Assembly: GCA_963800285.1 (NCBI GenBank)
Contig: CAWDAL010000013.1
Span: 227,395 to 291,394, forward strand
Length of the DNA stretch: 64,000 nucleotides
Reading direction: 5' to 3'
DNA from: an uncultured Solirubrobacterales bacterium
GTDB lineage: Bacteria > Actinomycetota > Thermoleophilia > Solirubrobacterales > 70-9
Position 1 is the first letter of the stretch. Every line of letters starts with the position of its first letter. This document shows, one piece after another, positions 1 through 64,000 of this stretch. A model generated the notes under the pieces. The model searched no databases. It saw only the letters and a list, made by a program, of their open reading frames with translations, and had not been told where the DNA came from. The translations under genes were made by a program, and so were the position numbers.

Positions 1-2
1 AC

Positions 3-359
3 GTGGTCGGGACCGCGCAGTTCTCATCGACGGTGAACCTCTACTCGGATTCGGCCTGCCACACGCTGATCGGAAGCGGCACCTCCGACGAGTTCGCCTT
101 CCCGGGCATCCAGGTGCAGGTCCTCGACAACACGGCCACCGAGATCTATGCCAATGACGCTGTCGCCGGCATCAACTCGACCTGCACGCCGACGCCGCTC
201 ACCTATCTCCAGGAGACCCCGGCCGGGGTCCATGGGAAGGGCTTCAACCTGAAGGCGGCCAAGCGCCGCTGCAGGCGGAAGTTCCACGGCAAGGCGCGCC
301 GCAAGGCGCGCCACCGGTGCCTCAAGCGCGCGGTCAGCAAGTCGCGGAAGCTGGGCTAG
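3..359 (+). CDS. 3' end of a gene entering from upstream of the window; hypothetical (probably exported) protein ending in a polybasic Cys-containing tail
   Basis: Frame is open from the window edge, with strong G/C third-position bias and a stop at 357-359. Tail is KRRCRRKFHGKARRKARHRCLKRAVSKSRKLG. No family recognised. Confidence 0.45.
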   Translation: MVGTAQFSSTVNLYSDSACHTLIGSGTSDEFAFPGIQVQVLDNTATEIYANDAVAGINSTCTPTPLTYLQETPAGVHGKGFNLKAAKRRCRRKFHGKARRKARHRCLKRAVSKSRKLG

Positions 360-1366
360 TCCCTGGCTCCGGCGTGGGCCGGGGCGCTGCGGGCGCGGGC
401 CCGTGTCGCCAGCTCGGCCTCCATCGCCTGGTGGCGCTCGATCTCGTCGCCGTGTGAGGCCACCCGCCTCATCCACTCCTGCTCGGCGGGGTCGTGCTCA
501 ACCTCCTTGCGCAGGGCGATCTGGACGGCGAAGAGCGCGGCGATCGCCAGGCTCGCGCCGCCGACGACCCAGGGAACGAGGTCCGTGTTCGCCTTGTTCA
601 TGATCGTGATCCCGGCCCCGATCAGGACGACGCCGAGCGCGTAGCGCAGCGCCCCCTGCGGCCACTTCACGGAGAGGTTGGATCCCAGGATCACTCCCGG
701 CACGGAGCCGACCATGATGTTGGCGGCCAGCCCGAAGTCGACGTTGCCGCCGATGATGTGGGCGACCGACGCGGCCCAGAGCAGGATCGCCGCGTGCACG
801 ACGTCGGTGCCGACGACCCGCTTCGGGGTCAGGCGGTAGACGGCGATCAGCATGATCCCGATCAGCGTGCCGCTGCCGGCCGAGCTCAGGCCGATCACGA
901 ACCCGGTGGTCGCGCCGATGGCGACCGCGGCGACCTTGTGGCGGGTGTGCATCTCGAAGCTGTCGCGCTCCTCGATCTTCTTGGCGAGGAAGAGGCTGCG
1001 GAGCAGAGTCGCGGCGCCCACCACCAGCAGACACCCGGCGAGGATCGCGAAGATGGTCTCGTCGAGGTTTTCGCCGAGCTGGCGCTTCAGGTAGTCGAGG
1101 AACCAGACTCCGAGCAGGGCGGAGGGGACGCTGCCGATCGCCATCCAGTAGACGAGCGGCAGGTACACCGTCTTCAGCTTCAGGTGCCGCCACGTCCCTG
1201 CGCTCTTGGTCACCGCCGCGTAGAAGATGTCGGTGCCGATCGCGGTCGTCGGCTTGATCCCGAAGATCAGGACGAGCAGGGGCGTCATCAGGGAACCACC
1301 GCCCATCCCGGTCATTCCGACCAGGAAGCCCACGCCGAGACCGAAGAAGATGATTGCCGGATCCAT
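356..1366 (-). CDS. TauE/SafE (DUF81) family anion exporter-like membrane protein with a charged C-terminal extension
   Basis: N-terminus is MDPAIIFFGLGVGFLVGMTGMGGGSLMTPLL. Multiple Gly-rich TM helices are typical of TauE/SafE. Located next to the sulfate-assimilation genes. Confidence 0.85.
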   Translation of the reverse strand: MDPAIIFFGLGVGFLVGMTGMGGGSLMTPLLVLIFGIKPTTAIGTDIFYAAVTKSAGTWRHLKLKTVYLPLVYWMAIGSVPSALLGVWFLDYLKRQLGENLDETIFAILAGCLLVVGAATLLRSLFLAKKIEERDSFEMHTRHKVAAVAIGATTGFVIGLSSAGSGTLIGIMLIAVYRLTPKRVVGTDVVHAAILLWAASVAHIIGGNVDFGLAANIMVGSVPGVILGSNLSVKWPQGALRYALGVVLIGAGITIMNKANTDLVPWVVGGASLAIAALFAVQIALRKEVEHDPAEQEWMRRVASHGDEIERHQAMEAELATRARARSAPAHAGARD

Positions 1367-1593
1367 TGTCAGTCTGAGGAGGCGGCGCTTGGACGAGGCC
1401 GCTTTCCCACCTTGTTCCCTTTCTTGACCGAAAGAGTCCTAAACGAGGGCGGCACCATAGCGGAACCCCGCGTTTCCCCCTAATAGCTGGGGTTTCTAGT
1501 GACGAATGGCGCAATCGGCTGCGCCCTTCATGCGAGGTCGGCGTAAGCGCGACCCCCTATATGCCTATATGCAAGGAGCGGCCTGGGGGGCCG

Positions 1594-2049
1594 CTAGCGG
1601 GTGATCCGGGCGCCCTCGTCCCGGGTGAGCTCCAGGACGTCGGCCGGGATCTTTCCGTCGCGGAGGTCCGCGATCGTCACGTGCTCCAGGACCCGGCGCA
1701 GGGAGGCGCGGACCGCGATCCAGACCTCGCTGAGCTGCTCGGCGTTGCCCGGATAGCTGGTCTGCTCGGGTGCCTGGTCCTGGATGTTGGCAAGCGGTCC
1801 CTCGACCGCGCGGATCACGTTCGCAAGCGTGATCTGCTCCGGCGGCTTGGCGAGCCAGTAGCCGCCGCGGGCGCCGCGGCGCGCCCGCACCAGGCGAGCG
1901 TGCTTGAGCTCCAGCAGGATGTGCTCGAGGAACTGCAGCGGAATGTCCTGCGCCTCGGCGAGCTTCTCGCCCTTCACGGGCTCATCGCCGGCGGCGGCCA
2001 TCTCGACCGCGGCTCTGACTGCGTAGTCGGCTTTGGCGGAGATCCTCAT
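1594..2049 (-). CDS. Rrf2 family transcriptional regulator
   Basis: MRISAKADYAVRAAVEMAAAG...GGYWLAKPPEQITLANVIRAVEGP is the canonical Rrf2 wHTH N-terminus. Length is 151 aa. Confidence 0.85.
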   Translation of the reverse strand: MRISAKADYAVRAAVEMAAAGDEPVKGEKLAEAQDIPLQFLEHILLELKHARLVRARRGARGGYWLAKPPEQITLANVIRAVEGPLANIQDQAPEQTSYPGNAEQLSEVWIAVRASLRRVLEHVTIADLRDGKIPADVLELTRDEGARITR

Positions 2050-2063
2050 ATGCTCAACCGCCG

Positions 2064-2873
2064 ATGATGGATCTTCAGAGCCATTCCACGTACTCGGACG
2101 GCGAGCTGTCGCCCGCCGAGGTGGTCGCGGCCGCCGTGGAGGCGGGCGTCACGACCCTGGCGCTCACCGACCACGACGGAGTCGACGGAGTGGCCGAGGC
2201 GGCCGAGGCCGCGGGCGCGGCGGGCATCGTGCTCATCCCCGCGACCGAGATGTCGTGTGTGCACGGCTCGATCGATGACATGCACATGCTCGGCTACTGG
2301 GTGGACACGGGCGCCATCGCGTCGGCCTGCGAGCGAGCCCAGCGCGAGCGGGTCACCCGGGCCGAGGAGATCGTCGAGCGCCTCAACTCCCAGGGAGTGC
2401 CGGTCAGCTTCGAGGACGCGATCGCGGTGGCGGGCGACGCCTCGTCCGTCGGCCGGCCCCACATCGCAAAGGCCGCCGGCGTGAAGCCCGAGGGCATGAG
2501 CGCCTTCTTCGAGGAGTGGCTCGTGCCCGGCGCCAAGGCCTTCGTCTCCCGCCGCTGGCCGGACGCGGCGGAGGCCACCGAGATCATCCACGGCGCCGGA
2601 GGCTCCGCCGTCCTCGCCCATCCCTTCTGGGACATGGACGACCCCAACGAGGTCGCGGCGCTGATCGAAGACCTCGACCTCGACGGGGTCGAGTGCTTCT
2701 ACCCGGCGCATGACCGGGCGCAGACCAAGTTCCTGCTGGAGGTCTGCAGGGATCGAGGGCTTGCGGCGACCGCTTCCTCTGACTTTCACGGCCCCAACCA
2801 CAAGATGTTCGACTCCTTCTTGAGCTATCCGACGTATGACCTCGGCGAGCCCGAGCTGCCGCCCGCTCCCTAA
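2064..2873 (+). CDS. PHP-domain metal-dependent phosphoesterase (candidate 3',5'-bisphosphate nucleotidase)
   Basis: DLQSHSTYSDG...LALTDHD...VLAHP motifs of the PHP (polymerase/histidinol phosphatase) fold. Divergent from the Rrf2 gene and adjacent to cysC. Confidence 0.8.
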   Translation: MMDLQSHSTYSDGELSPAEVVAAAVEAGVTTLALTDHDGVDGVAEAAEAAGAAGIVLIPATEMSCVHGSIDDMHMLGYWVDTGAIASACERAQRERVTRAEEIVERLNSQGVPVSFEDAIAVAGDASSVGRPHIAKAAGVKPEGMSAFFEEWLVPGAKAFVSRRWPDAAEATEIIHGAGGSAVLAHPFWDMDDPNEVAALIEDLDLDGVECFYPAHDRAQTKFLLEVCRDRGLAATASSDFHGPNHKMFDSFLSYPTYDLGEPELPPAP

Positions 2874-2909
2874 CACGGGTTGCGCCTGGCGGCGCACCCT
2901 CGCGTCAAC

Positions 2910-3461
2910 TTAGGCAGGCTGCGCCGCCGGGATCAGCTGGCGCTCCTCGAGGAGGGCCAGGATCTTCGTGGCCGACTCCTCGGCGGACTCGTGCTCGGTG
3001 TCGAGGGTGAGCTCAGGATTGAGCGGCGGCTCATACGGGTCGGAGACGCCGGTGAACTCCTTGATCTCGCCCTTGAACGCCTTCTCGTAGAGGCCCTTCA
3101 CGTCGCGCTCGGCGCAGACCTCGACCGAGGCCTTGACGAAGACCTCGATGAAGCGGTCGCCCATCGTCTCGCGAGCCTCGTCGCGGATCTCGCGGTAGGG
3201 CGAGATCGCGGCCGTGATCACCGGGACGCCGTTGCGGGAGAGCAGGTCAGCCACGAAGGCGATCCGGCGGATGTTGGTATCGCGGTCCTCCTTCGAGAAA
3301 CCGAGCCCCTTGGAGAGGTTCTCGCGCACGACGTCGCCGTCGAGCACCTCGATCCGCGAGCCGCGGTCGCGCAGCTCGCTCTCCACGAGGTGGGAGATCG
3401 TCGTCTTGCCCGCGCCCGAAAGCCCGGTGAACCAGAGGGTGAAGCCCTTCTCGTCAGCCAT
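2910..3461 (-). CDS. cysC: adenylylsulfate (APS) kinase
   Basis: P-loop [11 protein letters not shown] and [11 protein letters not shown] motifs, 183 aa. Overlaps the sat stop by 8 nt, which suggests translational coupling. Confidence 0.92.
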
Positions 3462-4539
3462 TTGACTGCTGCTCCTTTGCGTATTCGTCGATCAAGATCT
3501 GAGCCACCTCGGGGCGGCTGAACTCCTGCGGCGGCTTTTCGCCGTTGCCGAGCATCTCCCGCACCTTCGTGCCGGACAGGAACACGTGGTCGTCGGGGCC
3601 GTGCGGGCAGGTCTTGCCCGACGCCATCCCCTCGCACTTGTTGCACCAGAAGGTGTGCTCGAAGAAGAGGGGCTGGATGCCGAGCTTGTCGATGTCCAGG
3701 TCGTCGAAGATCTTCTGCGCGTCGTAGGTGCCGTAGTAGTCACCGACGCCGGCGTGGTCGCGGCCCACGATGAAGTGGGTGCAGCCGTAGTTCCGGCGGG
3801 CGATCGCGTGGAGGACCGCCTCGCGCGGGCCGGCGTAGTGCATCTTCGAGGGGAAGACGTTGAGGATCACCCGGTCGTCGGGGTAGTAGTCCTCCATCAG
3901 CACCTCGTAGCAGCGCATCCGCACCTCAGCCGGGATGTCGCCCGCCTTGGTCTTGCCGATCAGCGGGTGGATCATCAGACCGTCCGTGATCTCCAGAGCC
4001 GTCTTGGTGACGTGCTCGTGGGCGCGATGGATCGGGTTGCGGGTCTGGAAGGCGACGATGCGCTTCCAGCCGCGGTCCGCGAAGGCCTTCTTGGACTCCT
4101 CGGGGGAGAGATAGCGCTTGGTGAATGCCTCCTCGTGGTCGGGGAGCTCGTCGACCTCGTAGGTGCCGGCGATGCAGCGCGCGCCCTCCTCGAAGATGGC
4201 GGCGACGCCGGGATGCTCCTTGTCGCCGGTGCCGTAGACGTTCTCGGCCTCGGCGTCGAGGTCCCGCTCGAAGATCTCGGTGACGTTGAGCCGGCCCAGG
4301 GGCTTGCCCTCGTCGCTGGAGACCTCCACCGTGTCGCCCTCGGAGACGTCGAGGCCGGTCGCGAGGGTGATCGGGATCGGCCAGTACTCGCCGCTGGTGA
4401 GCGTCATGTTCTCCACGACGCTCTTCCAGTCCTCGGAGCCCTGGGGGCCGGTGAGCGGGGCGAAGCCGCCGTTGCCGATCATCTCGAAGTCGGCGGTCTG
4501 GCGGTCGGTCAGTTGGAGCTTGAGAGCGGTCTGGGTCAT
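3454..4539 (-). CDS. sat: sulfate adenylyltransferase (ATP sulfurylase)
   Basis: [12 protein letters not shown] and [11 protein letters not shown] signature motifs, 361 aa. Confidence 0.92.
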
Positions 4540-4608
4540 GGCGTCCTTGAGTGGATAAAGGTGATCAGGTCGGTCAGGAAGCGGGGAAGGGTAGCGAAGG
4601 TTGCCCTG

Positions 4609-5352
4609 CTACCCATGCAGTCCGCACTCGGTCTTGTCGAGGCCGGCCCAGCGGCCGGCGCGGTCATCCTCGCCGGCACCCGGCTTACGGGTGCAGTGGG
4701 TGCAGCCGATCGAGGGATAGCCCTGATCGTGCAGCGGGTTGTAGGGGATGTCGTGCTCGCTGATGTAGGACCAGACCTCCTTCTCGGACCAGTCCGCGAG
4801 CGGATTGAGCTTCCAGAGGCCGAAGCGGTTGTCCCAGCCGAACTTCGGCGCCCCGGCTCGGGTCTGTGCGTCGGAGCGGCGGATGCCCGAGACCCAGAGG
4901 TCGACGGCGGCGAGCGCCGAGCGCATCGGCTCGACCTTGCGGATCCCGCAGCACGCGTCCGGGTCGCGGCTCCAGAGCTCGTCTCCGTAGAGGCCCTTCT
5001 GCTGCTCGAGGGTGATCGAGCTGTAGCGGTGGAAGTTGATCCCGTAGCGCTCCTCGAGCCGGGTCTTGGTCTCGTAGGTCTCCGAGAAGAGCACATCGGT
5101 GTCCAGGTAGAAGAAGCGCGCATCGGGGTTGATCGAGTGCGCCATGTGGACCGTCACCGAGCTCGTCTTCTGAAACGAGCAGGCGATGTAAATCCGCGGG
5201 CTGAAGGTGTCGAGCGCCCAGCGGAGCGCCTCCTCGGCGCCGGCGCCCTCGAGGTCGGCGGCGATCTCCTCCGGATCGAAGCCGAGGGAGCCCAGGTCAG
5301 CCGTGGGGACCGACGCATGTTCGGTCGCGGGCGTCGCCACTAGACCGCGCAC
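4609..5352 (-). CDS. cysH: adenylyl-/phosphoadenylyl-sulfate reductase (thioredoxin-dependent), Fe-S type
   Basis: C-terminal KTECGLHG catalytic motif. CC...CxxC cluster ligands (DPDACCGIRK, GCTHCT) as in APS reductases. Overlaps the sir stop by 13 nt. Confidence 0.9.
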   Translation of the reverse strand: MRGLVATPATEHASVPTADLGSLGFDPEEIAADLEGAGAEEALRWALDTFSPRIYIACSFQKTSSVTVHMAHSINPDARFFYLDTDVLFSETYETKTRLEERYGINFHRYSSITLEQQKGLYGDELWSRDPDACCGIRKVEPMRSALAAVDLWVSGIRRSDAQTRAGAPKFGWDNRFGLWKLNPLADWSEKEVWSYISEHDIPYNPLHDQGYPSIGCTHCTRKPGAGEDDRAGRWAGLDKTECGLHG

Positions 5353-7266
5353 TCACCCTCGCCGCGCTCGACCTTGTAGGGCTCCGAGCGGTTCCAGTCG
5401 ATGAAGAAGAGGAGGTTGTCGGCGCTGAACTCGACCGGGAGCTTCAGGTCCGAGATCAGCTCCTCGAACTGGTCGAAGCCGGTGCGATCGACGAAGGAGT
5501 TGAAGTCCTCGCCGTCTTTGCGCTTCTCCTCGTAGTTCCGGATCCAGCGCTCGACCGCCTCGGGAACGCGCTTCGCCGGCAGCCGTGCCTTCAGCCGGTG
5601 GCCGAAGACGACGTCGCCGCCCTCGAAGTTGCCTGCGATGTGAGGGATGTATGCGGGAATGGTGTGCTCGCCGACCTTGATGGAGGCCCCATAGAAGCCG
5701 ATCGTGGCGATGTGGTGCTGTGAGCAGCCGTTGGGGCAGCCGCTCATCTTGATGTGGATCTGCTTGGTGAGCGGGTCGGTGATCTCCATCTCCTCGAGCC
5801 GCTTCTGGAGCTCGGCGTTCAGGCCCATCGAGGCGGTGATGCCGAGCTTGCAGCTGTCGGTGCCGGGGCAGCTGACCACGTCGGTGATGCCGAAGGCACC
5901 GGAATCGCCGAGGCCGAGGTCCTTCAGCCGGACCCAGATGTCGTAGAGGGACTCACGCCGGATCCAGCGCAGGACGACGTTCTGCTGGACCGTGGTGCGG
6001 GCGTAGCCGCCGGTGAAGTCACGCATGATCTGGGCCAGGCCCCGGAACTGCTCCGGGGTGAGGTCGCCGCGGGTGACCTTGACGGTCGCGGTGACGAAGC
6101 CCTCCTGGCGCTGAGGGCCGACGTTGGAGTCGACCCAGGCGTCGAACTCGGACCTGTCGCCGTTCGGAGAGCCGTAGCTCTCCGGCACGGCCGGGGCGTT
6201 GGCCTCCTCGTCATGGACGAAGAGCAGGTGGTCGATGCAGAAGTCGCGCTCGTCGACCCAGTCGCCGCGGAGCTCCTCGTCGACCAGCTCGCGGAAGGCG
6301 TCCATGCCGATCTTGTCGACCAGCACCTTGATCCGGGCGCGCATGCGGTTCTCGCGCAGCCACTCCTGGCGATCGAAGATGCGCAGCGCGGCCTCGGTGA
6401 CCTTCAGGTAGTCGCCGTTGTCGAGCTCGACGAACTCGTAGAGGGTGGGGGCGACGCGGGGCTGGATGGAGGTGCCGCCGCCGATCTTGACCTCGACTCC
6501 GCGCACCTCCCTGCCGTCGACCTCCTTCACCCTTGGGATGAAGCCGACGTCGTGGATCTCGGTGATCGCGCGGTCGGCGTCGCTGGCGCTGAAGGCCGTC
6601 TTCACCTTGCGGGGCATCAGCTGCGTGGTCGGGTGGCGGACGAAGTAGCGCGCGTACGCCGCGGCGTAGGGGCGTGATGTCGAACGGCTCGTCGTCCGCG
6701 ACGCCGGCCCAGGGGTCGCCCGTGACGTTGCGCATCGTGTTGCCGCAGCCCTCTCGCGAGGAGAGCCCGGCCTGGCTGATCTGCCGGATGAACTCCGCGG
6801 CGTCCGCCAGCGGCACGTGGTGGATCTGGATGTTCTGGCGCGTCGTGATGTGGCCCTTGTTGAGCGGCGCCATCTCCTCGACCGCGTCCGCGAAGGCCTC
6901 CATCTGCTCCGGGCTGACGCCGCCGTACGGAAGCTTCACGCGGATCATCTGCACGTCGGGCTGGCGCTGGCCGTAGACGCCCTGCTTGAGGCGGAAGCCG
7001 ATGAACTGCTCCTCGGTCTGCTCGCCTCGCAGGAAGCTGGCGGCCTCGGTGTCGAAGTCGTCGAACTCGCGCTCGAGGATCGGGATCACATGCCCCGGGA
7101 CGTCGTCGTAGACCTCCGGGTTCTCGAGCGAACCGACCTTCCCCTTGCCGTGCTGCTTCTTGCCCGGGTCCTGCTTGAGGGTCGAGGGGTCGGCGAGCTT
7201 CTTGGCCGGCACGGGTGTGCCGTTGGTGGACTTGGCGCCCCTCGCGGGGGCGGAGACAGGCTCCAT
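5340..7266 (-). pseudogene. sir: ferredoxin-type sulfite reductase (NirA/Sir family); frame broken by one extra nucleotide in a G4/C4 run at 6669-6672
   Basis: The N-part ends ...GCGNTMRNVTGDPWAGVADDEPFDITP. The next frame continues YAAAYARYFVRHPTTQLMPRKVKTAFS.... Siroheme/4Fe-4S Cys motifs SCPGTDSCKLG and SGCPNGCSQH are present. ACG CCC C TAC becomes T-P-Y if one C is removed. Confidence 0.85.
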
Positions 7267-7466
7267 GGAACAGGCTTCCTTTCGTCGACGTAGCCTTGCC
7301 CGGCGTGTAAGGCGAGCCCAATCTAGCAAACCTGATCGAATTTAAGGTGATTATCCCGGGGCGGCTGCGCGTGGATGACTGCGCATCGGCTCGCTCAGCA
7401 GCCTCGCCGAGCAGTTTTCGCGCCGTTCGTCTCCTGGCCCGGCTCCCCGCGGGCGCGGAGCCGTAC

Positions 7467-8354
7467 CTAGCCCTTCTTGCGCTTCTTCCGCAGCTTGATG
7501 TTCTCGTGCTGCGTCGCGAGGGTTCCGCCGGTGGGCGTGAACCGGACGTTGAAGCCGACCCGGGCCTTGCCCTTCTTGTCGAGCTTCCTGCGGACGTTCG
7601 CCTTTGGCTTGATCACCAGCTGCACCTCGCCCGGCGCCGAGACCGTCGGCGGTCCGACGACCTTGATCCCCTTGTGCGTGTAGAGGAGCGTCCCGGGGTT
7701 GGGGACGGTCATCGTCACGATCGCCTTCCCCTTCTTCTTGTTCTTCTTCACCTTCCCGAAGGTGATCGCGTTGGCGGGCTCGATCGTGGCCTGGACGAGG
7801 GCCTCGCGAGCGCCGTCCGTGCCTTCGACGTGCCGCGGGGCGCCATCGGCGAGCGGGGGCAAGTTCCAGTAGCCCATCGTCGCGCCCGGGTTGACTCCGA
7901 GCACGAGGTTGGCGTTCGGGCTCTGCAACCCCACGGTGTCACCCAGCGCGATCGGAACCAAGGTGAGAATGGGCGGCGTCGCCTCGGGCGGCGAAACCGG
8001 GGTGTAGTTGCTCGGAGCGCTGCCTCCGGTCCCAATGAAGGTGCCGGCGCCGGCTGGGCGCAGGATCCGGAGCTGGATACCGACCGCGGTGTTGCCGGCT
8101 CCGAAGCGCCAGCTCGTCACCGTGCCGTTGACCGGGGAGACCAGTCCGCCCGCCGCGACGTTCGCAGCGGGCATGCCGATGTTGACGACGGTGCACGGGA
8201 CCGTGCATTCGCCCGCGCTCCCGTTGTTGTCGCTGGCGGGCGTCGACAGGTTGCTCCCGATCGTCACCGACGCCTGGGCCGTGCCGGCGAAGAGAAGCCC
8301 TGTGACCGCGATGGCGGCCACCATTGCGAGGTGTTTTCTCCTCCCCTGCTTCAT
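7467..8354 (-). CDS. exported hypothetical protein with Lys-rich C-terminus
   Basis: Signal peptide MKQGRRKHLAMVAAIAVTGLLFAGTAQA. High GC3. Ends ...NIKLRKKRKKG. No family recognised. Confidence 0.6.
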   Translation of the reverse strand: MKQGRRKHLAMVAAIAVTGLLFAGTAQASVTIGSNLSTPASDNNGSAGECTVPCTVVNIGMPAANVAAGGLVSPVNGTVTSWRFGAGNTAVGIQLRILRPAGAGTFIGTGGSAPSNYTPVSPPEATPPILTLVPIALGDTVGLQSPNANLVLGVNPGATMGYWNLPPLADGAPRHVEGTDGAREALVQATIEPANAITFGKVKKNKKKGKAIVTMTVPNPGTLLYTHKGIKVVGPPTVSAPGEVQLVIKPKANVRRKLDKKGKARVGFNVRFTPTGGTLATQHENIKLRKKRKKG

Positions 8355-8413
8355 CTCGATGACCCTAAACCCACCGGCAGTCGACTTGTTGCTGTGATCG
8401 CGAGAATCGGCGG

Positions 8414-9361
8414 ATGACCCAGATTCCGGTGATCTCCGGCCAGGCTGTGCTCGAGGCGATCGATCCGCTGACCGCGATCGATCGCACCCGCGAGGCCTTC
8501 GAGCGCTACGCGCGCGGCGATTGGGAGATGCCCGCGAAGGTCTATCTCGACAGCCCGCCGTATGGCGACTTCAGGGCAATGCCGGCCCGCGGCGACGGGA
8601 TGGCCCTGCTCAAGTGGGTGACCTCGTTTCCGGGCAACAGCTCGAAGGGCCTGCCGGTGGTCCGCGGCGAGGTGCTCCTCTCCGACGCCGAGACGGGAGA
8701 GGAGCTCGCCGTGATCGAGTGCTCGTCGGTCACCTCCCTGCGGACCGGAGCGGCGGCGGCCGTATCGGCTCAGGTGCTGGCCCTGGACGACGCGAGCTCG
8801 GTCGGCATCGTCGGCTGCGGCGTGAACGGCGCCTGGTCCGCGCGGTGCCTCGCCGCCGCCGGCTACGAGGAGGGTGTCTGCGCCGACGTCCGCCCCGAGA
8901 TCGCGAGCGCGCTGGCCGAGGAGCTCGGCTGGCGGGTCGGCGACCGGGCGGAGGCGGCCGCCCAGGACGTGGTGGTGACCGTCACGCCGGGGAACGAGCC
9001 GGTGATCCTGGCGGGCGAGCTCTCGCCCGGCCAGCACCTCGCCGTGCTCGGCGCCGACGCTCACGGAAAGCAGGAGGTCCAGCTCGACGCGATCAGCCGC
9101 TGCACCCTGTTCTGCGACGAGTGGGAGCAGGCGAGCGCCGGCGGCGAGCTCGCGAACGGCGTCGAGGCGGGGACCATCTCGCGCGCCGACGTCACTCAGA
9201 TCGGGGAGGTGCTGACCGGGGAGTCGACCTGGACGCGTTCCGACGGCGAGATCACCCTGTTCGACTCGACCGGGCTCGCGATCCAGGATCTGGCCATCTG
9301 CCGGGCGGTCTACGAGCGCTGGCGAGAGGGCGACGTCGAGGCCGCGATGGTCATCCTCTGA
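8414..9361 (+). CDS. ornithine cyclodeaminase / mu-crystallin family protein
   Basis: DFRAMPA...LLKWVTSFPGN and Rossmann GIVGCGVNGAW motifs typical of the OCD/mu-crystallin family, 315 aa. Confidence 0.85.
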   Translation: MTQIPVISGQAVLEAIDPLTAIDRTREAFERYARGDWEMPAKVYLDSPPYGDFRAMPARGDGMALLKWVTSFPGNSSKGLPVVRGEVLLSDAETGEELAVIECSSVTSLRTGAAAAVSAQVLALDDASSVGIVGCGVNGAWSARCLAAAGYEEGVCADVRPEIASALAEELGWRVGDRAEAAAQDVVVTVTPGNEPVILAGELSPGQHLAVLGADAHGKQEVQLDAISRCTLFCDEWEQASAGGELANGVEAGTISRADVTQIGEVLTGESTWTRSDGEITLFDSTGLAIQDLAICRAVYERWREGDVEAAMVIL

Positions 9362-10205
9362 GGGCCAGAGCGGCCGCTCGCTTCTTGTGCTTCTTCTTGT
9401 GCTTCTTCTTGCACTTCTTTCCGTGCTTCCCCTTCTTCTTGGCCGTCGCGGCGTGGTGCTTCTTCTTGTGCTTCTTGCACTTCCTCCGGGGCTGGCGAGC
9501 AGGGGGCGGGGTCGGGGTCGGGGCCGGGGGCGGAGCATCGGTGATCGTGACGTTGTCGAGGTCGTAGGTCTCGCCGGTGCGATCCGGCCCGACATCCACC
9601 ATCACGGCCACCATGTCGCTCGCTGAGATCAGGGTCTTGAACTGCTGCTGCGTCGGTGGGGTGCAGCTCCCACCGAGGTAGGGGCAGATCGCCCACGCCG
9701 GATCCAGTCCGTTCCTCGCCGTTTCGGTCAAGGGGATCGAGAGGTGGTGATAGGTGGTCCCCGATACCTCCGGAATGAGTCCATCGAGATACGCGGAGCC
9801 CGGCGGCAGCAGCAGCAACTCGGCGCCGAACATCGGACTGACGTCCGGAGAGCGGAGATCGAACGAGCCGGTGCCGCCGTAGTTCGCGGCCATCGGCGAG
9901 ACAAAGGGGCTGTAGAGGTAGAGGAGATTGCAGGGCCCGGTGCCGCCCCGGCATCCAGACTCGCCCCCGGTGTCCTTGGTCGTCAGGCGGCCACCTGGAT
10001 TGCCGCCGCTGGGGGAGAAGCCGGCGGGGCTGAAAGTCGCGCCGTTGTCCTGGCTCTGCTGCCAGCCCTGGTTGCCGCCGCTGAACGTGTACGCGAGCGG
10101 CGTCGCGTTCGCAGATCCGGCAAAGGCGAGCACCGCGGCCGCTGCCAGCAGCGCGGTGAAGCCGATCCTCCTGATCGTTCCCTGCGTGCGGGTCCATCCG
10201 CACAT
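9351..10205 (-). CDS. exported hypothetical protein with Pro-rich linker and long K/H/C polybasic tail
   Basis: Signal peptide MCGWTRTQGTIRRIGFTALLAAAAVLAFAGSANA. C-terminus is PPPAPTPTPPPARQPRRKCKKHKKKHHAATAKKKGKHGKKCKKKHKKKHKKR. Overlaps the 3' end of the convergent OCD gene by 11 nt. Confidence 0.6.
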   Translation of the reverse strand: MCGWTRTQGTIRRIGFTALLAAAAVLAFAGSANATPLAYTFSGGNQGWQQSQDNGATFSPAGFSPSGGNPGGRLTTKDTGGESGCRGGTGPCNLLYLYSPFVSPMAANYGGTGSFDLRSPDVSPMFGAELLLLPPGSAYLDGLIPEVSGTTYHHLSIPLTETARNGLDPAWAICPYLGGSCTPPTQQQFKTLISASDMVAVMVDVGPDRTGETYDLDNVTITDAPPPAPTPTPPPARQPRRKCKKHKKKHHAATAKKKGKHGKKCKKKHKKKHKKRAAALALRG

Positions 10206-10343
10206 GGCTCAACCCCCTGGTCGGTTGTCGGCCAGGGTAGGCCGCGTGGGCGACCGATTCAACCCGCGCGGCCGTCCAGGTGACGAGTCAAGGGGCGGCG
10301 GGCGCCGCCCCGCCGCCGCCCGCCGCCACCTCTCCTCCCAAGC

Positions 10344-10553
10344 TCAGTCGACGTCAGAGCCCTCGACCAGGAACGCGACCCGGACGTGGGCACGCCACTC
10401 GTCGAGGTTCTCACCGCGCAGCCCCGTCGAGACGACGTCGATCGCGCGGATGTTCCGAAGCTTGCCCTGCGCCTGCTTCAGCGCCTGCTGTGCGGCGTCA
10501 TCCGAGGACTTCTTGGAGCTTCCGACCAACTCGATGATCTTTACGACGGCCAC
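10344..10553 (-). CDS. dodecin family flavin-binding protein
   Basis: A 69-aa protein, MAVVKIIELVGSSKKSSDDAAQQALKQA...VAFLVE, with typical dodecin size and sequence pattern. Confidence 0.85.
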   Translation of the reverse strand: MAVVKIIELVGSSKKSSDDAAQQALKQAQGKLRNIRAIDVVSTGLRGENLDEWRAHVRVAFLVEGSDVD

Positions 10554-10632
10554 GGGCCCTCCTCTTCGTCAGGCAAGCGATGGGTTTGCGGCAAGTGTTC
10601 TATTGCACTTGCGCGCCGCGCACAAGCCCGGC

Positions 10633-10869
10633 TCAGGCGCCGGGCGCGATCCCCCAGCCGCCGCCGAGGCCCAGGCGCGCGCTGACCCCCTCGCGCAGGG
10701 CCGCCTGCTGCCAGCGGCTCACCTCCGCCGGGCGGGGGCCCGGAGCCGTCTCCCAGAGGAAGCGCTCGAGCGCGGCTGCGATTGCGGCGGCCTCGTCGGG
10801 CCGGGCTGCCGCGCTCTCGATCTCGATCTGGGGGCGCGGCGGCTGCCGCCTGCCGTTGCCATCGGGCAT
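10633..10869 (-). CDS. small hypothetical protein (weak resemblance to acyl-CoA carboxylase epsilon subunits)
   Basis: 78-aa ORF with good GC3 bias. The DEAAAIAAALERF...SRW pattern is only loosely ACC-epsilon-like. No strong support. Confidence 0.3.
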   Translation of the reverse strand: MPDGNGRRQPPRPQIEIESAAARPDEAAAIAAALERFLWETAPGPRPAEVSRWQQAALREGVSARLGLGGGWGIAPGA

Positions 10870-10967
10870 GCGGAGAGGATAGTTCGGCTGGACCGAGCGC
10901 CGTCGGAAACGCTGAAGGCCGGGGAAGCGTGAGGATCGCGTGAGCGTTCGCCGCTATTCCTCGTGCC

Positions 10968-12559
10968 ATGAACCGCAGGCCCAGGTGGAGCCACGTGGTG
11001 ATCTCGCCGATGCGGATCAGGGTCGCGCTGGGCCTCGTCGCGCTGGCCATCGCTCTGGTGCCGGTGGCCTCGGCGCAGGCGGCCTCCGGCACCTGGGAGC
11101 GAGCCTGGGGACAGAACGTCGACGGCGCCGCGCCCGGATTGGGCTTCGAGATCTGCACCGTGGCGGCCCGATGCCAGGCGACGAATCCGGCCACCGGCGA
11201 TCTGGGTGGCGAGATGGACCACTCCTCCGCGATCGCGGTGGACGGCACCGGCAACGTCTATGTGGCCAATTCCAACTTCAACCGGATCGACAAGTTCGAC
11301 TCCTCCGGAAACTTCATCCGCGCCTGGGGCAGGGACGTCAATGAGAGCAACGTCTTCACCGGCTTCGAGAGCTGCGTCGCCGGCGTGGACACCTGCCAGG
11401 CCGGGACGACCGGAACCGGCAATGGGATGATGAGCTCGCCTGCGGGCATCGCCGTCGGCCCGAATGGGGAGGTCTACGTCTCTGACGCGGGCAACACCCG
11501 GATCCAGGAGTTCACCGCGAACGGGAACTTCATCCGCATGTGGGGCAAGGACGTGGTCCTCAGCGGCATCGAGAACAGCGGCACCGGCTTCGAGATCTGC
11601 CAGATCAGCACCTGCAAGGCGGGGGCGGCATCGACCGGGCTGATCGGCGAGATGTCCACCCCGTTCGGGCTGGCGACCGGACCCGGCGGAAACGTCTATG
11701 TCGCCGACGCCTCCAACAACCGGATCCAGAAGTTCGATGAGGAGGGGGTGCCGATCCGGGCCTGGGGCAAGGACGTCGTCAGCACCGGGCCCGACGACAA
11801 GGCAACCAGCTTCGAGGTCTGCCGCGCCGGAATCGACACCTGCAAGGCGGGGATCACCGGAGGACTCGAGGGGGAAATGAACCTCCCGGCCGCGGTCGCG
11901 GTGGACGGCGGCGGATCCGTGTACGTGACCGACGGGAACAACAACCGGGTCCAGAAGTTCTCCCCCTCGGGTGCGTTCCAGCTGATGTGGGGCAAGGACG
12001 TGATCAACGGCGGAGGCATCAACTTCGAGATCTGCCACGAGGAGACCGATATCTGCAAGACGGGCGATGGCTCGGGACACCTCGGGGGCGAGCTCAACTT
12101 CCCGGTCGGCGTCGCGGCCGACGCAGCGGGAAACGTCTACATCGGCGAGGAGGACAATTCCCGCATCGACAAGTTCGGGTCGGACGGGAGCTTCCAGACG
12201 CTCTGGGGAGAGGACGTGGACGCCGTCGGCCCGGGCACCGGCTTCGAGATCTGCACGGTCGCGGCGGACTGCAAGGCGGGTCCGAACCTCGCACCCGTTC
12301 CTCGGGCGGCGAGGTCGTCCTGCCTGATGGCCTCGCCGCGGACGCCGCCGGCAGCCTCTACGTCGCCGACCGCTTCAACAATCGAGTCGAGAAGTTCGCC
12401 GACCTGCCTCCGACGAGTGTGCCTCCGCCGAGCGCCGCTCCGCCGGCGCCCACTCCGAGTACCCCGGCGCCGAAGAAGAAGAAGTGCAAGAAGAAGAAGC
12501 ACAAGCACAGCGCCTCGGCGACCGCCAGGAAGAAGTGCAAGAAGAAGCGGAGGCGGTAG
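10968..12559 (+). pseudogene. exported six-repeat NHL beta-propeller protein with polybasic tail; frame broken by a 1-nt deletion near 12280-12312
   Basis: Signal peptide ...ALVPVASAQA. Six ~72-aa repeats (..WG.DV...GFE.C....C.AG....GE......A.D..GNVYV.D..N.R..KF). The last repeat continues in the frame of ORF 11987..12559 (SGGEVVLPDGLAADAAGSLYVADRFNNRVEKF...KKKKCKKKKHKH...KKCKKKRRR). Confidence 0.75.
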
Positions 12560-12586
12560 ACGGCTTCGCCGTCAGATCGCGGCCGC
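12559..12586 (+). repeat. 28-nt fragment matching the 5' end of the 87-nt repeat family, lying exactly between two convergent stop codons
   Basis: gacggcttcgccGtcagatcgcggc matches gacggcttcgccAtcagatcgcggc at 56346. It contains the hairpin GACGGC-ttc-GCCGTC. Confidence 0.55.
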
Positions 12587-14154
12587 TAGAGCGGGATGTT
12601 CCCGTGCTTGCGCTTCGGTCCCTCGACCCGCTTGGTCTGCAGGGTGCGCAGGGCGCGGATCAGCTTCGGGCGTGTCTGGTGGGGCTCGATCACGTCGTCG
12701 ATGTAGCCGCGCTCGGCAGCCGAGTAGGGGTTGGCGAAGTGCGCCTTGTAGTCGTCGATCAGCTTTGAGCGGCGCTCGTCCGGAGTCGGCGACTTCGCCA
12801 GGTCGCGGCGGTAGATGATGTTGACCGCGCCCTCCGGCCCCATCACGGCGACCTCCGCGGTCGGCCAGGCGAAGTTGAAGTCGGCCAGCATGTGCTTGGA
12901 GTTCATGACGTCGTAGGCGCCGCCGTAGGCCTTCCGGGTGACGACCGTGAGCTTGGGAACGGTCGCCTCGGTGAAGGCGTAGAGCAGCTTCGCGCCGTGG
13001 CGGATGATCCCGCCCCACTCCTGCGAGGTGCCGGGCAGGAAGCCGGGCACGTCCGTGAAGGTGAGCAGCGGGACGTTGAAGGCGTCGCAGGTGCGGACGA
13101 AGCGGGCCGCCTTCTCGGATGCCTCGATGTCGAGCACCCCGGCGAGGAACGCCGGCTGGTTGCCGACGATGCCGACCGGGTGGCCGTCGAGACGGGAGAA
13201 GCCGCAGATGATGTTCTTGGCGAAGTGCTCGTGGACCTCGAAGAACTCGCCGTCGTCCACGATCCGCGCGACCACCTCGCGCATGTCGTAGGGCTTCTGC
13301 GGGTCGTCCGGGACGAGCGTGTCGAGCTCCGGGTCCTCGCGGTCGGGGTCGTCGGTGGGCTCGACGCGCGGCGGCAGCTCGAGGTTGTTGAGCGGCAGGA
13401 AGCTCATCAGGTAGCGGACGTCCTCCAGGCACTGCTCCTCGTCGTCGGCGGCGAAGTGGGCGACGCCGGACTTGGAGTTGTGGCTCATCGCGCCGCCGAG
13501 CTCCTCGAACTCGACCTCCTCACCGGTCACCGTCTTGATCACCTCGGGACCGGTGATGAACATGTGCGAGGTCTCCTTGACCATGAAGATGAAGTCGGTC
13601 ATCGCGGGGGAGTAGACGGCGCCGCCCGCGCAGGGGCCCATGATCAGGCTGATCTGGGGAATCACGCCGGAGCACTGGACGTTGCGGACGAACACGTCGC
13701 CGTAGGCGCCCAGTGAGACCACGCCCTCCTGGATCCGCGCGCCGCCCGAGTCGTTGATGCCGATCACCGGCGCCCCGACCCTGGCGGCCAGGTCCATGAC
13801 CTTGACCATCTTCTCGGCCATCACCTCACCGAGCGACCCGCCGAAGACCGTGAAGTCCTGGGAGAAGACGAACACCGTGCGGCCGTCGATCGTCCCGTAG
13901 CCGGTCACCACCGCGTCGCCGTAGGGACGGCGCTTGTCCATCTCGAACTCGTGGGTGCGGTGGCGGACGAAGGTGTCGAGCTCCTCGAACGAGCCCGGGT
14001 CGAGCAGCTTCTCGATCCGTTCGCGGGCGGTGAGCTTGCCCTTGGCGTGCTGCTTCTCGACCGCCTCCTCGGAGCCGGCGTGAACCGCCTCGTCGCGGAG
14101 CTCGCGGAGGTAGGCGAGCTTCTCCTCGTGGGTGATCGGGTTCTTCTCTCTCAT
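12586..14154 (-). CDS. pccB: acyl-CoA carboxylase carboxyltransferase (propionyl-CoA carboxylase beta chain / methylmalonyl-CoA carboxyltransferase)
   Basis: Full-length CT domain, e.g. [64 protein letters not shown] at 14154 chosen from the conserved N-terminus. Confidence 0.92.
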
Positions 14155-14164
14155 GGGGAGGACC

Positions 14165-15883
14165 CTAGAAGAACGCGCCGCCGCGGTACTCGCCGAAGAC
14201 GTCGCGCATCGCGTTGCAGACGTCGCCGATCGAGCCGCCGGCGCGCAGCGCCTCCTTGATCGGAGGCAGCAGGTTGCCGTCGCCCTGCGCGACATCGCGG
14301 AGAGACTGCAGCTTCTGGTCGAGCTCGGCCTGGTCCCGGGACTCCTTGAACTTCTTCAGTCGCGCGAGCTGGCGCTTCTCGGCCTCGGGATCGACCTTGA
14401 GGATGTCGACGTCGTCGACCACATCGGTGACGTACTTGTTGACGCCGACGATGATGTCCTGACCGGTGCGGTAGCGCTCGTGGTAGCTGGCGGCCGATTC
14501 CTCGATCTCGCGCTGCATGAATTCGAGGGCGTTGACCGAGCCGCCGAGGTCCTCGACCTTCTGCATCAGCTCCCAGGAGCGCGCCTCGATCTCGTCGGTG
14601 AGCGACTCGATGAAGTAGGAGCCGGCGAATGGGTCTACCGTGTCCGCAACGCCTGACTCGTGAGCCAGCACCTGTTGGGTGCGGAGCGCGATGCGGGCGG
14701 AACGCTCTGTGGGGAGGGCGAGGGCCTCATCGAAGCCGTTGGTGTGGAGGGACTGGGTCCCACCGGCGACGGCGGCGAAGCCCTGCAGCGCCACGCGGAT
14801 GATGTTCACCTCGGGCTGCTGGGCCTGGAGGGTGACCCCGCCGGTCTGGGTGTGGAAGCGGATCATCTGGGCCTTCTCGTTGGTGGCCCCGAAGCGCTCC
14901 TTCATGATGTTCGCCCACATCCGCCTGACGGCCCGGAACTTGGCGATCTCCTGGAAGACGTTGTTGTGGCCGTTGAAGAAGAAGGCGAGCCGCTGGCCGA
15001 ACTTGTTCACGTCGAGCCCGGCGTTGATGCCCGCCTCCACGTAGGCGATCGCGTTGGCGAGAGTGAAGGCGACCTCCTGCACGGCCGAGCAGCCCTTCTC
15101 GCGGATGTGGTACCCGCTGATCGAGATCGTGTTCCACTTCGGCACGTTCTCGTTGCAGTACTCGAAGATGTTGGTGGTGAGCCGCATGGTCGGCTCGGGC
15201 GGGTAGATGTAGTTGCCGCGCGAGATGTACTCCTTGAGCACGTCGTTCTGGACGGTGCCGCGCAGCTCCTTGGAGTCGACGCCCTGCTCCTCGCCGACCA
15301 GCTCGTAGAGCAGCAGCAGGATCGCGGCGGGGGCATTGATCGTCATCGAGGTCGAGACGTCGGACAGCGAGATCTGGTCGAAGCAGATCCGCATGTCCTC
15401 GATCGTGTCGATCGGGACGCCGGTCCGGCCGACCTCGCCCTGGCAGAGCGGGTCGTCCGAGTCGCGCCCGAGCTGCGTGGGCAGGTCGAAGGCCATGGAG
15501 AGGCCGGTCGAGCCGTGCTCGGTCAGGTAGCGATAGCGCTCGTTCGTGTCCTCCGGGCTGGCGAAGCCGGCGTACTGGCGCATCGTCCAGAGCCGGTCGC
15601 GGTACATGCCCTTGTGGATCCCGCGGGTGAACGGATACTCGCCGGGCTCGCCGAGCCGCTCCTCGAGCCCGGGCTTGACGTCGTCCTCCTCGTAGAGGCG
15701 CTTGATCTCGATCCCGGAGTCGGTGATCTCGTGGTCCTCGCGCTCCTCCTCCGGGAGCACGGGGGCGATGTAGCGATGGAGGTCCTCGTCGACCGCGGCC
15801 TTCTGCTCGGCCTCGGGCGCGCCGTTCGACGGCGGGCCGTCGGTCCCCTCGGTCTTCGCCTCGCCCTTTGGCCTGGTGGCCAT
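14165..15883 (-). CDS. methylmalonyl-CoA mutase family, catalytic (large) subunit without a fused B12-binding domain
   Basis: [56 protein letters not shown] and [11 protein letters not shown] motifs. Tyr and Arg at the positions that distinguish MCM from isobutyryl-CoA mutase. Ends at ~572 aa before any DxHxxG B12 domain. Confidence 0.9.
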
Positions 15884-15917
15884 GGCGCAAGGATAGATAC
15901 GGAGGTGAGGGAGAGCG

Positions 15918-16490
15918 CTACGGGGCAACCGCGACGTTCGATTCGACCCTCTCGCGCAGGACCTCGAGCTGCACATGTGCGAACAGGCCGTAGGAGGGAG
16001 GCGGGTCGAGCTGGTCGATGTAGTCCGCCACCCAGAAGCCGAGCTCCCCGTGGAGCAGTCGTGCGCACTGCAACGGCGAGACGGGCTTGAAGGACGACTC
16101 GCGGAGCTCGGCTGCCGCGGCGTCGACGTAATCGAGAACGGGCTCGAGCCGCTCCGCGTCCCATTCGGACCAGTCGCCCTCCCGGATGCCGTGAGAGGTT
16201 CCGTCGCAGTGGGCGACGAAGCCGCAGTCGGCGAGCTCGCGCGCTCGCTTCTTCTCGGCGCGGCAGGCGGTCTTCGAGCCCTTGAACGACCCGAGGTCCT
16301 CGTAGAGGTCCGGGCGAAGCCGCAGCGCGTGGCGCTTCACGATCCGGGCGGACTTGTATCCGCGCTGGTGCTGGTCGAAGCGCTCCTCCGGGCTGCGGGC
16401 GCTCGACCCGACGTAGACCCAGGGGATCCGGGGGTCACGCCGTCGACCCGCCGAGCGATCGAGCTCGATCACGTAGACGCGGGAGGGCAC
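15918..16490 (-). CDS. hypothetical protein with N-terminal GIY-YIG-like nuclease motif
   Basis: VYVIEL...WVYVGSS...PEERFDQH resembles the GIY/YIG/R core. The rest is unrecognised. Good GC3. Confidence 0.5.
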   Translation of the reverse strand: MPSRVYVIELDRSAGRRRDPRIPWVYVGSSARSPEERFDQHQRGYKSARIVKRHALRLRPDLYEDLGSFKGSKTACRAEKKRARELADCGFVAHCDGTSHGIREGDWSEWDAERLEPVLDYVDAAAAELRESSFKPVSPLQCARLLHGELGFWVADYIDQLDPPPSYGLFAHVQLEVLRERVESNVAVAP

Positions 16491-16507
16491 GGCCCCTCAG
16501 TCGCTGC

Positions 16508-17038
16508 TCAGAAGCCGAAGAAGCGGCGGCGTTTCTTCTTCTTGGGCTCGGGCGCGGGCGGCTCCGGCTCCGCCGGCGCCTCCTCCACCACCGCCACCAC
16601 GGGCTCGGGCTGCTCGGGCTCGATCTCCTCGGGCTCCGGCTCCGGCTGCGGCTCGGGCTCCGGCTCGGGCTCAGCCTCCAACACGGGTACCTCGGGTTCC
16701 CGCGCCTCGCTCATGCCCTCGAAGGGACGCTTCGTGGGTGTGGCCAGCTCGTCGATCACGGCATCGAGCCAGCCCTCGAGCTTGGTCGGCTCGGTGCCGC
16801 TCTCGGCGGTGACGCTGACGTTCGTGCCCCAGCCCTTCTCGCCGATCTCGACCTTGATCCAGGCGTCGTCGGGAATGGCTTTCCAGGCGAGCGTGGACTC
16901 CTCCTCACGCTCGGTCACGCTGACCTCGGTCGCGTGCCCGACCAGGGCGCACATCAGGCCCTGCATGCGGCCGGGATGATCGAGCTGCTCCCAGACCTCA
17001 GGCGGCGACTTCACCAGGGTGCGGCTTGCGGTCTTCAT
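16508..17038 (-). CDS. SRPBCC/START-like small protein with acidic (EP)n repeat and KKKKRRRFFGF C-terminus
   Basis: The N-terminal ~110 aa resemble the polyketide cyclase/SRPBCC fold. The tail is EPEPEPEPQPEPEPEE...PEPKKKKRRRFFGF. Confidence 0.55.
   Translation of the reverse strand: MKTASRTLVKSPPEVWEQLDHPGRMQGLMCALVGHATEVSVTEREEESTLAWKAIPDDAWIKVEIGEKGWGTNVSVTAESGTEPTKLEGWLDAVIDELATPTKRPFEGMSEAREPEVPVLEAEPEPEPEPQPEPEPEEIEPEQPEPVVAVVEEAPAEPEPPAPEPKKKKRRRFFGF
16631..16672. repeat. imperfect hexanucleotide microsatellite (GGCTCS)n encoding (Glu-Pro)n
   Basis: gggctccggctccggctgcggctcgggctccggctcgggctc, lying inside CDS 16508..17038. Confidence 0.7.
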
Positions 17039-17105
17039 GGTGCGGGCATTCGTCCGTGACCCGACGCCTCCTGCACGCTTACGAGATTTGGGCGAAAGCG
17101 CCCGT

Positions 17106-18197
17106 TCAGCGGCCGAGGAACGACTCGATCGCGGCGGCCGCGCGCGGGCCCGCCTGCCCGTCCCAGAGCGGGATCTCGGGCGGCTGCTCCGGCACCTCGG
17201 CCGCCAGGGAGCGCTCCGCGGCGTCGCGCAGCGCGTCCGGGTCGACGCCGACCAGCTCGTTCGTGCCCAGCTCGACCGTGATCGGCCGCTCGGTGGTCGT
17301 CCGGTAGGTGAGGCAGGGAGTGCCGAGCACGCTCGTCTCCTCCTGCACGCCGCCGGAGTCGGTGATCACCAGCCGCGCCTCGGCCTCGAGCGCGATGAAG
17401 TCGTCGTAGTCCATCGGCGGGGTGAGGATCACCTTGCCCCAGCCGGCGCCCGACCCGGCCAGGCGCTCCCGCGTGCGGGGATGGACCGGGAAGATCACCG
17501 GCATCGAGCCGGCGAGGCCGGCGAGCACCTCCATCGTCGGGCCCAGCTTCTCGGGATCGTCGACCAGCGCGGGCCGGTGCAGGGTGACGAGGACGAACTC
17601 CCTGCTCTTCACAGCGTTGCGGCCGAGCACGGCCGGCCGGTTCACCCCCTCGAGCAGCCGGAAGAGGCTGTCGATCATCGTGTTGCCGACGAGCTGGACG
17701 CCATCCCCGGAGATGCCCTCGCCGGCGAGGTTCTCGACGGCGTCCGCCGACGTGCAGAGCAGCACGTCCGACACCCGGTCGGTGAGGACGCGATTGACTT
17801 CCTCGGGCATCTGCCAGTCCCGGGAGCGCAGCCCCGACTCGATGTGCGCGACCGCGACGTGGAGCTTGGCGGCGGCCAGCGCGGCTGCGAGTGTGGAGTT
17901 GACGTCGCCCGCGACGAGGACGAGGTCGGCGGGATGCTCCAGCAGGTCGGCCTCGATCCCGGTCAGCGCCGCCGCGGTCTGCTCGGCGTGGGACCCGGAG
18001 CCGACGCCCAGGTTGGCGTCGGGCTCGCGCATCCCGAGCCGCTCGATGAACCCGCCCGAGAGGGCGCGGTCGTAGTGCTGGCCCGTGTGCAGCAGGCGGA
18101 CCGAGACGTCGTCCGAGCCCTCCAGGGCGGCGATCACCGGAGCCGACTTCACGAAGTTGGGTCGCGCGCCGACGACGGCGAGCACCGAGGCGGTCAC
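17106..18197 (-). CDS. wecB: UDP-N-acetylglucosamine 2-epimerase (non-hydrolysing)
   Basis: VVGARPNFVKSAPV, HTGQHYD, GDVNSTLA and ITDSGGVQEE motifs. GTG start at 18197 is inferred; the longer tool ORF is an upstream read-through. Confidence 0.88.
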   Translation of the reverse strand: MTASVLAVVGARPNFVKSAPVIAALEGSDDVSVRLLHTGQHYDRALSGGFIERLGMREPDANLGVGSGSHAEQTAAALTGIEADLLEHPADLVLVAGDVNSTLAAALAAAKLHVAVAHIESGLRSRDWQMPEEVNRVLTDRVSDVLLCTSADAVENLAGEGISGDGVQLVGNTMIDSLFRLLEGVNRPAVLGRNAVKSREFVLVTLHRPALVDDPEKLGPTMEVLAGLAGSMPVIFPVHPRTRERLAGSGAGWGKVILTPPMDYDDFIALEAEARLVITDSGGVQEETSVLGTPCLTYRTTTERPITVELGTNELVGVDPDALRDAAERSLAAEVPEQPPEIPLWDGQAGPRAAAAIESFLGR

Positions 18198-18245
18198 AGC
18201 GGAGCAAGCTAGCGGCTGGATCGGCTCCGGTACTGTCCGGGCACG

Positions 18246-19124
18246 ATGGCCGGCAACGAAAGTGGCGCGGTCGTGGTCACGGGGGCCTCGACCGGAATCG
18301 GGCGCTCGACCGCGCTCCTCCTGGACGAGAGGGGGTACCGCGTCTTCGCCGGCGTGCGCAAGCAGGCCGATGCCGAGTCGCTGGCGGAGGAGGGCTCCGA
18401 CAACCTCACGCCGATCACGCTCGACGTGACCGAGCAGCGCTCGATCACGGCGGCCAAGGACAAGGTTCAGCGAGCCGTCGGCGAGGACGGCCTCGTCGGG
18501 CTCGTCAACAACGCCGGAGTGGGCGACGGCGGTCCGGTGGAGACCATGGACCTCGAAGTCCTGCGCAACGTCCTCGAGGTCAACCTCGTCGGCCAGGTCG
18601 CGGTCACGCAGGCGTTCCTGCCCCTGATCCGCAAGGCGCCCGGCACGATCGTGTTCATCGCCTCGATCGGCGGCCGGATCGCGAGCCCGTTCATGTCTCC
18701 CTACAACACGTCGAAGTTCGCGATCGAGGCGCTCGGCGAGTCGCTGCGCCAGGAGCTGGCTCCCTGGGACATCGACGTGGTCGTCGTGGAGCCGGGCAGC
18801 ATCGACACCCCGATCTGGAAGAAGGGGGCGGAGACGATCGACGAGCAGTTCTCGAAGATGCCGCCGAACACCAAGCGCCTCTACGGCAAGCAGCTCAAGC
18901 GAATGGACGAGGTCCTGAGCGAGACCGCGAGTCGCGGCATCCCGCCGGAGAAGGTCGCCAAGGTGATCCACGCCGCCATCAGCTCGGAGAAGCCGAAGCA
19001 CCGGTACCTGGTCGGCAGGGACGCCAAGATCGCCGCGCGCCTCAAGGGAACGCTCCCGGATCGCACCTTCACGAAGCTGATCTCCCGGCAGGTGAAGATG
19101 CCGACCGACGTCCCGTCGGAGTAG
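18246..19124 (+). CDS. SDR family oxidoreductase
   Basis: TGASTGIGRS cofactor motif, NNAG, and the YNTSK catalytic tetrad region. Confidence 0.88.
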   Translation: MAGNESGAVVVTGASTGIGRSTALLLDERGYRVFAGVRKQADAESLAEEGSDNLTPITLDVTEQRSITAAKDKVQRAVGEDGLVGLVNNAGVGDGGPVETMDLEVLRNVLEVNLVGQVAVTQAFLPLIRKAPGTIVFIASIGGRIASPFMSPYNTSKFAIEALGESLRQELAPWDIDVVVVEPGSIDTPIWKKGAETIDEQFSKMPPNTKRLYGKQLKRMDEVLSETASRGIPPEKVAKVIHAAISSEKPKHRYLVGRDAKIAARLKGTLPDRTFTKLISRQVKMPTDVPSE

Positions 19125-19130
19125 CGCCGG

Positions 19131-19928
19131 CTAGAGCCACTCCTTGACCCGGCCCGGGGTGGCCGTTCCGGAGAAGTCGCCCTGGTCGATGATCCGCTCG
19201 GCCGCCTCGATCAGAGCGTCGGTGGCCGCCCAGGTGAGCCCGCCGCCGACGCTGACCCGCTGCGCCCCGGCCTCCGCGATCTCGGCGAAGCTCAGGCCGA
19301 GGCGGCTGAAGGCGAGGACGTTGACCGGCCTCTCGACCGCATCGCAGACGGTCTTGATCTCCTCGGCGCTGATCAGCCCCGGTGCATAGAGCACGTCGGC
19401 GCCCGCCTCCGCATACGAGCTCAGCCGGGCGATCGTGTCGTCGATGTCGGGGTTGCCGCGCAGGTGGTTCTCGGCCCGGGCGGTGAGCACGAAGGGCGCG
19501 TCCACGGCGCGGGCGGCCTCCGCGGCCGCGGCGATGCGCTCGGTCGCCTCCGCCTGCTCGTAGAGCCGCTGCTCGTCACGGTCGTAGTCCTCGATCGAGC
19601 CACCGACCGCGCCGGCGTTGCCCGCGGTGGCGAGGGCGCGGGCCGCGTCCTCGGGGGCCGGCCCGTAGCCGTTCTCGAGATCCGCCGAGACCGGCAGTTC
19701 GGTGGCCTCGGCGAGCGCGGTGATGTGCGCCGCCTTCTCCTCCAGGGTGACGCGCCCGTCCGCGCGCCCCAGGGTGAACGCGAAGCCGCTGCTGGTCGTG
19801 GCGAGCGCCTTGAAGCCGAGCCCCGCCATGACCTTGGCCGAGCCGGCATCCCACGGATTGGGGATTACGAATGGTTCGCCCTGATGAAGGGCGCGGAACG
19901 CATCGCCCTTCTCCTGCTGCGTCGCCAT
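19131..19928 (-). CDS. isocitrate lyase / PEP mutase family protein (methylisocitrate lyase-like)
   Basis: FVIPNPWDAGSAKVMAGLGFKALATTS...DLENGYG...GGSIED pattern of the ICL/PEPM superfamily. Confidence 0.85.
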   Translation of the reverse strand: MATQQEKGDAFRALHQGEPFVIPNPWDAGSAKVMAGLGFKALATTSSGFAFTLGRADGRVTLEEKAAHITALAEATELPVSADLENGYGPAPEDAARALATAGNAGAVGGSIEDYDRDEQRLYEQAEATERIAAAAEAARAVDAPFVLTARAENHLRGNPDIDDTIARLSSYAEAGADVLYAPGLISAEEIKTVCDAVERPVNVLAFSRLGLSFAEIAEAGAQRVSVGGGLTWAATDALIEAAERIIDQGDFSGTATPGRVKEWL

Positions 19929-19935
19929 ACGGCGA

Positions 19936-20406
19936 TCATCGCATCTCGCGCAACCGGTCCAGGTGGTGGCGAGTGACGTCGTTCGTGGTGCGCAGGAACT
20001 CCTCGAAGCCGTCGAGCTGTGCGCCGCTGAGGCGCTCCAGTGCGGCCGCCCAATCCGCGGCGACGGGGCCCCAGATCCTCTCGGCGCGGGAGTAGAACAC
20101 TTTTGTCACCTCGACCTTGACCCGCCGGCGGTCGGCGGGATCCGAGACGCGCCGCGCGAATCCCTTCTTCTCGAGGCGGTCGATCACCCCCGTAACCGCA
20201 CCCGTCGTCAGGCCGGACTCGGCGGCGAGCTCGCCCGCGGTCACGCCCCCGGCGTTCTCGATGATGTTCAGGCAGTGCAGGTCGGTCTCGCTCACTCCGA
20301 GCCGCTGCGCCGCCAGGTTGTCGAAGGCGTCGTCCAGGTTGCCGCTGACCCGGAACTCCCGGATCAGCTCACCCACTTGCTCGCTCTTCTTGCGTTTCCC
20401 GGCCAC
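19936..20406 (-). CDS. MarR family transcriptional regulator
   Basis: wHTH core ...GVTAGELAAESGLTTGAVTGVIDRLEKKGFARRVSDPADRRRV. GTG start. Confidence 0.88.
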   Translation of the reverse strand: MAGKRKKSEQVGELIREFRVSGNLDDAFDNLAAQRLGVSETDLHCLNIIENAGGVTAGELAAESGLTTGAVTGVIDRLEKKGFARRVSDPADRRRVKVEVTKVFYSRAERIWGPVAADWAAALERLSGAQLDGFEEFLRTTNDVTRHHLDRLREMR

Positions 20407-20416
20407 TGTGATAATC

Positions 20417-20431
20417 TCTTAGTTACTAAGA
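20417..20431. promoter_or_regulatory. perfect 15-nt palindrome TCTTAGT-T-ACTAAGA in the AT-rich MarR/VOC divergent intergenic region (candidate MarR operator)
   Basis: Read directly from the sequence. It sits 11 nt upstream of the MarR start codon in a locally low-GC stretch. Confidence 0.5.
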
Positions 20432-20502
20432 TATTTAGCAGGTAAGTAACTGAGCAGGCAAGGGGAAGCTTAGACCCCCGCGCCGACCGAAAGGAGATCG
20501 AG

Positions 20503-20873
20503 ATGGCGAACGACATGCGGCTCGAACTGGTCAACGTCCCCGTATCCGATGTGGACCGCTCCATCGACTTCTATGTGAACAGGGCAGGGTTCAGCCTCGA
20601 CCACGACCACACTCCGACCGACGACATCCGGTTCGTCCAGCTGACGCCGCCGGGATCGCCCGCCTCGATCTCGATCGGCAGGGGCCTGCCGAACGACGAG
20701 CCCGGATCCGTCAAGGGTCTTCAGCTTGTCGTCGATGACATCGAGGGCACGACCGCCGAGCTCAGCGAGAACGGCGTCGAGGTCAGCGAGATCGACGAGC
20801 AGCCCTGGGGCCGTTTCGCCTACTTCGCCGATCCGGACGGCAACGGCTGGGTGCTGCAGCTGAACTCGAAGCT

Positions 20874-20877
<4 letters not shown>
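20503..20877 (+). CDS. VOC (glyoxalase/bleomycin-resistance/dioxygenase) family protein
   Basis: A 124-aa protein with [17 protein letters not shown]...FADPDGNGW motifs. GGAG Shine-Dalgarno lies 8 nt upstream. Confidence 0.85.
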
Positions 20878-21821
<944 letters not shown>

Positions 21822-21873
21822 GGACGGGCGAGGATAGCCAGGCGGCAAACGAGCGGCGCCAGATGAGTCGCAG

Positions 21874-22419
21874 CTACCGGAGGCGTTGCACCGTCGCTCG
21901 CGCGAAGCCGAAGCTCTCGCGCCTGACGTGCCTGATCCTGGAGGTGCCCTGGACGTCGATGTGGATCCGCTGCTGGTCGGCGAAGGTCACCGGCGTGCGG
22001 ATCTTCGGGTTGAAGGGATCGGTCTCCAGGAAGTAGGTGTCCGGAGTGATGAAGGTGAGCACCGCTCGGCCCTTGGCATTCGCCTTGAATGGCGGGGACC
22101 CCGGCGCCGGCGAGACCGGCGCGACGTCGCAGAAGTAGAACTCGCCGCACTGCAGCGTGGTGGGAGGCGGCTCGATGAAGACGGCGATCTTCGCCTTCGG
22201 CGCCATCCGAGAGATCGAGATGGTCTCGGGCTGGCCCGGGGTGACGAAGCCGTCGGAGCCGACCTTCGCCTTCAGGAAGATGAACTTGGTCTTCGGCTTG
22301 GATTTGGAGGAGACGTCGGCTCGGGGACTGCCCGCGGCGCCGGTCACCGGCAGGATCGCGGCGCACGCCAGCGCGACGAATCCCGTGACGAATCTGTGGT
22401 TTCCCCTCCCCGTAGGCAC
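21874..22419 (-). CDS. exported hypothetical protein, divergent from the ECF sigma gene
   Basis: GTG start followed by signal-like [26 protein letters not shown]3 bias. No family recognised. Start is uncertain. Confidence 0.45.
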
Positions 22420-22489
22420 GGCGGTGACTATCGCAGGACATCGGCGGCACGGCAAGCGCGGTTCAGACTCCCAGTTCTGGGTGCGCCGA

Positions 22490-22538
22490 ATTCGCAAATT
22501 GCGGCGGATTTGGGAACCCGTCTCCGCAAATTGCGAAT
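22490..22538. promoter_or_regulatory. inverted pair of 15-mers (ATTCGCAAATTGCGG / CCGCAAATTGCGAAT) flanking a GGAAC -35-like motif, upstream of the ECF sigma gene
   Basis: Copies lie at 22490-22504 and 22524-22538. Each contains the internal palindrome CGCAA-A-TTGCG. GGAAC is at 22513-22517. Confidence 0.45.
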
Positions 22539-22590
22539 GTGGCCGCTGGCCAAACGGGGCGAATAGTGGCAGGTTTCGACTCACCCGGAT

Positions 22591-23967
22591 GTGTCGGAGG
22601 TGAGCCGTCTGGGTCAGTTGGGAGGAACAACCGGTCGAGCCGGGGCCGACGCTCGATCCGCAGACGAGGCCGCTGAGGCAGTCGCCTCGCCGGACTCGCG
22701 CCGCCGCGCGGCGAGCGCGCTGATCGAGACTCATGACGCCGTCTTTCGGCGAACGGCGCGGCGCTATTCCATCTGCGCCGACGACGCCGAGGATGCCTAT
22801 CAGCGGGCCCTCGAGATTCTCCTTACGAAAGCCCCTCCCATCGAGGGCGACTCGCTGGTGCGGTGGATGCAGACGGTCACCAAGCGCGAGGCGCTGGCGG
22901 TGCGTCGCCAGAGGGAGCGCCTCCTCGGCTCGCATCGGACCGCGACGTCGGAGGGGGACGACGACCGGGATCCGCTCGACTCCCTGGCGTCTGAGAGCCC
23001 AGGACCGAACGATCGCCTCGCCAGGCGCGAGCGAGTCATCCGCAGCGGCGAGGCGCTCAATGCTCTGAAGCCGCAGGAGGTCCGAGCCCTGACCCTCAAG
23101 GCCCAGGGCTACTCGTACGCCGAGATCGGAGAGATCACGGGCTGGTCCTATACGAAGATCAACCGCTGCATGGCGGAGGGCCGGAAGCGGTTCCTGGAAG
23201 TCTTCGCCGAGATCGAGGACGGCCGTCGCTGCGATCAGCTCGCCGACGCGCTCTCTCAGATGGCCGATGGAGAGAGCGCCAACGGCTCGACGGATGCACT
23301 CGAGTTCCATTTGAGGAGCTGTGCAGCCTGTCGCGCGAAGCTGCGCGCCTACCGGGCGATCCCGGACAAGGTCTTCGAGCTCATGCCCGCCGGACCCCTG
23401 CTGGACCAGTCGATGGGCGGCCATCCGCACCAATGGCTTGCCGAGCGCGCTGGCGCGATGGTGGACAAGGTCCGAGAAGCCGGCTACTCGCTGATTTCGC
23501 GGGGAGGTGGCGGGAGCGGAAACGCCGCGTCAGTTGCGGCGGCCGGCGGCTCTCGCGGAGCTGGAATGGCTGCGGTCGCGAAGGTGCTGGCGATCTGCGG
23601 CGCGACCGCGGCGGGCGGAGCCACCTGTGTGGCCACGGGTGTCATTGACCCCGGGGCGATCGCCGGCGGCTATGACCACGACCAGGCAGCGTTGGAGAGA
23701 CCGGCGCATCCGACGGCAACCACTGTGCCCGAGATTCGGACGACTCCGACGCCGACCGCCCCAGAGCCTTCCCCGACCAAGTCGGTGGAAGCCACGAGCC
23801 CGCCGCCGCCCACTCCGACCCAACAGAAGACGCGCCAATTCGGAGTTGAGGCTGCGGGCTCCGGCTCCTCATCCGGGAGCAGCAGCGGGGAGTTCGGCGG
23901 CCCCTCTCCCGGAGGAAGCGCCCCCTCTGGCGGCGGCGGCTCGGGCGGGGGATTCGGAATCGAATGA
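22591..23967 (+). CDS. ECF (sigma-70 family) sigma factor fused in one ORF to a zf-HC2 (ZAS) anti-sigma domain, one TM helix and a Pro/Thr- then Gly/Ser-rich extracytoplasmic tail
   Basis: Region 2 DAEDAYQRALEILL. Region 4 LKPQEVRALTLKAQGYSYAEIGEITGWSYTKINRCMAEGRKRF. This is directly followed by CDQLADALSQMADGE...HLRSCAACRAKL. TM is AAVAKVLAICGATAAGGATCVATGV. Confidence 0.75.
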   Translation: MSEVSRLGQLGGTTGRAGADARSADEAAEAVASPDSRRRAASALIETHDAVFRRTARRYSICADDAEDAYQRALEILLTKAPPIEGDSLVRWMQTVTKREALAVRRQRERLLGSHRTATSEGDDDRDPLDSLASESPGPNDRLARRERVIRSGEALNALKPQEVRALTLKAQGYSYAEIGEITGWSYTKINRCMAEGRKRFLEVFAEIEDGRRCDQLADALSQMADGESANGSTDALEFHLRSCAACRAKLRAYRAIPDKVFELMPAGPLLDQSMGGHPHQWLAERAGAMVDKVREAGYSLISRGGGGSGNAASVAAAGGSRGAGMAAVAKVLAICGATAAGGATCVATGVIDPGAIAGGYDHDQAALERPAHPTATTVPEIRTTPTPTAPEPSPTKSVEATSPPPPTPTQQKTRQFGVEAAGSGSSSGSSSGEFGGPSPGGSAPSGGGGSGGGFGIE

Positions 23968-24048
23968 TGCTCAGCGTTGGGAGGGCAGAGCTTTCGGAGC
24001 GAGGTCCTTATTGGGGAGATGACTTTCGGTGAGGCAGAGGAGGAGACG

Positions 24049-25609
24049 ATGACCCGACTCGGACCGTTCCCTGGGATCCGCAGCTGGATCGCCACGGTTG
24101 CAGTGCTGCTGGTCCTGGCTGTCGCCGCGCTAGCGGCCCTGTTTCCGGCCACCGCAGAGGCTGACTACAGCGTTGTGCAGTGTGTCCCACCGGCCGTGCC
24201 TTACACGGACGCTGGCAAGGTGGCGGTCGGCGCCTACAGCATCTGGGGCACAAACGAATGTGGAAGCGGCACCTTCTATGGGTTGAGGCTGTATACGGGC
24301 CGCGACACTGGCTGGACGGCGAACGGAGCGGAGTTGGCCTGGCGCTTTAGCGCCCCGCCCGCGACCGGTTTCAGTACAGCGAGCGCCACCGTTCACTACG
24401 GCAATGACGGCGGTTTTGCCGCCGCGTCCTTCAGCAACGGGCAGCCGGCGTTCAACGTTTCTGCGACCTGCGGCACGCCGGCGAGCTGTTGGACGACCGC
24501 CTCGGCGAATGGGGCGACGCATCTTCGAGGTCCGCCTGCAGTGCTTCAAGTCGCCCAACTGCCACAGCGACTGGGCCTACGCCTGGATCACGAACTTCAA
24601 CGCCACCGTCCACGACGCCTTCGCCCCCGGCATCTCCGCCGCCGGCTCGTTGCTGAGCGGCTCGGTCGTACATGGTGTTCAGAATCTGCGGGCGGTCGCA
24701 ACAGATCAGGGCGGTGGAGTGCGGGCCGTCGACCTGTACGTGAACGGGATCCACTCTCGCGGGGTTGACCTCTGCCCCCCGTCATCCGATGGGCACTACA
24801 CGTTGCTCCGACCTTGCCCTCTGTCCTCGACCCAGCATCTCGCGGCCGACACCGAGAGGGATCCGGGCTGGACCAACGGCCCCAACGACGTCCTGATCTG
24901 TGCACGCGACGTGAGCGGCAACACGTCGTCGCCCTGCCTGCGCAGGACCGTCTACGCGGACAACACCTGTCCGGCATCCGGCGGCAGGGCGGCAGCCGAG
25001 CTCGACGCCGGGGCGGACGTGGGTGGCCGGCTCAGCGAGAGGGCGGCTGTGACCTCGAAGGCCGAACCGGTGATCCGAGGCACGCTGGAGGACGGCGCGG
25101 GCCAGCCGGTCTCCGGCGCGACCGTCTGCGTCTACGAGACGGTTGATCTACCGGATGCGTCGAGGGATCTCGTCGGTTCCGCCACCACCCAGGGCAATGG
25201 CCGCTTCGCCACCCGGCTCGACGCGGGCCCCTCTCGCCGCGTGGACTTTGTCTACCGCTACAACGACCGGGTACTCGGCGACCGAGTCCAGCTCGACTCG
25301 CGCGTGGTTCCGGCGCTGCGAATCAACCGGAAGAGCTTGACGAACGGTCAGGCGGCGCGCTTCCGTGGTCACGTCCCAGGACCGAACGCAGACGCACGCG
25401 CCGTAGCGATGCAGGCGCGGGTCGGTCGCAAATGGCGCACCTTCAAGCAACTGCGCACCGACTCCGAGGGGCGGTTTCGCGGCAAGTACCGCTTCACGCA
25501 GACCGTGGGTCGAGTCCGTTACGTCTTCCGGGCGCTGGTGAAGCGCCAGGGCGGCTATCCCTATGAGCCAGGGGGCTCCCATCGGCGCCGGATCCTTGTG
25601 CGCGGCTGA
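24049..25609 (+). pseudogene. exported/anchored hypothetical protein with C-terminal carboxypeptidase-regulatory-like domain; frame broken by an extra G in the G4 run at 24511-24514
   Basis: ATG is preceded by GAGGAGGAG. Signal/anchor is IRSWIATVAVLLVLAVAALAALFPATAEA. ...CWTTASANG continues in the next frame as RRIFEVRLQCFKSPNCHSDW.... IRGTLEDGAGQPVSGATVCVYE...GNGRF is the CarboxypepD_reg-like motif. Confidence 0.6.
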
Positions 25610-25616
25610 GCGGGCT

Positions 25617-26007
25617 CTATTTGCCCGGCTTGGCCCGTAAGCACAGTGCGTAGGCTGCGACCGTGCTGTCCCCTGGCCCAGCTCCTTGCTGCACAAACCA
25701 CCCGTCTAACCCCGGGCGGGATGCGCCTAAGGGACCGCCTGGCGAAACCACGGTTCCTCCTCCACCGAAAAGCCGTTCGCCGCGCTTGCATGGCGCAAAG
25801 GCGCTGAACTGCCCCGTCTTCCTGGGCGACCCGTACGCCCGCGAGGTCGCTGGCGGTGACGTTATGAGGCTTGATTGAACTACTGGTCACGCTGTTCTTC
25901 GGCGCGTTGCTCCCCGCGATCGCCGTGGCGCCGCCCGCTACGGCGATGATCAAGGCCAGAGTTGCCGTCACGTTGGCGTAGTTGAGGTGCCTTCTAAGCC
26001 GATGCAT
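25617..26007 (-). pseudogene. small N-terminally anchored hypothetical protein; frame broken by an extra C/G in the run at 25812-25815
   Basis: MHRLRRHLNYANVTATLALIIAVAGGATAIAGSNAPKNSV...VRVAQEDG, then QFSAFAPCKRGERLFGGGGTVV...STVAAYALCLRAKPGK in the adjacent frame after removing one G. The continuation was hand translated. Confidence 0.5.
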
Positions 26008-26100
26008 GGGTCTTCCCTCCTGTAGCTACTCCTTGAACCCGGCTCGGGCGTCCTTGTTGCTGACCCTATCGCTCAATTCAAAACTGAAAGTCTCTCCACC

Positions 26101-27150
26101 GTGACTCGTAGGGAGCAAGGCTTTCTCGCGGCGACAGCTGCGATCACAGCGATCGCAGGCGTCCTCCGATACTCCAACGCGACCGCGGTGCTCGCCTTTG
26201 CTGCTGCCACCCTGGCGCTCGCCGGGCTCGCTTGGGTCGTGGCCCTCGCCACGGAGCAGGTCGGCCTTCGCTTCGGTCCCGCGGTCACCGGCTTCATGCA
26301 GTCCACCCTCGGCAACCTGCCCGAGTTCTTCATCGTCCTGTTCGCGCTCGGGTCGGGCGAGGTGGTGGTCGCGCAGACCTCCCTGATCGGCTCGATCTTC
26401 GCCAATGCGCTGCTGGTGCTCGGGCTGGTGATCGTCACGGGGACTCTCCAAGCCGACGGGGGCTGCATGCGCTTCCGGCAGCGGCTGCCGCAGGACACGG
26501 CGACGCTCCTGCTCGTCTCGCTCTTCGTGATCGTGATCATCGGCCTCTCGATCGCCTCCTCGGACAAGGCGAGCCACCACATCGAGGGGCTCTCGAACGT
26601 GGGGGCGATCTGTCTGCTCGTCGTCTACGGGGCGTGGATCTGGGGCTACCTGCGCTCTGACCCGCAGCGCGGCGAGGAGGAGGCCGCACCGCGCCTGTCG
26701 ATGACCTTCGCGGTCGTGCTGCTGGCGATCGCTGGCACCGGCGCCGCCTTCGTCTCGGACTGGTTCATCCACGCCCTCGACCCAGCGGTGGAGTCGCTCG
26801 GCATCTCCAAGGCGTTCGCCGGCCTCGTGATCGTTGCCGTCGCCGGCAACGCGGTCGAGAACTTCACCGGCATCTTCCTCGCGGCGAAGGGCAAGTCGGA
26901 CCTGGCGATCTCGGTGGTGAAGAACTCGGTCGCCCAGATCGCCGCCTTCCTCTTCCCGGCCCTGGTGCTGACCTCGTTGCTCTTCACCACGCACCTGACC
27001 TTCGCGCTCGCGCCGGTCTACATCGGCGCGCTCTTCCTCACCGCGCTCGCGATCTGGCAGATCACCGGGGACGGCGAGGCCCAGATGTTCGAGGGAATCG
27101 CGCTGATCGCGATCTACGTGGTGCTGGCGGCGTTCGCGCTGTACGACTGA
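26101..27150 (+). CDS. cax: Ca2+/H+ antiporter (CaCA/CAX family)
   Basis: Two alpha-repeat motifs (GNLPEFF and GNAVENF), ~11 TM segments, 349 aa. Confidence 0.88.
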   Translation: MTRREQGFLAATAAITAIAGVLRYSNATAVLAFAAATLALAGLAWVVALATEQVGLRFGPAVTGFMQSTLGNLPEFFIVLFALGSGEVVVAQTSLIGSIFANALLVLGLVIVTGTLQADGGCMRFRQRLPQDTATLLLVSLFVIVIIGLSIASSDKASHHIEGLSNVGAICLLVVYGAWIWGYLRSDPQRGEEEAAPRLSMTFAVVLLAIAGTGAAFVSDWFIHALDPAVESLGISKAFAGLVIVAVAGNAVENFTGIFLAAKGKSDLAISVVKNSVAQIAAFLFPALVLTSLLFTTHLTFALAPVYIGALFLTALAIWQITGDGEAQMFEGIALIAIYVVLAAFALYD

Positions 27151-27159
27151 GTTCGCTTA

Positions 27160-28451
27160 CTAGGCCGCGTCCTCCGCCAGGTCGTCCGCGAGCCCCTCGA
27201 CGATCCGCGGGTCGAACTGCTTGCCCGCGTTGCGCCTCAGCTCGGCCAGGGCCTCGTCCTCGGTGAGGGGACGCTGGTTGGGGAGCTTGGCGGTGAGGAC
27301 GACGTACTCGACGCAGACGGCGAGGATGCGGGAGCCGAGGGGGATGCGGTCGCCGGCCAGGCCGTCCGGGTAGCCGCTGCCGTCGTAGTTCTCGTGGCTC
27401 GAGCGGACCAGCTTCGCGACCGGGGCGAGGGCCGGGGCCGAGGCGATGATCTCGGCGGCGGCGCCGGGGAGGTCACGGAGCAGGATGGACTCGGAGGCCG
27501 GGAGATGGCTCTGGCTCTCGATGGCCGAGTCGGGGACGGAGAGCATGCCGACGTGCTGGAGGCGGGCGGCGAAGACCAGGTCGTCGAGCTGCTCGCGGCT
27601 CAGCCCCAGGGACCGGCCGAGCGACTGCACGTGGAACGAGACGGCGCGCAGGTGCGAGCCCATCTCGGGGTGGCGCTTGTTGAGGATCGCGAGCAGGGTG
27701 TCGTGGGCCTGGTGCTTCGCCGACTCGCGCTGGTGGCGGCGGTCGGCGGCCAGGCGGCGGCCCGCGATTTGGAGTGCCTCCTCCGCGGTGGTCGCGTCGT
27801 CGGGGAGGATCACGACGCCGTGGGCACGGCCAATCGTCGACTCCGCGCCGGGCTCATCGACGCCGGAGAGGAAGATCGCCATCGCGACCTCGTTCGGATC
27901 GCGCTCATACGCCGGGACGAGGGCGCAGAACTGGCCGCCCTCGATCCGGTAGGGGTGTCCCTCGAGCCCTGCGACGATCTCGGAGAGCTCCTTTCCGAAG
28001 GCGCGCAGGAGCCGGTCGCCGGCTCGGAAGCCGAGGCGGTCGCGGTAGTCGGCGACGCCCTCGAGCTCGAGCAGGACCAGGACCTGCGGCGCGCGTCGGA
28101 GGGCTTGAGGATCTCCTCGAGGTCGTGGCTGAGCTGCAGCCGGTTGGGGAGGCCGGTGGTGGTGTCCACCCGGGCGCGGCGGTGGTTGTTCTGGACGAGC
28201 CAGGTGAAGACTGCTCCGAGGAGAGCGAGGCCGAGCCAGAAGACGAGGTCGGTGACCTCGCCCTGGACGTGGTTGTAGACCAGCAGCGTGGCCGCGAGGC
28301 TGGCGAAGAGCGCGGGGCCGGCGACCGACCACTCGCGCTCGAAGGCGCGCGCCCGCTTCCAGGCGCGGCGCAGGCGAGATGGCCGCTTGTCGCTCGGCCG
28401 GTAGGCGCGGCGGGCCCGCGCGGAGGTTTTCCCAAGCGTGTGGGCTTCCAT
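27160..28451 (-). pseudogene. membrane-anchored degenerate-GGDEF / HD-GYP protein; frame broken by a 1-nt deletion near 28080-28100
   Basis: The N-part has two TM helices and DTTTGLPNRLQL...KPSDAR. It continues in the other frame as QVLVLLELEGVADYRDRLGF...RIEGGQFCAL. The HD-GYP part is HENYDGSGYPDGL. Start could be 28451 or 28508. Confidence 0.75.
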
Positions 28452-28647
28452 TGGTCTAACTATCGGCCGCTCGGCTGGCCCGACTGTCGAGATTGGAAGT
28501 TTGGTCATTCCGCTCGCCTGGCCATGCCTGGACGGCTCACGCCTGGCTCGTTTGATTTCCCCGGAACGGCTGTACGGGGGACTAGTGATCCGCCACGCGG
28601 CGTTCCGTCCGGCGCCGCTGGACCCAGCCCCGTTGAGGGCGAGACGC

Positions 28648-28836
28648 CTAGGGGTTGCCGCGGACATGCGGCTGGTCGTTTGCCGGCCTGTCCGCCGGAT
28701 GCTTCGCGACCAGCGTGGCGTGCCGGCGCGGCGGTGCTGACCGGTGCGGGGAGCCGCCGAACGAGGGGAACATCGAGGCCGCCGCGAGCACGGCCAGGAC
28801 GACCACCAACCAGCGCCGGATCTGGGCCCGGTCCAT
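28648..28836 (-). CDS. possible small membrane protein (very tentative)
   Basis: A 62-aa ORF, MDRAQIRRWLVVVLAVLAAASMFPSF..., with good GC3. No homology recognised. It lies in an otherwise unassigned 425-nt gap. Confidence 0.25.
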   Translation of the reverse strand: MDRAQIRRWLVVVLAVLAAASMFPSFGGSPHRSAPPRRHATLVAKHPADRPANDQPHVRGNP

Positions 28837-28876
28837 TCCGGTTTTCTGCCCGAACGCCCGCGCGTAAACGCTGGCC

Positions 28877-29161
28877 TCAGGAGGAGACGAGCCGACCGAC
28901 GGCGCCCATCAGCTCCTGCACCTGCTCCTCGCTCGCGCCCTTGCCGCCGCGCATGCAGTGGCGGACGTGGTCGTCGACCAGGGCGAGCGCGATCTTGTTG
29001 AGGGCGGCCTGCGCCGCCTCGATCTGGGTGAGGACGTCGATGCAGTAGCGGTCCTCCTCGACCATCCGCTTGACGCCGCCGACCTGGCCCTCGACGCGCG
29101 CCAGCCTCTTGAGCAGGTCGTCCTTCGACGACGTGTATCCGGGAATCTTCGTGTCGCTCAT
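28877..29161 (-). CDS. csoR: CsoR-family metal-sensing transcriptional repressor (Cu(I)-type C-H-C ligand set)
   Basis: LKRLARVEGQVGGVKRMVEEDRYCIDVLTQ...VDDHVRHC, with Cys, His and Cys in CsoR positions, 94 aa. Confidence 0.88.
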   Translation of the reverse strand: MSDTKIPGYTSSKDDLLKRLARVEGQVGGVKRMVEEDRYCIDVLTQIEAAQAALNKIALALVDDHVRHCMRGGKGASEEQVQELMGAVGRLVSS

Positions 29162-29170
29162 GTTCGCAGC

Positions 29171-29187
29171 ATACCCCTATGGGGTAT
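29171..29187. promoter_or_regulatory. candidate CsoR operator ATACCCC-TAT-GGGGTAT
   Basis: Perfect 7-bp arms with C4/G4 tracts in the 37-nt csoR/permease divergent spacer. Known CsoR operators are GC-tract pseudo-palindromes of this style. Confidence 0.65.
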
Positions 29188-29198
29188 AGTCGTCAACC

Positions 29199-30461
29199 AT
29201 GGCGGATGTGATCTCGACGATCGGCGAGGGCTTCAAGCAGTCCTTCCTGATGGGATACGAGGTCTGGTGGGCCCTCGTGCTCGGCTTCGCGATCTCGGCG
29301 ATCGTCCAGGCCTGGGTCCCGCGCGAGAAGGTCGAGTCCGCGCTCTCTGGGAGCGGCTTCCGCCCGCTGGCCAAGGCGACCGGGCTCGGCGCGGCCTCCT
29401 CGTCCTGCTCCTACGCGGCGATCGCGATCGCGAAGTCGCTCTTCCAGAAGGGCGCCTCAGCCGCGACGTCCCTCGCCTTCCAGTTCGCCTCGACCAATCT
29501 GGTCTGGGAGCTCGGCCTGGTCATCTGGATCCTGATCGGCTGGCAGTTCACCCTCGCCGAGTTCGTCGGCGGGGCCGTGCTGATCGCGTTCATGGCGATC
29601 CTGCTCCGCTTCTTCGTCTCGCCGAAGCTCGAGGAGCGGGCCCGCGAGCACGCCCGGCACGCGCAGGTCGACCACCAGCACCACGCGGTCGGGGAGCGGA
29701 TGAGCTGGCGCCAGCGGCTCACCTCCGTCCGGGCCTGGTCCGACGTCGCCCACAACTTCCGCGGCGACTGGCAGATGCTCTGGAAGGAGATCTCGATCGG
29801 GTTCCTGCTCGCCGGCTTCATCGGTCTGCTCGGCGACGACTTCTTCAACGCGCTCTTCATCAAGGACGCGCCGCCGGTCCTGAAGACGCTCGAGAACGTG
29901 ATCGTCGGGCCGATCATCGCCGTACTCAGCTTCGTCTGCTCGGTCGGCAACGCGCCGCTCGCCGCCGTGCTCTGGTCCGGCGGAATCGGCTTCGCCGGCG
30001 TAATCGCGTTCATCTTCGCCGACCTGATCGTCCTGCCGATCGTGGCCGCCTACATCAAGTACTACGGGCGGGAGTACGCGCTGCGGATCACGGCGCTGAT
30101 GTTCGTCACCATCGTGCTCTCGGCGCTCCTGGTCGACCTGCTCTTCGGAGCCGTCGGACTGATCCCCGACACGCGGCCGTCGCGCTCGGACATCTTCGGC
30201 TCGATCGAGCTCGACTACAAGCTCGCCCTCAACGTCCTCGGGCTGATCATCTTCTCGGCCCTCTTCTATCTGACGGCCCGGCGCGGGTCGACCGATCCCG
30301 TCTGCGGGATGAAGGTGGATCGCTCCAAGGCGCTGCAGGCGGTGCACGGCGGGCGCACCTACTACTTCTGCTCCGAGCACTGCCGCTCGCAGTTCGAAGC
30401 CGACCCCGAGGGGTACACGCGGAAGGGAAATGGAAGCCTCCAGCCAGATCCAGTCGCCTGA
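29199..30461 (+). CDS. COG0701/ArsP-like permease fused to a C-terminal YHS/TRASH metal-binding domain
   Basis: Multi-TM permease with conserved SSCSYAA and CSVGNAPLAA segments. C-terminus DPVCGMKVD...YYFCSEHC is the YHS/TRASH signature. Confidence 0.85.
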   Translation: MADVISTIGEGFKQSFLMGYEVWWALVLGFAISAIVQAWVPREKVESALSGSGFRPLAKATGLGAASSSCSYAAIAIAKSLFQKGASAATSLAFQFASTNLVWELGLVIWILIGWQFTLAEFVGGAVLIAFMAILLRFFVSPKLEERAREHARHAQVDHQHHAVGERMSWRQRLTSVRAWSDVAHNFRGDWQMLWKEISIGFLLAGFIGLLGDDFFNALFIKDAPPVLKTLENVIVGPIIAVLSFVCSVGNAPLAAVLWSGGIGFAGVIAFIFADLIVLPIVAAYIKYYGREYALRITALMFVTIVLSALLVDLLFGAVGLIPDTRPSRSDIFGSIELDYKLALNVLGLIIFSALFYLTARRGSTDPVCGMKVDRSKALQAVHGGRTYYFCSEHCRSQFEADPEGYTRKGNGSLQPDPVA

Positions 30462-30906
30462 CCGATCGGAGCTGAACGGGCTCGCGATCGCCGCGACGAC
30501 GCACTGCCTGATCGGCTGCGCGATCGGCGAGGTCTTGGGGATGGCGATTGCGACCGCGTTCGGCTGGGGCAATTTCCCGCAGGTGGTCCTGGCGGTCGGG
30601 CTCGCGTACGTCTTCGGCTTCGGTCTGACCTCGCTGCCGCTGATCCGCGCCCGGCTCGCACCGCGCACGATCGTCTCGACCGCGCTCGCCGCCGACACCG
30701 TCTCGATCACGATCATGGAGCTGATCGACAACCTCACCGTGATCCTGATCCCGAGCGCCCTCGCGGCCGGCCTCGGCGACCCGCTCTTCTACGGCAGCAT
30801 CGCCGCCGGCTTCGCGATCGCCTATCCGTTCGCCTTCCTCGCCAACCGGTACCTGATCGCGCGCGGCCGCGGTCACGCCGTCGTTCACCAGCACCATGCG
30901 CACTGA
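30430..30906 (+). CDS. DUF4396-like membrane protein with THCxxGCxxGE motif and His-rich C-terminus
   Basis: AATTHCLIGCAIGEVLGM plus 4 TM segments. Ends HAVVHQHHAH. Overlaps the permease gene by 32 nt. Confidence 0.75.
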   Translation: MEASSQIQSPDRSELNGLAIAATTHCLIGCAIGEVLGMAIATAFGWGNFPQVVLAVGLAYVFGFGLTSLPLIRARLAPRTIVSTALAADTVSITIMELIDNLTVILIPSALAAGLGDPLFYGSIAAGFAIAYPFAFLANRYLIARGRGHAVVHQHHAH

Positions 30907-31549
30907 GCCACGCGGGTACCTGCCGGCGCTTCGCTTCCCGGCGCTCACGCGCCTCTACGACCCCGTCGTCGCGCTGACCACCAGGGAGCGGCGGTTCAAG
31001 GAGCTCCTCATCGACCAGGCGGCGCCGGCGCCCGCCCAGCGCATCCTCGACCTCGGCTGCGGGACCGGCACCCTCGCGATTCAGGTCAAGCAGCGGGAGC
31101 CGGACGCCGAGGTGGTCGGCCTCGATGCCGATCCCGAGATGCTGAGCCAGGCCCGCGCCAAGGCGGAGCGGGCGGGGGTTGAGCTGAAGCTCGTCGAGGG
31201 CATGTCCGACAAGCTGCCCTTCGAGGCGGCGAGCTTCGACCGGGTCCTCTCGACTCTCTTCTTCCACCATCTCGATCCGGAGCCGAAGCGCCGGACCGCG
31301 CGAGAGATCGCCCGCGTCCTGCGCAGAGGCGGCGAGCTGCACGTCGCGGACTGGGGGGCGCCCGCCGACCCGCTGATGTCGGCGGCCTTCCTGTCGATCC
31401 GGATGCTCGACGGATTCGAGAACACGGCCGACAACGTCAACGGGGAGCTGCCGCGGATCTTCGAGGAGGCCGGGCTCGAGAACGCGGAGCAGACGGACCG
31501 GCTCCGCACGGTCTTCGGCACGATGGCGCTCTACCGGGCCGAGCGCTGA
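30896..31549 (+). CDS. class I SAM-dependent methyltransferase
   Basis: ILDLGCGTGTL motif I, VVGLDADPEML, and the FDRVLSTLFFHHL pattern. Confidence 0.85.
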   Translation: MRTEPRGYLPALRFPALTRLYDPVVALTTRERRFKELLIDQAAPAPAQRILDLGCGTGTLAIQVKQREPDAEVVGLDADPEMLSQARAKAERAGVELKLVEGMSDKLPFEAASFDRVLSTLFFHHLDPEPKRRTAREIARVLRRGGELHVADWGAPADPLMSAAFLSIRMLDGFENTADNVNGELPRIFEEAGLENAEQTDRLRTVFGTMALYRAER

Positions 31550-31601
31550 TTCCGTGCTGAGCACGGATGCCAGCCGAGACGGCTCGGCCTAGCTTCTACC
31601 C

Positions 31602-31868
31602 ATGAACCTGGCTCTGCTGGTTGCGGACACCTGGGGGATGCACGACAGCGACATCGGAACGGGGTGGTGGATTGTGATGATGCTCGGAATGGTTCTCTTC
31701 TGGGGTCTGGTGATCCTCGGGGTGATCTGGCTGGTCCGCGAGATGGGCAGTCCGCACCACCGCGGAAGCGCACCTGACGATCCGCTCGCAATCCTCGACC
31801 GGCGCTTCGCCGAGGGCGACATCACGGTCAAGGAGTACCAGCAGCGGCGCAAGATCCTCACCGGTTGA
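31602..31868 (+). CDS. SHOCT-domain small membrane protein
   Basis: One TM (WWIVMMLGMVLFWGLVILGVIWLV), then LDRRFAEGDITVKEYQQRRKIL, which is the SHOCT motif. Confidence 0.75.
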   Translation: MNLALLVADTWGMHDSDIGTGWWIVMMLGMVLFWGLVILGVIWLVREMGSPHHRGSAPDDPLAILDRRFAEGDITVKEYQQRRKILTG

Positions 31869-32713
31869 ACGCCGCCGAGTCGAGCACCTTCGTCTTCGCC
31901 GACCTCGCCGGCTTCACCGCGCTGACCGAGGCGCACGGGGATCAGGAGGCGATCGAGATCGCCGTCCGGTTCGCGGATCGCGTCAGGGAGCTGCTGCCGG
32001 ATTACGGGGCCGAGGAGGTCAAGTCGATCGGCGACGAGCTGATGATTCGCGTCGAGGATCCAGTCGGTGCGGTCCGGCTCGGGATACGGATCGTCGACGA
32101 GCTGGCGCTTCATGGCTCACCGCCGGTCAGGGTGGGCATGCACTCGGGGTGGGCCACCCCGCTGGGTGGCGACTGGTACGGCGCCACCGTCAACCTCGCC
32201 TCGCGCGTCGTGGACGCCGCGCGGCCGGGGGAGGTGCTGATCACGGCGGAGACCCGGCGAGAGGTGCAGGATCGTGACGGGTTCGAGATCGAGGAGCGGG
32301 GCACGCGCCGTTTCAAGCACGTCGTCGAGCCGATCCCGGTCTTCGAGGCGCTGGCCGCCGGCGGCCGGACGAGACGCCTCGAGATCGACCCCGTCTGCCG
32401 CATGGCCGTGGACCCGAGCCGGGCCGCCTCGAGCAGGCGCCGGCTCGGCCTCTCCTACTACTTCTGCTCCGCGGATTGCCGGGAGAAATTCGATGCCGCT
32501 CCGAAGAGCTACATCGCCACGACCGCCGGGGCGCGGGCGGCGCGCATGGGGTTCCTGATCAACCTCTCCGCCTTCGTGGTCGTCGGCGGCGTGCACCTGA
32601 TCTCCTGGGCGGCACGCGGCTTCACCGCGGATTCGCCGGGGATGTTCGTGCTCTTCTCCATATGGGCCGCGGCGCTGGTCTTCCACTACCGCACGGTCCG
32701 CGGGGTCCTCTGA
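31865..32713 (+). CDS. class III adenylate/guanylate cyclase domain fused to a YHS/TRASH domain and a C-terminal 2-TM module
   Basis: FVFADLAGFT and KSIGDELM (metal Asp residues). GATVNLASRV (Asn/Arg). Then DPVCRMAVD...YYFCSADC. Then two hydrophobic helices. The TTG start overlaps the SHOCT stop. Confidence 0.8.
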   Translation: MNAAESSTFVFADLAGFTALTEAHGDQEAIEIAVRFADRVRELLPDYGAEEVKSIGDELMIRVEDPVGAVRLGIRIVDELALHGSPPVRVGMHSGWATPLGGDWYGATVNLASRVVDAARPGEVLITAETRREVQDRDGFEIEERGTRRFKHVVEPIPVFEALAAGGRTRRLEIDPVCRMAVDPSRAASSRRRLGLSYYFCSADCREKFDAAPKSYIATTAGARAARMGFLINLSAFVVVGGVHLISWAARGFTADSPGMFVLFSIWAAALVFHYRTVRGVL

Positions 32714-32739
32714 CCGCGAGGCGCGCAGGCGTAGAGAAC

Positions 32740-32793
32740 GGCGCCCCCGAGCGCCGGGCCCGAACCGGGACGGGCCCGGCGCTCCGAGGCGCC
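32740..32793. terminator. strong GC hairpin between convergent genes (candidate bidirectional terminator)
   Basis: GAGCGCCGGGCCC (32749-32761) pairs with GGGCCCGGCGCTC (32772-32784) as a 13-bp perfect stem around a 10-nt loop. It is extended by outer GGCGCC/GGCGCC arms. No U-tract. Confidence 0.55.
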
Positions 32794-32827
32794 GCCCTAT
32801 ACGGCTACCCCGCAGTTCTCATTCTTA

Positions 32828-33448
32828 CTACTCGAGCGAGAAGGGCGGGTACCTGTCGGTGACGAGGAGGAACGCGTAGGCCGCGACCCGCAGCGCCCAG
32901 CGCTGTACGCCCATGACGAAGTCGAACAGCGACCGCGGATACCGCCCCGTGAACAGGATCGCGAACCAGGCGAAGATCACGGCGAAGAACGCTCCGATCG
33001 CCAGGAAGAACAGCACGATGTAGTGCGGGATCGCCAGGAACCACTTGATCAGCGGCATCCCGCGCGAGAGATCGGTCTCGACGTTCGGGTACTCGATCTC
33101 CAGCCGGACCCACTGCTCTTCGTCCGTTGACGGGTACTGGTCGTTCATCAGCACCATGTAGGTGTGGACTCGGGCGAAGAAGCGGACCAGTTCCCGGTTC
33201 CAGTCGAACCACCAGCGCGGGTACTTCTGCCGGAACAGGATCATCAGCAGCGGACCCAGCACCAGGACCCCGCCGGCGCCGGCGTAGGTCGCCTCGTTGT
33301 TGCCCCAGCCCCCGAACACGTAGTGGTTCACGGTCGCGAGCACGATCGCAATCGGGATCACCGCGAAGATCCGGAAGAACGTGCTCAATCGGTTGAGCTC
33401 GCGGTCCGGGTACTCCACCGAGTACGTCAGGGGATAGCTCTCGTCCAT
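32828..33448 (-). CDS. DUF4389-like membrane protein
   Basis: LSTFFRIFAVIPIAIVL...IKWFLAIPHYIVLFFL...AWFAILFTGRYP pattern characteristic of DUF4389. Confidence 0.8.
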   Translation of the reverse strand: MDESYPLTYSVEYPDRELNRLSTFFRIFAVIPIAIVLATVNHYVFGGWGNNEATYAGAGGVLVLGPLLMILFRQKYPRWWFDWNRELVRFFARVHTYMVLMNDQYPSTDEEQWVRLEIEYPNVETDLSRGMPLIKWFLAIPHYIVLFFLAIGAFFAVIFAWFAILFTGRYPRSLFDFVMGVQRWALRVAAYAFLLVTDRYPPFSLE

Positions 33449-33533
33449 TTCTCTCTCCCTCGTTGGTTTGCCGTCCCACGGAGGACCGTACGCCCGCCGC
33501 CGGACCGCGCCGCAGGATCGCCATCATCCGGGT

Positions 33534-34388
33534 ATGGCCCACCGGATCACCTGGCTCGACGTCTTCGCCGAGCGCCCCCTCGCGGGGAATGGGCTGGCCG
33601 TGGTCGACGACGCCGACGGCGTCAGCGACGAGACCATGCTCGCCCTCGCGCAGGAGACGCGACTCTCCGAGACCACCTTCGTGCAGTCCGCCACGGCCGA
33701 TGGCGCCGACTACCGCAACCGGATCTGGGACCCGCACGAGGAGCTTCCCTTCGCGGGCCACCCCTCCCTGGGGACCGCAGTGGCCGTCGCGCGCTGGCGC
33801 GGTCTCGACGAGGCGAGCTTCGTGCAGGAGACCGGCGCCGGGCTGCAGCCGATCGACGTCCGCAAGCCGAACGGGCGCTGGGAGGCGTCGATGCTCCAGA
33901 ACGAGGCGGAGTTCGGCCAGGAGCTGGAGCGTGACGCGGTCATGGCGGCCGTCGGGTTGCGGGCCGAGGACGCGCACCCCGAGCTGCCACCTCAGGTCGT
34001 CTCCACGGGGATGCCCCACGTGATGGCGCCCGTCGCGGAGCATCAGGCCCTGGCCCGCGCGCTGCCCGACTACTCGACGATCTTCGAGCTCTCGGAGCCG
34101 CACGGCTCGATCGTCATCTACCTAGCCTGGCTCGACCCGGACGGTGAGACGGTTCGCGCGCGCTCCTTCACGCGCACGGCGGAGATGGGGGAGGACCCGG
34201 CGACCGGGTCAGCGGCCGGGCCGCTCGGCGCCTACCTGCACCAGCGCACGGACCGCGAGCGGCTGCGGATCCGCCAGGGGGAGGAGATGGGTCGCCCGAG
34301 CGTGCTCGAGGTCGAGATGACCGACGGCCGGCCGCGGGTCTCCGGCGGCGTGATCCCGGTGATCGACGGAGAGGTCAGCCTGCCTTAG
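33534..34388 (+). CDS. PhzF family isomerase-like protein
   Basis: WLDVFAERPLAGNGLAVV...LSETTFV...ELPFAGHPSLG motifs. ATG at 33534 chosen from the conserved N-terminus. Confidence 0.85.
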   Translation: MAHRITWLDVFAERPLAGNGLAVVDDADGVSDETMLALAQETRLSETTFVQSATADGADYRNRIWDPHEELPFAGHPSLGTAVAVARWRGLDEASFVQETGAGLQPIDVRKPNGRWEASMLQNEAEFGQELERDAVMAAVGLRAEDAHPELPPQVVSTGMPHVMAPVAEHQALARALPDYSTIFELSEPHGSIVIYLAWLDPDGETVRARSFTRTAEMGEDPATGSAAGPLGAYLHQRTDRERLRIRQGEEMGRPSVLEVEMTDGRPRVSGGVIPVIDGEVSLP

Positions 34389-34839
34389 CTCGGCCGCCGC
34401 GCTTGCGCGCCAGGGCGCGCAGCCTGTCCCGGACGCGGCGGCGCTTCGTCTCCAGCTCGCGGCGGAGCGCATCGATCTCATCACGGCGGCGCCGGACGAG
34501 CTCCAGCTGGTTCTCGATGTGCCCGAGCGACTGCTCGAGCACCTCGCGCCGGCGGACCGGGTCCTCGATTCCCTCGAACCACTCCCGGCGCAGCGCAGCG
34601 CGCGCGGTCTCGGCGGCGGCCAGCTCCCCGAGCTCCTCGAGCGAGACGCCGAGCAGCTCTCGCAGCCGCAGCAGCTCGCGGAGACGCTCGAGGTCCTCCT
34701 CGCCGTAGGTCCGGTGCGCCCCGGGCTCGCGGGGGTGCTCGGAGGCGAGCAGCCCGATCTCCTCGTAGTAGCGGATCGTCCTGGGCGTCGTGCCCGTGAG
34801 CTTCGCCATGTCGCCGATGCGGAGCCGTCGCTCGCTCAT
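34375..34839 (-). CDS. MerR family transcriptional regulator
   Basis: LRIGDMAKLTGTTPRTIRYYEEIGLL HTH plus a coiled-coil C-terminus. The ATG overlaps the MFS stop (ATGA). Confidence 0.88.
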   Translation of the reverse strand: MSERRLRIGDMAKLTGTTPRTIRYYEEIGLLASEHPREPGAHRTYGEEDLERLRELLRLRELLGVSLEELGELAAAETARAALRREWFEGIEDPVRRREVLEQSLGHIENQLELVRRRRDEIDALRRELETKRRRVRDRLRALARKRGGRAKAG

Positions 34840-36353
34840 GCGGCGATCCGTTCCGAGGCCGGGAGCGCGTCCGCGACCGGGTGCTTGACGTGGCGGGGCC
34901 GCAGCAGCGAGACGCCGGCGCCGATCAGCGAGGTGGCCGCCAGCACCCAGAGGGCGGTGTGCATGTTCTGGATGAAGGCCTCGAGCTGGGCGGTCGGCAG
35001 GCCGGATGCGAGGCCCGAGAAGATCTTGAAGAGGACCTCCTTGGGAACGCCGGAGGTCACCACCGCGATCACGAAGGCGATCGAGAGGACCGCGCCGGTG
35101 TTCTGCAGCATCATCCGGGCGCCCGCCGCGATGCCGCGGCGGTGCGGCGGGACGGTTCCCATCATCGCCGCCGTGTTCGGCGAGTTGAACATGCCGGAGC
35201 CGATTCCGACGATCCCGAGCCAGAGCGTGGTCTCCCAGTAGGGGGTGTCCGGCTCGAGCGTGGTCATCGCCGCGAGGGCGGCGGCGGAGACGAGCATGCC
35301 GAGCGCCGCCAGGGCCCGCGAGCCGCGGCGGTCGGCCCAGATGCCGGCGAGTGGCGAGGCGATCAGCATCCCGATCGCCATCGGGGAGAGCTTGATCCCG
35401 GCGGTGATGGGGTCGTCGCCCTGCACCCCCTGGAAGTAGAAGACGAAGATGAAGAGCAGTGCGAAGCGGGAGAGGCCGTTGATGAAGGCCGCGCCGGTCG
35501 CGGCCGCGAACATCCGGTTCTGGAAGATGGTCAGGTCGAGCATCGGGGCGCTCGCCCGCCGCTCGATCAGCACGAAGAGCGGCAGCAGCACCACGGCGAC
35601 CGCCAGCGAGACGATCACGATGGGCTCGTTCCACCCGGAGATGCCGCCCTTCGAGACGCCGTAGACGAGCCCGGTCAGGCCGACGAGGAAGACGCTCGTA
35701 CCGAGCAGGTCGAGGCCCCGCTGCGTGTCCGGCTTCGCGAGCTCGTGGAGGATGAGCGCGCCCCAGACCGCGCCGGCGACGCCGAGGGGGATGTTGAACC
35801 AGAAGACCCATTGCCAGCCGATCGAGACGAGCGCCCCGCCGAGCACCGGCCCGATCACCAGCCCGATCGCGGCGACCATCGTGTTGGTTCCCATCGCCAC
35901 GCCGAGCTGCTCTTTCGGGAAGGCGTCGGTCACGAGAGCCGCCGCGTTGGCGAAGAGGAAGGCGGCGCCGACGCCCTGGAAGATCCGCCACAGGATGAGC
36001 TCGGTCCCGGTGCCCGCGAAGCCGGCGCCGAAGGAGGCCAAGGTGAAGAGGATGAAGCCCCCGACGTAGGCCTTCTTGCGGCCGAACAGGTCCGAGAGCC
36101 GGCCGGCCGTCAGCACCAGGACGGTCGAGGAGATCATGTAGGCGAGGATCACCCAGACGAGCTCCAGCAGGCTGGTGCCGAGTGAGCGTTCGAGGTCGGG
36201 CAGGGCGATGATCAGCGTGCCCGAGTTGATCGTCGCGAGGAGCATCCCGAGACTTGTGCAGCTGAGCGCCCACCACTTGTAGTTGCGGTGGCCGGCGTGA
36301 ACTCCCGGCCGGAATCTGCTCCGTGGCTTGTCCTCCCCAATTCTTACGTTCAC
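34836..36353 (-). CDS. MFS transporter, DHA2 (EmrB/QacA-like, 14-TM) family
   Basis: LSDLFGRKK motif and the 14 hydrophobic segments. The start is uncertain: the only in-frame canonical start upstream of TM1 is GTG at 36353, inside the dyad. Confidence 0.8.
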   Translation of the reverse strand: MNVRIGEDKPRSRFRPGVHAGHRNYKWWALSCTSLGMLLATINSGTLIIALPDLERSLGTSLLELVWVILAYMISSTVLVLTAGRLSDLFGRKKAYVGGFILFTLASFGAGFAGTGTELILWRIFQGVGAAFLFANAAALVTDAFPKEQLGVAMGTNTMVAAIGLVIGPVLGGALVSIGWQWVFWFNIPLGVAGAVWGALILHELAKPDTQRGLDLLGTSVFLVGLTGLVYGVSKGGISGWNEPIVIVSLAVAVVLLPLFVLIERRASAPMLDLTIFQNRMFAAATGAAFINGLSRFALLFIFVFYFQGVQGDDPITAGIKLSPMAIGMLIASPLAGIWADRRGSRALAALGMLVSAAALAAMTTLEPDTPYWETTLWLGIVGIGSGMFNSPNTAAMMGTVPPHRRGIAAGARMMLQNTGAVLSIAFVIAVVTSGVPKEVLFKIFSGLASGLPTAQLEAFIQNMHTALWVLAATSLIGAGVSLLRPRHVKHPVADALPASERIAA

Positions 36354-36361
36354 GTAAGGAT
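36340..36361. promoter_or_regulatory. 22-nt near-perfect dyad ATTCTTACGT-tc-ACGTAAGGAT in an AT-rich divergent promoter region (candidate MerR operator)
   Basis: 9 of 10 arm positions are complementary. It is followed by TAATAT (36362-36367), 7 nt before the ATG at 36375. Confidence 0.45.
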
Positions 36362-36374
36362 TAATATTAGCGGC

Positions 36375-36758
36375 ATGGATTCGACCTTCTGGCAGGCGGT
36401 TCTCTATCTGCACCTGGTCGCGATGGCGTTCTTCCTCGGCGGCCAGCTCCTGCTCGCCGCCGCGGTGGTCCCCGCGCTTCGCGGTGAGGAGAACCGCGAG
36501 CAGCTGCGGGCCGTCGCCCGGCGCTTCGGCTGGGGCTCGCTGATCGCGCTCGGCGTCCTGATCGCGACGGGTGCCGCCATGGCGAGCCATCTCGACCTCT
36601 GGAGCGACGGCACGCTGCACGTGAAGCTCACCCTGGTCGCGGTCGCGCTGATCCTGGTCGGCGTGCACCTGCGCTACTCGCGGGCGCACCTGCTGCAGGC
36701 CGCGATCTTCCTCGTCACCCTCGCGATCGTCTGGGAGGCCGTACGGTTGGCGTCCTGA
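36375..36758 (+). CDS. small 4-TM membrane protein of unknown function
   Basis: MDSTFWQAVLYLHLVAMAFFLGGQLLLAAAVVP... Four hydrophobic helices. The stop overlaps the next ATG (TGATG). Confidence 0.6.
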   Translation: MDSTFWQAVLYLHLVAMAFFLGGQLLLAAAVVPALRGEENREQLRAVARRFGWGSLIALGVLIATGAAMASHLDLWSDGTLHVKLTLVAVALILVGVHLRYSRAHLLQAAIFLVTLAIVWEAVRLAS

Positions 36759-38107
36759 TGGACCGCGACCGGCTCACCCCCCTGATCGAGGCGGAGCGTG
36801 AGCGCTTCGCCAGCCGGCACCCGGGATCCCGCGCCCTCTTCGAGGAGGCCCGGGGAAATCTGCTCGCCGGCGTCCCGATGAGCTGGATGGCGCGCTGGCC
36901 GGGAGGCCATCCGATCTTCGCCGCGGAGGCCTCGGGCGCGCGGATCACCGATGTCGACGGAATCGACTACGTCGATCTGTGCCTCGGCGACACCGGCGCG
37001 ATGGCCGGGCACGCGCCGGCCCCGACCGCGGAGGCGGTGGCCGAGCGCTACGCCCAGGGGTCCACCCTGATGCTGCCCACCGAGGACTCGATCTGGGTCG
37101 CCGGGGAGCTCGCCCGCCGCTTCGGGCTGCCGAAGTGGCAGCTCACCCTCTCGGCCACCGATGCCAACCGTTTCGCGATCCGAATGGCGCGGCAGATCAC
37201 CGGTCGCAGGCGGATCCTGGTGTTCAGCTACTGCTACCACGGCACGGTCGACGAGAGCTTCATCGTCGTCGGACCCGACGGCCGCCCGGTCTCGAGGGAA
37301 GGCAATGTCGGCCCTCCGGTCGATCCGACGGAGACGACCTCGGTGGTCGAGTTCAACGACGCCGAGGCGCTCGAGCGGGTCCTGCAGGAGGGGGAGATCG
37401 CCTGCGTGATGACCGAGCCGGCGCTCACCAACATCGGGATCGTCCTGCCGGAGCCGGGTTTCCACGACGCCCTTCGCAAGCTCACCCGGGACACGGGCAC
37501 CCTCCTCCTGATCGACGAGACGCACACCTTCAGCGCCGGTCCCGGCGGCTACACCGGCGCGCACGGGCTCGAACCCGACCTGCTCACCATCGGCAAGGCG
37601 ATCGCCGGTGGGGTGCCGGCCGGCGCCTTCGGGATGAGCGAGGAGGTCGCGGAGCGGGTGGGCGGCGAGGCCGACGCCGACTACGAGGACACCGGCGGCG
37701 TGGGCGGCACCCTGGCGGGCAACGCGCTCTCGGCGGCGGCGATTCGCGCCACGCTCGACCGGGTCCTGACGGCCGAGGCCTTCGAGCGGATGATCGAGCT
37801 GGCCGGACGGTTCACAGAGGGCGTGCAGGGCGTGATCGATGAGAGCGGGCTGTCCTGGCACGTGGTCCAGCTCGGCGCCAGGGCCGAGTACGGGTTCCTC
37901 CCCGAGCCGCCGGCAAGCGGCGGACAGGCGGCAGCCGGCTCGGACCCGGAGCTCGAGGAGTACCTCCACCTCTTCCTGCTCAACCGCGGCGTGCTGATCA
38001 CCCCGTTCCACAACATGGCGCTGATGTCGCCGGCCACCGAGGCGGAGGACGTCGATCGCCACACCGAGGCCTTCGCCGAGGCTTGCGAGCCGCTCGCCGC
38101 GGGTTGA
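36758..38107 (+). CDS. class III aminotransferase (glutamate-1-semialdehyde aminomutase-like)
   Basis: YHGTVDE, LLIDETHTF and TIGKAIAGG (PLP Lys) motifs, 449 aa. Confidence 0.85.
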   Translation: MDRDRLTPLIEAERERFASRHPGSRALFEEARGNLLAGVPMSWMARWPGGHPIFAAEASGARITDVDGIDYVDLCLGDTGAMAGHAPAPTAEAVAERYAQGSTLMLPTEDSIWVAGELARRFGLPKWQLTLSATDANRFAIRMARQITGRRRILVFSYCYHGTVDESFIVVGPDGRPVSREGNVGPPVDPTETTSVVEFNDAEALERVLQEGEIACVMTEPALTNIGIVLPEPGFHDALRKLTRDTGTLLLIDETHTFSAGPGGYTGAHGLEPDLLTIGKAIAGGVPAGAFGMSEEVAERVGGEADADYEDTGGVGGTLAGNALSAAAIRATLDRVLTAEAFERMIELAGRFTEGVQGVIDESGLSWHVVQLGARAEYGFLPEPPASGGQAAAGSDPELEEYLHLFLLNRGVLITPFHNMALMSPATEAEDVDRHTEAFAEACEPLAAG

Positions 38108-38125
38108 GGCGCGATACTCCAGGCG

Positions 38126-39529
38126 ATGCATGACTGCGACGTCGTAGTTGTCGGAGCGGGACTCGCCGGGCTGACGGCGGCGCGCGAGATCGCCGGAGCC
38201 GGGATGGACGTTCAGGTCCTCGAGGCCCGCGACCGCGTGGGCGGCCGCAACCTGAGCCAATCGGTCGGGGATCACCCGGAGGACGTCGTCGAGCTCGGCG
38301 GCCAGTGGGTGGGGCCGACGCAGCACGAGGTGATGGCACTGGCGGAGGAGCTCGGCATCGGCATCTATCCGACCCACGTCGAGGGAAAGAACCTCTTCGA
38401 GACCGATCGGGGCAAGCTGAAGCGCTACCGCGGCACGATCCCGATGCTCGGCCCGCTGGTGATGGTCGACTACGGCCGCGCCGACCTGAAGCTGAAGCGG
38501 CTGATCAAGCGGGTCTCGGCCGAGACGCCCTGGGAAGCCGAGGACGCGGAGCGGCTGGACGAGCAGAGCTTCGCGACCTGGATCCGCCGCGCGGCTCGGA
38601 CCAACACGGCGCGCGAGGCGCTCGCCACCGCCTGCCGGGCCGTCTTCTCGGTGGAGCCGGCCGACGTCTCCCTGCTGCATGTCCTCTTCTATGCCGCCGC
38701 CGCGGGTGGCTGGGACGACCTCCTCGACACGGAGGGCGGCGCCCAGCAGGACCGGCTCGCGGGCGGTACCCAGCAGCTCTCGATCCGGATGGCCGAGGAG
38801 CTCGGCGACAGGGTGTCGCTCTCGGCACCGGTCATGACGATCCGGACCGAGGCTGACGGAGTGGTGGCGGGCGAGGTGAGAGCCCGCCGGGCGATCGTGG
38901 CCGTGCCGCCCGCCCTGGCGGGGCGGATCGAGTACGACCCACCGCTGCCCGCTCTGCGCGACCAGCTCACCCAGCGGATGCCGATGGGCTCGGTGATCAA
39001 GTGCATGGCCGTCTATGAGGAGCCCTTCTGGCGCGACGACGGCCTCAGCGGGCAGGCGGTCAGCCTGCCCGGCCCGGCCCAGGTCGTGTTCGACAACACG
39101 CCGCCGAACGGCAGCCCCGGGCTGATCGGTTTTCTCGAGGGCCGCGAGGCGCGTGAGCTCGGAGCCGTATCGGTGGCCGAGCGCCGCGACGCCGTGCTCA
39201 AGGGCTTCCAGCGGCTCTTCGGCCGCCGTGCCGGTCACCCGACCCTTTATGTGGAGAAGGACTGGAGCACCGAGCCCTACTCCCGCGGTTGCTACGCGGG
39301 CGTGCTCGGTCCCGGCGCCTGGACCGCCTACGGGCGCGCCCTGCGCGAGCCCGTCGACCGCATCCACTGGGCCGGCACCGAGACGGCGACCCGCTGGATG
39401 GGATACATGGACGGCGCGATCCAGTCGGGCAAGCGCGCGGCCGCGGAGGTCATGCGCACGGAGGGATCGGCCCTGGCCGCGTCCGCCGGGGCTCGCGCCG
39501 CGCAGGCCTCGCGCGTCGTCCCCGGATGA
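38126..39529 (+). CDS. flavin-containing amine oxidase (putrescine/monoamine oxidase-like)
   Basis: DVVVVGAGLAGLTAAREI...VLEARDRVGGR FAD fingerprint. C-terminal WAGTETA...GYMDGAIQSG. Confidence 0.88.
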   Translation: MHDCDVVVVGAGLAGLTAAREIAGAGMDVQVLEARDRVGGRNLSQSVGDHPEDVVELGGQWVGPTQHEVMALAEELGIGIYPTHVEGKNLFETDRGKLKRYRGTIPMLGPLVMVDYGRADLKLKRLIKRVSAETPWEAEDAERLDEQSFATWIRRAARTNTAREALATACRAVFSVEPADVSLLHVLFYAAAAGGWDDLLDTEGGAQQDRLAGGTQQLSIRMAEELGDRVSLSAPVMTIRTEADGVVAGEVRARRAIVAVPPALAGRIEYDPPLPALRDQLTQRMPMGSVIKCMAVYEEPFWRDDGLSGQAVSLPGPAQVVFDNTPPNGSPGLIGFLEGREARELGAVSVAERRDAVLKGFQRLFGRRAGHPTLYVEKDWSTEPYSRGCYAGVLGPGAWTAYGRALREPVDRIHWAGTETATRWMGYMDGAIQSGKRAAAEVMRTEGSALAASAGARAAQASRVVPG

Positions 39530-40359
39530 ACCTGATCGACGTCCGCCACCTCGGCCGTGAGCGGGTGATCGGCTGCTGGGAGCTCGAGGGCGTGCTGATC
39601 GATCCCGGGCCGACCAGCTCGATGGACACCCTGATCGAGGCGCTCGGTGGCGAGCAGCCGCGGGCGCTCCTGCTCACCCACATCCACCTCGACCACGCCG
39701 GGGCCACGGGCAACCTGGTGCGGCGCTGGCCCGAGCTCCCCGTCTACGTGCACGAGCGCGGCGCTCGGCACCTGGCCGACCCGGCGAAGCTGCTGACGAG
39801 CGCCGAGCGGCTCTACGGCGATCGGATGGATCGGCTCTGGGGCGAGGTCGCGCCGGTGCCCGAGCCGAACCTTCATCCGCTCAGCGGCGGGGAGGAGGTG
39901 CTCGGCTTCAAGGTCGCCTACACGCCCGGCCACGCCTCCCATCACGTCAGCTACTTCCATCCGCCGAGCGGCCGCGCCTTCGTCGGCGACGTTGCGGCGG
40001 TGCGCATCCCGCCCAGCGACTTCGTCATGCCGCCGACGCCCCCGCCCGACATCGACCTCGAGGTCTGGGAGGACTCGATCGACCGGATCCTCGACTGGGA
40101 GCCGGCCAGCCTGGGCCTGACCCACTTCGGGGCGATCGATGAGCCGGAGGCTCACCTCGACCTCGTCCGCGAGCGGCTGCGCGAGCAGGGCCGCCTGGCC
40201 CGCGAGCTCCCGGCCGAGGAGTTCGAGGAGCGGATCCGCCAGCAGGTCGCGGGCCGCACCGATGAGGAGACGGCCGAGGCCCTGCTTCAGGCCGTGCCGC
40301 CGGAGCAGCAGTGGTGGGGCCTCGATCGCTACTGGGGCAAGCGGGGCGCACGCACGTAG
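39526..40359 (+). CDS. MBL-fold metallo-hydrolase
   Basis: LLLTHIHLDHAG (HxHxDH) motif. The ATG overlaps the amine-oxidase stop (ATGA). Confidence 0.85.
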   Translation: MNLIDVRHLGRERVIGCWELEGVLIDPGPTSSMDTLIEALGGEQPRALLLTHIHLDHAGATGNLVRRWPELPVYVHERGARHLADPAKLLTSAERLYGDRMDRLWGEVAPVPEPNLHPLSGGEEVLGFKVAYTPGHASHHVSYFHPPSGRAFVGDVAAVRIPPSDFVMPPTPPPDIDLEVWEDSIDRILDWEPASLGLTHFGAIDEPEAHLDLVRERLREQGRLARELPAEEFEERIRQQVAGRTDEETAEALLQAVPPEQQWWGLDRYWGKRGART

Positions 40360-40393
40360 CTCGGGTCGGCACCACCTTTGCGGAAAAGTGCGG

Positions 40394-41478
40394 ATGCGCA
40401 CTCGCGGGGGGTGGACGATTGTGAATCTCGTGTCCGCGTTGCGCTCGTACTTCGCTCGCACGCCCGATCCCTACGCGGGCGGCGATCTCGACAACGCCCA
40501 GCGAATCGGGTCGGTCCTCTTCGGCCTGCAGGTACTGCTGGCTCTCGTGCTGCTCCCGCTCAGCCCGCCGACACACGCCGTCGGCAACCTCGGCTGGGTG
40601 GTGGCCGCCGTGGTCGTCGGCGCGGGTGTCGTCGTCACCTACGGAATGCACCGGCGTCGCTTGGCCAACTGGACGGTGCTGCTGCTCGCCTCCTACGGGG
40701 CAGTTGCCGCCCTGGAGGTCATGCAGTGGCTCGGCGGGGGCATCGATGCTCCCTACGAGCGAGCGATCCTGCTGCCGGTGTTCTTCGTCGCCGCGATCCA
40801 GCCCCCGCGCCGCATCGCCGGCCTTCTCGCTTCGTCGGTCTCGCCCTGATCGTCCCCTTCACCTACGGCGGCTGGGACGCGCAGGCGGCCGGCGCCTCAC
40901 TGGTCAGCCTGATCATCTACGCCGGGCTGTCGCTCGGCGTGAACGTCCCGATGAGCGCGATCCGCGCCCAGCGCCTGGCCCACGCCCGCGAGGAGGCGCA
41001 GGCGCGGGAGGAGGCCCGGATCGACGACCTCACCGGCCTGCACAATCGCCGCGCCTTCAACGAGGCGCTCGGCGACGAGGTCAAGCTGGCGCGGCGGGTG
41101 GGGATCCCGCTGAGCGTGGCGATGATCGACATCGTCAACTTCAAGGAGATCAACGACCGCTGGAGCCCCGCCGAGGGCGATCGCTGCCTGCGGGCGGTGG
41201 CGGAGGCCCTCTCGGCCTCCCTCCGGGATCCCGATCAGGTCTTTCGCTGGGGCGGGGACGAGTTCGCCCTGATCCTCACCGGCACCGCCGCGAGGGACGC
41301 GGGCCGGCTGCGCGACCGCCTCAGGCTGATCGTCTCATCCGCGTGCGTGCGCCCTGACGAGGAGCCGATCGAGATCCGGTTCGCGGTCGCGGAGGTCAAG
41401 GACGGCGAGGCGCCCGAGGACGTGGTCGAGATGGCGGGGCTGGCGATGACCGCCGCCAAGATGGACCGCACCGCCTAG
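40394..41478 (+). pseudogene. membrane-bound diguanylate cyclase (GGDEF); frame broken by a 1-nt deletion near 40820-40840
   Basis: The N-terminal TM part in the frame of ORF 40139..40849 ends ...RIAGLLA. It continues as FVGLALIVPFTYGG... in the frame of ORF 40378..41478. DDLTGLHNRRAF and RWGGDEFALIL are present. Confidence 0.7.
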
Positions 41479-41499
41479 CCGGCGACGGACGGACCTCCT

Positions 41500-42534
<1,035 letters not shown>

Positions 42535-42673
42535 GCTCGCGTCGATGAATGCCTGAAGGGCGCGCTGCCCTCGCCGCCGTAGCACTGCCGCGAACGTACC
42601 CCGGTATTGGGGGGCGGAACAAGCCCCTTTGTTGGTAATCGGACCAAATCGCGCGCCAGTAGCCTCGCGGGTG

Positions 42674-43219
42674 ATGCCCCGGACGCTCCTGATCATCGAC
42701 ATCCAGCGCGACTACTTTCCCGGCGGCGCCTATCCGCTGGTCGAGCCTGAGGCCGCCGCCGAGTCCGCGCGCAGGGTGCTGGAGCGGTTCCGCGAGGCCG
42801 GGGATCCGGTCGTTCACATGAGGCACGTCTGGGACGCGCCGGACGCCGAGTTCATGCGCCCCGGGACCGAGGGGATCGAGATCCATCCGGCGGTGGCGCC
42901 GGCCGAGGGCGAGCTCGTGCTCGAGAAGGAGAATCCGAACTCCTTCCTCGAGACGCCGCTGGAGGAGGAGCTGCGCCGTCGCGGCGGGGATGACCTCGTC
43001 GTCGCCGGGATGATGAGCTCGATGTGCGTCGACGCGACCGTGCGGGCCGCCGCCGACCTGGGGTTCTCACCGACCGTCGTTCACGACGCGTGCGCGGCCC
43101 CCGACCTGGAGTTCGGCGGGGTCCAGGTCCCGGGGGCCGCGGTGCACGCGGCGTTCATGGCCGCGCTCGCCGACGGGTATGCCGAGCTGACGAGCGCAGC
43201 CGACCTGCTCGACGCCTAG
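42674..43219 (+). CDS. isochorismatase-family cysteine hydrolase
   Basis: LLIIDIQRDYF...VVAGMMSSMCVDATVR, i.e. the catalytic D-K-C pattern. Confidence 0.85.
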   Translation: MPRTLLIIDIQRDYFPGGAYPLVEPEAAAESARRVLERFREAGDPVVHMRHVWDAPDAEFMRPGTEGIEIHPAVAPAEGELVLEKENPNSFLETPLEEELRRRGGDDLVVAGMMSSMCVDATVRAAADLGFSPTVVHDACAAPDLEFGGVQVPGAAVHAAFMAALADGYAELTSAADLLDA

Positions 43220-43803
43220 TAGCCGTACCCGCCGGACGATCCACCCGATGAGCTCGAGCTGTTGCTCGTCGTGGCGGTGCCGGACGGAGCCGCGCCGGTC
43301 GAGCCGGAGCTCGCCGCCGTGTCGGCCATCGCCGCGCTCCAGGTGAACGATGTTCCACCGAAGCTGTCGGTGACTCCGTTCCCAGTCGCCTGACCGGGGC
43401 TGTCCTGAACGAACGTGTACAGGGGCTTGCCGTCGAAGGTGACCTGCCCGTTCGCGACGGCGAGCTTCGCCTGTACCGACGAGTCCGACGAGGTCGGCTG
43501 TCCGCCTGAGGCCGTCAGTGGCGGCCAGATGGCCTGGCACGAAGCCGTGCACGCCATCTTCGAGCTGGTGTCCTGATTGTTGGTGTAGAGCACGTTGCCC
43601 TTCGAGTCGACGAGCACGGTCCCGACGCCGCTGACCGACATCGTCGAGACGGTGTCGGATCCGGAGCTGGTCAGCGCCGGCGTTGAGCTGGCTGCGTTCG
43701 AGGAGCCGTTGTCGGAGTTGCTGCTCCCGCCGCACGCCGCGAGCCCGACTGCGAGCACCGGCACGGCGATCAGCGCGAGATATCCACGTTTGAATTTCAT
43801 CAC
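43216..43803 (-). CDS. lipoprotein with two Yx(FWY)xxD repeats (COG4315-type)
   Basis: Lipobox VGLAAC. GNVLYTNNQD and GKPLYTFVQD repeats. Ser/Gly-rich tail. Confidence 0.75.
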   Translation of the reverse strand: MMKFKRGYLALIAVPVLAVGLAACGGSSNSDNGSSNAASSTPALTSSGSDTVSTMSVSGVGTVLVDSKGNVLYTNNQDTSSKMACTASCQAIWPPLTASGGQPTSSDSSVQAKLAVANGQVTFDGKPLYTFVQDSPGQATGNGVTDSFGGTSFTWSAAMADTAASSGSTGAAPSGTATTSNSSSSSGGSSGGYGY

Positions 43804-43903
43804 TTGCCCTTCTTTGCGCGTAACCCCATCTGTTCCCAGCGGGTACTACGCCGGTGCCCTCCCGCGGGATTGGCCGGAACATCGCCGGTAGGCTCGCTGG
43901 CGG

Positions 43904-44365
43904 ATGCCCTCGCTGACCGACTTCGCGAGTAAGCGTGGCTGGTACCTGGGGAAGCGGTCGACGCCGGCGCACGTCTGGCTCTACCGGCGCAGCGGCGGAC
44001 GTCTCGGGGGGCGTTACCCAGGCAGGAAGGACTGCCGAATCGCGCTCGTCGATCACAAGGGGGCCAAGAGCGGCGTGGTGCGAACCTCGCCGATCATTTA
44101 CCTCGCCGACGGCCCCAACATCGTCGTCGTGGCGTCCAAGGCCGGTCAGCCGACCAACCCGTCGTGGTTCCACAACCTGGTGGCGAACCCCGAGACGACC
44201 GTTCAGGTGGGGCGCGAGGTGCGCGAGGTGCGGGCGCGTGTCGCAGACGACGCCGAGCGCGAACGGCTATGGCCCCGACTCACCGCGATGTTCCCGGCCT
44301 ACGAGATCTACGAGCGCAACGCGAGGCCGCGCCGGCTGCCGATCGTGATCCTGGAGCCCCGCTAG
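43904..44365 (+). CDS. deazaflavin (F420)-dependent nitroreductase-family oxidoreductase (Ddn/DUF385-like)
   Basis: VVASKAGQPTNPSWFHNLVANPETTVQVG...RLWPRL pattern of the F420H2-dependent Ddn family. Confidence 0.8.
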   Translation: MPSLTDFASKRGWYLGKRSTPAHVWLYRRSGGRLGGRYPGRKDCRIALVDHKGAKSGVVRTSPIIYLADGPNIVVVASKAGQPTNPSWFHNLVANPETTVQVGREVREVRARVADDAERERLWPRLTAMFPAYEIYERNARPRRLPIVILEPR

Positions 44366-47205
44366 CCGCAGCCGGTGTTGTTGCCGCAGCTCGGGCACGT
44401 GTAGCAGGAGCCCGTGCGCTGCATCATGCCTCCGCACTGGTCGCAGGCCGGGCCGAGCTCGAGGTCGGCTCCGATCCTCGCCGGGACGACCGGCGGGGTA
44501 TCGGTCAGAGCCGCCGTCGCCGGCTTCGGCTCCGACTTCGGCTCCGCGGAGCCGTTCGCAGCCTTCGCCTCGCCGTTCGAGGACCCGTTGCCGTTCCCGC
44601 CGTTGGACGGCGCGGCGGTGTCCTCGATCGGGAAGGCCTGCTGGGCCTCCTTCTTGGCGCGGACGTCGTCGGTGAGGATGCCGAGCTGCTCGAGGTAGCC
44701 GGTGTCCTCGACGAAGCGGCTGGCGAGCCAGCGCATGATGTAGTCGGGCATCGACTTGGCGAACGGGATCTCCGGGTTGGTCGTGATCCCCTCCGGCTCG
44801 AAGCGGACGTAGCTGAACTTGTTGACGAACACCTCGAGCGGCACGCCGTACTGCAGGCCGATCGAGATCGCGGTCGCGAACGCGTTCATCAGGCCCTTGA
44901 TCGTCGAGCCCTCCTTGCCGATGTCGGTGAGGAAGATCTCGCCGACCGACCCGTCCGGGTACTTGCCGGCGGTGATGTAGCCCTCCTGCATCCCGATCCG
45001 GAACTTGTGGGTGATCGACTCGCGCTCCTGCGGCATGCGGGTGCGCTGCGGCTCCGGCGGGGCGCCCTCGAGGTTGGTGGCCTCGGCGGGCTCCGACTTC
45101 TTCTCGCCGGCGTCGGTCTTCAGCGCCTGCGCGGTCTTGGACCCGTCGCGATAGATCGCCAGGGCCTTGAGGCCCTTCCTCCAGCCGTCCGAGTAGGCGT
45201 CGGCGATGTCGGAGATCGTCGCCGACTCCGGCAGGTTGACCGTCTTCGAGATCGCGCCCGAGAGGAACGGCTGAGCCGCCGCCATCATGTCGATGTGGCC
45301 GGTGTGCGAGATCGAGCGCTCGCCGACCGCCACGTCGAAGACCTCGAGGTGCTCGTCCTTGAAGCCGGGCGCCCCGATGATCGTGTTGTGCTCGCTGATG
45401 TAGGCGTCGATCTGCTCGATCTCGGAGGGCGAGTAGCCGAGCGTCTTCAGCGCCAGGTTGACGCAGCCGTTGACGATCTTCATCTGCCCGCCGCCGACCA
45501 GCTCCTTGAACTTGACCAGCGAGAAGTCCGGCTCGATGCCGGTCGTGTCGCAGTCCATCAGGAAGCTGATCGTCCCCGTCGGTGCGAGGACGGTCGCCTG
45601 CGCGTTGCGGTAGCCGTGCTGCTCGCCCAGCGCCACGGCCTCGTCCCATGACTCGCGGGCGGCGTGGAGCAGAGGCTCCTCGACCAGCTCGTCCTCGATC
45701 TCGTAGGCCGCGGACTGGTGCATCCGCATCACCTGGTTGTGCGGCTCGCGGTTCACCTGGTAGCCGTCGTACGGCCCCATCGTGCCCGCGATCTCGGCGG
45801 ACATCTTGTAGCCGCGGCCCGTCATCAGCGCGGTGATCGAGCCGGCGAGGGCGCGGCCCTCGTCCGAGTCGTAGGCGAGGCCGTTGGACATCAGCAGCGC
45901 GCCGAGGTTGGCGTAGCCGAGCCCGAGCTGGCGGAACGCCCTGGCGTTCTGCGTGATCTGCTCGGTCGGGTAGCTGGAGAAGCCGACCAGGATCTCCTGC
46001 GCGAGGAAGACGATGTCCACCGCGTGGGTGAAGTCGTCGACGTCGAAGGTCCCGTCCTCGTTGCGGAACTTCATGAGGTTGAGCGAAGCGAGGTTGCAGG
46101 CCGAGTCGTCGATCGACATGTACTCGGAGCAGGGATTCGACGCGGTGATCGGCCCGGTGTTGGGATCCGTGTGCCACTTGTTGATCGTCGTGTCGTACTG
46201 GATGCCCGGGTCCGCGCACTGCCAGGCGGCGTCCGCGATCTGGTCCATCAGCGCACGCGCCTTGACGGTCTTGACCGGCGTGCCGTCGACGCGGCCGATC
46301 AGGTCCCAGTCCTCGTCGTTCTCGACCGCCCGCATGAACTCGTCGGTGACGCGAACCGAGTTGTTGGCGTTCTGGAACTGGACCGAGGCGAAGGCGTCGG
46401 AGTCCAGCCGCATGTCGAAGTCGGCGGCCTTCAGCGCGGCGGCCTTCTTCTCCTCGTCGGCCTTGCACCAGATGAACTTCTCGATGTCCGGGTGGTCGAC
46501 GTCGAGCACGACCATCTTGGCCGCGCGGCGCGTGCCGCCGCCGGACTTGATCGCGCCCGCCCAGGAGTCCGCGCCGCGCATGAAGCTGACCGGGCCGGAG
46601 GCGATCCCGCCCTTCGAGAGGTGCTCCATCGAGCCGCGGATCTTGGAGAGGTTGATGCCGGAGCCGGAGCCGCCCTTGAAGATGATCCCCTCCTTGGTGT
46701 TCCAGGAGAGGATGGAGTCCATGTCGTCCTCGACCGAGAGGATGAAGCAGGCGGAGGCCTGCTCCTGCCCGGGCTCCTTCCAGCCGACGTTGAACCAGAC
46801 CGGGCTGTTGAAGGCGGCCTTCTGGTTGACCAGGATTGAGGTGAGCTCGGCGTCGAAGGCGTCGGCGTCCTCGTCGGTCGCGAAGTAGCCCTGCTCGCGC
46901 CCGACCTCGGTGATCCGGTCGGCGACGCGGCTGACCATCTGCTTGACGGAAGTCTCACGCTCGGGGGAGCCGGGCTGGCCGCGGAAGTACTTCTGGGCGA
47001 CGATGTTCGTCGCGTTCTGCGACCAGCTGGTCGGGAACTCGACCCGGCGCTGCTCGAAGGCGGGCTTCGCCGGATCGCCGATGATCGCGTCGCGCGTCTC
47101 CCACTCGAGCTCGTCGTAGGGATGCGTCCCGGCGGAGGTGAACCGGCGTTCGATGACGAGGCCCTTCTCGGTCGTGATCGCTGCCTTAGAAGTGGCCCTC
47201 GGCAT
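44362..47205 (-). CDS. nrdJ: adenosylcobalamin-dependent (class II) ribonucleotide reductase
   Basis: 947 aa. SNPCSEY active-site region. C-terminal CxxC...CxxC tail CDQCGGMMQRTGSCYTCPSCG. Directly downstream of nrdR. Confidence 0.93.
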   Translation of the reverse strand: MPRATSKAAITTEKGLVIERRFTSAGTHPYDELEWETRDAIIGDPAKPAFEQRRVEFPTSWSQNATNIVAQKYFRGQPGSPERETSVKQMVSRVADRITEVGREQGYFATDEDADAFDAELTSILVNQKAAFNSPVWFNVGWKEPGQEQASACFILSVEDDMDSILSWNTKEGIIFKGGSGSGINLSKIRGSMEHLSKGGIASGPVSFMRGADSWAGAIKSGGGTRRAAKMVVLDVDHPDIEKFIWCKADEEKKAAALKAADFDMRLDSDAFASVQFQNANNSVRVTDEFMRAVENDEDWDLIGRVDGTPVKTVKARALMDQIADAAWQCADPGIQYDTTINKWHTDPNTGPITASNPCSEYMSIDDSACNLASLNLMKFRNEDGTFDVDDFTHAVDIVFLAQEILVGFSSYPTEQITQNARAFRQLGLGYANLGALLMSNGLAYDSDEGRALAGSITALMTGRGYKMSAEIAGTMGPYDGYQVNREPHNQVMRMHQSAAYEIEDELVEEPLLHAARESWDEAVALGEQHGYRNAQATVLAPTGTISFLMDCDTTGIEPDFSLVKFKELVGGGQMKIVNGCVNLALKTLGYSPSEIEQIDAYISEHNTIIGAPGFKDEHLEVFDVAVGERSISHTGHIDMMAAAQPFLSGAISKTVNLPESATISDIADAYSDGWRKGLKALAIYRDGSKTAQALKTDAGEKKSEPAEATNLEGAPPEPQRTRMPQERESITHKFRIGMQEGYITAGKYPDGSVGEIFLTDIGKEGSTIKGLMNAFATAISIGLQYGVPLEVFVNKFSYVRFEPEGITTNPEIPFAKSMPDYIMRWLASRFVEDTGYLEQLGILTDDVRAKKEAQQAFPIEDTAAPSNGGNGNGSSNGEAKAANGSAEPKSEPKPATAALTDTPPVVPARIGADLELGPACDQCGGMMQRTGSCYTCPSCGNNTGCG

Positions 47206-47305
47206 CAGTTTTCTCCTCTCGCTCGGCTATTGGGGTGAGCACCGCAGCATCCTCCGCGGTTCGGACGGAACCCAGGGCTCGCTAGTTCGTTATTTGCGGG
47301 GATTT

Positions 47306-47719
47306 TCACGAGGCGCTCCGAGCGGCGTCCGGCAGAGTTCCCGCAAACTGCAGATAGGCGCCGCGGTCGATCTTCTCCAGCCCGTCGAGGCAGAGCTCGC
47401 CGATCCGGGCGGCCTCCAGCTCGCCGCCCGACCGGCGGATCTCTCCTTCAACCCCGTCAACGAGGAGAACCAGCTGCCGCGGATCGAGTGGACGCTTGTG
47501 CGCGGCTCGGTTCAGGCTCGCCAGGAGCTTGTCGCGGTCGAACGGCTGGCGCTTGCCGTTGCGCTTGATCACTTCGAGCACCTCGGGGACCGCCCGCTCG
47601 TAGGTCGTGAAGCGGTGCCCGCAGGACGAGCACTCGCGGCGGCGGCGAAGGGCGGCGCCGCCCTCGGCCTTGCGGGTTTCGAGGATGGAAGTGGGCTGCT
47701 CGCAGCGGGGGCAGTTCAC
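47306..47719 (-). CDS. nrdR: transcriptional repressor NrdR
   Basis: Zn-ribbon MNCPRCEQ...CSSCGHRFTTYE followed by an ATP-cone. GTG start. Confidence 0.92.
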   Translation of the reverse strand: MNCPRCEQPTSILETRKAEGGAALRRRRECSSCGHRFTTYERAVPEVLEVIKRNGKRQPFDRDKLLASLNRAAHKRPLDPRQLVLLVDGVEGEIRRSGGELEAARIGELCLDGLEKIDRGAYLQFAGTLPDAARSAS

Positions 47720-47772
47720 CTCTCAGAGTCTAGCGGGGCCTAGTGTCCGAGCAACACCGGCAAGGAGGCAGC

Positions 47773-47788
47773 GCACTAGATGTAGTGC
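47773..47788. promoter_or_regulatory. NrdR-box-like palindrome GCACTAGATGTAGTGC upstream of nrdR
   Basis: 12 of 16 positions match the published acaCwAtATaTwGtgt consensus by hand. It lies 54 nt upstream of the nrdR start. Only one box was found. Confidence 0.55.
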
Positions 47789-47808
47789 AGGGTCCCGGCC
47801 CGGATCGA

Positions 47809-47854
47809 GTTTTGGTCAGTTTGCACCGCTATAGCGGTCCGAAGTGACCAAAAC
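47809..47854. promoter_or_regulatory. nested dyad: GTTTTGGTCA ... ACCGCTATAGCGGT ... TGACCAAAAC
   Basis: 10-bp perfect outer arms (47809-47818 / 47845-47854) enclose a perfect 14-nt palindrome (47825-47838). It lies in the intergenic region between nrdR and the MFS gene. Confidence 0.4.
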
Positions 47855-48006
47855 TCCCGCGACGCCTGGCGGCGCTCGGGTCGGCCGCCCTTCATTGCCG
47901 GTGTCCGGCCTGTCGGTCTCGGCCTCGGGGCGGTGGCCGCCACGCAGCGGCGTCGGTGCCGGGCACGGATGTGGATCCGCCCGCTCCGGTCTAAGTTCGG
48001 GAACGG

Positions 48007-49611
48007 ATGGCGACCCGACAACTTCCCGAGCTGCGCCCGCGGCGACCCACGGGAGGGCGGCCTCCCGCTCCCGCGCAGACGCCGGGGCGACGCGGGTCCA
48101 AGCCGCCGGATCGCAGTCGCTGGGCGATCCTGGCCGTCCTCTGCGTCGCCGTCCTCGTGGTCAACATCGACGGCACGATCCTCAACGTGGCGCTCCCGAC
48201 GCTGGTCCGGGAGCTGCACGCGAGCTCGAGCGAGCTGCAGTGGATCGTCGACATGTACGCGATGGTGTTCGCGGGGCTGCTGCTGGTGGGTGGCAGCCTG
48301 GCGGACCGCTTCGGCCGAAAGCGCCTCTTCATGCTCGGCTTTCTGACCTTTGGACTCGGCTCCCTGGGCGCGGCATTCTCCGGGTCGGTCGACGTCCTGA
48401 TCGCCTGGCGCGGAGTGATGGGCGCCGGCGCCGCGCTGACGATCCCCGCGGGCCTCTCGACCCTCGACAACGTGTTCCGCGATCCCGACGAGCGGGCCCG
48501 CGCCGTGGGCATCTGGGGCGGGGCGATGGGCGTCGGGCTTGCGCTGGGCCCCCTCGCCGGTGGGCTGCTGCTGGCCAGCTTCTGGTGGGGCTCGGTCTTC
48601 TTCGTCAACGTGCCGGTGCTGATCGCAGGCGGCATCGCTGCGCTTCGCCTGCTGCCCGAGTCGAGGGACGTCGACGCGCCGAGGCCCGACCCGGTCGGCG
48701 CGCTGCTCTCGATCCTGGGCCTTGGGCTGGTGCTCTGGGCGATCATCGAGGCTCCGACCAAGGGCTGGACGTCGGACGCCGTGGTCGCGGTCGGCGCGAC
48801 GGGCCTCGCGGTCCTCGCGGCGTTCATCTACTGGGAGGCGCACAGCAGCCACCCGATGCTGAACCTCTCCCTCTTCCGCTCCCGGCGGTTCTCCGTCGCC
48901 GTCTCTGCCGTCGCCCTCGGCCTCTTCGCCCTATTCGGGGCGGTCTTCATCCTCACCCAATTCCTGCAGTTCGATCTGGGCTTCACCCCGCTTCAGGCGG
49001 GCGTCCGGATCCTGCCGACGGCGGCGCTGCTCGCCGCGACGGCGCCGCTCTCGACCCTGATCGTCCGGCGGATCGGCAGCAAGCTGACCGCGTTCGCCGG
49101 GCTGGTCGCGATCGCGGGCGGCCTCTGGCAGATCTCGGCGGTTTCGACTGCGGGGGCGACCTACGGCGACGTCCTGCCGGGGATGCTTCTCCTCGGGTTC
49201 GGCTCGGGGCTGCTGATGCCCACCGCGGCGGACGCGGTGCTGGGCTCGATGCCGAGGAGGCACGCCGGCGTCGGCTCGGCCACCTACGTCGTTGCGATCC
49301 AGGTGGGCGGGGCGCTCGGCGTGGCCGTGATCGGCAGCTTGCTCAACACCCGGTACGACGACCGGCTCACCGCCGTCCTCGCCTCCCACGACGTCGCGCC
49401 GGGCATCCTGCACACGATCACCGGATCGCTCGGAGGGGCGCTCGGAGTCGCCTCGGCCGTCGGTGGGAGCACCGGCTCGGGTCTCGCCGAAGCCGCACGC
49501 TCCGCTTTCATGAGCGGGACCCAGGTCTCGCTCGCCGCGGGTGCGGTCGTCGCAGCTGTGGCCGGCCTCCTGGTCCTGGTCGCCCTGCCCTCCAGGGCCC
49601 CGAAGGGCTGA
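48007..49611 (+). CDS. MFS transporter, DHA2 family
   Basis: WAILAVLCVAVLVVNIDGTILNVALP, LADRFGRKR, and 14 TM segments. Confidence 0.85.
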   Translation: MATRQLPELRPRRPTGGRPPAPAQTPGRRGSKPPDRSRWAILAVLCVAVLVVNIDGTILNVALPTLVRELHASSSELQWIVDMYAMVFAGLLLVGGSLADRFGRKRLFMLGFLTFGLGSLGAAFSGSVDVLIAWRGVMGAGAALTIPAGLSTLDNVFRDPDERARAVGIWGGAMGVGLALGPLAGGLLLASFWWGSVFFVNVPVLIAGGIAALRLLPESRDVDAPRPDPVGALLSILGLGLVLWAIIEAPTKGWTSDAVVAVGATGLAVLAAFIYWEAHSSHPMLNLSLFRSRRFSVAVSAVALGLFALFGAVFILTQFLQFDLGFTPLQAGVRILPTAALLAATAPLSTLIVRRIGSKLTAFAGLVAIAGGLWQISAVSTAGATYGDVLPGMLLLGFGSGLLMPTAADAVLGSMPRRHAGVGSATYVVAIQVGGALGVAVIGSLLNTRYDDRLTAVLASHDVAPGILHTITGSLGGALGVASAVGGSTGSGLAEAARSAFMSGTQVSLAAGAVVAAVAGLLVLVALPSRAPKG

Positions 49612-49617
49612 GCGGAT

Positions 49618-50610
49618 CTAGCGCGACCGCTCGGCGAGCAGCTCGGCGAGCTTCTTCGGCGTGTTCGCCTGCGGTGAAGGCGAGTAGAGGACGAGCCGCT
49701 GCTCAGGGCTCTCCTGCGGCCGGAAGACCGCGTGCTCGAAGACGAGCTTGCCCGCGGTCGGGTGCCGCAGCACCTTGCGCCCGACGCCGCTGGTGGCGAC
49801 CTCGTGCAGGTCCCACCACTCGCGGAACTCCGGACTGCGCTCCTGCAGCGCCGAGATCAGATCGTCGAAGTCCGGGTCGCCGATGTGGCGAGCGGCCTCG
49901 CTGCGGAAGCGGGCCACGATCCGGCGCGCCCCCTCCTCCCAATCCGGATGAAGCTTCCGGCGGGCGGGGTCCGTGAACAGGCACCAGAGCAGGTTCCGTT
50001 CCCCGTCCGGCATCTCGGCTGGGTCGCCGAAGACGACAGCGTGGGCGCGGTTCCAGGCGAGGAAGTCGAAGCGGCGGCCCGTGAGGCAGCTCGGGCCATC
50101 GCCGAGGTTTTCCACGAGCAGCTTGATCGTCGGGTTGACGATCTCCTTCGGGGCTCGACCCGGTACGACCTCCTCGCCGCGGCCGAGCAGCATCAGGTGG
50201 GCGTGCTCGGCGGGGGTCAGCTCCAGAGCGCCGGAAATCGCCTCCAGGACCGATGCGGACGCCCGGACGTCGCGTCCCTGCTCGAGCCAGGTGTACCAGG
50301 TGGTTCCCACGCCGGCGAGCTGCGCCACCTCCTCGCGGCGCAACCCGGGCGTCCGCCGCCGGCCGCCGCCGGGTAGCCCGACCTCCTCGGGGCGCAGGGC
50401 CTCGCGGCGGTTCCGCAGGAAGTCCGCGAGCTCGGCGCGCCGGGGGGCGCCGTCGCCCTTTGCCAGAGCCGCGGTGCCGTTCCCTCTGCCGTTCGAAGTC
50501 TTCTTGCGTGGTGCTTTCGATACCAGGATAAACCCCTCTCTTGTACCTGGATTCACAGCGTCGCACACTGTCCCACAGATGGCAAGCGAATCCGCCCAGA
50601 CCGATCTCAC
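49618..50610 (-). CDS. MmyB-like helix-turn-helix (XRE-type) transcriptional regulator
   Basis: LADFLRNRREALRPEEVGLP...RRTPGLRREEVAQLAGVGTTWYTWLEQGR plus the C-terminal MmyB-like ligand domain. Start is uncertain. Confidence 0.8.
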   Translation of the reverse strand: MRSVWADSLAICGTVCDAVNPGTREGFILVSKAPRKKTSNGRGNGTAALAKGDGAPRRAELADFLRNRREALRPEEVGLPGGGRRRTPGLRREEVAQLAGVGTTWYTWLEQGRDVRASASVLEAISGALELTPAEHAHLMLLGRGEEVVPGRAPKEIVNPTIKLLVENLGDGPSCLTGRRFDFLAWNRAHAVVFGDPAEMPDGERNLLWCLFTDPARRKLHPDWEEGARRIVARFRSEAARHIGDPDFDDLISALQERSPEFREWWDLHEVATSGVGRKVLRHPTAGKLVFEHAVFRPQESPEQRLVLYSPSPQANTPKKLAELLAERSR

Positions 50611-50641
50611 GGACCACAGGGGGTCACCGTTGAACTCACAG

Positions 50642-52099
50642 ATGAAGGACGCGCAGCCCGTACCGAAGCCGGCTCATCGCAGCCCGTGGCTGCTGCCGGT
50701 GCTCTTCGCCCCGGTCTTCATGGTTCTCCTCGACGTCTTCATCGTCAACGTGACGGCGCCCTCGCTGCGCGCCGATCTCGGGGCGAGCGACTCCGACCTG
50801 CAGTGGGTCGTCGCCGCCTACCTGCTCACCTACGCGCTCTCGCTGATCACGGGCGGACGGCTCGGGGACGTCTTCGGGCGGCGGCGCATGTTCAAGCTCG
50901 GCATCGCGGGCTTCACGGTCGCCTCGGCGCTCTGCGCCGCGGCGCCGAGCCCGACCGCGCTGATCGTCGCGCGCCTGCTTCAGGGCTTCGGCGGCGCGGC
51001 GATGTGGCCGCAGGTCCTCTCCATCATCCAGGTCGAGTTCTCGCCGGCCGAGCGGCCGAAGGCCCTCGGCTTCCAGGGGCTCGTCCAGGGACTGGCCGCG
51101 ATCTCCGGGCAGATCGTCGGCGGCGGGCTGATCGCGCTCGACATCCTCGGGCTCGGCTGGCGCTCGGTCTTCCTGATCAACATCCCCGTCGGGGTGATCG
51201 CCCTGCTCATGGCCGACAGGCTGATCCCGGAGTCACGCTCCGAGACCGCCCGCAGACTCGACCTGGTCGGCGCGGGGCTCGCCACGCTCACCCTGAGCCT
51301 GGTGATGATCCCGGCGGTCGAGGGCCGTGAGCTCGGCTGGCCGGCCTGGACGTTCGCCGCGTTCGCCGCCGCACCACTCGCCGCGGCGCTCTTCGTCGCC
51401 GCCGAGCGGCGGATCACCGCCCGCGGCGGCTCACCGCTGGTCGAGCTCCGGCTGTTCGAGACGAGCGGCTTCCGGATCGGCCTCGTCTCGGCGACCAGCC
51501 TCTACTTCGCGATCTCCTTCTTCTTCCTGCTCGGCATCTATCTGCAGGAGGGGCTGGGGCTGAGCCCGCTCGAGTCCGGCCTCGCCTTCACGCCGATCGC
51601 GGTCGCCTTCGTCACGGCGTCGCTGACCGGCCCGCGCCTGGCCGACGGCGTGCGCGAGTACCTGCCCCAGATCGGTGCGACGGTCGCCGGCATCGGCCTG
51701 ATCACGACGATGATCGCGGTCCAGGCGACCGGGAACGGGTCGGTCTCGGCCTGGTTGCTCCTCGCGATGGTGCCGTTCGGCGCCGGGATGGGCACCGCGA
51801 TTCCCCCGCTCATTCACCTGGTCCTGCGGGCGGTGCCGACCACGGACGCGGGCGCTGCCTCGGGGACGATGGTCACCGCTCAGCAGATCGGCAACGCGCT
51901 GGGCGTCGCGATCGTCGGAACCGTCTTCTTCTCCCAGCTCGGCTCCGGGACGAGTGCCGGCTCGTTCGGCGACGCCTTCACGGTCGCCATGGCGGTGCAG
52001 GCGGGGTTCGCACTGACGGCCGCCGCGTTGGTCTCCCGAGCTCGCCGGACCTCGACCGAGGGGGTCCCGGCCGGGATGCCGGCGGGCGAGGGCGCCTAG
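50642..52099 (+). CDS. MFS transporter, DHA2 family
   Basis: LLPVLFAPVFMVLLDVFIVNVTAPSL, GRLGDVFGRRR, and 14 TM segments. An alternative ATG lies at 50579. Confidence 0.85.
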   Translation: MKDAQPVPKPAHRSPWLLPVLFAPVFMVLLDVFIVNVTAPSLRADLGASDSDLQWVVAAYLLTYALSLITGGRLGDVFGRRRMFKLGIAGFTVASALCAAAPSPTALIVARLLQGFGGAAMWPQVLSIIQVEFSPAERPKALGFQGLVQGLAAISGQIVGGGLIALDILGLGWRSVFLINIPVGVIALLMADRLIPESRSETARRLDLVGAGLATLTLSLVMIPAVEGRELGWPAWTFAAFAAAPLAAALFVAAERRITARGGSPLVELRLFETSGFRIGLVSATSLYFAISFFFLLGIYLQEGLGLSPLESGLAFTPIAVAFVTASLTGPRLADGVREYLPQIGATVAGIGLITTMIAVQATGNGSVSAWLLLAMVPFGAGMGTAIPPLIHLVLRAVPTTDAGAASGTMVTAQQIGNALGVAIVGTVFFSQLGSGTSAGSFGDAFTVAMAVQAGFALTAAALVSRARRTSTEGVPAGMPAGEGA

Positions 52100-52159
52100 C
52101 CCTTCAGGTCCCGAAAGAGCGCCACGCGTGCGCGAGACAGGCGTCCGCCGCTGCTTCCG

Positions 52160-53008
52160 GTGGCTATGGTTGGCAGCGTGACGGGCGACGAGACTCAGCC
52201 CGGCCCCGATCCGCTGGGGGCCGCGCGAAACGCCGCCGAGTCGGCGGGCGAGCGCCTGGGCAGCGCCCGGGCGGAGGCGGGCGAGCGCTTCGGCGCCGCG
52301 CGCGATGCCGCGAGCAAGCAGGTGGCGGCCGCGCGCGAGACCGCCGCCATGGCGGCGCACGCAGCGGCGCACAAGCTCTCCCAGAAGCCGCGGCTGCGCG
52401 GCGTCTCGCACCAGTGGGCGTTCTTCGCCTCCCTGGGCGCGGGGGTGGCGCTGATCCTCGCCGCCAGCGGCACCACCGCGGTGATCGCCATGTCGGTCTA
52501 CGCGTTCTCGCTCTCGGCGATGCTCGGCACGAGCGCCCTCTATCACCGAGTCACCTGGACGCCGGAGGTGAGGCAGTGGATGCGCCGTCTCGATCACACG
52601 ATGATCTTCGTCTTCATCGCCGGCACCTACACGCCCTTCGCGCTGCTGGTGATGCACGGCACCCTGGCGAACGCGGTCCTGATCGTGGTCTGGGCCACCG
52701 CGCTTGGCGGCCTGATCCTCAACCTGGTCTGGATCGACGCGCCCTACTGGGTCACCTCGGTCATCTACCTGAGCACGGGCTGGGTCGCGGTCGTCAGCCT
52801 GCCGCAGCTCTGGAACGAGATCGGGCCGGTCGGCGTGGGGTTGATCGCGCTCGGCGGCGTCCTCTACTCGGCCGGCGCGGTCGTGTACGCGCGCCGCAAG
52901 CCCGATCCGCGGCCGCAGGTCTTCGGCTACCACGAGATTTTCCACGTGCTGGTGATCGCGGCTGCGGCCGTCCAGTACACCGCGGTGGCGGTGTACGCGC
53001 TGCCATAG
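52160..53008 (+). CDS. hemolysin III / PAQR family membrane protein with Ala-rich N-terminal extension
   Basis: RGVSHQWAFF...SALYHR...LDHTMIFVFIAGTYTPF...HEIFHVLV motifs. 7 TM. Confidence 0.85.
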   Translation: MAMVGSVTGDETQPGPDPLGAARNAAESAGERLGSARAEAGERFGAARDAASKQVAAARETAAMAAHAAAHKLSQKPRLRGVSHQWAFFASLGAGVALILAASGTTAVIAMSVYAFSLSAMLGTSALYHRVTWTPEVRQWMRRLDHTMIFVFIAGTYTPFALLVMHGTLANAVLIVVWATALGGLILNLVWIDAPYWVTSVIYLSTGWVAVVSLPQLWNEIGPVGVGLIALGGVLYSAGAVVYARRKPDPRPQVFGYHEIFHVLVIAAAAVQYTAVAVYALP

Positions 53009-53017
53009 CGGTCACCA

Positions 53018-53104
53018 GGCCGCTCCACTTTGGAGCGAAGCGCGAAGCGCGTAGCGACTTAGGTGGGGCGGCCGCCTGTGACTGCGATCTGATGGCGAAG
53101 CCGT
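53018..53104 (-). repeat. 87-nt intergenic repeat element, copy A (inverted relative to the copies at 56.3 kb)
   Basis: Its reverse complement aligns without gaps to 56347-56433, with 75 of 87 positions identical by hand count. It contains the hairpin CGCTCCA-aag-TGGAGCG and the GGCGGCCGCC palindrome. Confidence 0.8.
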
Positions 53105-53119
53105 AGAGTCCGCCCGAAT

Positions 53120-54013
53120 TTGGCCGCCGTCGAGATCAGGGGGATCAGCAAGCGCTTCGGCTCCGTGCAGGCGGTGTCCGACCTCTCCTTCGACGTCGCG
53201 GCCGGCCGGGTCACCGGATTTCTCGGGCCGAACGGAGCCGGCAAGAGCACCACCCTGAGGATCCTGCTCGGCCTGGTCCACGCCGACGGCGGCACCGCCG
53301 GCTTCTCGGGCCGCCGCTACGGGGAGCTCGACCACCCCAGCCAGGAGGTCGGGGCCGTGCTGGAGGACGCCAGCTTCCATCCGGGCCGAAGCGGCCGCAA
53401 CCACCTCCGGATCCTGGCCGCCGCCGGCGAGCACCCGCCGGAGCGCGTCGACAAGGTCCTCGACGAGGTCGGCCTGTCCGGCGCCGCCAACCGGCGGGTC
53501 AAGGGCTACTCGATGGGGATGCGCCAGCGGCTGGCGATCGCGGCCGCGCTGCTCGGCGACCCGCAGGTCCTGATCCTGGACGAGCCCGCGAACGGCCTCG
53601 ACCCGCCGGGAATCCGCTGGATCCGGGGCCTGCTCCGATCACAGGCCGGGCAGGGCCGAGCGGTGCTCGTCTCCAGCCACCTGCTCTCCGAGGTCGCGCA
53701 GAGCGTCGACGACGTGGTCGTCATCTCGCATGGCGTGATGCGCGCCGGCGGGCCGCTGGAGAAGGTGCTCGGGGCTCCGGAGGGCCCCGTCACCCGGGTC
53801 CGGTCAGCCGACGACGACCGGCTCGCCGCGGCGCTCGATCAGGGTGGACTCAAGGTCAGCCGGGAGCCGGCGGGCGGGCTGCTCGTGCACGGAGCCTCCG
53901 GGGAGGCGGTCGGCGGGATCGCGAACCAGCAGCGGATCGCGCTCACCGAGCTCGGGGCCGTCTCACGCTCGCTCGAGGAGGCCTTCTTCGAGCTCACCGA
54001 GGGAGGCGAATGA
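53120..54013 (+). CDS. ABC transporter ATP-binding protein (ABC-2 exporter type)
   Basis: Walker A GPNGAGKST, signature YSMGMRQRL, Walker B ILILDEP. TTG start. Confidence 0.9.
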   Translation: MAAVEIRGISKRFGSVQAVSDLSFDVAAGRVTGFLGPNGAGKSTTLRILLGLVHADGGTAGFSGRRYGELDHPSQEVGAVLEDASFHPGRSGRNHLRILAAAGEHPPERVDKVLDEVGLSGAANRRVKGYSMGMRQRLAIAAALLGDPQVLILDEPANGLDPPGIRWIRGLLRSQAGQGRAVLVSSHLLSEVAQSVDDVVVISHGVMRAGGPLEKVLGAPEGPVTRVRSADDDRLAAALDQGGLKVSREPAGGLLVHGASGEAVGGIANQQRIALTELGAVSRSLEEAFFELTEGGE

Positions 54014-54753
54014 GACCGCTGCTCGAGGCGGAGCTGATCAAGCTTCGCACCACCAGGACCTTCATCGCCCTGGCGGGGGTGGCGATCGGGACCTCGCTCC
54101 TGCTCACCGTGGTGGTCGCACTGCTCGGCACGCCGACCAAGGAGACGGTGCTGGCGGACGTGTTCCAGTCCGACACCAGCGCCTTCTTCATCACCATTCT
54201 CGCGATCGTCGGCATCACCGGGGAGTGGCGGCACCGCACGATCACGTCATCTCTGCTCGCGGCGCCCGACCGGTTCCGCTTCCTGGCCGCCAAGACGCTC
54301 GCCTTCACGGTCGCCGGCCTGGCCCTGTCGCTGGCGATCTCGCTCACGATCACGATCGTCGGCTACGTGATCCTCAACGCCCGCGATCTTCCGGTCCCCG
54401 AGGCGGGCGACCTGCTGACCCAGATCGCCCGGAATGCCCTTGTCGCCGCGCTGCTCGGCGGCCTCGGAGTCGGAATCGGATCAGTTGTCCGCAACCAGGC
54501 GGTTGCGGTCGTCGCGGTCCTCATCGTCGGCTTCGCGATCGAGCCGATCCTGCTCGGCGTGGCGTCCAACGTCGCCAAGTTCGGTCCCTTCATCGCGCTG
54601 CCGAGCGCCATCGCGACGAACGATCCGACCGCGAACGGCTTCGATCCGGGTCAGCTGCTCAGCCGCTGGGCGGCGGTGGGGGCGATGCTGGCCTGGATCG
54701 GGCTCTTCTTCGCGGGCGGCGCGGCTCTGCTGCTCGAGCGGGACGTCGAGTGA
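54010..54753 (+). CDS. ABC-2 type transporter permease
   Basis: Six TM segments. The ATG overlaps the ATPase stop (ATGA). Confidence 0.8.
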   Translation: MRPLLEAELIKLRTTRTFIALAGVAIGTSLLLTVVVALLGTPTKETVLADVFQSDTSAFFITILAIVGITGEWRHRTITSSLLAAPDRFRFLAAKTLAFTVAGLALSLAISLTITIVGYVILNARDLPVPEAGDLLTQIARNALVAALLGGLGVGIGSVVRNQAVAVVAVLIVGFAIEPILLGVASNVAKFGPFIALPSAIATNDPTANGFDPGQLLSRWAAVGAMLAWIGLFFAGGAALLLERDVE

Positions 54754-55414
54754 CACCGGCGAAGGGGCTGAGACCGAACCAGTCCCGGAAGGCCCGCCGA
54801 GCAGCGTCTTGGCCTTCGAGCTGGATCTCACCTCCCTCCAGAGCCGTTGCGAGCGTGGTATCGCCGGCCAGGACCCGGGCGAGCGCCACGGGCTCGCTGT
54901 GGACTGTCAGGTCCACCTCGAAGCCCGGATCGGTGATGCAAAGATCGGACGCCGGCCGCTGCAGCACGAGCCACCAATAGCGCTTCGCATCGACGGCGGT
55001 GGGGAAACGGAAGTGGACCACCGCGCGCTCCTCGGGCAATGAGTCGAGGCGAACCGTTCCGCGGATCGCCCACATCAGGTGGGCCGGATCGGCGTCCTCG
55101 CGAGTGATCTCGCGGCGCAGCCAGCGCTCGCCCCAGACGCCCATCGCCTCGACGATCGGGCGCAGCTCGCTCCCGGCGGGGGTCAGCACGTACTCGACCC
55201 CGTTCTCGCCTCGCTCGCGCCGCACGATGCCGGCGTCCTCGAGGGTGCGCAGCCGCTTGCTGAGCAACGACGAGGACATCAGCGGCACTCCACGCTGGAT
55301 CTCGTTGAACCGCCGCCCGCCGTAGACGAGCTCCCTGACCACCAGGGGCGTCCAGCGCTCGGCCAGGACCTCGGAGGCCTGGGCGATCGGGCAGAACTGG
55401 CCGTAGGTGGCGAT
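54659..55414 (-). CDS. HxlR family transcriptional regulator with C-terminal extension; no canonical start codon before the conserved N-terminus
   Basis: ATYGQFCPIAQASEVLAERWTPLVVRELVYGGRRFNEIQ is the HxlR wHTH core. The first ATG/GTG/TTG is at 55342, inside the HTH. The frame opens after TAA at 55424-55426, with ATC at 55412-55414. Confidence 0.7.
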   Translation of the reverse strand: MATYGQFCPIAQASEVLAERWTPLVVRELVYGGRRFNEIQRGVPLMSSSLLSKRLRTLEDAGIVRRERGENGVEYVLTPAGSELRPIVEAMGVWGERWLRREITREDADPAHLMWAIRGTVRLDSLPEERAVVHFRFPTAVDAKRYWWLVLQRPASDLCITDPGFEVDLTVHSEPVALARVLAGDTTLATALEGGEIQLEGQDAARRAFRDWFGLSPFAGVTRRPARAAEPRRPRRRARSRPASPPPPPSG

Positions 55415-55532
55415 GGCCTGACCTTACGCCGAACCTCTCCGCCTCGCGCTTCAGATTCTGCAGTTGACTCCCCCGAACGCATTCCATAGAACTCGGCGCG
55501 CAGCGAGACAAACCGGACGAAAGGGGAGAGGG

Positions 55533-56339
55533 ATGACCGAGTTGACCGACGTGCAAGAACAAGCGCGAAAGCTCTGGTCGTCGGGTGACTACGCGTCGGC
55601 GATGCACGTGATCGAGAGCGTCGGGCCGAAGGTCGTCGCGGCAGGGGGGGTGAGCGGGGACGACACCGTCCTCGACGTCGCCTGCGGCAACGGCAACGCG
55701 ACCATTCCAGCGGCGAAGACCGGCGCCAGCGTGACCGGCATCGACCTGACGCCGTCCCTGCTCGACGCCGGCGAGGCCGCCGCCGCCGAGGCGGGCGTGG
55801 AGATCGACTGGATCGAGGGCGATGCCCAGAAGCTCCCCTTCGACGACGGCAGCTTCGACGTCGTCCTCTCCGTGTTCGGCTGCATGTTCGTGCCGGACCA
55901 GCGCACAGAGGCCGAGGAGATCGCCCGGGTCCTGAAGCCGGGCGGCCGCCTGGCGATCGCCGCCTGGACCCCCGAGGGCAACGTCGGGAAGATGTTCATC
56001 ACGACCGTGCAGCACCGCCCGCCGCCCCCGGAGGGCTTCCAGCCGCCGATCCTCTGGGGCAACGAGGACTACGTGCGGGGCCTCTTCGAGGGGACCGGGG
56101 TCGAGCTGGACATCGAGCGGACGACCGTCGACTTCGAGTCGGACTCCGCCGAGGAGCACCTGGCCGAGGTGGAGCGGGACCTGCCCCCGGTGGTTGCCGC
56201 GAAGGCTCTGCTCGAGCCCGAGGGGAAATGGGACGCCCTGCGAGCCGACCTGCTGGCGCTCTACAACGAGGCCAACCTCGCCGACGAGGGCTACCGCTCG
56301 ACCAACGAGTACCTGCTGATCAAGGGGCGGAAGACCTAG
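55533..56339 (+). CDS. class I SAM-dependent methyltransferase
   Basis: VLDVACGNGNATI motif I and FDVVLSVFGCMF. GGGGAGAGGG Shine-Dalgarno lies upstream of the ATG at 55533. Confidence 0.85.
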   Translation: MTELTDVQEQARKLWSSGDYASAMHVIESVGPKVVAAGGVSGDDTVLDVACGNGNATIPAAKTGASVTGIDLTPSLLDAGEAAAAEAGVEIDWIEGDAQKLPFDDGSFDVVLSVFGCMFVPDQRTEAEEIARVLKPGGRLAIAAWTPEGNVGKMFITTVQHRPPPPEGFQPPILWGNEDYVRGLFEGTGVELDIERTTVDFESDSAEEHLAEVERDLPPVVAAKALLEPEGKWDALRADLLALYNEANLADEGYRSTNEYLLIKGRKT

Positions 56340-56354
56340 CTGGCAGACGGCTTC

Positions 56355-56528
56355 GCCATCAGATCGCGGCTGTCGGCGGCCGCCCCGCCTAAGTCGCTTC
56401 GGCCTTCGGCCTTCGCTCCAAAGTGGAGCGGCCTTGCAGCCGCCATCAGATCGCGGCTGTCGGCGGCCGCCCCGCCTAAGTCGCTTCGGCCTTCGGCCTT
56501 CGCTCCAAAGTGGAGCGGCCTTGCAGCC
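56355..56528 (+). repeat. two perfectly identical tandem 87-nt copies of the repeat element
   Basis: 56355-56441 equals 56442-56528 base for base by hand check. Copy 2 supplies the last codons and the stop of the minus-strand gene ending at 56476. Confidence 0.85.
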
Positions 56529-57165
56529 GCTTCGCCGCCTCGATCAGGCGCTGGACCTCGTCCTCTCGCCCCTGCTTGATCAGCTCGATCGGGTCGGGGT
56601 CGCCGTTGACGATGCCCTCGAAGAACTCCTTGCGGTCCTGATACGTGGGGAGGGTCCCCTTGGCCCAGCCGCGATGGTCGTTGAGGATCACGGCCAGGCG
56701 CGCGTACGGCTCGCCGTAGGAAGCGGCGATCTCCCGCTTCATCCGCTTGGCCAGGGCCGGGGAGGCCCCCGCGGTCGAGATCGCGATCGCGAGCGGGCCC
56801 GAGCGCTCGATCGCGGGCAGGATGAAGTTGCAGAGCGGCGGCACGTCGACGACGTTCACCAGCATCGCCCGGCGCTCGGCCCCCTCCGAGATCGAGATGT
56901 TGACGTCCGTGTCGTTGGTTGCGGCGATCGCGAGGAAGGCGCCGTCGAGGTCTCCGTCGACGAAGATGCGCTCATCCCAGGTGATCGAGCCCTCCGCGGC
57001 GTAGGTGGCGAGCTCGGGGATGACCTGGGGGGCGACGACGTGGACGTCGCCGTCGCAGAGCAGCAGCCCGTCGACCTTCTCGAGCGCGACGTCGCCTCCG
57101 CCGACCACCAGGCAGCGGCGGCCCTTGAGCTTCAGGCAGGCCATGTAGAACGGCGTCTCGAGCAT
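56476..57165 (-). CDS. precorrin-2 dehydrogenase / sirohydrochlorin ferrochelatase (siroheme synthase N-terminal-domain type)
   Basis: [19 protein letters not shown] Rossmann motif and [16 protein letters not shown] motif. The last ~17 codons are encoded by the repeat element. Confidence 0.8.
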
Positions 57166-57262
57166 GTCCCGCACGCAGGTCTGGTCGCAGATCCCGCGCT
57201 TGAACTGACAGACGCATTCCTTGCCCTGGAAGGCCGCTGCAGGCATGGGCCAAGGGTAAAGG

Positions 57263-59629
57263 TCAGGCCTGCTTGCGCCGGTGCTTGTGATGGTGCTTGT
57301 GCGCGGCGCGGACCTTGAACGGCTTCGTCCCGCAGCGGAAGAAGTAGGGCAGCGCGCCCAGCGGGGCGGGGACGGTGGCGGTGCCCGGTCCGGCGAACCG
57401 CTGTCCGCTGGGCTCGTGCACCCAGCAGCCGCGCGGGAGCGCCACCGAGCGCGAGGTATCGCCCTTGGTGACCACGGGCGCCACCAGCACGTCGGCCCCG
57501 AGCATCCACTCCTGGTCGCGGCCGGAGACGGGCGCCTCCGGCGCGCTCAGCCAGAGGGGGCGGGTGACCGGCATCCCGGTCCTGCGCCCCTTCTTCCACA
57601 GCCTCCGCATCAGCGGCAGCGCCCGCTCGTGCAGGTCCGCCATCGCCTTCCAGCGGGCGAGGGTGGCGTCACCGTAGGCCCAGGGCATGCGGACGCCGGT
57701 GGAGGACGAGTTGTGAACGCGGAAGTACGGCGTGAGGGCGGCCCATTCGCTCCAGCGGTCGTACAGCTCCTCGCTGGGCGGCCCGGTCAGGGTGTCGATG
57801 TAGCCCCCGATGTCGGTCGTGTAGCCGAAGGCGCCGCCGACCGCCCGATTGAGCATGTCGGGGGCCAGCGATCGCAGCCCGGAGGCGGCTTCCCAGTCGA
57901 CCGTCTCGTCGCCTGGGAAGTTGCCCATCTCGGAGGCCGCGCTGCCGGGCCGGCCGCTGTAGCCCGCTCGGGTGAAGAACCAGATCGGATCGTGCCTTGG
58001 GTGCTTCGCTCCCCAGTGATCGAGGATGCGACGTGAGACCCGGTGGTAGAGAACCGGATAGCGGTTGTGCATCGCCGCCCCGGTGCTGCCGTTGGCGAAG
58101 TGCATGCCGTCCTGGACCTGCTCGCCGAAGTCCTGCATGAACCCGTCGGCCCCGAGCCCGATCAGCAGATTGAGTCGCCGCCGCCACCAGGCCACCGTGG
58201 CCGGCTTGGTGAAGTCGAGCAGCGTCGCGGGGGAGTCGCCGTTGCCGCCGAACTCGTAGGGCGCACCGCTCGCGGTCGTCGCGACCAGCCCGAGCCGCCT
58301 GGTCTCCTCGAAGTCGCCGGGCGGCTGGGTGGCGAGTGCGTCGTCGGAGACGTAGGCGCGGACATAGAGGATCGCGTGGATCCCCATCGCGTGCAGGCGC
58401 GCGATCACCGAGCGGACATACCCGAGGTCGAGCATCCCCCAGCCCTCGAACCCGTAGGCGGAGATGTGCATGTCGTAGCGGCGGATGTCGGCCAGGTCCT
58501 GCTCGATCTTGGCCCGGTAGGTGTCGGGGTTCTCGGACGGCGGAGCCCCCGGGAGGGCCGGGGACTTGACGGCCCGCGACAGCGTCGGCCCCTCGGCCCA
58601 GCTCGGCGGCAGGCGATGGCGGCCCGTCACCGAGGTCAGCTCCCGGATCGCGCGGCGGCGGCCGCGCGCCGGGAACACCGTGTAGTCGAGGTGGCCGGAG
58701 CTCGCCTGAACCTGCCAGGCGTCGGGCCGGTCGTTCGCCATCCGCCAGCGCGAGCGCTCGCTCTGGTTGAGGAGGAAGCCGTAGCCGCGGGATGAGACGA
58801 ACTCCGCCTGCGGGTAGTAGGCGGCGTTCATGCCGTTCGGGAAGAGGTAGCGCTCGAAGCCTCCGGGCAGCTCGGTGGGGCTCGGGATCCCGCCCAGGTC
58901 GGCGATGCTGTACGAGGTGCCGGAGCCGACCAGCAGCGGGAACAGCGCCAGGCCCGGCACCAGCGTCTCCGAGCCGCCGAGGTTCTCCTGGACCACGTCG
59001 CCGTAGAGCTTCTCGCCGCGCTTGTCCGTGGTCCCGTGCCTGCCGCCGAACCCGTGGAAGCCCTCGCCGGGCGCGGTGGCGAAGGAATCGCCGAGCGTGA
59101 TCACCCCCGCAGGGGAGCTGGGACGCACACGGACGCGGATGCCGCTTGCGCGGTCGGGCTCGATCCGGGCGATCAACCGCCGGCCGGGCTCGTCGGTGGC
59201 CAAGGTGAGCCGAACGCCCTTGCCGCGCCGCTTCGCGGAGATCGCCCGCCGGGCCGCGTAGACCGTCCCGGAGCGGCGATCGAAGAGGGTGTTCCCGTTC
59301 CAGAGCCCGGACTCCCACTGCGGGTGCAGCTCCGTCCCGACCTCGTAGGTGAGCGGGGCGTAGACGGCGTTGTCGGGGTGGCGCTCGAGCGTGAAGGGCT
59401 CGGGATCGTCGGTGCTGGGAAGCGCCGCCGGAGTCGTCGATGCCGGCGCGCGCAGCTCGCGAAGGACGGTGTGTCCGCGCGACCGGAAGACGAGCCGGAA
59501 GGGCGCCCGGTCGATCACGGCGCGGGCGGCGCCGTTGGTGACCACGATCCGCTTCCCGGTCAGCTTGACCGCCGCACCGGCGGTCGCCGGAATGGCGACC
59601 GCGGCGATCGCAAGCAGCGACGCCGCCAA
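57263..59629 (-). CDS. exported glycoside hydrolase family 31 (alpha-glucosidase/xylosidase-like) with K/H-rich C-terminal tail
   Basis: [11 protein letters not shown] (catalytic region). YNRYP-type segment MHNRYPVLY. Signal-like [18 protein letters not shown]. Ends [17 protein letters not shown]. The TTG start is doubtful (see findings). Confidence 0.85.
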
Positions 59630-59677
59630 AGCGCCCCATGACCCGGTGAGTCCGATCCGCCTTCCGATGCGCGGATC

Positions 59678-60622
59678 CTAAGACGCCTCAGCCGCGAGCG
59701 TCTCCTCGAGTCCGGAATCGATCGTGCGCTTCGCCCGCCAGCCGAGACGCTCGGCGGCGAGCGTGGTGTCGAGCACGGTGCGGTCGATCTCCCCGGCGCG
59801 GGCGGGAGCCGGCTCCGGCTCGAAGTCGCCGCGGCCCGCCAGCCGCCCGATCTGCTCGGCGAGCTCGAGCACGGTCGTCTCGACCCCGGTGCCCGCGTTG
59901 ATCGGCCCGCTCTCGCCGCTCCCCTCCATCGCGAGCAGGCCGTCGACGACGTCGGCCACGTGGATGTAGTCGCGGGTCTGCTTGCCCGTGCCGAAGACCG
60001 TGGGCCGCCCGCCGTCGCGGGCCAGGGCGCAGAAGATCGCGACCACGCCCGCCTCCGTCGCCGGGTCCTGCCGCGGGCCGTAGACGTTGCCGAGGCGAAG
60101 CGTCCCCGCCGAGAGCTCGCGCGTGCGCGAATAGAGACCGAGGTAGCCCTCCGCGGCCAGCTTGCTCTGCCCGTACACGGAGAACGGCTCGCAGGGCGCC
60201 GTCTCGGCGAAGGGAAGCTCGTCTGGCCGATCGGCTCCCTCTCCATATATGGCGCCCCCGGTCGAGGTGAAGACGAGGCGAGATGACCCGCCGCGGACCG
60301 CCGCCTCAAGCACGTTCACCGTGCCCACCACGTTGAGGCGGGCGTCGAAGCCCGGATCCGCCATCGAGCGCCGCACGTCGATCTGGGCGGCGAGATGGAA
60401 GATGCTGTCGGGCGCGAAGCCCTCGATCGCCTCGAAGACGGCCTGGGCGTCGGCTACGTCGAGCTCGGTGAGCCGCACCCCCGCCTCGAGCGCGCCCGCA
60501 AGGTTCTCCCGCTTGCCGCTCGAGAGGTCGTCCAGCACCAGGACCTCGTCTCCACGCGCGGCCAAAGCATCCACCAGGTGCGAGCCGATGAAGCCCGCGC
60601 CGCCTGTCACCGCAGATTTCAC
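59678..60622 (-). CDS. NAD-dependent epimerase/dehydratase (UDP-glucose 4-epimerase-like)
   Basis: VTGGAGFIGSHL, FTSTGGAIYG and YGQSK motifs. Confidence 0.88.
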   Translation of the reverse strand: MKSAVTGGAGFIGSHLVDALAARGDEVLVLDDLSSGKRENLAGALEAGVRLTELDVADAQAVFEAIEGFAPDSIFHLAAQIDVRRSMADPGFDARLNVVGTVNVLEAAVRGGSSRLVFTSTGGAIYGEGADRPDELPFAETAPCEPFSVYGQSKLAAEGYLGLYSRTRELSAGTLRLGNVYGPRQDPATEAGVVAIFCALARDGGRPTVFGTGKQTRDYIHVADVVDGLLAMEGSGESGPINAGTGVETTVLELAEQIGRLAGRGDFEPEPAPARAGEIDRTVLDTTLAAERLGWRAKRTIDSGLEETLAAEAS

Positions 60623-60750
60623 GCAGGAGAGACTACGGGCGGAACGTAATAGGCAGCCGAGGACCCCCTGCTACTCTCGCCGACCGCATCGGCCCCTTTC
60701 GACGTATATGTAGGGGCATCCATGGTCGCGGCTACCGTGAAGGGCCAGAT

Positions 60751-63210
60751 ATGCGACTGATAGTCACCGAGAAGAACAACAGCGCGAAGAAGATCGCCGA
60801 GATTCTGAGCGGCGGAACCGCCAAGGAGGGCGCTTCCTACAAGACGCCCTACTACGAGTGGTCCGACGATCACGGCAATCACATGACGATCGGTCTCAAG
60901 GGCCACGTCCTCAATCCCGCCTTCCCGGAGTCCTACAACAACTGGCAGGAGACGAATCCGCGCGACCTGATCGACGCGGACCTGATCAAGGAGCCGACCG
61001 ACAAGAACGTCGTGCGGGCCCTGAAGAAGGTGGCCGCCGATGCCGACGACCTCATCATCGCGACGGACTACGACCGCGAGGGCGAGCTGATCGGGCTCGA
61101 GGCCCTGCAGGAGATCGTCGAGGCGAACCCAGATCTGGCGACCGCCGAGGGCGTCCACGACGACGGCACCCCCGTGAAGCGCGCCCGCTACTCCGCACTC
61201 ACCAAGGACGAGATCGAGCGCGCCTTCAACAACCTCGACGAGCTCTCGATGCCGCTTGCGAACGCCGGCGCGGCGCGCCAGGACATGGACCTGATCTGGG
61301 GCGCGACGCTGACCCGCTCGGTCTCGATGGCCACACGGCGCTTCGGGTCCAACTTCCTCTCGGTCGGCCGTGTGCAGAGTCCCACCCTCGGCCTGATCGT
61401 CCAGCGCGAGCTCGAGCGCCGCGCGCACGTGCCCGTCCCCTTCTGGGAGGTGACGGCGACCTTCGCTTACATCCCATCAACGGCCGCCACAAGCACCGCG
61501 GCCGAATCATTCGTCGCCGAGCACACCACCGACAAGTTCTGGGAGGAGAAGGAGGCCGAGGCCGCGGTCGCCAACTCACAATCTCCTGGCACGGTTGTGG
61601 AGATCACGGCGCGGAAGAACACCCGCAAGCCGCCCACTCCCCTCAACACCACCGCCTTCACCACCGACGCGTCCAGCCGCCTGGGCATCACCCCCTCGCG
61701 CGCGATGCGGATCGCCGAGGACCTCTACATGGACGGCTACATCTCCTATCCGCGAACCGACAACACCGTCTACCCGAGCTCGCTCGACACGAAGGAGCTC
61801 GTGAAGCAGCTGGTGGCGGTGGACGACTTCAAGGCGGCCGAGTTCCTGCTCGATGGGCGGACGCTGGAGGCGACCCGCGGCAAGAAGGAGACGACGGACC
61901 ACCCGCCGATCTACCCGACGCAGGCGGTCAACCCGAAGCGGCTCGAGGCCCGATCCGAGGCCCATCGCCGGGTCTACGAGCTGGTCGCACGCCGCTTCCT
62001 CGCCACGTTCTCGCCGCCGATGATTAGTGAGGGGACCAGGGCGAACATCGTCACGGCCAAGGGCGAGGCTTCGGCCGAATCGGGAGAGACCTACTTCGTC
62101 CGCGGATCCGTCGTGGTCGACCCGGGCTTCGCCGCGATCTACACCTACGCCCGCTCCGCCGACACCGAGATCCCGAAGCTCGAGGAGGGTCAGGAGCTCA
62201 CCATCGAGAGCGTCGACCTGGAGGGCAAGGAGACGCCCCCGCCGCCCCGGATCAGCCAGGGCAAGCTGATCGAGATGATGGAGGAGGCCGGCCTCGGCAC
62301 CAAGGCGACTCGCGCGGACATCATTCAGAAGCTCTACGACCGCGGCTACGTCTTCAACAACCCGCCGGAGCCCTCGGAGACCGGCATCGCGATGTCGAAG
62401 GCGTTCGAGAACTACGTCCCGCGGATGGCGACGCCCGACATGACCGCCGAGATGGAGGCGGAGATGGATCAGATCGCCGCCGGCGAGATGACCAAGGACG
62501 ATGTTCTGCGGGACAGCCGCGACATGCTTCGCTCGGCCTTCGACGAGATGGGCGACGACGTCAAGACCGAGGACGAGGACGCCAAGTGGCGCAAGTTCGC
62601 CCGCGAGGTGTGGGCCGGGATGGACCAGGACCGAATCCTCGGCCCCTGCATCGTCTGCGAGGAGGCCGGCCGCAAACAGGAGGACGGCTCCCCGAACCTG
62701 CTGCGGATCATCAAGGCGCGCAAGTCGGGCAAGCGCTTCGTCGGCTGCTCCGGCTGGGACGGCGACAATCCGGACTCGCCCGATTCCTGCGACCAGACCT
62801 TCCCACTGCCGCAGCGCGTGCGCGGCCTCTACAAGATCGAGGAGGTCTGCTCGGTCTGCGGCCGGACGCCGCGACTGCAGGTGGTGCCCTGGCGCGGGCG
62901 CCCCTGGAAGCTCTGCCTGAACGACGAGTGCCCCTCGATGGCGGAGATGAAGCGCCGCCGCGCCGAGCGCGAGGCCGCCAAGGCCGCGAAAGAAGCCGCC
63001 GAGGCCGCCGAGAAGGATGGGGCGGCGAAGGACGCTGAGGTCGATCCCGACGAGGCCGCGAAGGAGGCGGAGAAGATCGCCGGTCAGGCGTCGGCCACGA
63101 AGGTCAAGCGCGCTACGCGAGGCAACGGCGCGAAGGCCAAGAACGGCGCGAAGAAGAACGGCGCCAAGTCGGGCAACGGCTCGAAGGCCAAGCCCCGCGC
63201 GAAGAGCTAG
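60751..63210 (+). CDS. type IA DNA topoisomerase of the Topo III / archaeal TopA style, with C-terminal zinc ribbons and Lys/Ala-rich tail
   Basis: TOPRIM MRLIVTEKNNSAKKIAEIL...IIATDYDREGE. Active-site GYISYPRTDN. CIVCEE...FVGCSGW, CSVCG...CLNDEC. Tail is AKAKNGAKKNGAKSGNGSKAKPRAKS. Confidence 0.9.
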   Translation: MRLIVTEKNNSAKKIAEILSGGTAKEGASYKTPYYEWSDDHGNHMTIGLKGHVLNPAFPESYNNWQETNPRDLIDADLIKEPTDKNVVRALKKVAADADDLIIATDYDREGELIGLEALQEIVEANPDLATAEGVHDDGTPVKRARYSALTKDEIERAFNNLDELSMPLANAGAARQDMDLIWGATLTRSVSMATRRFGSNFLSVGRVQSPTLGLIVQRELERRAHVPVPFWEVTATFAYIPSTAATSTAAESFVAEHTTDKFWEEKEAEAAVANSQSPGTVVEITARKNTRKPPTPLNTTAFTTDASSRLGITPSRAMRIAEDLYMDGYISYPRTDNTVYPSSLDTKELVKQLVAVDDFKAAEFLLDGRTLEATRGKKETTDHPPIYPTQAVNPKRLEARSEAHRRVYELVARRFLATFSPPMISEGTRANIVTAKGEASAESGETYFVRGSVVVDPGFAAIYTYARSADTEIPKLEEGQELTIESVDLEGKETPPPPRISQGKLIEMMEEAGLGTKATRADIIQKLYDRGYVFNNPPEPSETGIAMSKAFENYVPRMATPDMTAEMEAEMDQIAAGEMTKDDVLRDSRDMLRSAFDEMGDDVKTEDEDAKWRKFAREVWAGMDQDRILGPCIVCEEAGRKQEDGSPNLLRIIKARKSGKRFVGCSGWDGDNPDSPDSCDQTFPLPQRVRGLYKIEEVCSVCGRTPRLQVVPWRGRPWKLCLNDECPSMAEMKRRRAEREAAKAAKEAAEAAEKDGAAKDAEVDPDEAAKEAEKIAGQASATKVKRATRGNGAKAKNGAKKNGAKSGNGSKAKPRAKS

Positions 63211-63222
63211 CCCGATCGTGGG

Positions 63223-64000
63223 CTAGCCGGTCGCCTGGATCGACCGGGGCCCGGTGGAGGTGCAGCTGGCGATCACGCTCCCGCTCGGGTCCGTCCTGCA
63301 GGTCCAGTCGCCGATCGTCGTGCCGCCGCCCTGGAGGGCCGAGAGCAGGACCGAGTGGGCCTCGCCGCAGCCGGCCGGATCCCCGTCCTTCGCCGAGGAG
63401 GTGACGTCGTAGGTCGTGCCGCTGTTCGCGGTGCCGCTGCCGATGATCGGGTCGCACTTGGATCTGCGGACGACCGGCTTCGCCGCCGGGGTCGCCGCCG
63501 ACGGGGAGGTCACCGCCGGCGCGGTGGCGGTTGGAGTCGCGGCGGGTGCCGTCGTCGCCGTCGCCGGGGTGGTGTCCGCGACGGTTGCGTTGTTGTCGTC
63601 TCCGCTTCCGCCCGAGATCAGCACGATCACCACGACGACTGCGGCGAGCAGCGCGGCGACGGCGGCCCAGCGGCCATAGGAGCGGCGCCTGCCGGGGCGC
63701 AGGCTCGGCGCGGTCGCGGCCGCCTTCGCGGCGGCAGCGGTCCTGGCGGACTCCTCCACCTCGGGGACGGCGGCGGCCGCGGCTCTCGCCTCGGCCTTCG
63801 AGCCCGACTTCGGGGCGGTCTTGCGGACGGTCTTGACCGGTGTCTTGCGCGCCGACGCAGTTGTCTTGCGCTTCGCGGGAGCCTTACGCGTGGACCCTCC
63901 CGAGGGCTTCGCCGGGTGCTTCCCGGTCGAGCCGGCCGGCTTGGCCGAGGAGGCGGAGGTCCGCTTGGCCGCCGACTTCTTCCGGGCGGAGCTCGAGCGG
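63223..64000 (-). CDS. 5'-truncated (runs off window) single-pass membrane protein with Lys/Ala/Pro/Ser-rich (histone-H1-like) cytoplasmic N-region and Cys-containing extracytoplasmic domain
   Basis: The frame is open to the window edge with high GC3 and no in-frame start upstream of 63759 (...ARKKSAAKRTSASSAKPAGSTGKHPAKPSGGSTRKAPAKRKTTASARKTPVKTVRKTAPK...). TM is WAAVAALLAAVVVVIVLI. Confidence 0.55.
   Translation of the reverse strand, partial: RSSSARKKSAAKRTSASSAKPAGSTGKHPAKPSGGSTRKAPAKRKTTASARKTPVKTVRKTAPKSGSKAEARAAAAAVPEVEESARTAAAAKAAATAPSLRPGRRRSYGRWAAVAALLAAVVVVIVLISGGSGDDNNATVADTTPATATTAPAATPTATAPAVTSPSAATPAAKPVVRRSKCDPIIGSGTANSGTTYDVTSSAKDGDPAGCGEAHSVLLSALQGGGTTIGDWTCRTDPSGSVIASCTSTGPRSIQATG

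Follow-up and report, generated by a model that had tools for sequence, protein, structure and literature searches.

The C-terminal anchor of Lactobacillus delbrueckii PrtB is a Lys-rich cationic tail of a single protein, and mycobacterial HBHA, which has no signal peptide, ends in a Lys/Ala/Pro-rich heparin-binding C-terminus; both tails are believed to use their charge to attach to polyanions such as teichoic acids and sulfated glycans. Protamines, which are intracellular, carry many Cys residues for intermolecular cross-links. Two further groups invite comparison with the locus described here. The first comprises the C-terminal sorting signals LPXTG/sortase, PEP-CTERM/exosortase, GlyGly-CTERM/rhombosortase, PGF-CTERM/archaeosortase and MYXO-CTERM. 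The second is that of the non-covalent wall-binding modules of monoderm bacteria, catalogued as LysM, SLH, GW/SH3-like, CWB1/CWB2, WXL and PG-binding (PMC5817068), in a review where the terms lysine-rich, cationic, electrostatic and PrtB do not occur.

The window, a 64-kb stretch of DNA from an uncultured Solirubrobacterales bacterium, had been described in an initial annotation as encoding five basic C-terminal tails that form one recurrent feature. All five are present and in frame where that annotation placed them, but judged by sequence only three of them, on ORF 3..359, on the 284-aa product of 9351..10205 and on the NHL protein ending at 12559, are one conserved module with a shared two-Cys layout, a layout that had been noted for three of the five. 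The tails of a 295-aa exported protein and of a GH31 enzyme are different objects. A six-frame scan of the window found only three Lys-rich tracts (9366-9497 on the minus strand, 12464-12556 on the plus strand and 7473-7508 on the minus strand), all at the 3' ends of ORFs whose start encodes a signal peptide. The Sec signal peptides assigned to four of the proteins are evident in the 295-aa, 284-aa and NHL proteins, whereas the GH31 protein of the window begins without a basic n-region and only its homologues have clear signal peptides. Coordinates are collected in Table 1.

Table 1. Features of the module-bearing genes and of the two dissimilar tails, in window coordinates.
Feature	Position	Strand	Remarks
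Arg-rich two-Cys variant, KRRCRRKFHGKARRKARHRCLKR, end of partial ORF 3..359	261..329	+	
Basic C-terminal domain of 295-aa exported protein	7470..7754	-	folded, charge +23, ~95 aa
Gene, 284-aa exported protein	9351..10205	-	signal peptide, beta-sandwich passenger, Pro linker, two-Cys polylysine module, AAALALRG end
Terminal motif AAALALRG, specific to 284-aa family	9354..9377	-	
Two-Cys polylysine module of 284-aa protein, RRKCKKHKKKHHAATAKKKGKHGKKCKKKHKKKHKKR	9378..9488	-	23 K+R, no D/E
Pro/Thr/Ala linker of 284-aa protein, APPPAPTPTPPPARQP	9489..9536	-	
Signal peptide of 284-aa protein, MCGWTRTQGTIRRIGFTALLAAAAVLAFAGSANA	10104..10205	-	...AGSASA/TPL conserved in orthologue alignment
NHL beta-propeller gene with module	10968..12559	+	Pfam NHL E=5.6e-34; frameshifted as sequenced in window
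NHL frameshift site	12290..12310	+	extra a at 12293, extra c at 12307 vs L001 (alignment)
Pro-rich linker of NHL protein, LPPTSVPPPSAAPPAPTPSTPAP	12404..12472	+	
Two-Cys polylysine module of NHL protein, KKKKCKKKKHKHSASATARKKCKKKRRR	12473..12556	+	18 K+R; in frame in L001
GH31 C-terminal extension, 17 aa	57266..57316	-	no Cys, not conserved

In the AF2 model of the 284-aa protein the passenger has pLDDT >90, while the tail, at pLDDT 41-55, is without confident structure; the passenger gives weak laminin-IV/CBM-like fold matches. The basic tail does not itself end this ORF, as had been claimed of all five, since AAALALRG follows and orthologues conserve its [LF]RG. The NHL gene of the window is broken by two extra bases and appears as two ORFs in different frames, the propeller (10968..) and the tail (..12559). 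In L001, a near-identical metagenome contig, the gene is an intact one of 520 aa with the module tail in frame, and the L001 reading ..APFLGGEV.. agrees with the LGGE of the remaining NHL repeats. ScyF, the curated family closest to the NHL passenger, has a PEP-CTERM anchor at the equivalent end, in line with an anchoring role of the module. The 118-aa window fragment of ORF 3..359 matches no Pfam or NCBIfam family; its L001 version has 292 aa. The ORF may be related to the glucose/sorbosone dehydrogenase (GSDH) family, but this is no more than a lead, drawn from a PF07995 protein (P0120) matched via its similar tail only, and from two PF07995 members that carry the module in other MAGs.

The remaining two tails do not belong with these. 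LRKKRKKG (7470-7493) is the last stretch of the basic domain of the 295-aa protein, which AF2 models at pLDDT 97-98 up to residue ~289, leaving ~6 final residues beyond the last strand. All orthologues retain this domain and end in L[RK]KK[L]KKK, none has a Cys, and the domain is also present on other passengers (P0222, P0225). We therefore reject this tail as a copy of the module: it is the end of a folded, Cys-less basic domain. Among the nearest GH31 homologues listed, most terminate in ...FFRCGxxPF, as does the closest of all (62% identity), and a few have other short, unrelated extensions. The extension in the window lacks Cys, is not conserved in homologues and is not demonstrably part of the same system.

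For the 284-aa protein we found ~118 orthologues at 37-69% identity, which keep the tail, a point the initial annotation had proposed to check. Of 111 orthologue tails, 109 have exactly two Cys. Neither C243 nor C265 varies across 93 aligned orthologues, the flanking K residues are invariant too, and the Cys-Cys spacer has a mode of 14 residues; the terminus reads [LFVI][RK][GD] in 95 of the 111. The alignment also reveals two further invariant Cys pairs in the passenger. These data bear on the suggestion that the tails are spurious, either low-complexity AAG repeats read out of frame or errors of assembly. Long-read MAGs do have indel errors near module genes, as seen in read-through variants ...QRLTTGASTSPSRQRS, in broken genes in L001 and in the NHL frameshift of the window. 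However, the module is in frame with invariant Cys in ~110 orthologues, which stem from independent JGI, ENA, NCBI and Logan assemblies, some of them built from short reads; the genes that carry it were called at GC3 >= 0.80, and modules encode Lys by AAG at 1272 of 1310 codons. Orthologue conservation thus refutes the artefact reading, to which we attach practically no credence.

Across loci, the module is 20-40 residues long, ~60% Lys (61% measured) and has a net charge of +14 to +23. It contains exactly two Cys, spaced 9-19 residues apart, each invariant and embedded in KKCKKK, and it adjoins a Pro/Thr/Ala linker (31% P, 16% A and 16% T in the 14 residues before C-terminal modules). Called genes of the same lineage contain 2.8% Lys, which excludes a chance origin for the module. 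Modules have a K/(K+R) ratio of 0.77-0.90, compared with 0.25 for both passengers and background. Hydrophobic and aromatic residues are almost absent, and thus the module is not amphipathic. Beyond plain charge, two sub-type motifs are apparent at the stop codon: ..RRAAAxxLRG, and PTGQRAAALKKCKKK..KKCKKKAxKLPV, the latter on unrelated passengers. Charge alone does not account for these motifs, which may point to a specific partner. No matching model or description was found in Pfam, NCBIfam, PDB or the literature, in agreement with the earlier impression that no signal of this form had been described. Our conclusion is that the module is real, conserved and apparently undescribed.

The Cys pair raises the question of whether the module is a metal-binding or redox element acting through Cys and His. 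The two Cys are invariant, and His is modestly enriched (4.2% vs 1.8%) and prominent in the tail of the 284-aa protein of the window. Yet module His is conserved neither across orthologues nor across sub-types, two thiols amid the ammonium groups of Lys are ill suited to binding a cation, and the composition is dominated by Lys. We find this scarcely credible; among the roles initially proposed, Cys/His metal binding fits worst and electrostatic anchoring best.

To establish how widely the module occurs, a DNA-motif scan covered 185,579 species genomes and matched at least 119 stretches. Solirubrobacterales or other Actinomycetota MAGs account for 103 of the 119 matches listed, and the producers are uncultured soil Solirubrobacterales. 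By BLAST, the 87 module proteins drawn from these matches form 38 unrelated clusters. Their 44 Pfam families are of extracytoplasmic type and comprise, among others, Big_9, cadherin-like, NHL, GDPD, GSDH, FG-GAP, beta-helix and trypsin; ~4% of neighbouring genes carry the module. The claim of recurrence on unrelated exported proteins therefore holds, as does the expected enrichment: a signal-peptide-like N-terminus was scored in 53 of 71 module proteins and in 135 of 565 other genes (OR 9.4, p=7e-17), with signal-peptide and gene calls that are crude heuristics and loci chosen via the module motif itself. Several of the 18 misses are signal-peptide-like but unscored by the heuristic, and others resemble ORF fragments.

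Spread across the proteome, restricted to one lineage and placed in most cases at an end of diverse exported proteins, the module resembles known sorting signals. It might be a recognition tag whose Cys and terminal motifs are read by a dedicated enzyme (sortase-like, protease or thiol transferase), which would cleave the protein or attach it covalently. The invariant Cys and the conserved LRG and KLPV ends agree with this. However, the module has no hydrophobic segment, for which reason it had rightly been set apart from LPXTG, PEP-CTERM and GlyGly-CTERM, and it is not strictly C-terminal, as had been supposed. Among the 87 proteins it is C-terminal in 73, and in 12 it immediately follows the signal peptide and precedes a poly-Pro linker; tandem copies are also present. 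Such position independence argues against a sortase-type C-terminal signal and fits an autonomous extracytoplasmic module instead. Nor was a protease, oxidoreductase or transferase gene seen recurrently around module genes, where the recurrent neighbours are housekeeping or syntenic (MMPL, RecR, DnaX, AMP-binding enzyme, deacetylase), although this is a weak point, as adjacency is not required. We consider an enzyme-read tag improbable.

Occurrence at the C-terminus, at the N-terminus and in tandem means that the module must cross the membrane and act outside. We favour the explanation, with about an even chance of being right, that it is an autonomous extracytoplasmic polycationic tag, probably disulfide-closed, that binds polyanions and retains proteins at the cell surface, and is no sorting signal. 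The protein would leave the cell via its N-terminal signal peptide, and the strong bias to Lys over Arg would keep so highly charged a module translocatable; in Sec transport Arg is rate-limiting, while Lys can pass deprotonated (PMC9110029). Once outside, the two Cys would be oxidised to an intramolecular disulfide closing a loop of 9-19 residues. Exported proteins of aerobic Actinobacteria show an even-biased Cys use that indicates disulfide formation (PMC2823432), which, together with the two invariant Cys pairs of the 284-aa passenger, makes a module disulfide plausible. The resulting compact, protease-resistant polycationic hairpin would bind polyanions by multivalent charge interactions, the most likely target being presumed anionic polymers or lipids of the producer's own envelope.

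In this way, anchorless enzymes and adhesins would be retained at the surface. Other anchors are few: a lipobox-like site in 5 of 54 module proteins, an extra TM-like segment in 1 of 54, and no LPXTG-like signal among 717 genes, so that ~90% of passengers have no other anchor. There is also a charge asymmetry, passengers having a median of -5.5 per 100 aa (~-14 in total) against ~+17 for the module, a contrast with other genes that wrongly called, Arg-rich ORFs among the controls may inflate. Markedly acidic passengers would be repelled and face outward.

The same chemistry could act on an external target, the tag fixing exoenzymes and adhesins to clay, humic substances, extracellular DNA or acidic biofilm matrix; in a variant, modules might bind the acidic passengers of neighbour molecules to give a self-assembling coat. 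Every match among those listed comes from soil-type MAG collections, acidic passengers with cationic tails are what charge-driven self-association requires, and the same DNA motif also matched protamine-like, Cys-containing polybasic proteins of giant viruses (L124, L126, L128, L129), putative nucleic-acid binders by composition. The in silico evidence fits self as well as external targets, but Big_9 and cadherin-like multi-domain passengers of adhesin type need attachment to the cell, and most lack another anchor. An external target is thus possible, though rather unlikely. Finally, the module may resemble one-disulfide cationic peptides in sequence, and its Pro-rich linkers are potential cleavage sites, as might be expected of a membrane-active or antimicrobial warhead, a looped polycation directed at competitors' anionic envelopes that delivers the fused enzyme or is released. 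This we judge very improbable: the module is not amphipathic, at least 38 unrelated passengers include metabolic enzymes and adhesins, and its share of neighbouring genes is too large for a toxin arsenal.

Retention by a polycationic tag can be set against the systems described at the outset. Like the C-terminal sorting signals, the module is a lineage-specific terminal tag with a basic cluster, found on many unrelated signal-peptide proteins, usually behind a low-complexity linker. Unlike them, it has neither a signature motif nor a transmembrane helix, and it can stand at the N-terminus of the mature protein or be repeated in tandem. No partner enzyme was found, and the module consists entirely of its basic part, which in sorting signals is a short stop-transfer tail. 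With protamines and the giant-virus proteins it shares extreme basic charge and interspersed Cys, but proteins of that type are rich in Arg and Ser and are not built from signal peptide, Pro linker and passenger. PrtB and HBHA likewise are surface-associated and have a terminal tract rich in Lys, Ala and Pro; their tails, however, lack the invariant Cys pair and are single-protein features rather than a portable module used proteome-wide. Non-covalent wall-binding modules are similarly modular, placed at either end, linker-tethered and sometimes repeated on diverse exported enzymes and adhesins, and the presumed role, surface retention without covalent linkage, is the same; they are, though, folded domains of 40-80 residues with Pfam models, whereas ours is a low-complexity polycation of 20-40 residues with one Cys pair and no model. 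Within the same lineage, the basic beta-sandwich domain of the 295-aa family is also a strongly cationic C-terminal unit on exported proteins, and although it is confidently folded, devoid of Cys and unrelated in sequence, it may be a functional analogue of the module.

All five of the polybasic C-termini listed in the initial annotation are present in the sequence, and all are in frame. The G+C content of the window is 66-73%, and a six-frame scan of its 64 kb found only three Lys-rich tracts, each of which is the 3' end of an ORF with a signal peptide at its start (see table). Lysine makes up 61% of residues inside the tails compared with 2.8% of residues in the called genes of the lineage, so chance is not an issue. 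The grouping of the five tails as one recurrent element holds for three of them: the two-Cys layout of the 284-aa protein's tail is common to the NHL protein's tail and to the Arg-rich tail of the partial ORF at the start of the window, while the tails of the 295-aa protein and of the GH31 enzyme are separate phenomena. We use 'module' for this two-Cys polylysine segment and 'passenger' for the rest of the protein.

The GH31 extension is not conserved: the closest homologue (62% identity) ends at ...FFRCGxxPF, as do most of the nearest homologues listed. In a topoisomerase-I-like protein elsewhere in the window the C-terminal tail is Lys/Gly/Ala/Asn-rich and Cys-free; this cytoplasmic polybasic tail of other grammar provides an internal contrast to the module. 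For the partial ORF, the part scanned against Pfam and NCBIfam, a 118-aa fragment of what in L001 (ERZ25039549 contig_32028, a near-identical ENA metagenome contig) is a 292-aa version, matched no family, so its link to the glucose/sorbosone dehydrogenase family (GSDH, PF07995) is only a lead. The lead comes from P0120, a PF07995 protein matched through its similar tail alone, and from other MAGs, in which two of the module proteins belong to PF07995.

Coordinates of features in the window and in the near-identical contig L001
Feature	Source	Coordinates	Strand	Remarks
Partial ORF	window	3..359		
ATP-sulfurylase gene	window	3454..4539		intact
295-aa protein	window	7467..8354		
Basic C-terminal domain of the 295-aa protein	window	7470-7754	-	~95 aa, net charge +23
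Lys-rich tract	window	7473-7508	-	
284-aa protein	window	9351..10205		
Lys-rich tract	window	9366-9497	-	
Dodecin gene and 78-aa ORF	window	10345-10870	-	between the divergent 284-aa and NHL genes
NHL gene	window	propeller from 10968, tail to 12559		propeller and tail in different frames
Site of extra bases in the NHL gene	window	12290-12310	+	a at 12293, c at 12307, relative to L001
Lys-rich tract	window	12464-12556	+	
GH31 enzyme	window	57263..59629		
Topoisomerase-I-like protein	window	60592-63207	+	
UDP-GlcNAc 2-epimerase gene	L001	548-1251		split into two ORFs
ATP-sulfurylase gene	L001	14158-14939		split into two ORFs

All orthologues of the 295-aa protein end, without Cys, in L(R/K)KK(L)KKK. 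AlphaFold2 (mean pLDDT 91) predicts a confident beta-sandwich plus helix for residues ~198-289, with only ~6 residues left free. The same basic domain, for which Pfam has no model, is found on other passengers in the proteins P0222 and P0225, the latter a GDSL lipase. In this lineage the domain is a second, distinct cationic C-terminal module and may be a folded functional analogue.

The 284-aa protein has ~118 relatives in public metagenomes, at 37-69% identity, and nearly all of them keep the tail, as would be expected of a real element, with the consensus PPPP..KKPKK-C-KKKH(K/R)RAAAAKK(G)K-C-KKKRRAAAxxLRG* (asterisk, stop). An artefact or out-of-frame reading is rejected, since the tails are in frame and exactly two Cys are kept in 109 of 111 orthologue tails; the Cys-Cys spacer peaks at 14 residues, and 95 of the 111 have an [LF]RG-like ending. 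K/(K+R) in this family is 0.77 in the tails as against 0.25 in the passenger. AlphaFold2 predicts the passenger as a confident beta-sandwich (pLDDT >90), with weak fold matches of laminin-IV/CBM-like type, and leaves the tail unstructured at low confidence (pLDDT 41-55). Two more invariant Cys pairs, C85/C92 and C174/C181, lie in the passenger. Net charges are -10 (passenger) and +25 (tail) for the protein in the window, with family medians of -16 and +18. Tat dependence is rejected, as twin-arginine motifs are not conserved in the family. Synteny of the gene with ornithine cyclodeaminase-like, sulfite/nitrite reductase-like and carboxyltransferase genes is shared with the MAG loci, placing the window in the same order, Solirubrobacterales; the dodecin gene (PF07311 in L001) is also kept in the syntenic loci.

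Several MAG orthologues of the 284-aa protein (P0012, P0026, P0048, P0064, P0108, L006 and L117) read through into ...QRLTTGASTSPSRQRS, or have the AAG tract translated as EE/RR. These variants are frameshifts within the lysine tract or immediately beyond it, probably from long-read indel errors, and such AAG tracts are error-prone and easily mis-annotated. The NHL gene is also broken in the window, where it has two extra bases relative to L001, which encodes an intact 520-aa NHL protein with the tail in frame; the L001 reading ..APFLGGEV.. agrees with the LGGE of the other NHL repeats. The copy in the window could be a pseudogene of recent origin, or the two bases could be errors of sequencing or polishing. 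The ATP-sulfurylase gene is split in L001, itself a long-read contig, and not in the window, so the two assemblies carry different indel errors. Net charge in the NHL protein of the window is -30 for the passenger and +17 for the tail. Conservation of the NHL orthologue is seen in L001 and in an NHL protein of locus L010 (29% identical, type-B module), and a metagenome scan using the intact NHL protein and the pattern KKKKCKKK gave at least one distant relative among the matches listed.

We scanned one genome per species, for 185,579 species, with the DNA motif AAGTGCAAGAAG-N18-48-AAGTGCAAGAAG (KCKK...KCKK), and found at least 119 matching stretches. Among the matches listed, 96 are from MAGs labelled Solirubrobacterales, seven are from MAGs whose label goes no further than Actinomycetota, Actinomycetes or Actinobacteria, and 16 others comprise chance matches and, in Verrucomicrobiota, a class of acidic CKKxC repeats unrelated to the module. 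These counts are lower bounds, and while all module-carrying genomes among the matches listed are MAGs, the lack of cultured isolates there carries no significance. Copies can be several and dispersed on a single contig, with at least five strict matches on one of 2.0 Mb. Among 623 neighbouring genes not picked by the motif, 13 match the strict protein regex and ~13 further genes have looser two-Cys variants (~4% in total), whereas polybasic termini without two Cys are rare; these statistics rest on heuristic gene calls (GC3-based) and signal-peptide calls, at loci chosen by the motif itself. A protein search with the tail only, in which four candidates shared query words, returned nothing, low-complexity words probably not being indexed.

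The Verrucomicrobiota class (Luteolibacter, Akkermansiaceae and Haloferula; loci L005, L044, L053, L056, L058, L066, L067, L087, L095, L105 and L107) consists of small signal-peptide proteins of tandem repeats such as TLxAGKCKKKCDEEEAEEES, in which basic-Cys blocks alternate with acidic blocks, and is unrelated to the Solirubrobacterales module. A scan of viral contigs found no phage lysin or receptor-binding protein with the module, a find that would have implicated the host envelope as the target, and gave only chance matches and protamine-like proteins of giant viruses. The latter, from low-GC IMG/VR bins (L124, L126, L128 and L129), are basic, Cys-containing proteins of ~250 aa with SRKRKS repeats that end in ..RKKCKKSQSRSSKSGRCRKKCKKSEKRRRKSGKCVKK.

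The 87 module proteins collected fall into 38 unrelated BLAST clusters, and a Pfam scan of 83 module proteins gave 44 families of extracytoplasmic type, including Big_9, cadherin-like, NHL, GDPD, GSDH, FG-GAP, beta-helix, Laminin_G_3, trypsin, P-domain and RCC1. The expected enrichment of the tail on signal-peptide proteins was borne out: at these motif-selected loci our crude heuristic was positive for 53/71 complete module proteins and 135/565 others (OR 9.4, p=7e-17); several of the 18 negatives have missed signal-peptide-like N-termini and others look like ORF fragments. Passengers have a median charge of -5.5 per 100 aa (IQR -6.8 to -4.2) compared with +1.5 in other predicted soluble exported proteins (p=5e-11), a control set that mis-called Arg-rich ORFs may contaminate. 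The module itself is 61% K, 10% A and 8% C, with hydrophobic residues almost absent, no acidic residues and a net charge of +14 to +23. Its Cys pair is invariant, with a spacer of 9-19 residues, and the 14 linker residues beside C-terminal modules are 31% Pro, 16% Ala and 16% Thr.

The module has three sub-types that recur across unrelated passengers: type A, KKCKKKHxRAAAAKKCKKKRR; type B, PTGQRAAALKKCKKK..KKCKKKAxKLPV*; and type C, KKCKKGFKKVKGKCKKK, which is hairpin-like. Type C occurs in tandem in loci L078 (a 1027-aa protein) and L110 (a 206-aa protein), as arrays of 3-5 Cys-bounded basic hairpins (CKKGQLRKGKRCVKK...), suggesting that it can multiply like a binding repeat. Of the 87 modules, 73 are C-terminal, two are internal and 12 lie between the signal peptide, which they follow directly, and a poly-Pro linker (e.g. 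L004, L019, L029, L063, L111 and L121). A family of ~200 aa ending in ..GGAPIPAGYCP has the module at its mature N-terminus (L007, L039, L063, L069, L103, L111 and L122); it adjoins genes for an MMPL transporter, a 92-aa membrane protein, RecR and DnaX in L039, L063, L069, L103 and L111, and sometimes has tandem paralogues.

Our conclusion is that the two-Cys polylysine module that uncultured Solirubrobacterales carry on exported proteins is real, conserved and apparently undescribed. As to its role, the initial annotation had offered electrostatic anchoring, metal binding or a tag for a processing enzyme; the first is the best-supported reading, although we put it at an even call, and the other two remain as rivals. 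Given its occurrence at either end and in tandem, the module must be translocated and then work autonomously on the outside of the cell. Such a location rules out a tail kept in the cytoplasm as a translocation-arrest tether, with which N-terminal placement is incompatible, and also counts against sorting from the C-terminus, so that the label 'C-terminal sorting signal' is not supported. When proteins exported by an aerobic actinobacterium have an invariant Cys pair, a disulfide is the simplest reading; in Actinobacteria, Cys use in exported proteins is biased towards even numbers, and enzymes catalyse disulfide formation in them (PMC2823432).

A loop of this charge, free of acidic residues and nearly free of hydrophobic ones, would have one obvious activity, the multivalent binding of polyanions. 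The target could be external, such as clay, humics or eDNA, or the charge could drive self-assembly; as other anchors are rare and many of the proteins are adhesin-like or resemble scavenging enzymes, we judge retention on the cell's own anionic envelope to be most likely. The surface would then repel the acidic passengers, leaving them to face outward. The reading as a tag for a specific enzyme is hinted at by the conserved LRG* and KLPV* ends; clustering of the neighbouring genes for the co-occurring enzyme gene that had been proposed revealed only synteny and housekeeping genes. Lysine is preferred in the module although the high-GC genome otherwise favours arginine. In Sec transport arginine is rate-limiting, while lysine is able to cross deprotonated (PMC9110029); the preference fits such a limit, which would matter most where the module is N-terminal and the charge block comes only 7-10 residues past the cleavage site.

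Solirubrobacterales are common soil actinobacteria and, if the anchor reading is true, a portable tag of 20-40 residues on dozens of unrelated exported proteins would be a new class of surface-retention element. The module would offer an easy marker from which to predict the surface proteome of Solirubrobacterales MAGs, a natural test case for how Sec passes a segment of +15 to +23 and for whether lysine bias is the enabling adaptation, and possibly a compact polyanion-binding tag for affinity or immobilisation. A bolder and rather doubtful extension is that it is the main sortase-independent means of retaining exported proteins in this whole abundant uncultured soil order: a portable, probably disulfide-stapled charge anchor on ~4% of genes, paired with acidic passengers that would be oriented on the anionic envelope or form a self-assembled, charge-driven coat, and perhaps having a specific partner that reads the LRG*/KLPV* ends. 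AAG tracts are low-complexity regions masked by word indexes and composition filters, and they are frameshifted in or just after the tract in several long-read assemblies, which is probably why the module went unnoticed.

Isolated tails gave no Pfam or NCBIfam match at E<=10 (the L078 hairpin array gave a sub-threshold EB/TIL-like Pfam match), PDB sequence searches with consensus modules gave none, and we found no paper describing the module, in keeping with the annotator's failure to recognise it. A comprehensive review of protein surface display in monoderms (PMC5817068) never mentions lysine-rich, cationic, electrostatic or PrtB. Sortase substrates have a hydrophobic span followed by a short basic tail and are strictly C-terminal, whereas the module has neither feature. 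No LPXTG-like pentapeptide occurs in the three tails of the window, no genuine LPXTG-like signal was seen among 717 complete called genes (window plus Solirubrobacterales loci, ~0.9 Mb), and no sortase gene was found among the neighbours of module loci; the module could replace sortase anchoring. PEP-CTERM, GlyGly-CTERM, PGF-CTERM and MYXO-CTERM signals combine a short signature motif, a TM helix and an Arg-rich cluster, and have NCBIfam/TIGRFAM models that match them; the module has no such motif and no helix, the lack of a hydrophobic segment having been noted from the sequence, and an extra TM-like segment beyond the signal peptide was found in only 1/54 module proteins. Lipobox lipidation is rejected: the module Cys is flanked by Lys (KKCKKK), unlike the lipobox [LVI][ASTVI][GAS]C, and lipobox-like signal peptides are at background rate (5/54 module proteins, 16/155 controls).

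One-disulfide cationic peptides have a loop closed by one Cys pair; the module has an invariant Cys pair, which would be joined by a disulfide, in a tail that AlphaFold2 leaves structureless. Antimicrobial-like peptides of this kind are amphipathic and are released as free peptides with membrane or antimicrobial activity, whereas the module, with its near lack of hydrophobic residues, is not amphipathic, which speaks against the rival reading of it as an antimicrobial-like warhead. Among wall-binding families, LysM, SLH, GW, CWB1/2, WXL and PG_binding were not matched by the tails in Pfam, nor are they among the 25 most frequent of the 44 families of module proteins. PrtB and HBHA are individual proteins with lysine-rich tails; such electrostatic anchors combine a Lys-rich terminal tract on an exported or surface protein with salt-sensitive binding to an anionic envelope or host polymer, and the first of these two features is present in module proteins. 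In function, the module would be closest to non-covalent wall-binding modules and to these tails; what sets it apart from them is the invariant Cys pair, together with its portability and its use across the proteome.

What the first reader, a model, noticed from the sequence alone, without database searches (positions are those of the whole stretch)
21874..26007. ECF sigma factor covalently fused to its ZAS anti-sigma/TM module, embedded among exported proteins
ORF 22591..23967 runs without interruption from sigma regions 2 and 4 (…GWSYTKINRCMAEGRKRFLEVFAEIE) into a zf-HC2 anti-sigma N-domain (…CDQLADALSQMADGE…HLRSCAACRAKL). A single TM helix follows, then a Pro/Thr- and Gly/Ser-rich outside tail. 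ECF sigma and anti-sigma are normally separate, co-transcribed proteins. A single-chain, membrane-tethered version implies activation by proteolytic release or intramolecular rearrangement. Its neighbours are a divergent exported 181-aa protein, a downstream exported protein with a CarboxypepD_reg-like domain, and a convergent small anchored protein. All three have unknown function and could be the regulon or sensor partners.
Basis: partly seen in the sequence, partly recalled or inferred. Interest (0 to 1): 0.7.

Follow-up and report, generated by a model that had tools for sequence, protein, structure and literature searches.

The report
Membrane-tethered sigma/anti-sigma fusion protein
An uncultured soil actinobacterium encodes a transcription switch (an ECF sigma factor) joined in one chain to its own zinc-finger inhibitor and a membrane anchor; the fusion is real and widely conserved, but the design is already known from other Actinobacteria.

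Summary
ORF 22591-23967 (+, 458 aa) carries Sigma70_r2, Sigma70_r4_2 and zf-HC2 in one frame, each above its Pfam cut-off. It has a complete ZAS motif (C214-x25-H240-x3-C244-x2-C247), one Ala/Gly-rich hydrophobic segment (aa 323-352) and a 106-aa Gly/Pro/Ser/Thr tail.

The fusion is not an indel artefact. Sigma and ZAS lie in one frame in 79 of 85 related loci from Solirubrobacterales MAGs, including all 28 short-read assemblies. Among the 150 best 50%-identity cluster representatives, 130 have the ZAS motif in the same chain as the sigma match.

The architecture is a published kind. ECF48, ECF52 (SCO4117) and ECF53 of Actinobacteria are sigma factors with a C-terminal ZAS plus transmembrane extension. 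P. putida IutY is an experimentally dissected sigma/anti-sigma hybrid released by Prc and RseP. This clade lacks the ECF52 carbohydrate-binding domain. It has a conserved C-terminal EFG motif and a conserved downstream secreted partner.

The most likely mechanism is cis-inhibition relieved by regulated proteolysis. A redox/zinc switch is the main rival. The downstream neighbour is a single 519-aa gene broken by a one-base frameshift at 24521, probably a long-read consensus error.

Verdict: genuine, ordinary for specialists, a new member of a known kind.

The parts
22591..23967 (+). Single-chain ECF sigma / ZAS anti-sigma / TM protein, 458 aa
   Evidence: ORF; domains; full-length homologues. 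The GTG at 22591 is invariant in the near and intermediate clades (alignment A4).
22720..22920 (+). Sigma region 2 (aa 44-110)
   Evidence: PF04542, 27.0 bits against a cut-off of 24. AF2 pLDDT is about 88. Foldseek matches ECF sigmas.
23050..23190 (+). Sigma region 4 (aa 154-200)
   Evidence: PF08281, 27.8 bits against a cut-off of 25.7. AF2 pLDDT is about 94.
23230..23334 (+). zf-HC2 / ZAS anti-sigma N-domain (aa 214-248) with C214, H240, C244 and C247
   Evidence: PF13490, 23.8 bits against a cut-off of 22.2. Weak match to TIGR03988 RsrA over profile positions 1-40. The four ligand residues are invariant in A1 and A2.
23557..23646 (+). Predicted single transmembrane segment (aa 323-352), Ala/Gly-rich with two conserved Cys
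   Evidence: Only hydrophobic stretch, KD19 maximum 1.59. AKVLAICGATAAGGATCVATG is nearly invariant. K331 lies on the N-terminal side and D353 on the C-terminal side.
23647..23964 (+). Extracytoplasmic low-complexity tail (aa 353-458) with conserved TPxQQKxRQF, EFGGP and terminal GGGFGIE motifs
   Evidence: Composition; motif conservation. The far clade ends in AGEFGP.
22493..22535 (.). Two copies of the 11-bp palindrome CGCAAATTGCG (22493-22503 and 22525-22535), a candidate operator
   Evidence: Conserved upstream of the gene in the near and far clades. Unique in the window.
22556..22630 (+). Conserved non-coding/5' block GGGGCGArT.GTGgcA..TTTC..CTCA-N7-GTG, a probable promoter and (near-)leaderless start
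   Evidence: Alignments. Occurs once in the window. No Rfam hit, no consensus RNA structure and no sigma-70 consensus.
24049..25609 (+). Downstream secreted beta-sandwich protein (519 aa after removing base 24521), the conserved operon partner
   Evidence: Frames and frameshift. Present in about 72 of 75 loci with enough flank. In far-clade locus L077 its start overlaps the sigma gene's stop by 4 nt. Only sub-threshold Big_7 and CarboxypepD_reg hits.
21874..22419 (-). Divergent small exported protein (181 aa), near clade only
   Evidence: No family hit. Conserved TTGCCG-N17-GATAGT on the minus strand upstream (my reading).
20874..21848 (-). SDR NDP-sugar dehydratase/decarboxylase-like gene, divergent from the sigma gene in all 85 loci
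   Evidence: Pfam Epimerase and GDP_Man_Dehyd. No NCBIfam model reaches its cut-off. Synteny.
25620..26007 (-). Convergent small N-terminally anchored protein, with a frame change near 25803-25840 in this window
   Evidence: two tblastn frames against the intact 149-aa L003 protein. Present in the near clade.

Best explanation
What it is. This is a genuine one-polypeptide ECF signalling device. It consists of a cytoplasmic sigma2-sigma4 module (aa ~36-205), a class-I zinc-binding anti-sigma domain that begins 8 residues after sigma4 (aa ~212-300), a Gly-rich linker, one transmembrane helix (aa 323-352, N-in/C-out) and a 106-aa unstructured outside tail.

Resting state (inferred). The ZAS domain folds back on sigma2/sigma4 in cis. 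The whole protein sits in the membrane, so the sigma cannot join RNA polymerase.

Activation (inferred by analogy with IutY, RsiW/RseA and the model proposed for ECF52). An extracytoplasmic event exposes or trims the tail (site 1). The conserved C-terminal EFG(P)/GFGIE peptide or the co-transcribed secreted beta-sandwich protein may be involved. A site-2 intramembrane protease then cuts the helix-destabilised Ala/Gly-rich TM segment. Cytoplasmic proteolysis removes the anti-sigma part, or a cut occurs at the junction. The free sigma domain then transcribes its operon, which includes at least the downstream secreted protein.

What is shown and what is not. Shown: domain identity, the fusion, its conservation and the operon partner. 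Inferred: topology, cis-inhibition, every proteolytic step and the regulon. My confidence in the identity is about 0.95. The confidence given below is for the proteolytic mechanism.
For: Domains are above curated cut-offs. Foldseek's best matches are ECF sigmas: Mtb SigE, SigL and SigH, sigmaE, AlgU and SigW.

The ZAS ligand set C-x25-H-x3-C-x2-C is invariant. The sigma4-to-ZAS junction has a fixed length and the motif I-E-x-G-x-x-C, even in representatives only 32-40% identical.

The fusion sits in one frame in 79 of 85 loci and in all 28 short-read loci. Of the 150 cluster representatives, 130 carry the ZAS motif in the sigma chain and 102 also have a hydrophobic segment after it.

The TM segment is nearly invariant and rich in Ala and Gly.

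The downstream secreted protein is conserved. In the far clade its start overlaps the sigma gene's stop by 4 nt, which suggests translational coupling.

Literature: ECF48, ECF52 and ECF53 are 'expected to be regulated by' proteolysis of a fused ZAS-TM extension (PMC8999054). A truncated SCO4117 sigma domain is active, and excision by a protease is proposed (PMC5826349). The IutY hybrid is released by Prc and RseP (PMC5411451).
Against: No protease partner was identified.

AF2 gave no confident inter-domain packing (pTM 0.32 and 0.36). It modelled the last sigma4 helix running straight into anti-sigma helix 1, so cis-docking is unproven.

After a site-2 cut the anti-sigma domain would still be covalently attached. 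An extra step is therefore needed that has no direct precedent.

The tail has no folded sensor domain.

The ZAS motif has, from my memory of the family, the same spacing as redox-sensitive RsrA (C11, H37, C41, C44). That fits a non-proteolytic switch equally well.

I could not recognise a clear ECF-type autoregulatory promoter.

Hydrophobicity of the TM segment is borderline (1.59).
Confidence: 0.5

Rival explanations
1. Redox or zinc switch without proteolysis. Oxidation or metal loss at the RsrA-like C/H/C/C site unfolds the ZAS domain and frees sigma2/sigma4 in cis. The sigma then recruits RNA polymerase while still tethered to the membrane, or after slow turnover.
For: The complete ZAS ligand set has RsrA spacing. 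There is a weak RsrA-model match covering residues 213-252 (TIGR03988, E 0.0012, below cut-off). No sensor domain lies outside. Additional Cys residues are conserved within Solirubrobacterales in sigma2 (C62), sigma4 (C193) and the TM segment (C336, C346). Soluble ZAS factors are described as working this way (PMC8999054).
Against: Many ZAS proteins with the same motif are not redox sensors; this is established knowledge, e.g. membrane-bound RsiW is regulated by proteolysis. The extra Cys residues are not conserved in more distant representatives. The strongly conserved TM segment and outside motifs would have no role. A membrane-tethered sigma holoenzyme has no precedent.
Confidence: 0.22
2. 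The fusion is an assembly or sequencing artefact: an indel merged separate sigma and anti-sigma genes.
For: The window probably comes from a long-read MAG, and such MAGs show frequent frameshifts. In long-read loci 11 sigma genes are broken or truncated and 25 of 55 downstream genes are broken, including this window's at 24521.
Against: The errors break genes; they do not create this frame. The same single frame is present in all 28 short-read assemblies and in 79 of 85 loci, at 42-99% identity. The junction has a fixed length across hundreds of clusters. The junction DNA has no homopolymer run and no stop in frame.
Confidence: 0.01
3. The sigma-like module is not a working sigma. It would be a decoy or protein-interaction domain, as in PhyR, anchored at the membrane.
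For: The sigma core is divergent. Pfam scores are barely above cut-off here and below cut-off in the far clade (20.0 and 19.4 bits). The best PDB sequence match is only E 0.011. Region 2.3/2.4 reads WMQTVTKREALAVRR, which by my reading departs from the usual WL..IarN...D motif.
Against: The DAEDxxQ core-binding motif and a typical region-4 helix-turn-helix are invariant. TIGR02937 is clearly passed. Sigma-only relatives of 175-191 aa, 56-61% identical over the matched stretch, exist as free-standing genes, one of them in the same epimerase neighbourhood. No receiver or other output domain is present.
Confidence: 0.05

Closest known systems
ECF52 sigma factors (SCO4117 of Streptomyces coelicolor; PMC5826349)
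   Same: Actinobacterial ECF core followed in one chain by a zf-HC2 zinc finger, a transmembrane region and a proline-rich outside extension. No separate anti-sigma gene. Proteolytic excision of the sigma domain is proposed.
   Different: ECF52 ends in a carbohydrate-binding module; this protein has no folded outside domain. Its tail instead carries short conserved peptides (QQKxRQF, EFGGP, GFGIE). Its neighbourhood differs: an NDP-sugar SDR and a secreted beta-sandwich protein. Placement of the sigma core in the ECF52 clade could not be tested.
ECF48 and ECF53 (Actinobacteria; review PMC8999054)
   Same: They are described as a C-terminal fusion to a ZAS zinc finger plus one or two TM helices that act as a built-in anti-sigma, with proteolysis expected.
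   Different: No member has been characterised. ECF53 is reported to include members with glycosyl-hydrolase or carbohydrate-binding domains (PMC10766802), which are absent here. Group membership is defined by sigma-core phylogeny, which I could not run.
IutY of Pseudomonas putida (ECF243 sigma/anti-sigma hybrid; PMC5411451)
   Same: One polypeptide with a cytosolic ECF sigma, one TM helix and an outside regulatory part. Release by site-1 (Prc) and site-2 (RseP) proteases has been shown experimentally. An outside part of about 50 residues or fewer becomes a direct RseP substrate.
   Different: IutY is FecI/FecR-type, works with a TonB-dependent receptor and has no cytoplasmic ZAS domain. In the present protein a complete cytoplasmic anti-sigma domain stays attached after any membrane cut.
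Two-gene ZAS systems (SigR-RsrA, SigW-RsiW, SigL-RslA, RpoE-ChrR)
   Same: An ECF core plus an anti-sigma N-domain with H-x3-C-x2-C and an upstream Cys. RsiW and RslA are single-pass membrane proteins.
   Different: Those are two separate co-transcribed proteins. Here the anti-sigma domain's usual N-terminus is joined directly to the sigma C-terminus by a fixed 8-residue junction.

Membership tests
ECF (group 4) sigma-70 factors | Sigma region 2 and region 4 present | tested here: met
   PF04542 scores 27.0 against 24. PF08281 scores 27.8 against 25.7. TIGR02937 scores 54.1 against 42.9.
ECF (group 4) sigma-70 factors | No regions 1.1 or 3; short sigma2-sigma4 linker | tested here: met
   No Sigma70_r3 or r1 hit at E<=1. 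The linker is aa ~113-141 and is disordered in AF2.
ECF (group 4) sigma-70 factors | ECF sigma fold | tested here: met
   The best Foldseek PDB matches are all ECF sigmas, led by 9m9e_F SigE (E 3.7e-4) and 6dv9_F SigL. Global TM-scores are low because domain orientation and the tail are not modelled.
Class I (ZAS) anti-sigma domain | H-x3-C-x2-C with an upstream Cys, at the N-terminus of the inhibitory domain | tested here: met
   C214, H240, C244 and C247 are invariant in 53 sequences. PF13490 scores 23.8 against 22.2 and 36.4 bits in far-clade L077.
Class I (ZAS) anti-sigma domain | Helical bundle that binds sigma2 and sigma4 of the cognate sigma | tested here: inconclusive
   AF2 predicts helices at 187-216, 218-225, 234-243, 245-264 and 279-302, but with pTM 0.32 and 0.36 and no confident packing.
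Class I (ZAS) anti-sigma domain | Zinc binding and inhibition of the sigma | not testable with these tools
   Needs biochemistry.
ECF52 (SCO4117 type) | ECF core + zinc finger + TM + Pro-rich extension in one chain, Actinobacteria only | tested here: met
   All named relatives are Solirubrobacterales or Actinomycetota MAGs, apart from a few short, probably mis-binned contigs.
ECF52 (SCO4117 type) | C-terminal carbohydrate-binding module | tested here: not met
   No domain hit after the TM segment. The tail is 106 aa of G/P/S/T-rich sequence with pLDDT below 50.
ECF52 / ECF48 / ECF53 | Sigma core clusters with the group in the ECF classification (group HMM or phylogeny) | not testable with these tools
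   No reference sequences or group HMMs were reachable. The supplements of PMC7826278 are not held.
IutY / FecI-FecR cell-surface signalling hybrids | FecR-type outside domain and an adjacent TonB-dependent receptor | tested here: not met
   No FecR or TonB-receptor family hit in the protein or its neighbours.

The most novel reading that the evidence does not exclude
The tail is not a passive linker. Its invariant C-terminal EFG(P)/GFGIE peptide is a bait held by the co-transcribed secreted beta-sandwich protein. In this reading the sigma fusion and that protein form a two-protein envelope sensor, perhaps reading the polysaccharide made via the always-adjacent NDP-sugar enzyme. That sensor gates site-1 cleavage, and release of sigma from its covalently attached ZAS domain requires a new junction-specific processing step. 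This would be a distinct, so far unclassified ECF group confined to uncultured Solirubrobacterales.
Probability: 0.1. Interest if true: 0.55.

Novelty: new member of a known kind. Interest (0 to 1): 0.3.

Why it matters
Single-chain sigma/anti-sigma proteins are the 'one-component systems' of the sigma world, and almost none has been studied. One ECF52 member has genetic data, and IutY is the only hybrid whose proteolysis has been shown.

This family is large. It has 378 clusters at 50% identity with E<=1e-30, and relatives in 142 species-level genomes. It is compact and lacks a sensor domain. It could therefore serve as a minimal model for one open question: how is a sigma freed from an anti-sigma domain it is covalently bound to?

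For genome annotation, the practical result is that these genes should be called as one protein. The practical caveat is that long-read MAGs of this order carry many frameshifts in the neighbouring genes.

Tried and rejected
1. Indel-merged genes: rejected by conservation in short-read assemblies and the fixed junction.

2. Intramolecular docking by AlphaFold2, on the full length and on aa 33-305: domains were confident but the arrangement was not (pTM 0.32 and 0.36). Foldseek rmsd values are lower against anti-sigma-bound sigmas (12-14 A) than against RNAP-bound ones (about 21 A), but they are too poor to use.

3. PDB sequence searches: the whole protein found nothing at E<=0.01. The profile gave only Mtb SigE at E 0.011. 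The anti-sigma part alone gave only chance hits.

4. ECF group assignment: no reference sequences, HMMs or supplements were available.

5. RNA element in the conserved 5' block: no real Rfam hit (a chance snoRNA match at E 0.036) and RNAalifold predicted no pairs. The hairpin I saw by eye is not supported.

6. Autoregulatory ECF promoter: no sigma-70 consensus, and the conserved block and palindrome occur nowhere else in the 64 kb. The near and far clades do not share one clear -35/-10 layout, so this stays unresolved.

7. Natural split versions: the 'anti-sigma only' representatives P0135 and P0153 start at internal Met194 inside the sigma4 helix, so they are fragment calls. True sigma-only relatives (P0222, P0223) have no ZAS gene next to them.

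8. My first Pfam and NCBIfam scans and my first tblastn query for the 181-aa neighbour used the wrong frame. The Pfam scan was repeated in the right frame, and the intact L003 orthologue was scanned against both libraries, with no hit.


Full report
**1. Observation.** The window is high-GC DNA (about 65-72% GC in the region profiled).

- Pfam places Sigma70_r2 at aa 44-110, Sigma70_r4_2 at aa 154-200 and zf-HC2 at aa 214-248. Each is above its gathering score, though not by much.
- The general ECF model TIGR02937 is passed clearly, at 54.1 bits against 42.9.
- The zinc-finger part carries the full ZAS ligand set C214-x25-H240-x3-C244-x2-C247. From my memory of the family this is the spacing of RsrA (C11, H37, C41, C44). 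The RsrA model TIGR03988 aligns to residues 213-252, but below its cut-off.
- The junction DNA (23190-23235) has no stop, no homopolymer run and no plausible internal start.
- The only hydrophobic stretch is aa 323-352. Its Kyte-Doolittle 19-residue maximum is 1.59, borderline but typical of Ala/Gly-rich actinobacterial helices. K331 precedes it and D353 follows it.
- The remaining 106 residues are Gly, Pro, Ser and Thr rich.

**2. The fusion is not an artefact.** A protein search returned more than 100 full-length relatives at 63-99% identity and 430-520 aa, from many independent metagenomes.

- A scan of one genome per species found relatives in 142 genomes. The 80 loci kept are nearly all labelled Solirubrobacterales, or more broadly Actinomycetota or Thermoleophilales.
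- A few hits are labelled Acidobacteriota, Gemmataceae or Myxococcaceae. They sit on 2-4 kb contigs and are probably binning errors.
- In 79 of 85 loci a single tblastn segment in one frame runs from sigma region 2 past the ZAS motif. The six exceptions are all in MAGs whose contig names indicate long-read assembly (MFD..., contig_N).
- All 28 loci from short-read assemblers (k141_, NODE_ and similar names) show the intact fusion.
- An exhaustive HMMER search of 1.84 billion cluster representatives gave 378 clusters at E<=1e-30. Of the best 150, 130 carry C-x20-32-H-x3-C-x2-C in the same chain and 102 also have a hydrophobic segment after it.
- Representatives only 32-40% identical keep the same junction length and the motif I-E-x-G-x-x-C.
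- The anti-sigma domain starts where free ZAS proteins start (my reading). The gene therefore looks like an old end-to-end join of a sigma gene and the anti-sigma gene that followed it.

**3. Anatomy and conservation.** In alignments of 19 and 53 family members the following are invariant or nearly so:

- the sigma core, including DAEDAYQR and GYSYAEIGEITGW.YTKINR;
- the four zinc ligands;
- the segment RAKLRA.R..P;
- the TM segment AKVLAICGATAAGGATCVATG.

The Pro/Thr stretch after the membrane is variable. The tail nevertheless holds short conserved peptides: TPxQQKxRQF[SG][FV]E, EFGGP and the very C-terminus GGGFG[IF]E. The far clade, 42-55% identical, ends in AGEFGP. Some EFG peptide at or near the C-terminus is therefore a family character.

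AlphaFold2 models sigma2 (pLDDT about 88) and sigma4 (about 94) with confidence and the ZAS helices moderately (75-78). The rest is unstructured. Foldseek's best PDB matches are all ECF sigmas. At sequence level the core is remote from any solved sigma; the best is Mtb SigE at E 0.011 with a profile.

**4. Neighbourhood.** Tblastn with the neighbouring proteins across the 85 loci gave the following.

- The divergent SDR NDP-sugar dehydratase/epimerase gene (window 20874-21848) is present in all 85 loci.
- The downstream secreted protein is present in about 72 of 75 loci with enough flank.
- The small divergent exported protein (21874-22419) and the convergent anchored protein are found only in the nearer clade.
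- In far-clade locus L077 the sigma gene's stop overlaps by 4 nt the start of a 671-aa secreted protein. The last ~170 residues of that protein match the C-terminus of the near-clade 528-aa protein. Sigma fusion plus secreted protein is thus a conserved two-gene operon.
- That partner has only sub-threshold Ig-like and CarboxypepD_reg hits.

In this window the partner gene is split between two frames. Removing base 24521 restores a 519-aa protein that aligns end to end with the intact L003 protein (50.6% identity, E 1.6e-173). The closest relative, L005 (99.35% identical over 13.4 kb), lacks that base but has three other frameshifts. Such breaks occur in 25 of 55 long-read loci and in 0 of 20 short-read loci. 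I therefore read them as consensus errors rather than decay. The convergent gene also changes frame near 25803-25840.

**5. Upstream region.** The intergenic DNA carries two exact copies of the palindrome CGCAAATTGCG (22493-22503 and 22525-22535), found nowhere else in the window. At least one copy is kept upstream of the gene even in the far clade. This suggests an operator for an unknown dimeric regulator.

Next comes a roughly 75-nt block (22556-22630) that is more conserved than the coding sequence after it. Within it an invariant CTCA lies 7-8 nt before an invariant GTG (22591), with no Shine-Dalgarno sequence in between. That GTG is in frame everywhere and is followed by coding-type variation. 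It is probably the start codon, and the mRNA may be leaderless or nearly so; this is inference.

I could not define an ECF-type -35/-10 pair shared by all clades. There is no Rfam family, no conserved RNA fold and no sigma-70 consensus. Autoregulation is therefore untested.

The small divergent gene has a conserved TTGCCG-N17-GATAGT on its own strand (my reading). This argues that it is not driven by this sigma.

**6. Mechanism.** Shown: the protein is a bona fide ECF core joined to a ZAS anti-sigma domain and a membrane segment, and selection maintains all three parts and the operon partner. Inferred: N-in/C-out topology, cis-inhibition and the activation route.

I favour regulated proteolysis, at about 0.5. 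Three lines of evidence support it:

- the TM segment is nearly invariant and full of helix-destabilising Ala and Gly, as site-2 protease substrates are (my knowledge of the field);
- the outside tail carries conserved peptides with no other obvious role;
- the literature proposes this route for the analogous ECF48, ECF52 and ECF53 proteins (PMC8999054), reports that a truncated SCO4117 sigma domain is active (PMC5826349), and shows it experimentally for the IutY hybrid with Prc and RseP (PMC5411451).

The weak point is specific to ZAS fusions. After the membrane cut the inhibitor is still covalently attached, so either a junction cut or controlled degradation from the new C-terminus is needed.

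The main rival, at about 0.22, is a redox/zinc switch at the RsrA-like site that frees the sigma without cleavage.

AlphaFold gave no confident domain packing (pTM 0.32 and 0.36) and drew sigma4's last helix continuous with anti-sigma helix 1. Structure prediction therefore neither supports nor refutes cis-docking.

**7. Comparison with what is known, and novelty.** The design (ECF core, zinc finger, TM, Pro-rich extension, restricted to Actinobacteria) is that of ECF52, and at the level described in reviews also of ECF48 and ECF53. The ECF52-defining carbohydrate-binding module was looked for and is absent, so I do not file the protein under ECF52. Group membership proper rests on sigma-core phylogeny, which I could not run.

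Both homologue searches returned only uncultured Solirubrobacterales-type sequences, and a literature search found nothing on this family. It may therefore be unclassified.

Free-standing sigma-only relatives of 175-191 aa, 56-61% identical over the matched stretch, also exist. One lies in the same epimerase neighbourhood.

Overall this is a new member, perhaps a new group, of a known kind. It is useful as a minimal sensor-less example but not surprising to a specialist.

Noticed in passing
window 24049-25609 (frameshift at 24521): The downstream secreted-protein gene is split into two frames by one extra base. Deleting it restores a 519-aa protein collinear with the intact 528-aa orthologue. 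Breaks of this gene occur in 25 of 55 long-read loci and in 0 of 20 short-read loci.
   Followed up: yes
window 25620-26007 (-), frame change near 25803-25840: The convergent small anchored protein matches its 149-aa orthologue in two different frames, so it is also frameshifted in this assembly.
   Followed up: partly
window 23600-25830 compared with L005: Between two genomes 99.35% identical over 13.4 kb, 45 of 61 substitutions and 16 of 26 gap positions fall in this 2.2-kb stretch, which covers the tail of the sigma gene and the two downstream genes. The cause could be local hypervariability, strain mixing in the consensus or relaxed selection; it is not resolved.
   Followed up: partly
window 22493-22503 and 22525-22535: An exact 11-bp palindrome, CGCAAATTGCG, occurs twice 32 bp apart. 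It is conserved upstream of the orthologous gene down to 42% protein identity and is unique in the window. It is a candidate operator with an unknown binder.
   Followed up: partly
window 22556-22630: A non-coding/5' block is more conserved than the adjacent coding sequence. An invariant CTCA lies 7-8 nt before an invariant GTG start with no Shine-Dalgarno sequence, which suggests a possible leaderless mRNA. There is no Rfam hit and no conserved fold.
   Followed up: partly
L046 4977-6461; L060 4965-5609: In L046 one open frame joins sigma aa 1-246 directly to the C-terminal part of the downstream protein, implying a ~1.5-kb deletion or misassembly. In L060 the sigma gene stops at aa 191 and the Na/Ca exchanger gene follows at once.
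   Followed up: no
L086 259-825; L087 1967-2494: Free-standing sigma-only relatives (188 and 175 aa; 60% identical to the query's sigma part over the matched stretch) have no ZAS gene beside them. L087 keeps the divergent epimerase neighbourhood, with an acetyltransferase gene inserted.
   Followed up: partly
window 27160-28332 (-): A GGDEF-like plus HD-GYP-type protein. Its best NCBIfam match is the NosR-family c-di-GMP phosphodiesterase, at 127 bits and far below the cut-off. It lies just beyond the Na/Ca exchanger gene (26101-27150).
   Followed up: no
window 22405-22440 (-): A conserved TTGCCG-N17-(TGC)GATAGT, which resembles a housekeeping promoter with an extended -10, lies upstream of the small exported-protein gene. 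A GGGAGGGGAA ribosome-binding site follows it.
   Followed up: no

Follow-up and report, generated by a model that had tools for sequence, protein, structure and literature searches.

Copper efflux in bacteria is usually taught as the work of CopA and CopZ, together with Cus systems or multicopper oxidases, and the present locus raises the question of what a CsoR-family repressor controls when the operon facing it begins with a permease. The window, by which we mean the whole 64-kb stretch of DNA analysed, comes from a soil actinobacterium of the Solirubrobacterales and contains the following features at this locus.

28877-29161, minus strand: csoR, encoding a 94-aa repressor of the CsoR/RcnR family (Pfam PF02583)
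29171-29187: CsoR operator, a 7-3-7 perfect inverted repeat (ATACCCC-TAT-GGGGTAT) inside the divergent control region 29162-29198
29163-29196, both strands: promoter-like pair, two face-to-face sigma-70-like matches
29199-30461, plus strand: permease-YHS, 420 aa, ArsP_1 / COG0701 / UPF0718 with a C-terminal YHS (TRASH-like) domain
30430-30906, plus strand: DUF4396 membrane protein with four transmembrane segments (Pfam PF14342)
30896-31549, plus strand: class I SAM-dependent methyltransferase, 217 aa (Pfam Methyltransf_25, 2e-26)
31602-31868, plus strand: small SHOCT-domain protein with a single transmembrane segment (Pfam SHOCT, 4e-6)
31865-32713, plus strand: class III adenylyl-cyclase catalytic domain, YHS domain and C-terminal membrane segment (Pfam)

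An open reading frame check and Pfam searches returned the frames, coordinates and gap length exactly as the sequence-only reading had given them, and the motifs that it had singled out (DPVCGMKVD...YYFCSEHC, THCLIGCAIGE and the HQHHAH tail) are visible in the translated frames. The csoR gene is divergent from the permease gene across a 37-nt gap (29162-29198). The permease and DUF4396 frames overlap by 32 nt, with an SD-like GGAAGGGAA upstream of the DUF4396 ATG, and the DUF4396 and methyltransferase frames overlap by 11 nt, the methyltransferase start lying over the DUF4396 stop (ATGCGCACTGA). The SHOCT gene follows in the same direction, 52 nt past the methyltransferase. No P-type ATPase (DKTGT plus CPC) and no small MxCxxC protein is encoded in the whole 64-kb window, in keeping with the earlier observation that the locus lacks CopA and CopZ. 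An Rfam scan of 27000-34000 returned no RNA element.

The regulator matches PF02583 at 100.1 bits (cutoff 22.8, 9e-29), and its candidate ligands are Y39-C40, H65 and C69, with spacings of 25 and 4. Its closest solved relatives are the CsoR proteins of S. lividans (4ADZ, 1e-21) and Geobacillus (4M1P), in both of which these residues align with YCID...HLRHC, and the YC...Hx3C pattern is kept in all 60 csoR orthologues that adjoin the permease gene. The assignment as a Cu(I)-type CsoR is therefore upheld by both the Pfam match and the alignment of its Cys-His-Cys set with solved Cu(I) CsoRs, and Cu(I) would be its effector. The best NCBIfam match is RicR, at 95.2 bits, below the curated 175-bit cutoff of the exception model NF052430; judged by sequence, the window regulator is a CsoR related to RicR and not RicR itself.

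Between the two divergent genes lies the perfect palindrome ATACCCCTATGGGGTAT (29171-29187), the sole match to the operator in 64 kb even with three mismatches permitted (0.01 expected by chance). A strict pattern, TACCC(C)-N3-5-(G)GGGTA, occurs at the same place in 42 of 50 divergent loci, and the motif is found in a further seven loci without an adjacent csoR; across genomes it is kept 5' of permeases with 67-92% protein identity. The site in the M. tuberculosis ricR promoter, TACCCCGCTGGGTA, has the core of the window operator (PMC3944814), and so has a site on a Mycolicibacterium plasmid. A promoter-like match lies on each strand, TTCGCA (29163-68)-16-TATAGT (29185-90) on the plus strand and TTGACG (29196-91)-17-TATGCT (29173-68) on the minus strand, and the operator fills the -35/-10 spacers of both, its GC-tract inverted repeat thus overlapping csoR's own promoter. 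The hexamers match the consensus at only 9 of 12 positions; two such sigma-70-like matches were seen where shuffles gave an expectation of 0.2, and the TATAGTCGTCAA block is kept in close relatives. Because the csoR and permease start codons fall 7-9 nt past their -10 hexamers, both mRNAs are, from the sequence, probably leaderless. Its retention across genomes and its position inside both divergent promoter-like sites identify the palindrome as a conserved CsoR/RicR-type operator, as first proposed, and regulation of the operon by CsoR is well supported.

How much of the arrangement is conserved was assessed across Thermoleophilia and relatives, in 81 species-level genomes. The csoR gene adjoins the permease gene in 60 of the 81 loci, the YHS domain is kept in at least 74 of the 81 permease orthologues, and none of these loci has a gene for a P1B ATPase, CopZ or an HMA chaperone within 8 kb, so that the absence of CopA and CopZ extends beyond the window to the conserved csoR-permease loci. 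The conserved unit is csoR, operator and permease-YHS, in about 60 species-level genomes. With DUF4396 adjoining the permease gene in only 15 of the 81 loci and the methyltransferase in 17, the four genes do not make up the single conserved module that had been supposed, and these two are accessory members; of the expected csoR / permease-YHS / DUF4396 synteny, it is the csoR-operator-permease-YHS part that stands. At least three permease orthologues (L035, L048 and L080; 67-73% identity), and probably L063 as well, are preceded by an ArsR/SmtB-type regulator with the motif ELCVCDL and not by CsoR. This means that copper specificity of the transporter is not established, and that the transporter may accept a wider range of thiophilic metals or metalloids.

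The permease matches ArsP_1 (PF03773) over residues 19-312 at 193.6 bits (cutoff 32.3, 6e-57) and ends in a YHS domain (PF04945, 51.4 bits, cutoff 30.3, 1e-13) spanning residues 365-407, nt 30291-30419. The YHS ligands D366, C369, C391 and C395 are at least 90% conserved and correspond to the signature of one Asp and three Cys described for a Mycobacterium phlei cyclase (PMC4626032); the positive-inside rule would place the domain in the cytoplasm. Two membrane Cys motifs, GAASSSC70SY and SFVC247SVGN, are invariant or nearly so in Thermoleophilia, Mycolicibacterium, Paraburkholderia and haloarchaea, and in an AF2 model (pLDDT 78) the helices are broken at both; the protein also has a His- and Arg-rich central loop. 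Tails are interchangeable within the family, being YHS, His-rich or double TRASH, and homologues occur in CopRS/HMA/DUF305 clusters and in P-type ATPase/MCO clusters. A PDB sequence search with the permease found nothing, and the best fold matches (TM 0.36-0.43, to the TRAP transporter SiaQM and the elevator transporter VcINDY) had E > 0.1; in the absence of a significant match, no transporter superfamily can be claimed. The permease has weak matches to the NCBIfam models for the SO_0444 Cu/Zn efflux and SaoE efflux families, far below their cutoffs (50.4 against 300 and 47.2 against 325 bits), and the Cys-Ser-Cys motif of the SO_0444, SaoE and ArsP families (bioRxiv 10.1101/2022.07.06.499078) is absent, the permease having S-C70-S in its place.

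These features can be set against systems already described. In M. tuberculosis, the regulon of the CsoR paralogue RicR (ricR, lpqS, mymT, socAB, mmcO and Rv2963) includes the permease Rv2963, which RicR represses at a TACCC-N-GGGTA palindrome; CopA is not part of the unit (PMC3944814). That regulon has been described as confined to pathogenic mycobacteria, whereas the window pair forms a compact divergent unit that is spread through Thermoleophilia and has DUF4396 attached. A Mycolicibacterium plasmid encodes a permease 43% identical to that of the window, its gene transcribed away from that of a multicopper oxidase and ATATACCCCAATGGGGTATAT lying in the gap, although its tail is His-rich where the window permease has YHS; by way of this plasmid homologue, Rv2963 itself appears to be homologous to the window permease. 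SO_0444 and SaoE share a Pfam superfamily with the window permease and are likewise secondary transporters beside a metal sensor (ZntR), with a Cys motif at the equivalent position, but the window permease differs in its SCS motif, its YHS fusion and its CsoR-type rather than MerR regulator. Distant relatives of the SO_0444 type are required for Cu/Zn tolerance in Shewanella, where SO_0444 and Shew_3410 mutants are sensitive to both metals, and ArsP/DUF318 relatives have been tied genetically to Cu/Zn tolerance (PMC3219624, bioRxiv 10.1101/072470); Cd and Cu both induce the homologue from Nitratiruptor. Operons of the classical csoR-copZ-copA kind (M. tuberculosis cso, B. subtilis copZA, S. 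lividans and Kineococcus pKRAD01) resemble the window in repressor family, in ligand set and in type of operator; in the window, the permease occupies the position of CopA, and in Kineococcus and many metagenome loci such an operon is closed by DUF4396. The idea that the system is without characterised precedent must accordingly be given up in view of RicR-controlled Rv2963 and the ArsP/DUF318 transporters: the window operon is a variant of a copper regulon known from mycobacteria.

DUF4396 has scarcely been mentioned in the literature that we searched. The window protein matches PF14342 at 105.8 bits (cutoff 27, 3e-30) and carries the HCxxGCxxGE motif. Among 37 diverse members, conserved residues fall in TM1 (H25-C26-x3-C30-x3-E34), TM3 (D89, M96, E97, D100 and N101) and TM4 (N139), the C-terminal tail motif GH149xxxH153 is also conserved, and one member has an N-terminal HMA-like domain (MSCGHC). 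Apparent fusions to DJ-1, aldo-keto reductase and AMP-binding domains seem to stem from faulty gene calls and were set aside. The AF2 model (pLDDT 90) consists of four long helices and had no significant fold match in the PDB. In 80 independent metagenomic loci, a CsoR-type operator, csoR, copA or permease lay beside DUF4396 in 48, and within 700 bp we counted csoR in 20, copA in 13 and DUF305 in 7. The operator was present at 30 of the loci, in most of them 16-111 nt upstream, and copA-csoR-DUF4396 recurred as a gene order; Kineococcus pKRAD01 has DUF305-csoR-copZ-copA-DUF4396, and on a haloarchaeal plasmid DUF4396 adjoins a P-type ATPase and an HMA protein. A Streptomyces tendae plasmid locus with DUF4396 had no annotated copper genes. 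DUF4396 is tied to copper control by these contexts, which suggest that it is itself a copper protein and give it a copper role that can be tested. Rv0970 is a lead as a further homologue, from its position after ctpV only.

On balance, we favour reading the locus as a copper-stress operon in which a Cu(I)-sensing CsoR derepresses secondary Cu(I) export by the permease, with DUF4396 as membrane copper partner. When copper is absent, CsoR bound to the single palindrome at 29171-29187 would repress both csoR and the operon, silencing them together because the site lies between the -35 and -10 elements of both promoters; Cu(I) bound at C40/H65'/C69 would then release the repressor from DNA and allow both transcripts to be produced. 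The permease would act as an ATP-independent secondary transporter of the ArsP/COG0701 family that moves Cu(I) out of the cytoplasm; in the model, its half-repeats may each contribute a Cys at a membrane-helix break (C70 and C247) to a thiophilic binding site, and the cytoplasmic YHS domain (Asp and three Cys) and the His-rich loop may capture or sense Cu(I). DUF4396, which in other bacteria would serve CopA-based systems, could be a copper-binding partner or second conduit by virtue of an intramembrane His-Cys-Cys-Glu / Asp-Met-Glu-Asp-Asn cluster and its cytoplasmic His tail. Of the earlier proposal of copper handling by secondary transport, what is supported is the link of YHS and DUF4396 to copper by context and literature; copper specificity of the transporter is not established, and we infer copper as the substrate as well as the direction of transport. 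If this reading is true, the CsoR-controlled transporter unit would constitute a second cytoplasmic copper export route. A broader and distinctly tentative proposal is that DUF4396 is a widespread membrane copper-handling protein at the core of CsoR regulons, found either as a single gene under an operator of its own or behind copA-csoR or the permease, and that the permease-YHS/DUF4396 pair performs ATP-independent Cu(I) export in Thermoleophilia, standing in for CopA/CopZ at a CsoR-controlled locus.

The direction of transport is where the main alternative arises. The operon could be CsoR- and copper-regulated as described, yet the permease could take up or redistribute copper (for cuproenzymes or a periplasmic sink) or carry a copper-complexing small molecule, with DUF4396 as the receiver. 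An Rv2963 transposon mutant of M. tuberculosis has no clear copper phenotype and is, if anything, slightly more and not less copper resistant (PMC3944814), which is a poor fit to a simple exporter and speaks for uptake. To derepress a copper importer just when Cu(I) is high would nevertheless be counter-productive, related family members are required for Cu/Zn tolerance, and homologues lie among resistance genes (CopRS, HMA, DUF305, MCO and P-type ATPase); we regard this reading as unlikely. The unit studied here would also offer a tractable non-pathogen model for Rv2963, the RicR-regulated permease of M. tuberculosis.

A second alternative concerns the substrate: the permease could, in the manner of ArsP, export a thiophilic metalloid or an organometal (As, Sb, Hg, Ag or Cd species), with the methyltransferase making a methylated substrate and CsoR control being a lineage-specific rewiring. 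The Pfam family is named for ArsP, the orthologues with ArsR-type ELCVCDL regulators described above would fit, the methyltransferase recurs after the permease in its 17 loci, a class I methyltransferase lies near the Paraburkholderia homologue too, and the window methyltransferase has weak matches to ArsM-type NCBIfam models. Those matches are nevertheless far below the ArsM cutoffs of 263-575 bits (51.6 against 263 for NF008823, and 55.9 against 510), and the As(III)-binding cysteines of ArsM are missing from a protein whose single Cys lies in its SAM motif. The Paraburkholderia enzyme shares no more than 26% identity with the window methyltransferase across 124 residues of a generic fold and was rejected as an orthologue, and in the near-identical contig L001 the methyltransferase reading frame is broken by a frameshift. 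Moreover, the CSC motif is absent from the permease, 60 of the 81 loci have a Cu(I)-type CsoR as their regulator, and clustering of ORFs from all 81 gave no recurring arsenic-type gene save a convergent flavin-reductase-like ORF at the ArsR-type loci L035 and L048. We therefore regard metalloid export as quite unlikely. No specific family fits the methyltransferase, its Pfam and NCBIfam matches being generic and under equivalog cutoffs and its PDB relatives generic methyltransferases; it is an accessory and possibly dispensable member of the operon, and may be a loosely attached passenger.

Lastly, that the CsoR-family protein senses a signal other than copper (Ni/Co as in RcnR and InrS, persulfide as in CstR or aldehyde as in FrmR), with the operon handling that stress, is very improbable: the CsoR/RcnR family is functionally diverse, and InrS (5FMN) and FrmR are among the PDB and NCBIfam matches of the window protein, but its best PDB matches are genuine Cu(I)-sensing CsoRs, with which it aligns at the Cys-His-Cys set and the preceding Tyr, it is without the N-terminal His of the RcnR/InrS type, it has the His65 for which CstR has no counterpart, its operator is of the RicR/CsoR GC-tract type, and all partner genes indicate copper.

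The copper-stress operon that we favour may also extend to signalling through the genes downstream. The SHOCT gene and the cyclase-YHS gene together make up a 1.2-kb presence/absence difference relative to contig L001, and in the product of the latter Guanylate_cyc covers residues 4-148 (4e-14) and YHS residues 174-217 (7e-10; DPVCRM...YYFCSADC). The M. phlei enzyme, activated by 1-10 uM copper (PMC4626032), has the same architecture of class III cyclase and YHS, without the C-terminal membrane segment of the window cyclase, and its Asp and three Cys signature is also that of the window permease tail. This enzyme gives experimental support to YHS as a module that senses copper, and by analogy the product of 31865-32713 is probably a copper-responsive cyclase, which would provide copper-dependent cAMP signalling in some strains. 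A cyclase-YHS gene recurs beside csoR-permease in 8 of the 81 loci and adjoins DUF4396 in 3 of the 80 metagenomic loci.

The open reading frames found in the window, which has a GC content of 69%, match exactly the coordinates and gene order described in the sequence-only reading, and the Pfam domains of csoR, the permease, DUF4396 and the methyltransferase all lie well over their gathering scores.

Features of the locus (open reading frames with Pfam domains)
26101-27150: Na/Ca exchanger family protein, beside the next gene
27160-28332, minus strand: GGDEF + HD-GYP (HD_5) signalling protein, upstream of csoR
28877-29161, minus strand: csoR (Trns_repr_metal)
29199-30461, plus strand: permease (ArsP_1) with a C-terminal YHS domain, residues 365-407
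30430-30906, plus strand: DUF4396 protein, overlapping the permease by 32 nt
30896-31549, plus strand: methyltransferase (class I methyltransferase domains)
31602-31868, plus strand, same direction as the operon: SHOCT single-TM protein
31865-32713, plus strand, same direction as the operon: adenylyl-cyclase/YHS/membrane fusion

An SD-like GGAAGGGAA precedes the DUF4396 ATG, and the methyltransferase ATG overlaps the DUF4396 stop. Second-messenger enzymes are abundant around csoR (the GGDEF + HD-GYP protein and the cyclase-YHS fusion), and the former keeps its position upstream of csoR in the closest relatives, together with the Na/Ca exchanger family protein.

The 37-nt gap between csoR and the permease holds the palindrome ATACCCCTATGGGGTAT (29171-29187), which occurs only once in the 64 kb with up to 3 mismatches allowed (0.01 matches expected). 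A consensus promoter scan returned two promoter-like sites that face each other (0.2 expected), and the palindrome occupies the spacers of both, so that one bound repressor would block both promoters. The -10 elements end 7-9 nt ahead of the start codon in both directions, and the csoR and permease mRNAs are both probably leaderless. The nearest solved proteins to the regulator are the Cu(I) sensors 4ADZ (S. lividans, 1e-21) and 4M1P (Geobacillus), with which its YCID and HxRHC motifs align; its top NCBIfam model is RicR, at 95 bits below the cutoff of 175. Because of these aligned ligand motifs and the sub-cutoff RicR score, the regulator is, judged by sequence, a Cu(I)-type CsoR and not RicR itself, in line with the C-H-C ligand set initially assigned to it.

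When one genome per species was scanned, at least 442 relatives of the permease were returned, and we analysed the best 80 of these (67-92% identity; Solirubrobacterales, Thermoleophilaceae, Gaiellales and a few labelled Chloroflexota). The csoR gene lies within 700 bp of the permease in 60 of 81 loci; in 50 of them it is divergent, and in the other 10 it stands upstream in the same direction. A strict operator pattern, TACCC(C)-N3-5-(G)GGGTA, stands ~25-60 nt ahead of the permease start in 42 of the 50 divergent loci, with near-variants in most of the remaining eight, which bears out the operator first proposed for the window (ATACCCC-TAT-GGGGTAT); the motif is also present in seven loci without an adjacent csoR, implying control in trans. 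The YHS signature is retained in at least 74 of 81 orthologues, often with a His-rich end after it. The locus had been described as lacking CopA and CopZ, and indeed neither an ORF with DKTGT and CPC nor a small MxCxxC protein was found within 8 kb in the 81 loci or anywhere in the window. Gene order is thus conserved outside the strain for csoR and the permease, but only in part for DUF4396, which adjoins the unit in just 15 loci, and the methyltransferase, which does so in 17; cyclase-YHS is adjacent in eight. In the more distant loci L014, L026 and L066, DUF4396 lies on either side of csoR, which argues for functional linkage over simple inheritance. Downstream of the permease, five loci (L003, L055 and three others) encode a cation-diffusion-facilitator-like protein whose N terminus is rich in His; in L003 it takes the slot that DUF4396 has in the window.

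We consider it rather probable that the operon is derepressed by Cu(I) and that the permease is a secondary transporter exporting Cu(I); export would use two membrane Cys sites, the cytoplasmic YHS domain would act as Cu(I) acceptor or sensor, and DUF4396 would be a membrane partner that binds copper. The regulatory half of this prediction is strongly supported by comparative evidence, and we infer the substrate and direction of transport. The permease alignment contains two conserved motifs, GAASSSC70SY and SFVC247SVGN, at which the helices of the AF2 model break exactly (pLDDT 78, pTM 0.76); C70 is invariant across all rows, and C247 is replaced (by Gly) only in a Haloterrigena protein. An Arg/Lys-rich central loop and ARRGS before the YHS domain suggest, by the positive-inside rule, that this domain is cytoplasmic. 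Sequence and fold searches of the PDB gave no significant match to the permease.

Plasmid-borne homologues (36-46% identity) occur in haloarchaea, Paraburkholderia, Mycolicibacterium, Streptomyces and others, surrounded by metal-resistance clusters. The metal-binding appendages of the family are interchangeable in the alignment: YHS in Thermoleophilia, a His-rich tail in Mycolicibacterium and Paraburkholderia, and in Haloterrigena a second, TRASH-like domain inserted into the central loop. Two YHS/TRASH domains are present in L167:3995-5395 (Haloterrigena pHTUR01; one in the central loop, one C-terminal) and in the family representatives P0400, P0401, P0402, P0421, P0439 and P0442, and the Thermoleophilia-type proteins (476-507 aa) have an additional PF24273 TRASH match. 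In the Paraburkholderia cluster, carried on a P. fungorum plasmid and flanked by IS21, a CopRS-like two-component system and an HMA protein accompany the permease and DUF305. Just 3' of permease-DUF305 lie a 'GDCCVxC domain-containing (seleno)protein' (L166:6959-7156) and, at L166:6292-6906, a class I methyltransferase. On Mycolicibacterium aubagnense plasmid pJCM15296, a permease with 43% identity to the window's, ending in a His-rich tail where the window's has YHS, runs divergently to a multicopper oxidase; ATATACCCCAATGGGGTATAT lies between the two (L165:3843-4001), and a P-type ATPase is 3.4 kb away. This layout parallels that of the M. tuberculosis RicR regulon, which includes the multicopper oxidase mmcO, the putative permease Rv2963 and TACCCCGCTGGGTA-type sites (PMC3944814); the plasmid locus is a RicR-regulon-like island.

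The Rv2963 mutant is slightly more resistant to copper (PMC3944814), which raises the alternative that the permease is an importer or redistributor. This has to be weighed against more distant relatives: genetic evidence ties SO_0444 and Shew_3410, which are both controlled by ZntR, to Cu/Zn tolerance, and a Nitratiruptor homologue is induced by Cd and Cu. The window permease falls outside the NCBIfam equivalog families of SO_0444-type relatives and has SCS where these efflux families have CSC. A second alternative is that the permease, like ArsP, exports a metalloid or organometal and is coupled in this to the methyltransferase. It is prompted by L035, L048 and L080 (67-73% identity), where an ArsR/SmtB regulator with ELCVCDL directly upstream of the permease replaces csoR; in L035 and L048 the stop of the regulator overlaps the start of the permease. 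Judging by its matching upstream sequence, L063 probably has such a regulator too. Against this alternative stand the loci with a Cu(I)-type CsoR beside the permease and a methyltransferase that does not score as ArsM. The last alternative, a CsoR-family protein with a non-copper effector, sits poorly with the Y-C...H-x3-C pattern retained in 60 of 60 adjacent CsoRs. L035 and L048 also have a convergent NADPH-dependent FMN-reductase-like gene downstream.

The permease tail (D366, C369, C391, C395) and the downstream cyclase both carry the Asp-plus-three-Cys pattern proposed as ligands in the M. phlei cyclase-YHS enzyme, which 1-10 uM copper switches on (PMC4626032), and the cyclase and YHS parts of 31865-32713 have the architecture of that enzyme. 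The SHOCT/cyclase-YHS pair recurs elsewhere, beside csoR-permease or DUF4396. The region also exists in a near-identical ENA contig, L001, with the SHOCT and cyclase genes as a 1.2-kb presence/absence difference. Two short GC-rich hairpins directly 3' of the methyltransferase stop (31551-31590; TCCGTGC-TGA-GCACGGA and GCCGAG-ACGG-CTCGGC), with no T-run after them, mark the left edge of this indel. The methyltransferase is of the generic class I type and has one Cys only; family scores (NCBIfam) and generic PDB relatives ruled out ArsM. In L001, otherwise 97-100% identical at the protein level, it is frameshifted into 82-aa and 174-aa ORFs (L001:11698-12437), either because a dispensable gene is decaying or because the contig is misassembled there.

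The system had been put forward as not known to be characterised; precedents exist in the RicR regulon, where a CsoR-family repressor controls a permease (PMC3944814), and in the earlier link of ArsP/DUF318 relatives to Cu/Zn tolerance (PMC3219624, bioRxiv 10.1101/072470). New are the YHS fusion on the permease, the compact divergent csoR-permease unit across Thermoleophilia without CopA/CopZ nearby, the attachment of DUF4396 to this unit and the wide CsoR/CopA linkage of DUF4396; a literature search did not find the combination of CsoR, YHS and permease.

The copper link of DUF4396 is the most useful by-product of this check and appears unreported, the literature search returning DUF4396 in a single paper and there only as the flank of a metal island. 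The family comprises 1,826 clusters (E <= 1e-3, 50%-identity representatives), and 37 diverse members conserve H25, C26, C30 and E34 in TM1, D89, M96, E97, D100 and N101 in TM3, N139 in TM4 and G-H149-x3-H153 in the C-terminal tail. AF2 gives a confident model (pLDDT 90) with four long helices, for which no PDB counterpart was found. Of 80 metagenomic DUF4396 loci (50-82% identity), many of them on contigs of just 1-2 kb, 20 have csoR within 700 bp, 13 have copA and seven have DUF305 at this distance. In 30 loci a CsoR-type palindrome, a pattern with only 37 occurrences in the whole 316 kb, is no farther than 1.5 kb away, mostly 16-111 nt ahead of the DUF4396 start, and 48 of the 80 have an operator, csoR, copA or permease beside DUF4396. 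The order copA-csoR-DUF4396 recurs in nine loci. In annotated records, Kineococcus pKRAD01 has the order DUF305-csoR-copZ-copA-DUF4396, and on a Halomarina plasmid DUF4396 adjoins a P-type ATPase and an HMA protein. One family member, P0275, bears an N-terminal HMA-like (heavy-metal-associated) domain with MSCGHC.
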